From the UHGV virus genome UHGV-1855269: a DNA stretch of 11,275 nt; one strand, given 5' to 3'. Source of the stretch: a virus. Within the stretch, counting starts at the first letter, position 1; the number at the start of each line of letters is the position of its first letter. The notes under the pieces were generated by a model. It saw nothing but the letters and a program-made list of their open reading frames with translations, made no database searches and had not been told where the DNA came from. This document shows positions 1 to 11,275 of the stretch, one piece after another. The position numbers and the translations under genes are program-made.

Positions 1-4
1 TGTA

Positions 5-445
5 TTAAAACTCCCCGAGAACCTGGTCAATCTTGCCGCAGTCGAATACCCAGTCGACGGTTCCGCCCTCTTTAGCGTTATTGAAATCAGGCTGTTTCTG
101 GAATGCACACGAACGCGCAGTAGAAATATCACCCGATGCCGTGTTGCGAATGACGATCACGTTATTGCCCCAGGTGGCAGAGGACTGGCTTTGCGCGTTA
201 TACGCCAGAGACAGCTTTTTATTCACCGGGGAGGTTTTGAGTAGCGTCACCGTAATGGTGCCTGACTTATCGGCGTGCAGGCTGTGCATCACCTCGCCAT
301 CGGCACCGATGGTCATGGTGTTTTTGTTGCCGCCCATGGTCTGGGTGATACCTTCCTCAGAGTTCGCAGAACCCTGACCAAGATCGATAACGCCGGTCGG
401 CCCGGTGAGCGACGCGGTTACATCGAGAAAAGAATAAGTTGCCAT
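5..445 (-). CDS. Putative contractile-tail tube protein (146 aa)
   Basis: Complete ORF immediately downstream of the sheath-sized gene. AAGGAG-like RBS 6 nt before the ATG at 445. Size and Gly/Thr/Ser-rich composition fit a tube protein. Family assignment is from memory only. Confidence 0.45.
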   Translation of the reverse strand: MATYSFLDVTASLTGPTGVIDLGQGSANSEEGITQTMGGNKNTMTIGADGEVMHSLHADKSGTITVTLLKTSPVNKKLSLAYNAQSQSSATWGNNVIVIRNTASGDISTARSCAFQKQPDFNNAKEGGTVDWVFDCGKIDQVLGEF

Positions 446-455
446 TTATCGCTCC

Positions 456-1601
456 TTAGCGAACCACGTTGATCTGCACATCGGCATAATGAACTGCGCC
501 AGCCAGCTTACAGGCCACCTGGATTAACGGTGCTTTGCGCGCTTCGCGGTCGGCCTGCGCCTGTTCGGACAGCGGTTGCGCATACACGTAATAGCCTTTG
601 GTCAGCGTATCGCCGGAATTCAGCTGTCCGATAGGGCCACCATTCCACACGCCAGCAGCTACCAGACCGTTCGTGACGGACTGATCCATGGACTGTTCAA
701 CGTTGGAAAGCAGACGGGTCACACCGGCATCAGTCTGCGGAATTTTGGTGGTGCTGGTATAAAGCAGGTTATAGAGGTTGGTCTGCACATAATTCTGTAA
801 CCAGTCCAGGCCGTGGCGTTCATCAAAGAAATCGCCGTTAGCCATCACTCCCTGCTGGAGGATAGCCGTATCATTCTGGTAGTACACGAATACATTGCAG
901 TTTTTTGCATCAAGTGCCGATGCCTGGCTGACTGTCAGTGTTTCATACCCGACGCCCGGCTCCTGCTTAAACTTGAGCGTAATCGCGGTATTACTGCCAT
1001 TAAAATTAACCGTGAATGCCCGGCCAAATGCAGATAACGCAGCGTATTTATTACCCGATGAATACTGAATAAAACTGCGTGAATATCCGGCGGTTTTCAG
1101 TTTTGATGCCAAATCATCGCTGGATGCAGTCTGCAGGCATTTCTCATCGCTTGTCGTAATCGCCAGAATACGGCTTACAGAAGAGGATTCGATCGCCGCA
1201 GCCACTTTCAGCCAGTCTGCATCCGGAATATCTGCATCGTCTGCAATCCCCAGCCCATACCATGAAGTATAATCGAGCATGGCATTCACAGCCTGCTCCA
1301 GCGTCTCAGGCGTGGCCTGTTCGCTGTCTCCCTTCGTTTTCACCCAACGACCAACAAAAACCTCCTGAGGTTTCGGTGATTGAGAGAAAAACACCTGCGC
1401 AGCCTTATATTCTGGTGATTCCACGCCAAAATCTTTTCCAATATCTTCCGCGGCAGAATAACGGCGAATGCGCTCACTTACCGGAATGATTGTGGACGGG
1501 CCGAGAATGAGTAATGCACCAAAATTTCGCCCTGATGCTGCACGCGGCGACATGATCACATCAACATTAACAACGTTTGATACAGGCAAGCCCTGTGCCA
1601 T
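456..1601 (-). CDS. Putative tail sheath protein (381 aa)
   Basis: Long ORF with a GGAG RBS before the ATG at 1601. Sheath-then-tube order and small-sheath size match P2/Mu-type myophage tails. Ser/Thr/Asn/Gly-rich composition. No homology search possible. Confidence 0.45.
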
Positions 1602-1604
1602 AGC

Positions 1605-2168
1605 TTAATCTCCGAAAAAGATGACTGGTGCTTCCACCAGCGATTTAATACCGTACTCGCGCACAACCTTCCGGCGCAGACGCACCGTCATATCGTAGCG
1701 GCGGACCCATTGCTGATTAATAAGTTCAGGGAAGGGAGTCAGACCTGTGTAATCGCCAAGAGACAGCCCCAGCGCATTCAGTGCTGCATTGTTCTGCGGC
1801 ACAGATATACCGTCACGAAACCGGGACGCATACACCATCCCCGCCGGTCCATAAAACGAAGCCATACACTCAATCGTTTCATGCCGCCAGAGCTGAGAGC
1901 CATCATCAGTCTGTCTGGTGAATGCCGGACTGTCATCACCTGACCATCCGATAACCCCAAACGCACACCAGTTCGTTTCAGCCGGTAGCAGTGGCGGCTG
2001 CTCTTTCTGCCAGCGCGGGCGAACCATCCCGGCAGACAGACCGGAAACGTTACGCATCCACTGGCTTAACAGCCTGTCGAGCGCTTCGTCATAATCCGGA
2101 TCGCCACTGGTTGGTATTAACCATCCGCGCTCTGTACTGGTGTTATTGCTCAACCGGAGTTCCCCCAT
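1605..2168 (-). CDS. Hypothetical neck or tail-completion protein (187 aa from the first ATG)
   Basis: ORF packed directly upstream of the sheath gene. The ORF track starts at TTG 2171; the first ATG is at 2168. It overlaps the upstream gene by about 26 nt, suggesting coupling. Confidence 0.4.
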   Translation of the reverse strand: MGELRLSNNTSTERGWLIPTSGDPDYDEALDRLLSQWMRNVSGLSAGMVRPRWQKEQPPLLPAETNWCAFGVIGWSGDDSPAFTRQTDDGSQLWRHETIECMASFYGPAGMVYASRFRDGISVPQNNAALNALGLSLGDYTGLTPFPELINQQWVRRYDMTVRLRRKVVREYGIKSLVEAPVIFFGD

Positions 2169-2532
2169 CAAACGGCATCAACTCACAATGCGCCTGAACG
2201 AATCCGGCCCCATAAGCTGTATACGGGTCGACGAAGGTCACACGATAATCACGGCCCTGATACGTCACGATATCGGCATCACGGCCAGTCTGTCCCTGCG
2301 TCAGTCGCTCAGTCGTCACAATCAGAATTGCACCGCTGATTACCTGCCCTGCCTGCATACGGCGGTTTTCCAGAGAGCGATCAACAGTTACGACTCCGGC
2401 AAACTGCTTTTTAACTTCACTGTCGCTGCCGATCCCGTCCTCATCCACCGTTTGCACTCGGCGTGTTACCCACAAATTGAAGTCGCAAAAATCGGGGTCA
2501 AAAAGCACGTCTGTTACATCAAGAGTAGGCAT
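2143..2532 (-). CDS. Hypothetical virion structural protein (129 aa)
   Basis: ORF with a GAGGGA RBS before the ATG at 2532. It overlaps the preceding gene end by 14 nt. Position is within the neck-gene block. Confidence 0.4.
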   Translation of the reverse strand: MPTLDVTDVLFDPDFCDFNLWVTRRVQTVDEDGIGSDSEVKKQFAGVVTVDRSLENRRMQAGQVISGAILIVTTERLTQGQTGRDADIVTYQGRDYRVTFVDPYTAYGAGFVQAHCELMPFDGGTPVEQ

Positions 2533-3073
2533 CTTTATCCCTCACAACATGGGTAATGGCTCTGCGATATTGCCCGGTGTCGATTAGCGGTTTCACCAGA
2601 TCGGTTCCGGGGGACTCGCCAGCAGCGCGTCGGGCAAGCTCCGCTTTCGCCCCTTTACGCCCTCGACGCGCGCGGGCTTCAACGGTGCTGTCAGCAAGCG
2701 GCGTAAAGCCGGTAATGGTCATGTACCGCCTGACACCATTAGCGGCCAGCGTGCCAGCCTGGTTGAGGGCTCTTTCCGCACCCGCCGCATTTCCATCAAG
2801 CGCAGCCTGCGCCGCTGCTTTAAGCTGCGGCACTGTCTGTTCCTCTACCGATTTAACGCCGGGGATCAGGTGCGGGCGTGGGGGGATATTTTGCGCCGGT
2901 GAGCCGTTTTCATTGACGTAGCCGATCCCCGCATTACCAAACGGAACATCTTCACGCTCGCTGTCTTCCGAAGGGATGCCGACCAGCACTTCTTTTTTAC
3001 CGATGGATTTGAGCGCATCCAGAATGGCCTGAGCGTTATCCACCCTCGTTGTCACACCGCTTTTGAAACTCAT
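2519..3073 (-). CDS. Putative head-tail joining or tail completion protein (184 aa)
   Basis: ATG at 3073 overlaps the upstream stop (ATGA coupling). The C-terminal motif KPLIDTGQ resembles the L-x-DTG motif I associate with phage tail-completion/virion-morphogenesis proteins; this is from memory and unverified. Confidence 0.4.
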
Positions 3074-3477
3074 AGCTGGCGACCGCCCGCACCAAACATC
3101 GTGATCAGCTGATAAAATTCAGCGCCATATCGGGTGTTATTCCAGAAGCCTGCGTCAGGGTTTAGCGTCGCGCTGGTGTCATAGCTGACGCTTACCTTGT
3201 CAACGGACTTAGAGGACTGAACACCATTGGTTGAACCGCCCGGGCCGCCAACCAGCATCGCCCGGCTATCTGCCGCCCAAAGCGTCATGTAGTGCGCAAC
3301 GAACAACTCGGCAAAATACGGAAACAACTTTTTGCCGGTGACCTTTTCGCTTAGCAGCACATCGGCCAGATTCAGACGAAACTGGATTTGCGCTTCGGGA
3401 TATTTGGCAGGGTCAGCAAACTGCGGGAAGTCGCGGCGAAAATCACTTACCGCTGGCAGACTTTGATTCTTTGGCAT
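3070..3477 (-). CDS. Hypothetical head-tail connector-type protein (135 aa)
   Basis: GAGGT RBS 5 nt before the ATG at 3477. Gly-rich C-terminal half. Position is in the neck module upstream of the sheath gene. Confidence 0.4.
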
Positions 3478-3664
3478 TTTTTACCTCGTTACGCGCGTCT
3501 GTGGCTTTGCCAACGGATACTTCCGCGTGCGCACGAGTGAACCAGTGCGTGGCAACGTCTTCCTCCACTGCATGACGTCCTTTAACAAACTCGCGCCGCG
3601 AACCGTCGGGAAGCGTGAGCACAAACGGGGTATGTACGTGTATTACTGCATTATTTTTTGCCAT
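3443..3664 (-). CDS. Hypothetical small protein (73 aa)
   Basis: AAGGATG RBS before the ATG at 3664. It overlaps the next gene start by 35 nt. Confidence 0.35.
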
Positions 3665-3705
3665 CGGGTCATCCTTAATGGCCCCGCCAGGGGGCCATAT
3701 GGCTG

Positions 3706-4023
3706 TTAAATGCCATCAACGTACGAAATGGTTTCTTTGTACACTGGCTCGACTGCACCCAGCTTGCCGTAGTAGGTCGCAATCTGATACAGACCACGAT
3801 ACTGCACCGGCACGCTCTGAAGCGGAACCAGCGGGTAGCGGACGTATTTTTTATCGTTGGTGTACGCAACCATGCGATCCTTATTCCCCACACCACGGCC
3901 TTTCAGCCATTTAACCGCGCGGATATTCAGCGGAACACCGTTCTGGTGATAGCTGATGGTGTTGGTCTGAAGGTACGTCAACAGGGACTGGTTACCCGCA
4001 GATGAAACGATGATGCTGGACAA
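3706..4023 (-). CDS. Hypothetical protein, start uncertain; possibly the 3' part of a disrupted gene
   Basis: The ORF begins at TTG 4023 with no RBS. A strong RBS plus ATG sits at 4111 in another frame and hits a stop after 24 codons. See the frameshift finding. Confidence 0.3.
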   Translation of the reverse strand: MSSIIVSSAGNQSLLTYLQTNTISYHQNGVPLNIRAVKWLKGRGVGNKDRMVAYTNDKKYVRYPLVPLQSVPVQYRGLYQIATYYGKLGAVEPVYKETISYVDGI

Positions 4024-4097
4024 CAGAGCAAACTGCTCAGGTGGGATCTGCCACGCGATGCTCCACGACCTCCAGTTGAGGCCTGTAATCAGCTAAC

Positions 4098-4259
4098 TTA
4101 ACGACGCCCATGTTTCACTCCTGCTTTGGCTAGTCTGTAAACACCAACAAGGCGCTCTGCGAACGCCCTGTTATTTGCTACGGCTACCACTAATCCCTCA
4201 GGTGAATCAGGGTGTCGAATCTCTTCTTTTTCCTGGTATTTCTTACGACGTTTTGTCAT
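4098..4259 (-). CDS. Small basic hypothetical protein (53 aa, MTKRRKKYQEKEE...)
   Basis: ATG at 4259 preceded by an AGGAG RBS. It sits between cII and the structural block, where lambda would have the start of O. No recognisable similarity. Confidence 0.3.
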   Translation of the reverse strand: MTKRRKKYQEKEEIRHPDSPEGLVVAVANNRAFAERLVGVYRLAKAGVKHGRR

Positions 4260-4337
4260 AATTACTCCTGTGGATTGATCCAGTCTTTCTACATCAGGCC
4301 TCGAAGAATTCGCCGTTCTTCGGGGCTTTTTCTTTTG
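4260..4337 (+). ncRNA. oop: Candidate oop-like antisense RNA overlapping the 3' end of cII
   Basis: A plus-strand intrinsic terminator lies inside the cII 3' end, antisense to cII, as for lambda oop. The 5' end is only estimated from an 80-nt length expectation. Confidence 0.35.
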
Positions 4338-4572
4338 TCAGCATTCTGGCTACTTTCTTAGCCAGTTCCGCCAACTCCTCGTCTTCAACACCCCATTCAA
4401 GAACAGCCAGAAGCATTCCCATTTTGGGGATGAAGCTATCTTTCCATCGCGAAATTTGCGATTCATTAATCCCTAACGCGTCGGCAACCTTTCGCTGACC
4501 ACGTACAGCAATTCGATTCAGGATGTTGCTTGTAATTGCATTCGCTTTCTTGCGAGTACTTGTAAGTTGCAT
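4294..4572 (-). CDS. cII: CII-like transcriptional activator (92 aa)
   Basis: The translation aligns with lambda CII across the HTH and the conserved ESQISRWK and MLLAVLEWGV segments. Start chosen at the internal ATG 4572 with an AAGGAAA RBS. It is not identical to lambda CII. Confidence 0.85.
   Translation of the reverse strand: MQLTSTRKKANAITSNILNRIAVRGQRKVADALGINESQISRWKDSFIPKMGMLLAVLEWGVEDEELAELAKKVARMLTKEKAPKNGEFFEA
4299..4336 (+). terminator. Rho-independent terminator (10-bp stem with one mismatch, 7-nt loop, T-rich tail)
   Basis: cctcgaagaa-ttcgccg-ttcttcgggg followed by ctttttctttt. It is functional only on the plus strand, because the T-tract follows the stem only there. Confidence 0.55.
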
Positions 4573-4651
4573 ATGTAAGTATTTCCTTAGATAACAATTG
4601 ATTGAATGTATGCAAATAAATGCATACACCATAGGTGTGGTTTAATTTGAT

Positions 4652-4683
4652 GCCCTTTTTCAGGGCTGGGATGTGTAAGAGCG
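4652..4683 (-). promoter_or_regulatory. nutR: nutR site (boxA CGCTCTTA, boxB GCCCTGAAAAAGGGC)
   Basis: The reverse complement reads cgctcttacacatcccagccctgaaaaagggc. This matches the lambda nutR boxA/boxB arrangement and lies just downstream of cro. Confidence 0.8.
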
Positions 4684-4691
4684 GGAATGTC

Positions 4692-6044
<1,353 letters not shown>

Positions 6045-6094
6045 TCCCCACCTCAATCTCGCTAACCAAAAAACAAACTATTTTCCGTTTAAAA

Positions 6095-6162
6095 ACAATG
6101 GAGTTTGTTTTTCATGCCCCTTTTTACAATATTTCTTGTTTACAACATACAATCTTTCTTGT
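6095..6162 (+). promoter_or_regulatory. OL3-OL2-OL1 operators overlapping the PL promoter
   Basis: Three 14-bp ACAA-N6-TTGT sites: 6095-6108 acaatggagtttgt, 6126-6139 acaatatttcttgt, 6149-6162 acaatctttcttgt. They lie about 45 nt upstream of nutL. Exact -35/-10 hexamers not assigned. Confidence 0.8.
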
Positions 6163-6207
6163 AATTTTAAGCCATCAGCAGGACGCACTGACCACCATTG
6201 AAGGTGA

Positions 6208-6238
6208 TGCTCTTAAAAATTAAGCCCTGAAGAAGGGC
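6208..6238 (+). promoter_or_regulatory. nutL: nutL site (boxA-like TGCTCTTA, boxB GCCCTGAAGAAGGGC)
   Basis: tgctcttaaaaattaagccctgaagaagggc; the boxB hairpin matches lambda nutL. It lies about 160 nt upstream of the N start. Confidence 0.85.
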
Positions 6239-6396
6239 AGCATTCAAAGCAGAAGGCTTTGGGGTGTGTGATACGAAACGAAGCATTGGCCGGAAGTGCG
6301 AATCCGGATTAGCTGCAAATGAGCCAATCGTGGGGTGTTTTCGTTCAGGACTACGACTCACACACACCACCAAAGCTAACTGACAAGAGAATCCAG

Positions 6397-6729
6397 ATGG
6401 ATGCACAAACACGCCGCCGCGAACGTCGCGCAGAGAAACAGGCTCAATGGAAAGCAGCAAATCCCCTGTTGGTTGGGGTAAGCGCAAAACCAGTTAACCG
6501 CCCTATTCTCTCGCTGAATCGCAAACCGAAATCACGAGTAGAAAGCGCACTAAATCCGATAGACCTTACAGTGCTGGCTGAATACCACGAACAGATTGAA
6601 AGCAACCTGCAACGTATTGAGCGCAAGAATCAGCGCACATGGTACAGCAAGCCACGCAGTGAAATGGGTGTGACTTGTGTTGGTCGCCAGAAGCAACGCG
6701 GAAAATCAATTCCAGCTTATTACGATTGA
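6397..6729 (+). CDS. N: Antitermination protein N, lambda type (110 aa)
   Basis: The translation from ATG 6397 (MDAQTRRRERRAEKQAQWKAANPLLVGVSAKPVNRPILSLNRKPKSRVESALNPIDLTVLAEYH...) matches lambda N, including the arginine-rich boxB-binding motif. The C-terminus diverges. Confidence 0.9.
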   Translation: MDAQTRRRERRAEKQAQWKAANPLLVGVSAKPVNRPILSLNRKPKSRVESALNPIDLTVLAEYHEQIESNLQRIERKNQRTWYSKPRSEMGVTCVGRQKQRGKSIPAYYD

Positions 6730-6737
6730 GGTGAGCC

Positions 6738-6875
6738 ATGCTCAAGAAAGTCAAACGTCGACTTTACAAAGAAGGTAGATATTCATGCCAGTTGCCAAAA
6801 TGCGACACAACAAAATGGAGTGTCGATGATTGGTGTAACTGGATAGATAGATACGGAACTTGGTGGGATAAATAA
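6738..6875 (+). CDS. Small Cys-rich hypothetical protein (45 aa), in the slot lambda uses for ral
   Basis: ATG 6738 with a GAGGTGA RBS immediately after the N stop. Four Cys (C-x4-C, then two more) suggest a zinc-ribbon-like fold. Below the ORF-track length cut-off. Confidence 0.4.
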   Translation: MLKKVKRRLYKEGRYSCQLPKCDTTKWSVDDWCNWIDRYGTWWDK

Positions 6876-6929
6876 CAGGTAACTTAAGCATATTTACTTT
6901 CGCAGCAAACCACTTATTTGAGGTGAGAT

Positions 6930-7400
6930 ATGACAAAATCATGGAGCGTACCTTTTCCTGAATCAGAAACTGAACATGATGGAATGCCTGTTTTCTGGAG
7001 ATTCCAGGCGACAGTTGAAGAAGATGGGATAAAAATATTCGCACTTCAATATATAGCTTTTCATCAGACAGAGCATTATGCATGGTTGGTTCCTGCGCAT
7101 TGGATTGTTGATTTTAAACCAGCACCAAATCAGTGGTTACAGGAATGGAAACAAAAGAGAAATAGATATGCAATTAAGAAAGTAGCAAAAAATGCAGAAA
7201 GATCTTTTGCATTCCCAACGAAGAAACTTGCCATTGAAAGTTTATTGCGCCGGAAGAAATACCATTTAATGAGAATCAAACAAGATTTGGCTGTTGTATC
7301 AACTCTTGTTGATGGGATGAAGAATATTGATACATCAACACCAGATATTGAATATAACTTTGGACACAACCAAGAAACAGAAAATTGGGTATTTTATTAG
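6930..7400 (+). CDS. Hypothetical protein (156 aa) in an AT-rich insert
   Basis: GAGGTGAG RBS before the ATG at 6930. The local sequence is visibly more AT-rich than the flanks. No TM segments or known motifs recognised. A plus-strand terminator follows. Confidence 0.6.
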   Translation: MTKSWSVPFPESETEHDGMPVFWRFQATVEEDGIKIFALQYIAFHQTEHYAWLVPAHWIVDFKPAPNQWLQEWKQKRNRYAIKKVAKNAERSFAFPTKKLAIESLLRRKKYHLMRIKQDLAVVSTLVDGMKNIDTSTPDIEYNFGHNQETENWVFY

Positions 7401-7504
7401 TACAAATAAGCACTGTGTATTCATTCCAACGAGTGAATACACGGAGCAATGTCGCTCGTAACTAAACAGGAGCCGACTTGTTCTGATTATTGGAAATCTT
7501 CTTT

Positions 7505-7528
7505 GCCCTCCAGTGTGAGGGCCTTTTT
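7505..7528 (+). terminator. Candidate intrinsic terminator after the AT-rich insert
   Basis: gccctc-cagtgt-gagggc followed by cttttt: a 6-bp GC stem, 6-nt loop and T-run. Confidence 0.45.
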
Positions 7529-7594
7529 ATATGCATACCAATAACGCTTCACTCGAGGCGTTTTCGTTATGCAATCAAATATAAGGAGTTACCC

Positions 7595-7729
7595 ATGATG
7601 CACTTTCAGCTCGCGGGTAGCGGCGTCATGTCCGCTTTCTACCCGCACGAATCTGAATTATCACGCCGAGTTAAACAATTAATCAGAGCAGCAAAGAAAC
7701 AACTGGAGGCGTTATGCGCAATGAAATAG
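7595..7729 (+). CDS. cIII: CIII-like protein (44 aa; candidate FtsH inhibitor)
   Basis: AAGGAG RBS 6 nt before the ATG at 7595. The N-terminus MMHFQLAGSGV...ESELSRRVKQLIRAAKK resembles lambda CIII (MQYAIAGWPVAG...ESLLERITRKLRDGWK) from memory. Confidence 0.55.
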   Translation: MMHFQLAGSGVMSAFYPHESELSRRVKQLIRAAKKQLEALCAMK

Positions 7730-7866
7730 CCATCAATCACCAGATGCTTCGTGCTGCACAGAACAAAGCAGTAATAGCCAGATTTATTGGTGATTCCAAA
7801 ATGTGGCTTGAAGCAAATAAAGCGATGAAATCAGCTATCAACCTTCCGTGGTATCGCAGGAAATGA
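7714..7866 (+). CDS. kil: Kil-like host-killing protein (50 aa)
   Basis: ATG 7714 with GGAGG upstream; it overlaps the cIII stop. The segment AAQNKAVIARFIGDSKMW resembles the lambda Kil core as I recall it. Below the ORF-track cut-off. Confidence 0.45.
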   Translation: MRNEIAINHQMLRAAQNKAVIARFIGDSKMWLEANKAMKSAINLPWYRRK

Positions 7867-7941
7867 GTTTTACAGATAACTGGTCAGACGAGGAATTCAT
7901 TCGTCAGATGAAAGAATTAATCGGTAACGAAGGAGATATTC

Positions 7942-8112
7942 ATGTCACTTGCAACCACAGTGAAGGAGAGCAAGTTACAGAGACGCATGTACACGCAGCA
8001 GGCGTTAATGTATCGCCAGAAGGGAGATCGTGAAGGTGTTCGCGTATTTTTGAATGCGGCAAAGACTGAAGTATTAAATCAGCGTTATTTCCTTGGGCCA
8101 TGTCCATTCTGA
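7942..8112 (+). CDS. Small hypothetical protein (56 aa), Arf-like by position
   Basis: Strong AAGGAGA RBS 5 nt before the ATG at 7942. It sits between kil and erf, where P22 has arf. A competing ORF at 7863-8033 in another frame overlaps it. Confidence 0.4.
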   Translation: MSLATTVKESKLQRRMYTQQALMYRQKGDREGVRVFLNAAKTEVLNQRYFLGPCPF

Positions 8113-8122
8113 GAACAATCAT

Positions 8123-8728
8123 ATGAGCAAAGAATTTTACGCAAGACTGGCAGCCATTCAGGAGAATCTGAACGCGCCAAAAAATCAGTACAACTCATTC
8201 GGTAAATATAAATACAGAAGCTGCGAAGATATTCTTGAAGGCGTTAAGCCGTTACTGAATGGTCTGTTTTTATCAATCAGCGATGAAGTTGTGCTGATTG
8301 GTGATCGGTATTACGTGAAAGCCACGGCAACTATTACCGATGGCGAAAACAGTCATACAGCAACCGCTCTTGCACGAGAGGAAGAAAGCAAGAAAGGAAT
8401 GGATTCTGCACAAGTTACGGGAGCTACAAGCTCTTATGCACGCAAGTATTGCCTCAATGGTTTATTCGGCATTGATGATGCGAAAGATGCAGATACCGAC
8501 GAGCATAAACATCAGCAGAACGCAGCAGCAAAGCAATCAAAACCATCACCTACGCCTGAACAGGTTCTAAAAGCATTCACTGACGCGGCATTGCAGAAAA
8601 ACACCGTGGAAGAGCTTAAACAGGCGTTCGCCAAAGCGTGGAAGATGCTCGAAGGCACACCGGAGCAGCACAAAGCGCAGGACGTTTACAACATCAGACG
8701 AGACGAATTAGAAGGAGCGGCTGCTTAA
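8123..8728 (+). CDS. erf: Erf-family single-strand annealing protein (201 aa)
   Basis: The translation from ATG 8123 (MSKEFYARLAAIQENLNAPKNQYNSFGKYKYRSCEDILEGVKPLL...) closely matches my memory of P22 Erf. The ORF-track upstream extension is rejected. Confidence 0.75.
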   Translation: MSKEFYARLAAIQENLNAPKNQYNSFGKYKYRSCEDILEGVKPLLNGLFLSISDEVVLIGDRYYVKATATITDGENSHTATALAREEESKKGMDSAQVTGATSSYARKYCLNGLFGIDDAKDADTDEHKHQQNAAAKQSKPSPTPEQVLKAFTDAALQKNTVEELKQAFAKAWKMLEGTPEQHKAQDVYNIRRDELEGAAA

Positions 8729-9111
8729 TGGCACATTCGATTACTGTAAGACTAAACAAGCCCGCAAGAGAGTTTCAGGCCGGGGAAAATATCGGATTCA
8801 ACATCCGTGCTGGCGTTCAGTATTACGATCGCCAGACAAAAAAGAAAGAATGGACAAACTACAGCGCCGTTGTATTTGTCAAGCCGGGAGCGCAAGCGGA
8901 TTACTACCGTAGCGTTCTTGTTGAAGGTGGCATTGTGGAAATTACCGGAGAAAACATCAGGGTTGATGTTTATCAGGGGCAAAATGGTCAATCAATCACT
9001 CTTGAATTACTGAATGCAAAGATTGGATTTGCAGCTTCAGGAAATGGCCCGCAGCAGCAAAGTAGTAACCAGCAGAACACTCCTGTATACGACGATTCCA
9101 TCCCATTCTGA
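8728..9111 (+). CDS. Phage SSB-like protein with C-terminal DDSIPF tail (127 aa)
   Basis: ATG 8728 overlaps the erf stop (TAATG), with a GAAGGAG RBS. The Gln/Gly-rich linker ends in DDSIPF, the signature of the bacterial SSB acidic tip (DDDIPF). Confidence 0.6.
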   Translation: MAHSITVRLNKPAREFQAGENIGFNIRAGVQYYDRQTKKKEWTNYSAVVFVKPGAQADYYRSVLVEGGIVEITGENIRVDVYQGQNGQSITLELLNAKIGFAASGNGPQQQSSNQQNTPVYDDSIPF

Positions 9112-9134
9112 TTCAGAAAAATAAGGATTTAATC

Positions 9135-9428
9135 ATGCCAGCGCCTCTGTATGGTGCGGATGACCCGCGCCGTTGTTCCGGCAATTCCATATCGGAGGTG
9201 CTGGATAAATTCAGAAAAAACTACGACCGGATAATGTCGCTACCGCAGGAAACGAAAGAGGAAAAGGAATTTCGCCACTGTATATGGCTTGCAGAGAAAG
9301 AAGAACGCGAGCGAATTTACCAGACATCAATCCGACCATTCCGCAAAGCCACATATACCCACTTCCCTGAAATTGACCCGCGCCTGCGTAATTACCGCTC
9401 ACGCTATGGCGCTATCAGTAATGACTGA
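9135..9428 (+). CDS. Hypothetical protein (97 aa); possibly an Abc2-like anti-RecBCD factor by position
   Basis: Complete ORF downstream of erf/ssb. The functional guess rests only on gene order in P22-type recombination modules and on size. Confidence 0.35.
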   Translation: MPAPLYGADDPRRCSGNSISEVLDKFRKNYDRIMSLPQETKEEKEFRHCIWLAEKEERERIYQTSIRPFRKATYTHFPEIDPRLRNYRSRYGAISND

Positions 9429-9438
9429 GGAATTTACC

Positions 9439-9729
9439 ATGAAAACAATGAAGCTAAACATCGACCTCGGAAAATACGTTATTACCGGAACCAAACACGA
9501 TCTGATTCTTAGCGAAAGAGGAATTATCAAAGAAGGTGAGAATGCAGGGAAAGAAACACTAAGCCGTATCGGTTATTACAGCAAGTTTGAGCATCTGGTT
9601 AAAGAGTTATGCAACCGTGAAATCCTGTTATCTCAGGCGCAGACACTACAGGATATTCAGCAGCATATCGAGACTTTAGGTGTATCACTTAGCACGGCTG
9701 TTGACCAGTTCGTGGAGAGTAAATCATGA
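9439..9729 (+). CDS. Hypothetical protein (96 aa)
   Basis: ATG 9439 preceded by GAGGA at a 9-nt spacing. The in-frame ATG at 9421 lacks an RBS. No family recognised. Confidence 0.5.
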
Positions 9730-9813
9730 GAGGACTTGCATACAATCCCGGCATTCTTCCGGCAGAAATGATTATTCGCCAACGCGTAAAGCCAAATTTG
9801 AAGAGGTTACCCA

Positions 9814-10296
9814 ATGACAGCCCTTTATCAGATCGCCAACGATTTCGCCAAGCTGACTGACTCCGGCATGGAGCCTGAAATGATAGCCGACACTCTTGAT
9901 GGAATTGAGTGGGAGCTGGAAGCAAAGGTTGAGCAGATTCTTGCGGTCTGCAAAAACGAATCTGCTTATGCCGAGGCTCTGAAAGAAGAAAGTAAGCGCC
10001 TTACTGAGCGTGCAAAAGCCGCCGAAAGCCGCGTGGCAAGCATGAAGGAGTATGTCGCTAAATCATTGGAAACCATCGGTAAAAAATCACTTAAAGCCGG
10101 AGTTCATCAGGTAACGGTTCGCGCACCTTCTAAATCTGTCGAGATTACTGACGCCAGCGCATTACCGCCTGAATTCATCGAGTACGAGACGAATATCAAA
10201 CCAGACAAACTGGCTATCAAGCATCAAATCGAAGCTGGTATTGACGTGCCCGGGGCGCAAATAAAGCTCGGCAAGCCGTCTCTGATGATCAAATAG
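9814..10296 (+). CDS. Hypothetical coiled-coil protein (160 aa), possibly Gp157-family
   Basis: GAAGAGG RBS before the ATG at 9814. The central region is charged and helical. The family guess is from memory and weak. Confidence 0.45.
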
Positions 10297-10322
10297 GCCG
10301 AAATACTCTGGGAGCAGTGGAA

Positions 10323-10751
10323 ATGAAACGCACACCATTTTACCGCAGACCAGGTAAGGCCGGGAAATTCTCCGGACTCCGCGAGCGCGTTATCTGGATG
10401 ATTCAGACGCGCGGTCGCCCGGTAACTGGCAGCGAAATCGCAGAGAAATTCGGCGTAACGCTCATCGAATTTAACCGTGTCGCGAACGGCCTGACCAGAG
10501 GCGAAGGGCGCATTGCACAGCTGGTTACATCGGAAACCTGGCTCAACGAGGACGGCATCTGTGACCGCACCTTTGACCTGATCACAAAGCCAAAGGTTAT
10601 TACCCCTCAGGGTAAAACACGCCTGTTCACTCGGCGTTCTATGGCTCTGGCGGCAGAGGGTAATCGCCGGGAATGTATTGAGAAAGCAGCCCGGCGCCGC
10701 CGGCTGATTGCTGCTGGCCTTTATATCGACGAAATGGAGACGGCATTGTGA
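10323..10751 (+). CDS. Hypothetical protein (142 aa)
   Basis: ATG 10323 with GGAG upstream; the ORF track starts at GTG 10317. The Arg-rich C-terminus overlaps the downstream methyltransferase start (GTGA). Confidence 0.5.
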   Translation: MKRTPFYRRPGKAGKFSGLRERVIWMIQTRGRPVTGSEIAEKFGVTLIEFNRVANGLTRGEGRIAQLVTSETWLNEDGICDRTFDLITKPKVITPQGKTRLFTRRSMALAAEGNRRECIEKAARRRRLIAAGLYIDEMETAL

Positions 10752-11275
10752 CTGACTACGGCGGATCGAACACACCGAAAAATGAAAGAGACTACTGGCA
10801 AACGCCGATTGAAATATTTAACGCGCTCGATCTTGAGTTTGGCTTCTGGCTGGATGCTGCTGCCTCTGAACGTAATGCGCTATGCGCTCACTATCTCACT
10901 GAGCTGGATAACTCGCTGAGTCGTGAATGGTCGTCGTACGGCGCGATCTGGTGCAACCCACCCTATTCCGATATCGGGCCGTGGGTGGAGAAAGCCACCG
11001 AGCAATGTAAAGCGCAGTCCCAGACGGTAGTCATTCTGCTTCCCGCAGATATCTCTACCGGATGGTTTCTCTCCGCGATGCAGAGCGCTGATGAGATTCG
11101 CCTGATAACCGGCGGACGCATTCAGTTTGTGCCGGCGTCGGCTACAGGTAAACGGCAGAGCAACCCAAAGGACTCAATTTTGTTCATCTGGCGGCCATTC
11201 ATCACGCCAAGACGCATCATCACGTCCGTTTCGCTGAGTGAGTTAAAGCGGATCGGAACCATGGAGGCAGCATGA
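10748..11275 (+). CDS. Phage Dam-family DNA N6-adenine methyltransferase (175 aa)
   Basis: GTG start at 10748 with GGAGA 7 nt upstream. The catalytic motif NPPY (WCNPPYS) is typical of N6-adenine methyltransferase motif IV. Size fits small phage orphan methyltransferases. Confidence 0.65.
   Translation: MTDYGGSNTPKNERDYWQTPIEIFNALDLEFGFWLDAAASERNALCAHYLTELDNSLSREWSSYGAIWCNPPYSDIGPWVEKATEQCKAQSQTVVILLPADISTGWFLSAMQSADEIRLITGGRIQFVPASATGKRQSNPKDSILFIWRPFITPRRIITSVSLSELKRIGTMEAA

What the first reader, a model, noticed from the sequence alone, without database searches (positions are those of the whole stretch)
4024..4293. Abrupt junction: cII is followed directly by neck, sheath and tube genes
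Reading along the minus strand from PR, the order is cro, nutR, cII, a 53-aa ORF, then the structural block ending in sheath and tube. Lambdoid phages normally place replication genes, Q, lysis, terminase, portal and capsid between cII and the tail genes; none are present. The structural block also begins mid-module without a capsid gene. This looks like a deletion or recombination scar producing a defective prophage. As drawn, the tail genes would be read from the CI-repressed PR promoter, which could make this a repressor-controlled tail-like particle locus. Alternatively it is a non-canonical genome architecture.
Basis: inference. Interest (0 to 1): 0.7.

Follow-up and report, generated by a model that had tools for sequence, protein, structure and literature searches.

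The report
Deletion scar in defective E. coli prophage
A single 15.7-kb deletion inside an integrated E. coli phage joined its early control region directly to its tail genes and removed everything needed to replicate, build heads and lyse the cell; this is an ordinary way for a prophage to become defective.

Summary
On the minus strand, PR, cro, nutR, cII and ORF53 are followed directly by neck, sheath and tube genes.

The join is mapped to the base. The crossover is a 3-bp GAT (window 4046-4048) inside an imperfect 9-bp match. It lies inside replication gene O, which keeps 22 of 273 codons. It also lies inside the major capsid gene, which keeps the last ~113 of 313 codons in another frame.

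A near-identical intact prophage exists at the same dsdC (argW-side) site in E. coli CP170302.1. It carries about 15.7 kb between the two breakpoints. Collinear relatives show O, P, nin, Q, lysis, terminase, portal and head genes there.

The identical junction occurs in 12 independent contigs from genome and metagenome assemblies, so it is not an assembly artefact. No complete RefSeq E. coli genome (0 of 5,426) has it.

Deleted copies differ from the intact parent by only 2-4 substitutions over 13 kb of tail genes. The deletion is therefore recent, and selection on the tail genes cannot be assessed. Two of the copies show further damage (IS1 insertion, a 977-bp tail deletion). No lysis genes remain in the part of the element that could be read.

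Verdict: an ordinary defective prophage. The idea of a repressor-controlled tail particle is mechanistically possible but unsupported.

The parts
5..445 (-). tail tube gene (146 aa)
   Evidence: PF11681, E 8e-60. Identical to the intact parent L011.
456..1601 (-). contractile tail sheath gene (381 aa)
   Evidence: PF11863/DUF3383, E 4e-101. An identical protein is encoded in both intact and deleted prophages.
1605..2168 (-). neck/tail terminator gene (187 aa)
   Evidence: PF23961, E 1e-34. Three synonymous differences from the parent.
2143..3073 (-). two neck genes (129 aa at 2143-2532; 184 aa at 2519-3073)
   Evidence: No Pfam match. Collinear with and identical to the parent. SEN34 homologues are annotated as tail completion/Neck1 and virion structural protein.
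3070..3477 (-). DUF4054 (E217 gp27-like) head-tail connector gene (135 aa)
   Evidence: PF13262, E 1e-27. Interrupted by IS1 in copy L012/L027.
3443..3664 (-). STY1053-family small gene (73 aa); first intact late gene after the junction
   Evidence: RefSeq annotation of homologues. The window copy carries a cluster of substitutions.
3706..4045 (-). 3' remnant of the major capsid gene (last ~113 of 313 codons, no proper start)
   Evidence: PF09950, profile positions 147-251 of 251. Alignment with the intact 313-aa capsid gene of L011.
4046..4048 (-). deletion crossover: shared GAT within the imperfect 9-bp match GCNGATNCC
   Evidence: Three-way alignments with the O gene (L026, HK446) and the capsid gene (L011, 606R2).
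4037..4111 (-). remnant of replication initiator gene O: 22 O codons, then Pro-Thr-stop
   Evidence: Translates as MGVVKLADYRPQLEVVEHRVAD+PT*, against the intact 273-aa O of L026. HK446 annotates this gene as DNA replication protein O.
4098..4259 (-). ORF53 (HK97 gp53-like, function unknown)
   Evidence: Annotated hypothetical in HK446, similar to HK97 gp53. No Pfam match.
4294..4572 (-). cII gene, with an oop-type terminator on the opposite strand at 4296-4328
   Evidence: PF05269, E 2e-42. Terminator scan found a 14-bp stem. HK633 annotates an oop-like element at the equivalent place.
4652..4683 (-). nutR (boxA CGCTCTTA, boxB GCCCTGAAAAAGGGC)
   Evidence: Exact motif search.
4692..4907 (-). 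cro (71 aa)
   Evidence: ORF list and sequence. HTH_3 in identical homologues. HK446 annotates a Cro analogue.
4921..4963 (.). OR operators (ACAA-N6-TTGT at 4921-4934 and 4943-4956), with PR (minus strand) and PRM (plus strand)
   Evidence: Promoter scan and operator pattern search.
5011..5643 (+). cI repressor (210 aa; HTH plus LexA-like S24 self-cleavage domain)
   Evidence: ORF. PF01381 and PF00717 on the identical-length homologue. Ala-Gly, Ser (GDSM) and Lys motifs were read from the sequence.
6095..6238 (+). OL operators (three ACAA-N6-TTGT sites, 6095-6162)/PL region and nutL boxB (6224-6238)
   Evidence: Pattern search and terminator-like hairpin.
6397..6729 (+). antiterminator N gene (110 aa), intact
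   Evidence: Translation. PF11438 on homologues.

Best explanation
The window is the centre of a defective prophage in an E. coli chromosome, integrated next to dsdC.

The parent. It was a mosaic temperate phage. Its early region is lambdoid: 434-type cI/cro immunity, N, cII, O, a DnaB-type P gene, nin genes and Q. Its late region is a myovirus head and contractile-tail module (DUF2184 capsid, DUF3383 sheath).

The event. While integrated, one illegitimate recombination at a 3-bp microhomology removed about 15.7 kb. The span runs from codon 22 of O to codon ~200 of the major capsid gene. By inference from collinear relatives, it took out the origin and replication genes, the nin genes, Q and the late promoter, holin, endolysin and Rz, both terminase subunits, portal, scaffold and cement protein.

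Consequences (inferred). The remnant cannot replicate, package DNA, make heads or lyse the cell. It keeps a complete immunity and early-left system: cI, OR/OL, cro, N, nutL/nutR, cII, and the PL operon with kil, cIII, erf, abc2, dam and int. It also keeps an apparently intact neck and tail cluster. That cluster now lies in the PR operon, so N-antiterminated PR transcription after SOS cleavage of cI could read into it.

Shown versus inferred. The deletion, its endpoints, the parent and the recurrence of the junction are shown. The loss of viability and the PR read-through are inferred from established lambda biology.
For: 1. Breakpoints. The lambdoid half (99% to HK446/Sf6-type phages) ends at about 4046. 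The structural half (92% to vB_EcoM-606R2, 99.7% to L011) ends at about 4048-4051. They overlap in GAT within GCNGATNCC.

2. Both junction genes are truncated, and they are out of frame with each other.

3. Intact parent. GenBank CP170302.1 (loci L011 and L026) has the same integrase and dsdC flank, the same PL operon and the same immunity region. Its tail genes are 99.7% identical to the window's. The two breakpoints lie 15,749 bp apart in that record.

4. Missing gene set. A second intact relative, E. coli EH01-18-04-A (L009), shows the full annotated order across a 15,536-bp equivalent: cII, ORF53, O, helicase, nin, Q, holin, lysozyme, Rz, terS, TerL, portal, MuF, scaffold, cement, capsid.

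5. Recurrence. The identical junction is in L003-L008, L012/L027, L013, L015, L016, L017 and L028, from NCBI, ENA and Logan assemblies.

6. Single origin. Deleted copies share marker SNPs in both prophage and flank, which fits one event inherited in one lineage.

7. Regulatory elements are intact.
Against: - The last few kb of the deleted element (rest of the tail fibre, invertase region, attR) could not be read, so relocated genes there are not formally excluded.
- A 4.6-kb stretch of the closest parent (between L011 and L026) was not seen directly. Its content (Q, lysis, nin) is inferred from L009 and L029.
- Nothing here measures transcription or particle formation.
Confidence: 0.9

Rival explanations
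1. Domesticated, repressor-controlled tail-like bacteriocin (R-type tailocin). The deletion put a complete contractile-tail cluster under the SOS-sensitive cI/PR/N circuit, and the host lineage keeps it to make killing particles.
For: - The tail cluster is complete as far as it can be read in most deleted copies: tube, chaperone with frameshift partner, 693-aa tape measure, hub, spike, gp25-like protein, baseplate J, wedge and the start of the tail fibre.
- It is co-oriented 1.3 kb downstream of PR and nutR, with N and a cleavable cI intact and no strong intrinsic terminator in between.
- About 14 of the 24 contigs read that encode this exact sheath carry the deletion.
- Tailocins are headless, SOS-induced and lack replication and packaging genes (PMC12090994).
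Against: - No holin, endolysin or Rz remains in the ~31 kb read, whereas tailocins are released by lysis of the producer.
- The tail genes differ from the intact phage by only 2-4 substitutions in 13 kb, so there is no history of independent maintenance and no selection signal.
- Two of the seven long deleted copies carry further lesions in the late genes: IS1 in DUF4054 (L012) and a 977-bp Dit-gp41 deletion (L017).
- Useless head-tail connector genes and a capsid stub are retained.
- The allele is absent from 5,426 complete E. coli genomes.
Confidence: 0.06
2. Recombination between two different prophages (or a prophage and an infecting phage), not an internal deletion of one element.
For: - The two halves have different affinities in the phage database: HK446/Sf6-type siphovirus or podovirus early region, against a vB_EcoM-606R2-type myovirus late region.
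- GC content steps from about 0.53 to about 0.43 near the junction.
Against: - Intact prophages with exactly this combination exist as single elements, so the mosaic predates the scar.
- The closest one, CP170302.1, is identical to the deleted copies on both sides of the junction. It sits at the same integration site with the same flank, and the two breakpoints are collinear and 15.7 kb apart.
Confidence: 0.03
3. Assembly or scaffolding chimera, or a viable phage with a non-canonical gene order.
For: No complete RefSeq E. coli genome spans the junction. The junction 50-mer and 27-mer were absent from the species-representative genome set and from the JGI metagenome set.
Against: - The same junction was assembled independently in at least 12 contigs from NCBI, ENA and Logan, including a 5.17-Mb chromosome and a 299-kb metagenome scaffold.
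- Both genes at the junction are truncated, and the essential functions are missing.
Confidence: 0.01

Closest known systems
Cryptic/defective lambdoid prophages of E. coli (K-12 DLP12, Rac, Qin, e14; CPS-53 near dsdC), as I recall them
   Same: An integrated lambdoid element that has lost replication, lysis and morphogenesis genes by internal deletion while keeping repressor, early genes and integrase. It sits in the chromosomal neighbourhood (dsdC side) that I recall CPS-53 occupying.
   Different: Much younger: essentially no divergence from an intact parent. One clean deletion rather than many. It keeps a whole contractile-tail cluster.
Intact mosaic prophage of E. coli CP170302.1 (L011+L026) and E. 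coli EH01-18-04-A (L009); phage vB_EcoM-606R2
   Same: Same architecture and gene order. CP170302.1 has the same integration site, immunity region and PL operon, with 99.7% (window) to 99.98% (other deleted copies) identical tail genes.
   Different: They carry 15.5-15.7 kb between the two breakpoints. In L009 this stretch is annotated as O-P-nin-Q-lysis-terminase-portal-head, all of which is missing here. L009 and 606R2 are only about 92% identical in the tail module and sit at other sites or have other immunity regions.
R-type pyocins and other R-tailocins (PrtR/PrtN-controlled in Pseudomonas)
   Same: Headless contractile-tail gene cluster with no replication or packaging genes, downstream of a LexA-like, SOS-cleavable repressor circuit (PMC12090994; PMC12066065 title and abstract).
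   Different: No lysis cassette. No evidence of long-term maintenance. Connector genes and a capsid stub are retained. Control would be by accidental fusion to PR and N antitermination, not a dedicated activator. No particle or killing data.
Phages HK446, Sf6, HK633 (early region)
   Same: 99% identical cro-cII-ORF53-O' segment. The OR/PR layout matches what HK446 annotates. The operators follow the ACAA-N6-TTGT pattern in the window.
   Different: Those phages continue with full O, P, nin and Q, and have siphovirus or podovirus late genes.

Membership tests
Defective prophage formed by internal deletion | Junction interrupts genes that are full length in functional relatives | tested here: met
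   O keeps 22 of 273 codons. The capsid gene keeps about 113 of 313 codons, out of frame.
Defective prophage formed by internal deletion | An intact, collinear relative carries the missing segment between the same two points | tested here: met
   The breakpoints are 15,749 bp apart in CP170302.1 (L011+L026) and 15,536 bp apart in L009.
Defective prophage formed by internal deletion | Element is integrated in a chromosome, with integrase at one end next to host genes | tested here: met
   In junction-bearing L027 and L028, a 389-aa (or IS-disrupted) integrase abuts dsdC-dsdX-dsdA-emrYK-evgA. The flank is 100% identical to E. coli. The attR end was not reached.
Defective prophage formed by internal deletion | Essential lytic functions (replication, late activator, lysis, packaging, head) absent from the whole element | tested here: inconclusive
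   Absent from integrase to the first ~265 codons of the tail fibre, about 31 kb. The last few kb to attR could not be fetched.
R-type tailocin | Contractile-tail gene set without head, packaging or replication genes | tested here: met
   Sheath, tube, chaperone, tape measure, hub, spike, gp25-like protein, baseplate J and wedge are present. Head and packaging genes are deleted.
R-type tailocin | Own lysis cassette for release | tested here: not met
   No holin, endolysin or spanin among the called genes of L012, L013, L015-L017, L027 or L028. In relatives L009 and 606R2 these genes lie between Q and terS, inside the deleted span.
R-type tailocin | Maintained as a host locus: conserved and under purifying selection independently of a live phage | tested here: inconclusive
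   Only 2-4 substitutions in 13 kb against the intact parent, which is too few for dN/dS. Two of the seven long copies have extra lesions. Absent from 5,426 complete genomes.
R-type tailocin | Stress-responsive regulator upstream | tested here: met
   cI with an S24 domain, OR operators, PR, nutR and N are present and co-oriented. Actual expression was not tested.
R-type tailocin | Particles are produced and kill related strains | not testable with these tools
   Needs induction, electron microscopy and killing assays.
Functional lambdoid temperate phage | Complete PR operon: O, P (origin), nin, Q, then late genes from PR' | tested here: not met
   O is truncated at codon 22. P, nin, Q and the PR' region are missing.

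The most novel reading that the evidence does not exclude
The deletion accidentally created a working SOS-inducible tail factory. After cI cleavage, N-antiterminated PR transcripts would express the whole neck and tail cluster. The free contractile tails would be released when a co-resident prophage lyses the cell. They would then either kill competitors as a newborn tailocin or complete the heads of related phages. The clonal spread of the deleted allele, which accounts for more than half of the contigs read that encode this exact sheath, would reflect that benefit. This would be a tailocin caught at the moment of its birth.
Probability: 0.05. Interest if true: 0.55.

Novelty: new member of a known kind. 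Interest (0 to 1): 0.13.

Why it matters
It matters little beyond annotation. The locus should be annotated as a defective prophage, with an O' stub and a capsid pseudogene fragment, and not as a novel phage architecture.

It is a clean, datable example of one-step prophage inactivation. The parent, the product and the 3-bp microhomology are all known. The example shows that a single deletion can remove every function lethal to the host while keeping immunity and early genes.

If junction-bearing strains were shown to make tails on induction, the locus would be a useful natural model for the first step of tailocin evolution. Nothing here indicates that.

Tried and rejected
1. Junction in reference sets. 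An exact 50-mer and a 27-mer across the junction gave no hits in the species-representative genome set, and the 27-mer gave none in the JGI metagenome set. The junction was found only through an exact look-up of the capsid-stub ORF and the sheath protein.

2. Tail-fibre/attR end of a deleted copy.
- A homology search with the baseplate wedge protein returned a 98% representative on a 1.6-kb contig, which was of no use.

3. Annotation of the closest parent. CP170302.1 is not in the annotated E. coli collection. The nearest structural module among complete RefSeq genomes is only 95.9% identical.

4. Horizontal mobility of the deleted allele.
- L028's flank differs by 50 sites, but 47 of them fall in a 2.4-kb dsdC-dsdX patch.
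- The rest of the flank shares lineage SNPs with L027.
- This is local recombination, not transfer of the element.

5. Rfam scan of the window: no family reached its threshold.

6. Literature. Nothing was found on vB_EcoM-606R2. No listed title among the tailocin and defective-prophage papers described an E. coli tailocin of this type; only the 15 listed titles and abstracts were scanned.

7. Selection test on the tail genes. It was abandoned because there are only 0-2 substitutions per gene.

Full report
**1. The observation**

- PR: TTGACA-17-GAAAAT, 4963->4935.
- cro: 4692-4907.
- nutR: boxA 4683-4676 and boxB 4666-4652, both exact motifs.
- cII: 4294-4572, PF05269, E 2e-42.
- ORF53: 4098-4259.
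- A run of virion genes follows. These are an STY1053-family gene, DUF4054, two neck genes, a neck terminator (PF23961), the sheath (DUF3383, E 4e-101) and the tube (PF11681, E 8e-60).

On the plus strand lie several more elements.
- cI (5011-5643) has an HTH and a LexA-like S24 domain.
- Beyond it are three 434-type OL operators, nutL boxB and an intact N gene.
- The cI and Cro sequences match what I recall of phage 434.

- Window 3706-4045 is the 3' third of a major capsid gene. It matches PF09950 profile positions 147-251 of 251.
- The first 22 codons of replication gene O survive at 4111-4046.

**2. Where exactly the join is**

BLAST against complete E. coli genomes and against phage records splits the region cleanly.
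- The lambdoid half reaches down to about 4043-4046. It is 99% identical to HK446, Sf6 and HK633.
- The structural half reaches up to about 4048-4051. It is 92% identical to vB_EcoM-606R2.

Three-way alignments fix the crossover.
- O side: ...CGCGTGGCAGAT|ACCGAAG
- Capsid side: ...GATTTGCTGAT|CCCACCTGAG
- Window: ...CGCGTGGCAGATCCCACCTGAG

The exchange lies in a shared GAT (window 4046-4048) within an imperfect 9-bp match, GCNGATNCC. O is cut after Asp22 and runs on as Pro-Thr-stop. The capsid remnant is in another frame and has no proper start. This is the signature of illegitimate, microhomology-mediated deletion.

**3. The parent**

*A relative with the full gene set (L009).* E. coli EH01-18-04-A (L009) carries a single prophage with the full order. 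That order is int ... N, cI, cro, cII, ORF53, O, DnaB-type helicase, nin genes, Q, holin, lysozyme, Rz, Rha, terS, TerL, portal, MuF, scaffold, cement, DUF2184 capsid, STY1053, DUF4054, neck, sheath, tube. The window maps to it with a 15,536-bp gap. The lambdoid-early/myovirus-late mosaic therefore predates the scar. This disposes of the idea that two separate prophages recombined.

*The closest parent (CP170302.1).* It turned up through exact look-ups of window proteins. GenBank CP170302.1 yielded L011 (head and tail genes) and L026 (early region, integrase, dsdC-dsdX-dsdA-emrYK-evgA flank).
- In that record the two breakpoints are 15,749 bp apart.
- Its PL operon and immunity region are the window's own.
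- Its tail genes are 99.7% identical to the window's.
- A 4.6-kb stretch between L011 and L026 was not seen. Its content (Q, lysis, nin) is inferred from L009 and from L029.

*Host.* The flank is 100% identical to K-12-type E. coli.

**4. The junction is real and recurrent**

No complete RefSeq E. coli genome (0 of 5,426) spans the junction. Exact junction patterns were also absent from the species-representative genome set and the JGI metagenome set.

The capsid-stub ORF is nevertheless on record in six short contigs from different samples. All six carry the junction 27-mer and are collinear with the window at 98.3-99.4% identity.

Further contigs were fetched through the sheath protein and the 142-aa PL-operon protein, and some carry the same junction.
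- L012/L027: GCA_052768345.1, a 5.17-Mb chromosome.
- L013: GCA_013928545.1.
- L015: GCA_048124485.1.
- L016 and L017: SRA and ENA assemblies.
- L028: a 299-kb metagenome scaffold.

Counting the places listed as similar but not shown, about 14 of the 24 contigs read that encode this exact sheath carry the deletion, and about 9 are intact. An assembly artefact is excluded.

**5. Age and spread**

At every position where the window differs from them, the other deleted copies are identical to one another and to the intact CP170302.1 prophage. The only exceptions are the junction and one SNP.

Over 13.3-13.6 kb of tail cluster the deleted copies differ from the intact parent by 2-4 substitutions, with 0-2 per gene. 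This stretch includes the first ~265 codons of the tail-fibre gene. The deletion is therefore very recent, and no dN/dS test is possible.

The deleted copies share flank SNPs, so they represent one event in one lineage. L028's 50 flank differences might have suggested transfer into another background. However, 47 of them fall in a 2.4-kb dsdC-dsdX patch, which is local recombination.

The window's own differences are clustered at 1704-1719, 3521-3699 and 6055-6386. The last cluster includes a lambda-type nutL-N leader replacing a different 187-bp leader. These are recombination patches acquired by the defective element.

**6. Further decay**

- L012/L027 has IS1 inside the DUF4054 gene and a second IS in the integrase gene.
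- L017 has a 977-bp deletion fusing the Dit-like and gp41-like tail genes.
- At the same chromosomal site, L029 shows other deletion derivatives of the same family.
- L023 shows an independent parallel in a different lambdoid prophage. There O is cut at codon ~109 and followed directly by connector, neck, sheath and tube genes.

Deletion is clearly the common fate of prophages at this locus. This fits the general picture of prophage decay and loss of host-lethal functions. I recall that picture from Bobay, Touchon and Rocha, PNAS 2014, which I did not read here.

**7. How it most likely works**

*Shown:* one deletion removed about 15.7 kb, running from O codon 22 to capsid codon ~200.

*Inferred from lambda biology and from the gene order in L009 and 606R2:*
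- The origin, which lies inside O in lambda (from memory), is lost, along with P, Q and PR', the lysis cassette, terminase, portal and head genes.
- The element therefore cannot replicate, package DNA, form heads or lyse the cell.
- It still confers 434-type immunity.
- On SOS induction it would express the PL operon (N, cIII, kil, erf, abc2, dam, xis/int) and the shortened PR operon.

The tail genes now lie 1.3 kb downstream of PR and nutR, with N intact. The simple scan found no strong intrinsic terminator on that strand. N-modified polymerase could plausibly read into them.

**8. Is it a tailocin?**

Tailocins are headless, lack replication and packaging genes, are SOS-induced, and are released by lysis of the producer (PMC12090994).

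The first two features are met here, and a suitable regulator is present. Several things count against membership.
- No lysis genes remain in the ~31 kb read.
- Connector genes and a capsid stub are retained.
- There is no history of independent maintenance.
- Two of the seven long copies are already further damaged.

I put this reading at about 5-6%. It cannot be excluded without transcript and particle data.

**9. Comparison and novelty**

The closest known things fall into three groups.
- The cryptic lambdoid prophages of E. coli K-12, including CPS-53 near dsdC (from memory).
- The intact mosaic prophages of CP170302.1 and EH01-18-04-A, and phage vB_EcoM-606R2.
- R-type pyocins, but only by analogy.

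This is a new instance of a well-known kind: a defective prophage made by one internal deletion. It is notable only for how cleanly parent, product and breakpoint can be defined.

**10. Limits**

- The tail-fibre/attR end of the deleted element was not reached.
- The closest parent is not in the annotated collections.
- The species and serotype labels of the carrier assemblies were not available.
- Expression and particles are untested.

Noticed in passing
L023 (GCA_020556165.1, JACWBE010000001.1) 1-4400: An independent parallel case at the same dsdC-side integration site. A different lambdoid prophage (YdaS/YdaT-type early region) has its O gene cut at codon ~109. It is joined directly to a connector/neck/sheath/tube block of another tail type (PF05135, PF05521, PF04984, PF10618). 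The sheath is itself shortened, and an IS sits in the integrase gene. Two independent deletions both start inside O. This could be chance or a hot spot.
   Followed up: partly
window 6272-6348 (with clustered substitutions 6055-6386): The nutL-to-N leader in the window is a 77-bp lambda-type sequence. All other deleted copies and the intact parent have an unrelated 187-bp leader. This is a mosaic patch, which shows that the defective prophage still exchanges DNA with other lambdoid phages.
   Followed up: partly
window 1704-1719 and 3521-3699: Two further clusters of substitutions, plus a 1-bp indel in a G run near 3690-3694, are unique to the window among all junction-bearing copies. One cluster has 3 synonymous changes in the neck terminator. 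The other has 4 synonymous and 2 non-synonymous changes in the STY1053-family gene. They look like short gene-conversion tracts from a related prophage.
   Followed up: partly
L029 (GCA_016656285.1) 1-9100: Another decay product of the same prophage family at the same site. A capsid gene (270 aa) abuts a truncated baseplate J gene, and the Rz-like lysis gene abuts abc2. Two other large deletions have therefore removed the neck-to-baseplate genes and the whole immunity and replication region.
   Followed up: no
L012/L027 (CM127711.1) and L017 (ERZ28645190): Secondary lesions occur in junction-bearing copies. IS1 sits inside the DUF4054 gene, and an IS4-family element sits in the integrase gene (L012/L027). 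A 977-bp deletion fuses the Dit-like and gp41-like tail genes (L017).
   Followed up: yes
window 5640-6044 (+): A 134-aa gene lies immediately after cI, in the position rexAB occupies in lambda. It begins with a hydrophobic signal-like stretch ([20 protein letters not shown]) and has no Pfam family on record. It corresponds to Sf6 gene 38/HK446_039. It is possibly a lysogen-expressed exclusion or surface protein.
   Followed up: no
L028 13340-15784 (dsdC-dsdX flank): A 2.4-kb patch of about 1.9% divergence lies in dsdC-dsdX, right next to the prophage end, in an otherwise near-identical chromosomal background. This indicates local homologous recombination at this locus.
   Followed up: partly

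What the first reader, a model, noticed from the sequence alone, without database searches (positions are those of the whole stretch)
4037..4111. Frame discontinuity at the head of the structural block (possible frameshift or pseudogene)
A strong RBS (AGGAGTG) and ATG at 4111 open a frame that stops after only 24 codons at 4037. The long downstream ORF (4023 to 3706) is in a different frame and begins at a TTG with no RBS. A third frame carries the 53-aa ORF ending at 4098. Three frames used in succession within about 220 nt is what a frameshift mutation or a recombination joint looks like.
Basis: seen in the sequence. Interest (0 to 1): 0.45.

Follow-up and report, generated by a model that had tools for sequence, protein, structure and literature searches.

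The report
Deletion scar in a defective prophage
The odd run of three reading frames marks a 15.7-kb deletion that removed the replication, lysis, DNA-packaging and head genes from a lambda-like prophage of E. coli/Shigella, which is an ordinary way for prophages to become defective.

Summary
On the minus strand there is a 53-aa ORF (4259-4098), a 24-codon ORF with a good RBS (ATG 4111, TGA 4039-4037), and a 105-aa ORF that starts at a TTG with no RBS (4023-3706). Each is in a different frame.

The cause is a large deletion joint at 4048-4046, not a single-base frameshift. Upstream of the joint lies the lambdoid immunity/early-right region: cI, cro, cII, an HK97 gp53-like 53-aa gene, and the first 22 codons of replication gene O. 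Downstream lies the C-terminal 113 codons of a PF09950 major capsid gene, followed by the neck and contractile-tail genes.

A near-identical intact prophage in CP170302.1 (99.5-99.8% identity on both flanks, next to dsdC/tRNA-Arg) shows that 15,749 bp are missing. The lost genes are O, P, the nin region, Q, lysis, terminase, portal, scaffold and 200 capsid codons. The crossover lies in a 3-nt microhomology (GAT) and the fusion is out of frame.

The identical joint occurs in 11 other independent assemblies, so it is real and inherited, not a sequencing or assembly artefact. The overlap between the 53-aa gene and O is the native arrangement.

Verdict: a recently formed, replication-, lysis- and head-defective prophage. 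Low interest.

The parts
4046..4048 (-). Deletion joint. The 3-nt microhomology GAT is shared by O codon 22 and capsid codons 200/201. Position 4049 (A) derives from O and position 4045 (C) derives from the capsid gene.
   Evidence: Three-way alignments with HK446 and 689R2, with EJN001, and with the near-identical parent CP170302.1. The window is 100% identical to the O side through GAT and 100% identical to the capsid side from GAT onwards.
4037..4111 (-). O' remnant. It holds the first 22 codons of the lambdoid replication initiator gene O, then 2 out-of-frame codons (Pro, Thr) and TGA. The native RBS AGGAG is at 4122-4118.
   Evidence: Translation. The intact O is 273 aa in the parent (L025 10462-11283), with its PF04492 Phage_rep_O domain at residues 19-113. 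It is annotated as DNA replication protein O in HK446.
3706..4045 (-). 3' remnant of the major capsid gene (codons 201-313 of 313). It has no start codon or RBS of its own. The 'TTG 4023' ORF is an ORF-calling artefact within it.
   Evidence: Pfam PF09950 Major_capside, profile positions 138-251 of 251 only. The intact 313-aa gene covers positions 4-251. Translation of the EJN001 capsid gene.
4098..4259 (-). Intact 53-aa gene (HK97 gp53 family). It overlaps the O start by 14 nt, which is the native arrangement and not part of the lesion.
   Evidence: The same gene and the same 14-nt overlap are found in HK446, in EJN001 and in 7 of the 10 cII loci.
4294..4572 (-). cII gene (92 aa).
   Evidence: Pfam PF05269, E=1.9e-42.
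4692..4907 (-). cro gene (71 aa, phage 434-type). The pR-like promoter is at 4963-4935.
   Evidence: 99.7% DNA identity to the phage 434 cro/cI region. Promoter scan found TTGACA-17-GAAAAT.
5011..5643 (+). cI repressor (210 aa, HTH plus S24 peptidase, phage 434/Sf6-type immunity).
   Evidence: Pfam PF01381 and PF00717. Blast annotation.
1..3664 (-). Retained neck and contractile-tail genes downstream of the joint. These are the STY1053-family 73-aa gene, DUF4054 (E217_gp27-like), 184-aa and 129-aa genes, the neck terminator, the DUF3383 sheath and the tube.
   Evidence: Pfam. Collinear with 689R2, EJN001 and CP170302.1.

Best explanation
The frame discontinuity is the scar of one 15.7-kb internal deletion in a lambdoid prophage with a contractile tail, in an E. 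coli/Shigella-type host. In the intact relative the prophage is integrated next to dsdC/tRNA-Arg. Illegitimate, RecA-independent-type recombination at a 3-nt microhomology (GAT) joined codon 22 of replication gene O to codon 200/201 of the major capsid gene, on the same strand and in map order. The fusion is out of frame. Ribosomes that start at the intact O RBS therefore stop after 24 codons, and the capsid remnant has no initiation signals of its own. The deletion removed the rest of O (with its internal iteron-like repeats), P, the nin region, Q, the holin/endolysin/Rz genes, both terminase subunits, the portal, the MuF-like, scaffold-like and cement genes, and 200 capsid codons. The resulting element cannot replicate, lyse the cell, package DNA or build heads. 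It keeps immunity (cI/cro/cII), N, the pL recombination genes and the tail genes. The following steps are shown: the identity of both flanks, the exact joint, the size and content of the deletion, its inheritance across many assemblies, and its recency. The following steps are inferred: the recombination mechanism and the phenotypic consequences (a non-lethal, immunity-conferring defective prophage).
For: (1) Megablast splits the region at 4046/4051. Window 5200->4046 matches the HK446/Sf6/434 early region at 99.4-99.7%. Window 4051->1 matches the vB_EcoM-689R2 structural module and begins inside its 313-aa capsid gene.
(2) Pfam finds the downstream ORF to be only the C-terminal part of PF09950. 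The stub matches the first 22 aa of a PF04492 O protein.
(3) A prophage with the same gene order and strand exists in E. coli EJN001.
(4) A near-identical intact parent exists in CP170302.1, rebuilt from the overlapping loci L025 and L012. The window matches it at 99.84%, 99.51% and 99.68%, with a jump from parent position 10527 to 26274. That makes the deletion 15,749 bp.
(5) The window is a perfect match to each side up to and from GAT. Microhomology of at least 3 nt occurs in 5.5% of random junctions.
(6) The exact 36-mer joint is present in 11 other independent loci from NCBI, Logan and ENA assemblies.
(7) Loci with the deletion differ from the intact L012 by only 2-4 substitutions over about 13 kb of tail genes. 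Some carry further lesions: an IS1 insertion in L013 and a 976-bp deletion in L018.
Against: The joint is absent from 5,426 complete RefSeq E. coli genomes, from the phage collection, from the GTDB species representatives, from IMG/VR and from the JGI metagenome contigs. It is therefore confined to one lineage, whose identity I could not establish. A 3-nt microhomology is only weakly non-random (P about 0.055), so the molecular mechanism of the deletion is an inference. The window differs from the other joint-bearing loci by two recombination patches, so its history since the deletion is not purely clonal. No expression data exist for either remnant.
Confidence: 0.95

Rival explanations
1. A single-nucleotide frameshift, arising either as a mutation or as a sequencing error, has split one original gene into the 24-codon ORF and the 105-aa ORF.
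For: Two adjacent ORFs in different frames, the second without an RBS, is the usual look of a frameshifted pseudogene.
Against: The two parts belong to unrelated genes, O and the major capsid gene, which lie 15.7 kb apart in intact relatives. No indel gives a coherent protein. The sequence is identical in 11 independent assemblies.
Confidence: 0.01
2. The joint is an assembly chimera that falsely links two different prophages, a P22/HK97-like lambdoid and a myovirus-type prophage.
For: The two flanks have their best matches in different phage records. No complete E. coli genome contains the joint.
Against: The same joint was assembled independently 11 times, including on contigs of 15 kb, 181 kb and 5.2 Mb. 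Natural intact prophages carry both modules in this order (EJN001; CP170302.1).
Confidence: 0.01
3. The joint arose by recombination between two separate resident prophages, or between a prophage and an infecting phage, and not by an internal deletion within one prophage.
For: Lambdoid prophages are highly mosaic. The window itself carries patches from other alleles at 3500-3720 and 6271-6349.
Against: One intact prophage (CP170302.1) is 99.5-99.8% identical on both sides and is collinear with the window, so a simple internal deletion is sufficient. The joint truncates two genes at a 3-nt microhomology, unlike homologous or module-boundary exchanges.
Confidence: 0.03
4. The site is a programmed +1 ribosomal frameshift or a termination-reinitiation site that produces a functional O'-capsid' product or a capsid C-terminal fragment.
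For: The TGA at 4039-4037 lies 13 nt upstream of the TTG at 4023, a distance at which termination-reinitiation is conceivable. This is an inference only.
Against: There is no slippery or prfB-like context (GAT CCC ACC TGA G) and no SD-like stimulator. The juxtaposition was created by a very recent deletion, so no selection for such a signal can have acted. Neither fragment retains a complete domain.
Confidence: 0.01

Closest known systems
Cryptic/defective lambdoid prophages of E. coli K-12 (DLP12, Rac, Qin, e14), also called 'grounded' prophages
   Same: The element is a chromosomally fixed lambdoid prophage that has lost essential lytic functions through internal deletion and keeps a subset of intact genes. 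Prophage degeneration through deletions is reviewed in PMC6379469.
   Different: This element is much younger. The retained genes are 99.97-99.98% identical to an intact relative, and only one large deletion separates it from a complete phage. The K-12 elements carry many accumulated lesions, a statement that rests on my own knowledge.
Intact prophage at dsdC/tRNA-Arg in CP170302.1, and the similar EJN001 prophage (NZ_CP086338.1, 3.086-3.119 Mb)
   Same: The gene order and strands are the same: int ... N, cI | cro, cII, 53-aa gene, O, P, nin, Q, lysis, terS, terL, portal, MuF, scaffold, cement, capsid, neck, sheath, tube and onwards. CP170302.1 is 99.5-99.8% identical to the window on both flanks.
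   Different: The window lacks parent positions 10528-26276 (15,749 bp). EJN001 has a different immunity region and is only 93% identical in the structural block.
Phages HK446/Sf6/434 (early region) and vB_EcoM-689R2 (structural module)
   Same: The early-right region up to O codon 22 is 99.4-99.7% identical to HK446/Sf6/434. The capsid remnant and neck/tail genes are 92-96% identical to 689R2.
   Different: None of these phages carries both modules. 689R2 has a different early region with its own DNA polymerase and helicase.
R-type tailocins (phage tail-like bacteriocins)
   Same: It is a contractile-tail gene cluster without head or packaging genes, under an SOS-cleavable repressor.
   Different: The lysis cassette and the late activator Q are deleted. 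Sub-lineages show IS1 and deletion damage in the structural block. No evidence of selection can be drawn because the deletion is too recent.

Membership tests
Deletion joint of a defective prophage | Both flanks are collinear (same strand, same order) with an intact relative and the intervening segment is absent. | tested here: met
   The window matches the CP170302.1 parent at 3188-10527 and at 26271-30320, with 15,749 bp missing. The layout is the same in EJN001.
Deletion joint of a defective prophage | The genes at both edges are truncated. | tested here: met
   O retains 22 of 273 codons. The capsid gene retains codons 201-313 of 313.
Deletion joint of a defective prophage | The joint is reproducible in independent genomes, so it is not an artefact. 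| tested here: met
   The exact 36-mer is present in 11 other loci from NCBI, Logan and ENA assemblies. The flanking 155 nt are invariant in 7 sequences.
Deletion joint of a defective prophage | Functions essential for lytic growth are lost. | tested here: met
   The deleted interval holds O, the P helicase, Q, holin, endolysin, Rz, terS, terL, portal, scaffold and most of the capsid gene (gene tables). Whether copies exist elsewhere in the source genome was not testable.
Frameshifted pseudogene (single indel) | A 1-2 nt indel restores an ORF homologous over its whole length to one intact gene. | tested here: not met
   The upstream and downstream parts align to two different genes.
Programmed ribosomal frameshift site | A slippery sequence plus a stimulatory element is present, and the two-frame arrangement is conserved in homologues. 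| tested here: not met
   No slippery motif occurs in 4092-4037. Homologues have the two genes 13.5-15.7 kb apart.
Lambda O-type replication initiator (PF04492) | An N-terminal iteron-binding domain is present (Pfam positions 1-95, residues 19-113 in the parent). | tested here: not met
   Only residues 1-22 remain. This is a remnant, not a functional member.
PF09950 (DUF2184) major capsid protein | The full-length domain is present with its own translation start. | tested here: not met
   Only profile positions 138-251 of 251 are present, and there is no ATG or RBS.
R-type tailocin | A dedicated lysis cassette and a regulator drive tail gene expression. | tested here: not met
   Holin, endolysin, Rz and Q all lie inside the deleted interval.
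R-type tailocin | The tail genes are maintained by purifying selection across strains. | tested here: inconclusive
   There are only 2-4 substitutions in 13 kb relative to the intact phage, which is too few to test. An IS1 insertion and a 976-bp deletion in sub-lineages argue for decay.

The most novel reading that the evidence does not exclude
The deletion places the whole neck/tail gene block directly downstream of cro-cII-O' in the pR operon, and N and its nut sites are retained. SOS induction might therefore transcribe the tail genes as 'early' genes without Q. That could yield headless contractile tails, a nascent tailocin released with the help of another prophage's lysis genes. Alternatively, a capsid C-terminal fragment made by termination-reinitiation at TGA 4037/TTG 4023 could interfere with head assembly of related superinfecting phages.
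Probability: 0.04. Interest if true: 0.45.

Novelty: new member of a known kind. Interest (0 to 1): 0.1.

Why it matters
The practical value is for annotation. The 24-codon ORF and the 105-aa 'TTG' ORF should be labelled as remnants of O and of the major capsid gene. Automatic gene callers already report the 105-aa ORF as a gene. The prophage should be scored as defective, because it has no replication, lysis, packaging or head genes. The case is also a clean, datable example of one-step prophage inactivation, with a near-identical intact parent available for comparison. It adds no new biology.

Tried and rejected
- I searched for the exact 36-mer joint in the GTDB species representatives, IMG/VR and the JGI metagenome contigs and found 0 hits in each. 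Megablast against 5,426 complete E. coli genomes and 50,697 phage records found no record spanning the joint. The joint appeared only through exact-protein look-ups, using the 105-aa remnant and the sheath protein.
- CP170302.1 is not in the annotated collections, so the parent prophage was rebuilt from two overlapping loci, L025 and L012, which share a 1,560-bp identical overlap.
- An Rfam gathering-threshold scan of the window found nothing.
- I rejected programmed frameshifting, a sequencing error, an assembly chimera and a functional mosaic boundary. The reasons are given under the rival explanations.
- I did not run structure prediction or deep homology searches, because both remnants have clear sequence-level identities.
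- I could not determine the species or lineage name of the strains that carry the joint. The host flank of the intact relative is 99.8% identical to E. coli dsdC/tRNA-Arg. The absence of the joint from complete E. coli RefSeq genomes, together with the IS1 insertion, might point to Shigella, but that is a guess.

Full report
**Observation.** Read on the minus strand, the region contains three ORFs.
- The first is a 53-aa ORF at 4259-4098.
- The second starts at the ATG at 4111-4109, which is preceded by AGGAG (4122-4118) at a 6-nt spacing. It reads MGVVKLADYRPQLEVVEHRVADPT and stops at TGA 4039-4037.
- The third is a 105-aa ORF from TTG 4023 to 3706 with no Shine-Dalgarno sequence.

The three ORFs use three different frames. 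The description is accurate.

**What the two sides are.** Megablast of 5200->3000 against phage records splits cleanly.
- Window 5200->4046 matches the immunity/early-right region of HK446, Sf6 and 434 at 99.4-99.7%. The features under this match are annotated as prophage repressor, Cro, CII, a hypothetical protein and 'DNA replication protein O'.
- Window 4051->3010 matches vB_EcoM-689R2-type phages at 96%.

In HK446 the 53-aa gene (similar to HK97 gp53) overlaps the start of O (similar to HK97 gp54) by 14 nt, exactly as in the window. That frame change is therefore native. In 689R2 the match begins inside a 313-aa CDS that precedes the neck and tail genes.

Pfam results support these assignments.
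- The window ORF is only the C-terminal part of PF09950 Major_capside (profile positions 138-251 of 251, E=1.2e-37).
- The downstream genes are DUF4054, a neck terminator, the DUF3383 sheath and a KPP10_Orf10-type tube.
- The upstream genes are CII (PF05269), an HTH+S24 repressor and N.

**The joint.** I made three-way alignments with HK446 O and the 689R2 capsid gene and with both genes of the E. coli EJN001 prophage. They place the crossover in the triplet GAT at window 4048-4046.
- O contributes codons 1-22 (…GCA GAT).
- The capsid gene contributes from codon 200/201 (…CT G AT C CCA CCT GAG…).
- The fusion puts the capsid sequence +1 relative to the O frame, so the O frame terminates two codons later.
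- In the capsid frame the first start-type codon after the joint is an internal Leu codon, TTG. That explains the 'TTG start without RBS'.

**Intact relatives.** EJN001 (NZ_CP086338.1) carries a complete prophage with the same layout on the same strands. The order is cI | cro, cII, 53-aa gene, O (273 aa), P helicase, nin genes, Q, holin/endolysin/Rz, terS, terL, portal, minor head protein, DUF2213, cement protein, DUF2184 capsid (313 aa), STY1053-family gene, DUF4054, …, sheath, tube.

A far closer relative came from exact-protein look-ups. The sheath protein and cII each retrieved loci from CP170302.1, namely L012 and L025. These overlap by 1,560 identical bases and together cover an intact prophage next to dsdC/tRNA-Arg. 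The window aligns to this parent as follows:

| Window segment | Identity | Parent positions |
|---|---|---|
| 11275->6349 | 99.84% | 3188-8113 |
| 6271->4046 | 99.51% | 8301-10527 |
| 4051->1 | 99.68% | 26271-30320 |

After allowing for the shared GAT, the deletion is 15,749 bp. At the joint the window is a perfect match to the O side up to GAT and to the capsid side from GAT onwards.

The deleted interval holds about 25 genes (gene tables): the rest of O, P, several nin genes, a phosphatase, Q, holin, endolysin, Rz, a KilA-N protein, terS, terL, portal, the MuF-like protein, the scaffold-like gp24 homologue, the cement protein and 200 capsid codons. The parent O gene has iteron-like repeats in its middle (L025 10818-10863), and these are also lost. 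In lambda-type replicons the origin lies inside O. That statement is established knowledge and was not tested here.

**Is it real?** The 105-aa remnant is called as a gene on six short contigs from Logan and ENA assemblies. These contigs carry the same cII / 53-aa gene / joint / capsid-remnant arrangement, and the sequence around the joint is invariant. Five longer loci retrieved with the sheath protein also carry it. They include three NCBI assemblies: GCA_013928545.1, GCA_048124485.1 and the 5.2-Mb chromosome CM127711.1. The exact 36-mer is present in all 11 loci. A base-calling error or an assembly chimera is therefore excluded.

The joint is absent from the following collections, so it belongs to a restricted lineage:
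- 5,426 complete E. coli genomes
- the phage collection
- the GTDB species representatives
- IMG/VR
- the JGI metagenome contigs

**Age and fate.** Joint-bearing loci differ from the intact L012 by 2-4 substitutions over about 13 kb of tail genes, so the deletion is very recent. Some sub-lineages have further damage: an IS1 insertion with a 9-bp duplication in the DUF4054 gene (L013, and probably L019) and a 976-bp baseplate deletion (L018). This looks like ongoing decay and not like maintenance of the tail genes.

The window itself differs from the other joint-bearing loci by two recombination patches. One is at 3500-3720 and is identical to the allele of a more distant relative, L011. The other is at 6271-6349 and is a lambda-like N leader in place of an unrelated 187-nt segment.

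**Mechanism.** The event joined non-homologous genes at a 3-nt microhomology. In simulated random junctions from the same sequence, 5.5% have at least 3 nt of microhomology, and 3% have at least 8 of 16 flanking matches. This pattern fits short-homology illegitimate recombination, but the mechanism is an inference.

The likely consequence, also inferred, is a prophage that can still repress, confer immunity and perhaps excise. It cannot replicate, activate late genes, lyse the cell, package DNA or build heads. This is the usual first step of prophage degeneration (review PMC6379469).

**Rivals.** I considered and rejected four other explanations: a single-indel frameshift, programmed frameshifting, an assembly chimera, and recombination between two separate prophages. 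The reasons are given in the Rival explanations section.

The least conventional reading that the evidence does not exclude concerns transcription. The tail genes now sit directly in the N-antiterminated pR operon, and no terminator-like site was found on the minus strand between cII and the capsid remnant. Induction might therefore express them. The loss of the lysis genes and the secondary lesions in sub-lineages make a tailocin-like function unlikely.

**Verdict.** The 'recombination joint' alternative is correct and the 'frameshift' alternative is wrong. The feature is a lineage-specific deletion scar in a recently inactivated lambdoid prophage with a contractile tail. It is ordinary biology, and its main use is for correct annotation.

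Noticed in passing
window 6271-6349: This 79-nt segment of the N leader, just upstream of N (6397-6729, + strand) and lambda-like by my recollection of the lambda sequence, is replaced by an unrelated 187-nt segment in the intact CP170302.1 parent, in all other joint-bearing loci and in HK446. It is a small mosaic substitution in the nutL/N-leader region.
   Followed up: partly
window 3500-3720: A cluster of 8 SNPs and a 1-nt indel separates the window from all other joint-bearing loci and from L012, yet the segment is 100% identical to the allele of the more distant relative L011. This is a gene-conversion patch acquired after the deletion. It covers the capsid stop codon, a GGCCCC-CTGGC-GGGGCC hairpin (3694-3678) and the start of the 73-aa STY1053-family gene.
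   Followed up: partly
L013 7555-8324; L019 start; L018 about 9845: Sub-lineages with the joint carry secondary lesions. L013 has an IS1 insertion with a 9-bp target duplication in the DUF4054 gene, and the L019 contig breaks at the same point. L018 has a 976-bp deletion that fuses baseplate genes.
   Followed up: partly
window 4296-4328 (+ strand): A strong terminator-like hairpin followed by a T-run lies antisense to the 3' end of cII. Its position matches the lambda oop RNA terminator, and HK633 is annotated 'similar to lambda oop mRNA' at the corresponding place. Rfam gave no hit.
   Followed up: no
window 9796-11275: The genes at the distal end of the pL operon (Sipho_Gp157-like 160 aa, a 144-aa ORF and a Dam methyltransferase of 175 aa) have no megablast match in E. 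coli complete genomes or phages. They are only about 80% identical to HK639 and Klebsiella phages, so this is a mosaic module of different origin.
   Followed up: partly
L025 1-2507 (CP170302.1): The intact relative is integrated next to dsdC and a tRNA-Arg gene. This is the argW site, which from my own knowledge is also the site used by Sf6. An integrase gene lies directly inside the prophage end.
   Followed up: partly
L025 10818-10915: Two 22-nt iteron-like repeats with internal dyad symmetry, followed by two A-rich 14-nt repeats, lie in the middle of the parent O gene. This is probably the replication origin, and it is entirely removed by the deletion.
   Followed up: no

Follow-up and report, generated by a model that had tools for sequence, protein, structure and literature searches.

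Introduction

The early-left (pL) operon of phage lambda runs N-ral-tL2a-ea10-cIII, with ral between N and the terminator tL2a and ea10 between tL2a and cIII, so that non-essential accessory genes fill the space between two regulatory genes. Lambda also carries sieB between N and tL2a, and P22 carries sieB in the same slot; SieB is a membrane protein. Other lambdoid phages hold different genes there. HK97 has gp45 alone, Sf6 has gp36, ral and gp34 (plus gp33), 683R2 has gp45 and a TolA-like gene, Dewey has gp45 and three small ORFs, and H-19B has gp45 and a homolog of P22 gp17. The genes, the variable slot and its "boundary sequences" are already known, being annotated in the HK97 and Sf6 records. 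A related concept, tied to the comparison of the HK97 and HK022 genomes, is the moron, an autonomous inserted transcription unit.

One of these genes leads outside the lambdoid phages. The Sf6 record annotates gene 36 as "similar to phage T4 gene Orf55.4", and T4 55.4 is described as an [quoted passage not shown]. T4-like relatives of this gene belong to a group of small ORFs lying between gene 55 and nrdG, as does T4 55.2, which inhibits host topoisomerase I (PMC4396842). We note that 55.2 and 55.4 have no sequence relationship, and that the analogy is one of genomic neighbourhood alone.

Here we analyse the same slot in the virus genome UHGV-1855269, represented by a stretch of 11,275 nucleotides (hereafter, the window). 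A preliminary description had presented positions 6738-7528 as a single AT-rich insert of acquired cargo, closed by its own terminator and encoding two proteins without recognisable relatives.

Results and Discussion

Composition and coding status

The low GC content of the interval was borne out. Positions 6738-7528 have 37.7% GC; the window averages 48.6%, and the pL operon up to 9800, apart from this interval, 45.3%. In a scan of the whole window, only 0.8% of all 791-bp windows reach GC this low, and the lowest (37.3%) begins at 6701, so the composition clearly deviates from that of the flanks. Codon usage agrees: the larger gene, ORF-B, has a GC of 0.359 and a GC3 of 0.274, the lowest among 24 genes measured, while N, cIII, kil, 7848-8033, erf and ssb, which neighbour it in the pL operon, have GC3 values of 0.40-0.53.

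Both ORFs of the preliminary description are present on the plus strand, ORF-A at 6738-6875 (45 aa) and ORF-B at 6930-7400 (156 aa). About 3 nt before its ATG, each has the sequence GAGGTGA, whose seven nucleotides are complementary to the 3' end of 16S rRNA, in keeping with the strong ribosome-binding sites proposed for them. Antisense ORFs overlapping the region matched no phage family, and an Rfam scan of 5900-8200 gave no match. It could be argued that the two frames are gene remnants undergoing decay, or that they arose by chance in an AT-rich spacer without coding function, as ORF-A is short and lacks annotation in several records (phi458, N7 and the RefSeq annotation of E. coli Nord1). 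However, both proteins span their family models end to end. Ten ORF-A residues are invariant across phages of different genera, ORF-B has 40 invariant alignment columns and a confident structural model, and exact copies of the two sequences were located on 271 and at least 998 contigs. This conservation effectively refutes decay or chance, which we regard as extremely improbable, and at the sequence level ORF-A and ORF-B are genuine genes. Nor does the absence of recognisable relatives hold for databases, where both products belong to catalogued families and are 98%-100% identical to proteins of published phages; hundreds of prophage contigs from E. coli and Shigella encode identical proteins.

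Flanks of the slot

To the left, nutL and N match lambda at 97.3% identity (6173-6653 against lambda 35583-35104), and the lambda segment contains the annotated Nutl site (lambda 35518-35534); in Sf6, the corresponding site carries the annotation putative nutL. The boxB element of nutL (GCCCTGAAGAAGGGC) lies at 6224-6238 on the plus strand, and its sequence and context predict that downstream genes are read by N-modified pL transcription. The antiterminator gene N (6397-6729, plus strand) is of lambda type (Pfam N36, E 1.6e-26; phrog_271). Its product is 97% identical to that of Sf6 gene 37 and has the C-terminus of the Sf6 allele (…KSIPAYYD*). The N stop codon overlaps the Shine-Dalgarno (SD) sequence of ORF-A, with a gap of 8 nt between the two genes.

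To the right, a conserved lambdoid backbone segment closes the slot at 7410-7532 (plus strand), with 97.6% identity to lambda 34045-33923 and 98.3% identity to Sf6 L005 3999-4117, annotated "bsq4; boundary sequence". Within it, directly after the ORF-B stop, an inverted repeat (I1) at 7413-7445 on the plus strand forms a 14-bp hairpin that has no T-run and is very stable (-21.7 kcal/mol, z = -4.2 versus shuffles). The hairpin plus T-run noted earlier at 7505-7528 was recovered by a terminator scan as a plus-strand 6-bp stem with five GC pairs (GCCCTC-CAGTGT-GAGGGC, tail CTTTTTAT; fold -10.7 kcal/mol), and its homologs are annotated as a putative terminator in HK97 and as "homology to phage lambda; tL2A" in Sf6. 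The idea that this terminator is part of the acquired cargo was not upheld, given its place in the backbone shared with lambda and Sf6. By sequence, it is a predicted tL2a-type backbone terminator outside the cargo, and it is the first terminator-like site 3' of pL in this phage. A second, weaker terminator-like hairpin follows in the cIII leader at 7543-7568, also on the plus strand (8-bp stem, four GC pairs, tail TTCGTTAT; fold -9.9 kcal/mol, z = -2.6). The right-hand neighbour is cIII of HK022/HK97 type (7595-7729, plus strand; Pfam PF08134, E 2e-30), with HK97 cIII at the homologous position.

The N-to-cIII interval is thus a variable accessory slot, as had been proposed, with occupants that differ between lambdoid phages. 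When 7401-7594 was used as a query, 368 phage records matched, some of them without gp45 (the HK97 homolog of ORF-B). Against these 368, gp45 is found in 88 records and ORF-A in approximately 11 lambdoid records, which is not the distribution of conserved core early genes. Operon position and flanks are those of lambda (97.5% identity across the tL2a segment and cIII leader), but the occupants, ORF-A and gp45 with no ea10, are not homologous to lambda's.

ORF-A, a member of the DUF5484 family

ORF-A belongs to the DUF5484 / T4 55.4 family. The Pfam DUF5484 model (PF17583) matches residues 5-42 over model positions 3-41 of 43 (46.7 bits, gathering cut-off 27, E 2.6e-12), and phrog_1871 matches residues 1-43 over profile positions 1-44 of 45 (E 1.4e-22). 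A tblastn search with ORF-A returned 1037 phage records, with 100% identity to Sf6 gp36, and about 1000 records of T4-like virulent phages carry DUF5484. T4-like 55.4 proteins are around 50% identical to ORF-A over the entire length, and the RB32 gene is itself named 55.4. Sf6 gene 36 likewise begins 8 nt past this allele of N, and the linker behind it is the one present here.

In an alignment of nine family members from T4-like, Klebsiella, Erwinia and lambdoid phages, the invariant residues are K6, G13, P20, T24, W27, W32, I36, D37, G40 and W42, including three Trp, and ORF-A fits the family pattern K/R-x-L-F/Y-K-x-G…P…T-x-x-W…W-I-x-x-I-D-x-x-G-x-W. The protein is basic (pI 9.4), contains five Trp and is not markedly hydrophobic (gravy -1.2). 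Its description as Cys-rich is literally correct, with three Cys among 45 residues, but they are not conserved within the family: most homologs have Gly in place of C22 and Ile or Val in place of C33, and lambdoid versions have up to three Cys, whereas T4-like versions have none of them. Because the cysteines vary in this way, the idea of a zinc-binding peptide was dropped. We also rejected the possibility that ORF-A is the truncated 5' piece of a longer gene, as in Dewey, since what follows N in Dewey is gp45, and since ORF-A has the full length of its family.

ORF-B, a homolog of HK97 gp45

ORF-B is a member of the HK97 Gp45 family (PHROG 1636), with phrog_1636 matching residues 1-156 over profile positions 1-156 (E 1.4e-111) and 98.1% identity to HK97 Gp45 (AAF31125.1). 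More than half of the 88 gp45 records (50) are Stx1a-, Stx2- and Stx-converting phages. HK97 gp45 and its orthologs in EDL933-Stx, BP-4795, Min27, phage 86 (orf57) and H-19B are all 156 aa long, with 98%-99% amino-acid identity to ORF-B. An equation of gp45 with H-19B gp17 was rejected, gp17 being the separate P22-gp17 homolog and the H-19B gp45 homolog being unannotated. Among 20 gp45 orthologs from Enterobacterales, at 55%-85% identity, the 40 invariant columns indicate purifying conservation at the sequence level.

Structure prediction, which had been suggested for both proteins, yielded a confident model of gp45 but no match to a solved fold. The AlphaFold2 (AF2) model built from a 73-sequence superfamily alignment (pLDDT 96.1) is that of a soluble alpha/beta protein with a beta-sheet packed against a 33-residue helix; an earlier model from 20 close orthologs was discarded (pLDDT 59.8). 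The model had no fold match in the PDB, and in BFVD it matched only uncharacterised phage proteins, from phages of Erwinia, Tenacibaculum, Achromobacter, Delftia, Rhizobium and Cellulophaga. Searches of the PDB by sequence, with single sequences and two profiles, gave chance-level matches only. The superfamily comprises at least 86 representative clusters (PHROG 1636/13631/25384), and a relative also occurs in the 74.7-kb record of Pantoea phage LIET2. Distant relatives are found among clustered small early genes or inside replication modules, and no conserved partner gene was found around seven of them. The protein is basic overall (pI 8.7) and not markedly hydrophobic (gravy -0.58), with acidic ends and a basic core at residues 57-130 (net +11). 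In the model, this core on a sheet plus long helix suggests that gp45 may bind nucleic acid or a host protein that handles nucleic acid.

The same scaffold and charge would suit a phage-directed nucleic-acid-binding regulator of early transcription, antitermination, recombination or the lysis-lysogeny choice. Such a role would fit the constant position of gp45, right behind the 3' end of a lambda-type N (live or relic) and ahead of the tL2a-type boundary, cIII, kil and the recombination genes, and would also fit the one distant relative that abuts a SNF2-type helicase gene inside a replication module. However, most lambdoid phages that share these N, cIII and recombination genes have no gp45 (it is present in 88 of 368 records), and therefore their shared circuitry does not need it. 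It also persists beside a different type of N in HK97, and neither Pfam nor the fold search found a helix-turn-helix or other recognised DNA- or RNA-binding domain in it. We consider a regulatory role unlikely.

Position also raises the question of whether gp45 provides restriction alleviation in place of Ral. Between N and the tL2a boundary, HK97, Dewey, 683R2 and the window have gp45, while lambda and Sf6 lack it and have ral, and early expression would fit an anti-restriction role. This either/or pattern comes from six genomes, however, and allelic replacement of cassettes yields the same pattern regardless of function. No sequence similarity to Ral was found in gp45, and neither protein had a Pfam match to a Ral family with E up to 1 or a match to an anti-restriction PHROG. 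As gp45 is basic, it is not a DNA mimic of the Ocr/ArdA type, and ORF-A is no Ral substitute, since it coexists with ral in Sf6. Replacement of Ral by gp45 seems to us quite improbable.

A mosaic junction within a portable linker

The cassettes are joined by linker sequences. Copy 1 (TTGAGGTGAGCCATG; 6726-6740, plus strand) carries the N stop overlapping the SD and then the ORF-A start. It belongs to direct repeat family D3 and is 87% identical to 6918-6932, at a spacing of 192 nt, such that 15-nt direct repeats lie on both sides of ORF-A. Copy 2 (GCAGCAAACCACTTATTTGAGGTGAGATATG; 6902-6932, plus strand) consists of a relic 3' end of a lambda-type N ("SKPLI*"), an SD and the gp45 ATG. The corresponding sequence is the live N 3' end and gp45 start in Dewey and 683R2, and HK97 and Sf6 carry an N relic that aligns with it. 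The ORF-A homolog of Bas106 runs through the linker and ends …SKPLI*. The same linker and boundary surround gp45 in HK97, Dewey, 683R2 and Bas106. In HK97, Dewey and 683R2, gp45 lies directly behind N or its relic (with an 8-nt gap from N in Dewey and 683R2), whereas here the ORF-A cassette comes first and separates the two. The linker ATG is the start codon of gp45 here; in Sf6 it begins an acidic 28-aa ORF, with ral and gp34 coming next.

The single insert of the preliminary description is therefore replaced by two modules with different nearest relatives. Positions 6349-6932 match Sf6 at 97.1% and 6902-9442 match HK97 at 96.7% (99.0% over 6902-7900), with the same hairpin, terminator, cIII and kil downstream as in HK97, and the two matches overlap solely in the linker at 6902-6932. 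By sequence, an Sf6-type ORF-A and an HK97-type gp45 are joined at this 31-nt linker, and the junction is a product of ordinary mosaic recombination. Sf6-like and HK97-like phages probably recombined within the portable linker, and the region is a hypervariable accessory slot of the pL operon occupied by two independent small gene cassettes. We hold this anatomy and history with high confidence. Like a moron, ORF-A lies between genes that are adjacent in relatives and has a deviant composition. Unlike a moron, its cassette has no terminator of its own, the one after gp45 being shared backbone, and it sits within the predicted pL transcript, to which it is linked translationally. A promoter scan, which was insensitive and missed pL, detected no promoter belonging to the cassette.

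Expression and possible function

The terminator scan found no hairpin-plus-T-run site on the plus strand from nutL to 7505, and the spacer between ORF-A and ORF-B has neither a terminator nor RNA structure (fold z = -0.4). The same insensitive promoter scan found no sigma-70-like site on the plus strand from 5900 to 8200. Both genes would be transcribed from pL with N, ahead of the first intrinsic terminator, and for that reason their products should be made very early in lytic growth or induction. Searches of Pfam, NCBIfam and PADLOC with the two proteins, and of Pfam with all 73 superfamily members, identified DUF5484 only. Literature searches on HK97 gp45, DUF5484, the PHROG identifiers, early genes of H-19B and T4 55.4 returned no functional data, and the main text of an accessory-gene screen (PMC12373910) mentions no HK97 or Sf6 genes.

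One or both proteins could instead serve prophage defence or superinfection exclusion, in the manner of sieB or rex, and protect the lysogen. Deviant low GC is typical of acquired fitness genes, sieB occupies this slot in lambda and P22, and an internal promoter is possible given the insensitivity of the scan. Several observations make exclusion improbable. Pfam gave no match to SieB or another exclusion family for either protein with E up to 1, and PADLOC returned nothing for ORF-A and for gp45 only Cas1_II at chance level (E 0.01, 13 bits). Neither is markedly hydrophobic, in contrast to the membrane protein SieB, the genes are tightly coupled to N within the pL transcript, and both families are abundant in T4-like or diverse non-lambdoid phages, which gain nothing from protecting a lysogen.

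We tentatively favour a role in lytic development, in which both products would act on a host target, in host takeover or counter-defence, and would not be exclusion or conversion factors expressed in the lysogen. The frequency of DUF5484 in T4-like virulent phages, where it neighbours the topoisomerase I inhibitor 55.2, and the occurrence of gp45 folds in diverse phages are consistent with such a role, although we place this functional class at somewhat less than an even chance. Taken as a whole, an accessory slot with two cassettes encoding early lytic effectors is a modestly favoured explanation. A further, speculative step is that the gp45 family is an unrecognised, widespread class of early phage effector that disables a host nucleic-acid-handling or immune protein, with ORF-A as a second such effector. 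In lambdoid phages gp45 would be made with N before any terminator, and ORF-A would be common to T4-like virulent and lambdoid temperate phages, but we consider this extension rather doubtful.

Significance

As a genomic feature, the locus is ordinary and adds little beyond the HK97 and Sf6 annotations. Both proteins are cheap, well-defined targets for anti-defence or host-takeover screens, with tractable carriers in HK97 and the BASEL phages Bas106 and Dewey, and functional screening would be reasonable for the larger one, gp45. The locus is of value mainly for where it points: many Shiga-toxin phage records contain gp45, which lies in the part of the pL operon predicted to be transcribed earliest and has a confidently modelled fold with no solved relative. 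Relatives of gp45 span very different phages, and ORF-A connects the gene pools of T4-like and lambdoid phages.

Gene order and coding content between N and cIII

The window holds a lambdoid early region oriented along leftward (pL) transcription. It comprises, in order, a LexA-type repressor (5011–5643), operators and pL of the 434/Sf6 type, nutL (boxB GCCCTGAAGAAGGGC, 6224–6238), a lambda-type N (6397–6729; Pfam N36, E = 1.6e-26), ORF-A (6738–6875), ORF-B (6930–7400, hereafter gp45), cIII (7595–7729; PF08134, E = 2e-30), kil (7714–7866), and erf/ssb-type recombination genes. Positions 6173–6653 are 97.3% identical to lambda 35583–35104. The C-terminus of N (6693–6729) is the Sf6 allele, …GKSIPAYYD*. 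Alignment to the 3' end of lambda N (…AAAATCGATTCCTCTTATCTAG) suggests that this allele carries a 1-nt insertion, with the frame shifted and the stop relocated onto the Shine-Dalgarno (SD) sequence of the next gene.

The preliminary description saw an AT-rich segment at 6738–7528 with two ORFs, strong ribosome-binding sites, and a terminator, and these observations were accurate. GC content there is 37.7%, compared with 48.6% across the window and 45.3% in the remaining pL operon. Only 0.8% of all 791-bp segments are equally low (the global minimum starts at 6701), and the GC3 of gp45, 0.274, is the lowest among 24 genes measured. GAGGTGA, complementary to 7 nt at the 3' end of 16S rRNA, stands before each ORF, and the hairpin and T-run at 7505–7528 (GCCCTC/GAGGGC with CTTTTTAT) are detected by the terminator scan and fold at -10.7 kcal/mol. 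ORF-A matched Pfam DUF5484 at 46.7 bits (cut-off 27) and phrog_1871 at E = 1.4e-22, and gp45 matched phrog_1636 over its full length (E = 1.4e-111), while antisense ORFs overlapping the two had no match in the family search. On this evidence, both are real genes rather than chance frames, and that they are non-functional ORFs is barely credible.

Mosaic structure of the region

The preliminary description interpreted this segment as one acquisition that included its terminator, and neither part of that interpretation held. BLAST against the fetched loci revealed sharp breakpoints, with Sf6-like sequence at 4081–6268 (98.9%) and 6349–6932 (97.1%) and HK97-like sequence at 6902–9442 (96.7%). The two matches share only 6902–6932, GCAGCAAACCACTTATTTGAGGTGAGATATG. 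This sequence still forms the live 3' terminus of N (…SKPLI*) in phages Dewey and 683R2, where an SD and the gp45 ATG come next; in HK97, Sf6, and the window it is a relic 3' of a different gene. In Bas106 of the BASEL collection (fetched locus 1889–2053), a 54-aa ORF-A homolog no longer has a stop codon of its own and continues into the relic N 3' end, terminating in …SKPLI* 8 nt short of gp45. Since the linker sequence is live in Dewey and 683R2, relic in HK97, Sf6, and the window, and read through in Bas106, ORF-A has a copy of a stop-SD-ATG linker on either side, TTGAGGTGAGCCATG and TTGAGGTGAGATATG, at a spacing of 192 nt. A crossover within the second copy joined gp45 to ORF-A. Together with the differing Sf6 and HK97 matches, this joint refutes a single insert and points to two cassettes with separate histories. 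In Sf6 (fetched locus 3193–3279), the linker ATG, which is that of gp45 in the window, opens an unannotated 28-aa ORF immediately ahead of ral; its product is extremely acidic (MEEEFEEFEEHPQDVMEQYQDYPYDYDY*) and unlike gp45.

The terminator at 7505–7528 falls within backbone shared by lambda, Sf6, and HK97. Positions 7410–7532 are 97.6% identical to lambda 34045–33923, and 7533–7571 match lambda 33522–33483; ea10 separates the two counterparts in lambda. The Sf6 record annotates the first as 'bsq4; boundary sequence' and 'tL2A', and the HK97 record places a putative terminator at the counterpart of 7505–7528. A query with 7401–7594 matched 368 phage records, far above the number with gp45. Judged by this conservation, the terminator is a tL2a-type backbone element. 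An unusually stable hairpin with a perfect 14-bp stem and no T-run lies directly 3' of the gp45 stop (7413–7445; -21.7 kcal/mol, z = -4.2), in a segment that hundreds of lambdoid phages, as well as lambda, Sf6, and HK97, conserve at ~97%; an RNA processing or stability site and a recombination boundary are candidate roles. Scan and fold also indicated a second, weaker terminator-like hairpin at 7543–7568.

The reading of a variable accessory slot was correct, as the occupants of the N-cIII interval differ among the phage records compared. The slot holds gp45 alone in HK97, gp45 and three small ORFs in Dewey, gp45 and a TolA-like gene in 683R2, gp45 and gp17 in H-19B, gp36, ral, gp34, and gp33 in Sf6, and ORF-A, gp45, and additional genes in Bas106; E. 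coli prophages also carry DUF2528 or Nmad5-family genes here. The preliminary description had made its reading depend on deviant composition and non-core genes, and both were found. Where the window has ORF-A and gp45, lambda has ral, with ea10 beyond tL2a. This shared position would suit gp45 as a specific Ral substitute, which we consider very unlikely. Sf6 carries both gp36 and ral, which speaks against ORF-A in that role.

Among complete E. coli genomes, one (Nord1) had the exact, colinear arrangement N/ORF-A/gp45/tL2a/cIII, within a lambda-immunity rexAB prophage, and 27 of 5426 genomes covered at least 80% of it. Overall, we are highly confident in this anatomy and history. The region is ordinary, already catalogued lambdoid mosaicism, with two known hypothetical genes, a known kind of boundary, and a backbone terminator.

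A separate, abrupt junction occurs at 4045–4080. To its right is the Sf6-type immunity region (cII side), and to its left (1–4023, minus strand) are myovirus-type structural genes, including a tail tube-like gene (5–445, minus) and a tail sheath gene (456–1601, minus; phrog_205, E = 1e-133). The match of an ORF at 3706–4023 to a major head protein is confined to the C-terminal third (profile positions 222–321 of 321). Temperate E. coli myophages, vB_EcoM-606R2 among them, share 92% identity with positions 1–4051. Past cII, the window lacks the O/P replication genes that a lambdoid phage should have there, and none of the complete E. coli genomes searched has both halves contiguous. The missing genes, truncated head-gene match, and never-contiguous halves suggest either a hybrid prophage, rearranged or defective, or a misassembly.

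ORF-A and its relatives

ORF-A is 100% identical to the Sf6 gene 36 protein, for which the Sf6 record points out a resemblance to T4 Orf55.4. The tblastn search matched 1037 phage records; 1026 of these were below 60% identity and came for the most part from T4-like phages of Escherichia, Klebsiella, Shigella, Yersinia, and Pectobacterium, where the relatives are named 55.4 or 'uncharacterized 5.1 kDa protein in Gp55-nrdG intergenic region'. Ten residues are invariant in a nine-sequence family alignment (K6, G13, P20, T24, W27, W32, I36, D37, G40, and W42). Variation of the three cysteines across the family speaks against a conserved zinc-binding site. The exact ORF-A protein was found in at least 998 public contigs and exact gp45 in 271, named only as hypothetical, prophage protein, or Sf6 gene 36 protein.

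ORF-A goes uncalled by PGAP in Nord1 (6430–6629 of the fetched locus) and is likewise missing from the phi458 and N7 annotations. The temperate Erwinia phage phiEt88 has an unannotated 48-aa DUF5484 homolog (fetched locus 2495–2641) in its early-left region, with the repressor on one side and exo/recT on the other; the overlapping opposite-strand hypothetical gene P88_00440 is probably a miscall.

The gp45 family

HK97 Gp45 is 98.1% identical to ORF-B. The gene was found in 88 phage records, the majority from Shiga-toxin phages, and close orthologs were restricted to Enterobacterales. Equating gp45 with H-19B gp17 was rejected, as gp17 is a separate P22-gp17 homolog; a gp45 homolog is present but unannotated in H-19B at 1715–2182. 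A profile search of 1.84 billion representatives recovered 86 related proteins at E up to 1e-3, of which ~70 are 130–155 aa long, align over positions 19–140, and share the core YYR…EDG[IV]…HETxCY…[KR]R[IV]xK…SRFAFxTKEEAxxxLxxRK…HLKRDL. All 73 aligned superfamily members belong to the function-unknown PHROGs 1636, 13631, and 25384, and none of the 73 had a meaningful Pfam match.

AlphaFold2 produced a poor model from only 20 sequences, and a confident one (pLDDT 96.1, pTM 0.83) from the 73-member alignment. The predicted structure has a long beta-hairpin (19–30/33–46), a third strand (50–55), two short helices, a fourth strand (83–86), and a 33-residue helix (98–130). A BFVD search with this model returned 13 matches at E up to 1e-3, all of them uncharacterised proteins from phages of Erwinia, Tenacibaculum, Achromobacter, Sinorhizobium, Delftia, Rhizobium, and Cellulophaga. 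The confident gp45 model had no solved fold relative in the PDB, which does not by itself establish a new fold. The protein (pI 8.7, not markedly hydrophobic) carries a net charge of +11 over residues 57–130, and both termini are acidic. Such a basic body, built of sheet and helix, suggests that gp45 binds nucleic acid or a host protein that handles it. Distant relatives lie among small early-gene runs or within replication/nucleotide-metabolism modules, and one abuts an SNF2-type helicase gene, with no partner gene recurring across these contexts. A role for gp45 as a phage-directed regulator is unlikely.

Expression and possible function

The N stop codon overlaps the ORF-A SD, a lambda-type nutL lies upstream, and terminator scan and folding found nothing resembling a terminator between nutL and 7505, where the tL2a-type element is the first. 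ORF-A and gp45 would be co-transcribed with N from pL ahead of this first intrinsic terminator, and so may appear as soon as lytic development or induction begins. The promoter scan was insensitive, failing to report pL itself, so an internal promoter is possible.

Both families are abundant well beyond the lambdoid group, with DUF5484 in ~1000 T4-like virulent phage records, and neither protein matched any model in a defence-model search. For these reasons, a role in the lytic phase directed at the host (takeover or counter-defence) is a better fit than protection of the lysogen, and we put this functional class forward tentatively. The only available analogy for ORF-A is with T4 55.2, which inhibits host topoisomerase I (PMC4396842), and it is a functional analogy through neighbourhood alone, as 55.2 is in the same small-ORF block as 55.4. 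A role in exclusion, which the preliminary description counted among the functions typical of this slot, or in defence is distinctly doubtful for either gene. The better candidate for lysogen-expressed exclusion or conversion is the gene past the repressor at the lambda rexAB position (5640–6044, plus strand), a 134-aa homolog of Sf6 gene 38 (phrog_2651, a function-unknown PHROG) whose N-terminus resembles a signal peptide.

The one real point of interest in the region is that both genes are very common and neither has ever been characterised. This applies above all to gp45, given its many Shiga-toxin phage records, its immediate-early position, and a confident predicted model without a structural relative.

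What the first reader, a model, noticed from the sequence alone, without database searches (positions are those of the whole stretch)
10323..11275. Orphan Dam-family methyltransferase coupled to an upstream unknown Arg-rich protein
The NPPY-motif methyltransferase starts at a GTG overlapping the stop of the 142-aa upstream ORF (GTGA), implying coupled expression from the early-left operon. No adjacent restriction endonuclease is visible in the window, so this is probably an anti-restriction or self-protection function. The upstream partner is uncharacterised and might modulate methyltransferase activity or DNA binding.
Basis: partly seen in the sequence, partly recalled or inferred. Interest (0 to 1): 0.45.

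Follow-up and report, generated by a model that had tools for sequence, protein, structure and literature searches.

The report
Ordinary prophage Dam methyltransferase, unrelated neighbour
This is a routine, already-annotated phage-type DNA adenine methyltransferase at the end of the early-left operon of a defective E. coli prophage, and the small arginine-rich protein in front of it is a conserved DNA-binding-like backbone gene, not a dedicated partner of the enzyme.

Summary
A 142-aa ORF (10323-10751) ends in a GTGA overlap with a 175-aa ORF (10748-11275). The latter is a full-length phage Dam (PF05869 E 7e-68; TIGR01712 190 bits) with NPPY.

- **Orphan status:** contigs carrying the identical protein show what lies past 11275: TraR/DksA zinc finger, an excisionase-like ORF, a convergent integrase, tRNA-Arg (argW) and E. 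coli dsdC. There is no endonuclease.
- **Likely specificity:** the enzyme is 60% identical to M.EcoVT2Dam (GATC). GATC is therefore the likely target, which the host already methylates.
- **Upstream protein:** it is phrog_1680, basic (pI 10.7, 20 Arg), with a predicted winged helix and a long C-terminal helix.
- **Partner idea fails a control:** among 80 TraR-anchored prophage contigs, DNA-modification genes fill the slot upstream of TraR in 20 of 21 loci with phrog_1680 and 56 of 59 without it.
- **Independent occurrence:** Dam occurs in 1956 phage records, phrog_1680 in 136. Dam follows NinB, DUF1317 or an HTH gene with the same 4-nt overlap elsewhere.

Caveats: this allele carries D142 where Gly is at least 90% conserved, and the prophage has lost its replication and late genes.

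Verdict: known kind, low interest.

The parts
10323..10751 (+). 142-aa basic protein, PHROG family phrog_1680 (named 'regulator' by NCBI). Homologue of phage phi80 PHI80_36.
   Evidence: ORF list. phrog_1680 E 1.6e-75, full length. Only a weak Pfam HTH_11 match at residues 21-46. pI 10.65, 20 Arg. 84% identical to phi80 PHI80_36.
10377..10580 (+). Predicted winged helix-turn-helix of the 142-aa protein (residues ~19-86)
   Evidence: AlphaFold2 model, mean pLDDT 73: H19-30, H36-43, H47-56 and a beta hairpin. Weak matches to MarR/AdcR, TFE and Z-alpha winged helices by Foldseek and by profile. None is significant.
10632..10712 (+). Long basic C-terminal helix (residues 104-130). It holds most of the family's invariant residues (A122, R125, L128, I129), with Y134, I135, E137, E139 just after it.
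10736..10739 (+). GGAG Shine-Dalgarno, 8 nt upstream of the Dam GTG start, inside the 3' end of the upstream gene
   Evidence: Read directly from the sequence
10748..10751 (+). GTGA: the Dam start codon overlaps the upstream stop codon
   Evidence: The same 4-nt junction occurs in 125 of 131 phrog_1680 loci whatever the downstream gene.
10748..11275 (+). 175-aa orphan phage-type DNA N6-adenine methyltransferase (PF05869 Dam / TIGR01712)
   Evidence: PF05869 E 7.3e-68, profile positions 1-167 of 169. TIGR01712 equivalog, 189.9 bits against a cutoff of 97. 60% identical to the VT2-Sakai dam product. AlphaFold2 pLDDT 85.5, Rossmann-type MTase fold.
10955..10966 (+). NPPY catalytic motif IV (residues 70-73)
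   Evidence: P71, P72 and Y73 are invariant and N70 nearly invariant in 40 homologues.
11171..11173 (+). Codon GAC = Asp142 in the conserved N-x-K-G-S motif. Gly is present in at least 90% of 40 homologues and in all close Klebsiella relatives read. Possible hypomorphic substitution.
11272..11275 (+). ATGA: the Dam stop overlaps the start of the next gene (72-aa TraR/DksA zinc-finger protein), which lies outside the window
   Evidence: Contigs with the identical Dam have the next gene starting 4 nt before the Dam stop. PF01258 and phrog_54.

Best explanation
The 175-aa ORF is an intact-length orphan DNA N6-adenine methyltransferase of the phage 'Dam' family (PF05869/TIGR01712). It is carried by a defective lambdoid prophage integrated at argW of E. 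coli.

**Expression.** It is one of the last genes of the early-left (PL) operon. It is therefore silent in the lysogen and made early after infection or induction, when N-antiterminated PL transcription reaches it (inferred from gene order).

**Translation.** Translation starts at a GTG with its own GGAG. Ribosomes terminating on the upstream gene may also reinitiate at the 4-nt overlap (inferred).

**Activity and role.** By homology it most likely methylates the adenine of GATC on replicating phage DNA. This would top up methylation that host Dam cannot keep pace with. Progeny DNA would then be fully modified and resistant to enzymes that cut unmethylated GATC in later hosts (inferred from characterised relatives).

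**The upstream 142-aa protein.** It is a separate, conserved, basic protein with a predicted winged helix (phrog_1680). It is a backbone gene of a subset of enterobacterial lambdoid phages. It marks the left edge of a variable slot, between the recombination genes and TraR/xis/int, that is nearly always filled by some DNA-modification gene. It is not a specific partner of this methyltransferase. Its own most likely activity is nucleic-acid binding through the winged helix, with the long C-terminal helix possibly serving oligomerisation. Its target is unknown.
For: **Family membership**
- Full-length profile matches above the curated cutoffs.
- Gap-free alignment with the VT2-Sakai dam product, with WQTP, LDAAAS, NPPYS, GWF and GR..F conserved.
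- Confident MTase fold.

**Orphan status.** In contigs carrying the identical protein, the genes downstream are TraR/DksA, sometimes DUF4222, an excisionase-like 61-aa ORF, a convergent integrase, tRNA-Arg(CCU), then dsdC-dsdX-dsdA. The dsd flank is 100% identical to E. coli K-12.

**Operon position.** Gene order, and no promoter-like site on the + strand.

**GATC specificity**
- M.EcoVT2Dam is reported to target GATC (PMC6602927), and the window protein is 60% identical to the VT2-Sakai dam product.
- M.Phi93DAM, an NPPY-only Dam of a lactococcal 936-type phage, methylates GATC and protects against DpnII (PMC4190342). 936-type phage methylases match the window protein at about 35% identity, but M.Phi93DAM itself was not compared here.

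**Rationale for the role.** P22 and lambda virion DNA is under-methylated by host Dam (PMC8022706).

**Independence of the two genes**
- Dam occurs in 1956 phage records, phrog_1680 in 136.
- Dam follows NinB, DUF1317 or another HTH gene elsewhere.
- phrog_1680 is followed by MT-A70, D12, C5 or N6_N4 methylases, by DndB-like or TGT-like genes, or directly by TraR.
- TraR-anchored control: 20 of 21 loci with phrog_1680 and 56 of 59 without it carry DNA-modification genes.
Against: - No activity or specificity was measured. GATC is inferred from relatives at 35-60% identity.
- This E. coli allele has Asp142 where Gly is at least 90% conserved, next to the invariant Lys141. It may be weakened.
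- The prophage in the window has lost its replication, lysis and head genes. The gene may no longer be under selection.
- The function of the 142-aa protein is not established. Its fold matches are weak.
- The surveyed loci were not dereplicated and come mostly from Klebsiella, Enterobacter and Escherichia prophages.
Confidence: 0.75

Rival explanations
1. The 142-aa winged-helix protein is a general accessory or regulator of whatever DNA-modification enzyme is encoded next to it. For example, it could set the enzyme's expression through translational coupling, or bring modification enzymes to phage DNA.
For: - In the core clade (at least 78% identity), all 16 species-level genome loci, the viral contigs and phi80 carry DNA-modification genes or their remnants directly downstream. 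At least eight unrelated families are involved.
- The 4-nt overlap with the next gene is conserved in 125 of 131 loci.
Against: - The slot is filled by DNA-modification genes just as often when phrog_1680 is absent (56 of 59 against 20 of 21).
- More divergent members (L047-L051) and distant homologues in phages SJM3, phiEt88 and AH07 have no methyltransferase downstream.
- More than 90% of Dam-carrying phage records lack any phrog_1680.
- A specific protein-protein modulator of eight unrelated enzyme families is implausible.
- There is no intergenic region or promoter for it to act on locally.
Confidence: 0.1
2. The methyltransferase allele is a decaying, inactive or weakened relic in a defective prophage and has no current function.
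For: - G142D sits at a position that is at least 90% conserved, next to the invariant K141. The substitution was seen only in this E. coli allele among the sequences read.
- The prophage lacks O/P, nin, Q, lysis, terminase and head genes. The break against an intact relative is at window ~4043. Sister loci carry IS insertions.
Against: - The ORF is full length, with every other motif intact.
- The identical protein was seen on 169 contigs, including prophages that still have O and DnaB or P genes (L002-L004).
- The lactococcal Dam-like sequence aligned here, and a Pseudoalteromonas one, lack this Gly. Gly is therefore not universal in the family.
Confidence: 0.25
3. The enzyme methylates a motif other than GATC, or adenines without sequence specificity, as reported for some prophage orphan methyltransferases.
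For: - The protein is very small (175 aa) and has no separate target-recognition domain.
- Specificity can change within a family.
- No structure of the family is solved. The nearest solved fold is an RNA cap m6A methyltransferase.
Against: The family members whose specificity was found in the papers read are both reported as GATC (PMC6602927, PMC4190342). One is 60% identical. The other belongs to a phage group whose methylases match at about 35%.
Confidence: 0.1
4. The methyltransferase is half of a restriction-modification system whose endonuclease lies just outside the window.
For: None, apart from the window ending at the stop codon.
Against: All 16 look-up places carrying the identical proteins show the same downstream run: TraR/DksA, sometimes DUF4222, an excisionase-like ORF and integrase, with IS insertions in some. 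Host genes follow in all but one place (L008), where a second integrase-bearing element follows. No endonuclease appears.
Confidence: 0.01

Closest known systems
M.EcoVT2Dam (dam of Stx2 phages VT2-Sakai and 933W)
   Same: Same Pfam and TIGRFAM family, same length class. 60% identical over 94% of the protein, with a gap-free core alignment. Also an orphan enzyme of a lambdoid prophage of E. coli. Reported to target GATC (PMC6602927).
   Different: In VT2-Sakai the gene lies in the nin region of the rightward operon, between ninB and ninE. Here it lies at the end of the leftward operon. The window allele carries G142D.
M.Phi93DAM of lactococcal 936-type phage Phi93, an NPPY-only Dam
   Same: A small NPPY-only phage Dam. 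GATC methylation and DpnII protection were shown experimentally (PMC4190342). Methylases of 936-type phages match the window protein at about 35% identity.
   Different: Virulent Gram-positive phage. The gene lies between the terminase genes. The 936-type relative aligned here is shorter and lacks the NxKGS Gly. M.Phi93DAM itself was not compared with the window protein.
Dam of T1-like phages (Drexlerviridae)
   Same: Same family, about 42-44% identity. The VT2-Sakai record itself notes similarity to T1 M.T1 and HP1 Orf13.
   Different: These carry N-terminal and internal extensions and come from virulent phages. GATC specificity of T1 Dam is recalled from memory only and was not checked here.
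Phage phi80 PHI80_36 (hypothetical protein) and the downstream damL pseudogene
   Same: PHI80_36 is the 84%-identical homologue of the 142-aa protein. It has the same place in the operon, after the recombination genes and before a methyltransferase, xis and a convergent int.
   Different: In phi80 the upstream gene is exo. A 50-aa DUF1317 ORF intervenes. The methyltransferase is a frameshifted D12-class Dam, a different family.
CAPAM/PCIF1 cap-specific adenosine N6-methyltransferase domain (PDB 6irw, 6irx)
   Same: Nearest solved fold to the Dam model (Foldseek E 5e-5, TM about 0.6 on the query).
   Different: About 15% identity. It is a eukaryotic RNA cap enzyme with large extra domains. This is a resemblance of fold only, not membership.
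Controller (C) proteins of restriction-modification systems
   Same: Small HTH protein encoded just upstream of a methyltransferase.
   Different: No endonuclease is present, there is no promoter or operator region of its own, and the fold is a winged helix with a long C-terminal helix rather than a short Xre-type HTH. It also occurs without any methyltransferase. It is not a member.

Membership tests
Phage DNA N6-adenine methyltransferase 'Dam' (PF05869 / TIGR01712) | Full-length match to the family profiles above the curated cutoffs | tested here: met
   PF05869: 228 bits against a cutoff of 28.1, profile positions 1-167 of 169. TIGR01712 equivalog: 189.9 bits against a cutoff of 97.05.
Phage DNA N6-adenine methyltransferase 'Dam' (PF05869 / TIGR01712) | Catalytic (D/N)PPY motif IV | tested here: met
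   NPPY at residues 70-73. P71, P72 and Y73 are invariant in 40 homologues.
Phage DNA N6-adenine methyltransferase 'Dam' (PF05869 / TIGR01712) | Remaining conserved family blocks (WQTP, F-x-LDAAA, GWF, GR..F, N-x-K-G-S) | tested here: inconclusive
   All blocks are present. The one exception is G142D, inside N-x-K-G-S; Gly is at least 90% conserved. The functional consequence is unknown.
Phage DNA N6-adenine methyltransferase 'Dam' (PF05869 / TIGR01712) | m6A methylation of GATC | not testable with these tools
   Inferred only, from M.EcoVT2Dam (PMC6602927) and M.Phi93DAM (PMC4190342).
Orphan (solitary) methyltransferase | No cognate restriction endonuclease adjacent | tested here: met
   In 16 look-up places with the identical proteins, the upstream genes are recombination and anti-RecBCD genes. 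Downstream lie TraR/DksA, an excisionase-like ORF, integrase, then argW and dsdC in all but one place.
Type II restriction-modification system | Linked endonuclease gene | tested here: not met
PHROG phrog_1680 (unknown function; NCBI name 'regulator') | Full-length profile match | tested here: met
   E 1.6e-75, residues 1-142 on profile positions 1-141 of 141. The family comprises 64 clusters at 50% identity in 1.84 billion proteins.
Winged helix-turn-helix DNA-binding proteins (MarR, ArsR, HTH_11 and similar) | Significant sequence or fold match to a winged-helix family | tested here: inconclusive
   HTH_11 scores 17.8 bits, below its cutoff of 25. Ten of 33 family members hit PF0610-like_N weakly. 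Best Foldseek match E 0.0099, none at or below 0.001. AdcR E 0.0026 by profile. The model topology (three helices and a hairpin) fits.
R-M controller (C) protein | Own promoter and operator upstream, and association with an R-M pair | tested here: not met
   The intergenic gap upstream is 26 nt, with no promoter-like site on the + strand. No endonuclease is present.
Obligate two-gene module (142-aa protein plus Dam) | Co-occurrence beyond what the genomic position alone gives | tested here: not met
   DNA-modification genes lie upstream of TraR in 20 of 21 loci with phrog_1680 and 56 of 59 without it. Dam occurs in 1956 phage records, phrog_1680 in 136.
Non-specific prophage adenine methyltransferases (M.EcoGII / Hia5 type) | Sequence relationship to those enzymes | not tested
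Considered only as a rival for specificity.

The most novel reading that the evidence does not exclude
In enterobacterial lambdoid prophages, the stretch between the recombination genes and TraR/xis/int may be a dedicated, exchangeable 'self-modification cassette' site. About 95% of the loci surveyed carry a DNA-modification gene there, from at least nine enzyme families. These include fused C5+Dam and C5+D12 enzymes, a DndB-like protein and a TGT/DpdA-like transglycosylase.

On this reading, phrog_1680 (or alternatively DUF1317) would be a conserved adaptor gene. Its 3' end, through the conserved 4-nt overlap, would supply translational coupling or regulation for whichever enzyme is inserted.
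Probability: 0.12. Interest if true: 0.45.

Novelty: already known. Interest (0 to 1): 0.14.

Why it matters
It matters little beyond annotation. The enzyme is a routine phage orphan Dam, and public records already name it as such.

Two practical points follow:
- A methylome comparison of lysogen against cured strain would not detect it. The operon is repressed in the lysogen and GATC is already methylated by the host. The gene has to be expressed in a dam- background.
- The G142D allele offers a natural test of a conserved residue in a family with no solved structure.

The by-product is mildly useful for hunting phage counter-defence genes. It is a slot in lambdoid prophages that is almost always filled with DNA-modification genes, bordered by phrog_1680 or DUF1317 on one side and TraR on the other.

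Tried and rejected
1. **Restriction partner downstream.** Rejected from contigs with the identical protein.

2. **phrog_1680 functionally tied to methyltransferases.** This looked strong at first. Every first look-up showed a different methyltransferase family downstream. It was rejected after three results:
   - divergent and distant homologues have none;
   - the TraR-anchored control gave 95% occupancy with and without phrog_1680;
   - the 4-nt overlap is independent of the downstream gene.

3. **Controller-protein analogy.** Rejected: no promoter or operator and no endonuclease.

4. **Identifying the 142-aa protein by sequence or fold.**
   - Pfam and NCBIfam gave nothing significant.
   - A profile search of 1.84 billion proteins found only a small family of 64 clusters.
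   - PDB sequence and Foldseek searches gave only generic, non-significant winged-helix matches.

5. **Solved structure for the Dam family.** None by sequence. Only a remote fold match to CAPAM/PCIF1, so residue 142 could not be placed on an experimental active site.

6. **Terminator-like hairpin at 10699-10718, inside the 3' end of the 142-aa gene.** Not pursued. Terminator-like hits in the region are not above the shuffled expectation (11 against 6.8 +/- 2.5), and the stem encodes the conserved RRLIAAGL segment.

7. **Other dead ends.** A scan with the divergent alignment A2 failed for lack of a conserved stretch. A literature search for phi80 damL or gene 36 found nothing relevant.

Full report
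**1. Observation**

The ORF list and the sequence confirm the anatomy.
- A 142-aa ORF runs from ATG 10323 to TGA 10749-10751. It has a GGGAG Shine-Dalgarno 8 nt upstream. The alternative GTG at 10317 is too close to it.
- A 175-aa ORF runs from GTG 10748 to TGA 11273-11275.
- The two share GTGA. The second ORF also has its own GGAG (10736-10739), 8 nt upstream of the GTG.
- NPPY is at residues 70-73 of the second ORF.
- The upstream protein has 20 Arg in 142 residues and a pI of 10.65.

The last four bases of the window, ATGA, are a second overlap of the same kind with the next gene.

**2. What the methyltransferase is**

- It matches Pfam PF05869 (Dam) over the whole profile (E 7.3e-68). It also matches the NCBIfam equivalog TIGR01712 'phage N-6-adenine-methyltransferase' (189.9 bits, cutoff 97) and phrog_111.
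- The exact sequence is public under that name in E. coli, on 169 contigs.
- A tblastn search finds the family in 1956 of 50,697 phage records. These include T1-like, Vibrio and lactococcal phages.
- The window protein is 60% identical to the dam product of VT2-Sakai and aligns with it without gaps in the core. The blocks WQTP, FWLDAAAS, NPPYS, GWF and GR..F are conserved.
- M.EcoVT2Dam is reported to target GATC (PMC6602927).
- The NPPY-only M.Phi93DAM of a lactococcal 936-type phage was shown to methylate GATC and protect against DpnII (PMC4190342). Methylases of 936-type phages match the window protein at about 35% identity, but M.Phi93DAM itself was not compared here.
- GATC is therefore the most likely specificity. 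This is an inference.
- The AlphaFold2 model is confident (pLDDT 85.5). No family member has a solved structure by sequence. The nearest solved fold is the cap m6A methyltransferase CAPAM/PCIF1 (E 5e-5).

**3. A caveat on this allele**

Residue 142 is Asp (GAC, 11171-11173) within the N-x-K-G-S block.
- Gly is present in at least 90% of 40 homologues. Lys141 is invariant.
- All close Klebsiella relatives that I read have Gly.
- The residue sits at the end of a low-confidence loop, just before strand 143-148.
- The lactococcal and Pseudoalteromonas relatives aligned lack this Gly, so the effect cannot be predicted.

**4. Context and orphan status**

- Contigs carrying the identical proteins show what lies after Dam: a 72-aa TraR/DksA zinc-finger protein overlapping by ATGA, sometimes DUF4222, a 61-aa excisionase-like ORF, and a convergent integrase.
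- Next come tRNA-Arg(CCU), which is argW, and dsdC-dsdX-dsdA-emrYK-evgAS. The dsd flank is 100% identical to E. coli K-12. One of the 16 places (L008) has a second integrase-bearing element there instead of the host genes.
- There is no endonuclease.
- Upstream on the same strand are cI (the immunity region is 98% identical to Sf6 and HK446), N, cIII, kil, Erf, an SSB-like gene, Abc2 and Gp157.
- No sigma-70-like site lies on that strand between 6000 and 11275.
- The prophage in the window is defective. Homology to an intact relative (L004, which has O and DnaB) stops at window ~4043, where tail genes abut the cII side.

**5. The upstream protein**

- It is phrog_1680, full length (E 1.6e-75), and is called 'regulator' in NCBI records.
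- The family is small: 64 clusters at 50% identity among 1.84 billion proteins. The close homologues whose source is named are all Enterobacteriaceae. More distant phage hits include Erwinia and Pantoea phages.
- AlphaFold2 (pLDDT 73) predicts a disordered basic N-terminal tail, a winged helix (residues 19-86) and a long C-terminal helix (104-130). That helix carries most of the invariant residues.
- Fold and profile searches return only weak, generic winged-helix matches: MarR/AdcR, TFE and Z-alpha.
- The best reading is a nucleic-acid-binding protein of unknown target.

**6. Is it a partner of the methyltransferase?**

At first it looked so. Homologues are followed by methyltransferases of different families:

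| Locus | What follows phrog_1680 |
|---|---|
| phi80 | D12-class damL (pseudogene) |
| Klebsiella phage 2b LV-2017 | C5 methylase |
| L026-L030 | MT-A70 |
| L021 | DndB-like, MT-A70 and C5 |
| L035 | N6_N4 methylase |
| L034 | fused C5+D12 enzyme |
| L037 | fused C5+Dam enzyme |
| L044, L045 | other phage DNA methyltransferases |
| L040 | TGT/DpdA-like enzyme |

Three results argue against a specific link.

First, more divergent members (L047-L051) and distant homologues in phages SJM3, phiEt88 and AH07 have no methyltransferase downstream.

Second, the same Dam family is found without phrog_1680.
- It follows NinB in VT2-Sakai, DUF1317 in E. coli W21 and another HTH gene in Klebsiella phage GZ7, each with a 4-nt overlap.
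- phrog_1680 occurs in only 136 phage records, against 1956 for Dam.

Third, I ran a control anchored on the downstream TraR gene, using 80 viral contigs. A DNA-modification gene lies within 4.5 kb upstream of TraR in 20 of 21 loci that have phrog_1680 and in 56 of 59 that lack it.

The methyltransferases therefore belong to the slot, not to phrog_1680.

The 4-nt overlap at the end of phrog_1680 is present in 125 of 131 loci, whatever the next gene is. It shows tight operon packing and possible translational coupling, not a functional pairing.

**7. Mechanism, with shown and inferred steps marked**

- Shown: family membership, intact length and motifs apart from G142D, orphan status, operon position, the overlap and the gene's own Shine-Dalgarno.
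- Inferred: expression only after induction or infection, through N-antiterminated PL transcription.
- Inferred: GATC specificity.
- Inferred: the role. Host Dam leaves P22 and lambda virion DNA under-methylated (PMC8022706). The phage enzyme would complete GATC methylation of fast-replicating phage DNA. That would protect progeny against enzymes that cut unmethylated GATC.

In a lysogen the gene is repressed and GATC is already methylated.

**8. Comparison, novelty and score**

The enzyme is an already-annotated member of a long-known family of phage orphan Dam enzymes. The upstream gene is an uncharacterised but catalogued family. The pairing is a product of mosaic gene order.

- Novelty: already known.
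- Interest: 0.14.

The only mildly new item is the near-constant filling of the exo-to-TraR slot with varied DNA-modification genes. I record it as a side observation and as the basis of the 'novel case' (probability 0.12).

Noticed in passing
window 10323-11275 and loci L017-L221 (the region between exo/RecT/Gp157 and TraR/xis/int): In enterobacterial lambdoid prophages this slot almost always carries DNA-modification genes (76 of 80 TraR-anchored contigs). At least nine families appear: PF05869 Dam, D12 Dam, MT-A70, C5, N6_N4, phrog_757, phrog_954, DndB-like and TGT/DpdA-like. The slot is bordered by phrog_1680 or DUF1317 on one side and TraR/DksA on the other.
   Followed up: partly
window 11171-11173: Asp142 replaces a Gly that is at least 90% conserved in the N-x-K-G-S block of the Dam family. 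It was seen only in this E. coli allele among the sequences read. Possible loss or weakening of activity.
   Followed up: partly
window ~3400-4300 (breakpoint near 4043): The cII side of the immunity region (cII plus a 53-aa ORF) abuts tail genes directly. The O/P or DnaB, nin, Q, lysis, terminase and head genes present in a related prophage (L004) are missing, so the prophage is defective. Sister loci show other deletions and IS1 or IS4-type insertions (L001, L005, L007).
   Followed up: partly
L034:5575-8019 and L037:5575-7434: Single ORFs fuse a C5 cytosine methylase domain to a D12 adenine methylase (814 aa, Citrobacter) or to a PF05869 Dam domain (619 aa, Pseudescherichia).
   Followed up: no
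L051:5590-6084: A 164-aa HNH/NUMOD4 homing-endonuclease-like ORF begins with the Dam N-terminus (MTDYTGSNTPADQRDLW). This suggests an endonuclease gene replaced most of a Dam gene in this slot.
   Followed up: no
L040:5575-6327: A 250-aa queuine tRNA-ribosyltransferase-like protein (phrog_887, E 2e-94) occupies the slot instead of a methyltransferase. It may be a DpdA-type DNA deazaguanine modification enzyme.
   Followed up: no
window 4250-6750: The immunity region (cII, cro, cI, N) is about 98% identical to Shigella phage Sf6 and coliphages HK446 and Huey. The xis/int end resembles phi80, with int convergent to xis, and the prophage sits at argW next to dsdC. This is a clear mosaic.
   Followed up: partly
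window 5568-6044 and 6930-7400: Two + strand ORFs in the PL operon have no family assignment. A 158-aa (or shorter) ORF just after cI has a signal-peptide-like N-terminus. A 156-aa ORF has no Pfam hit.
   Followed up: no
window 10699-10718: A GC-rich hairpin followed by CTTTATAT lies inside the 3' end of the 142-aa gene, about 30 nt before the Dam start. It encodes the conserved RRLIAAGL segment. Terminator-like hits in the region are not above the shuffled expectation.
   Followed up: no
window 10748-11275 (model m788145a495b6): No PF05869 member has a solved structure by sequence search. The nearest solved fold to the model is the eukaryotic cap-specific m6A methyltransferase CAPAM/PCIF1 (E 5e-5, TM about 0.6).
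   Followed up: partly
cluster 2: The 90%-identity cluster holding the 142-aa 'regulator' also holds 218-aa MT-A70 methyltransferases. Chimeric ORFs join the two genes (P0071). This is probably a clustering artefact caused by read-through or fused gene calls across the 4-nt overlap.
   Followed up: no
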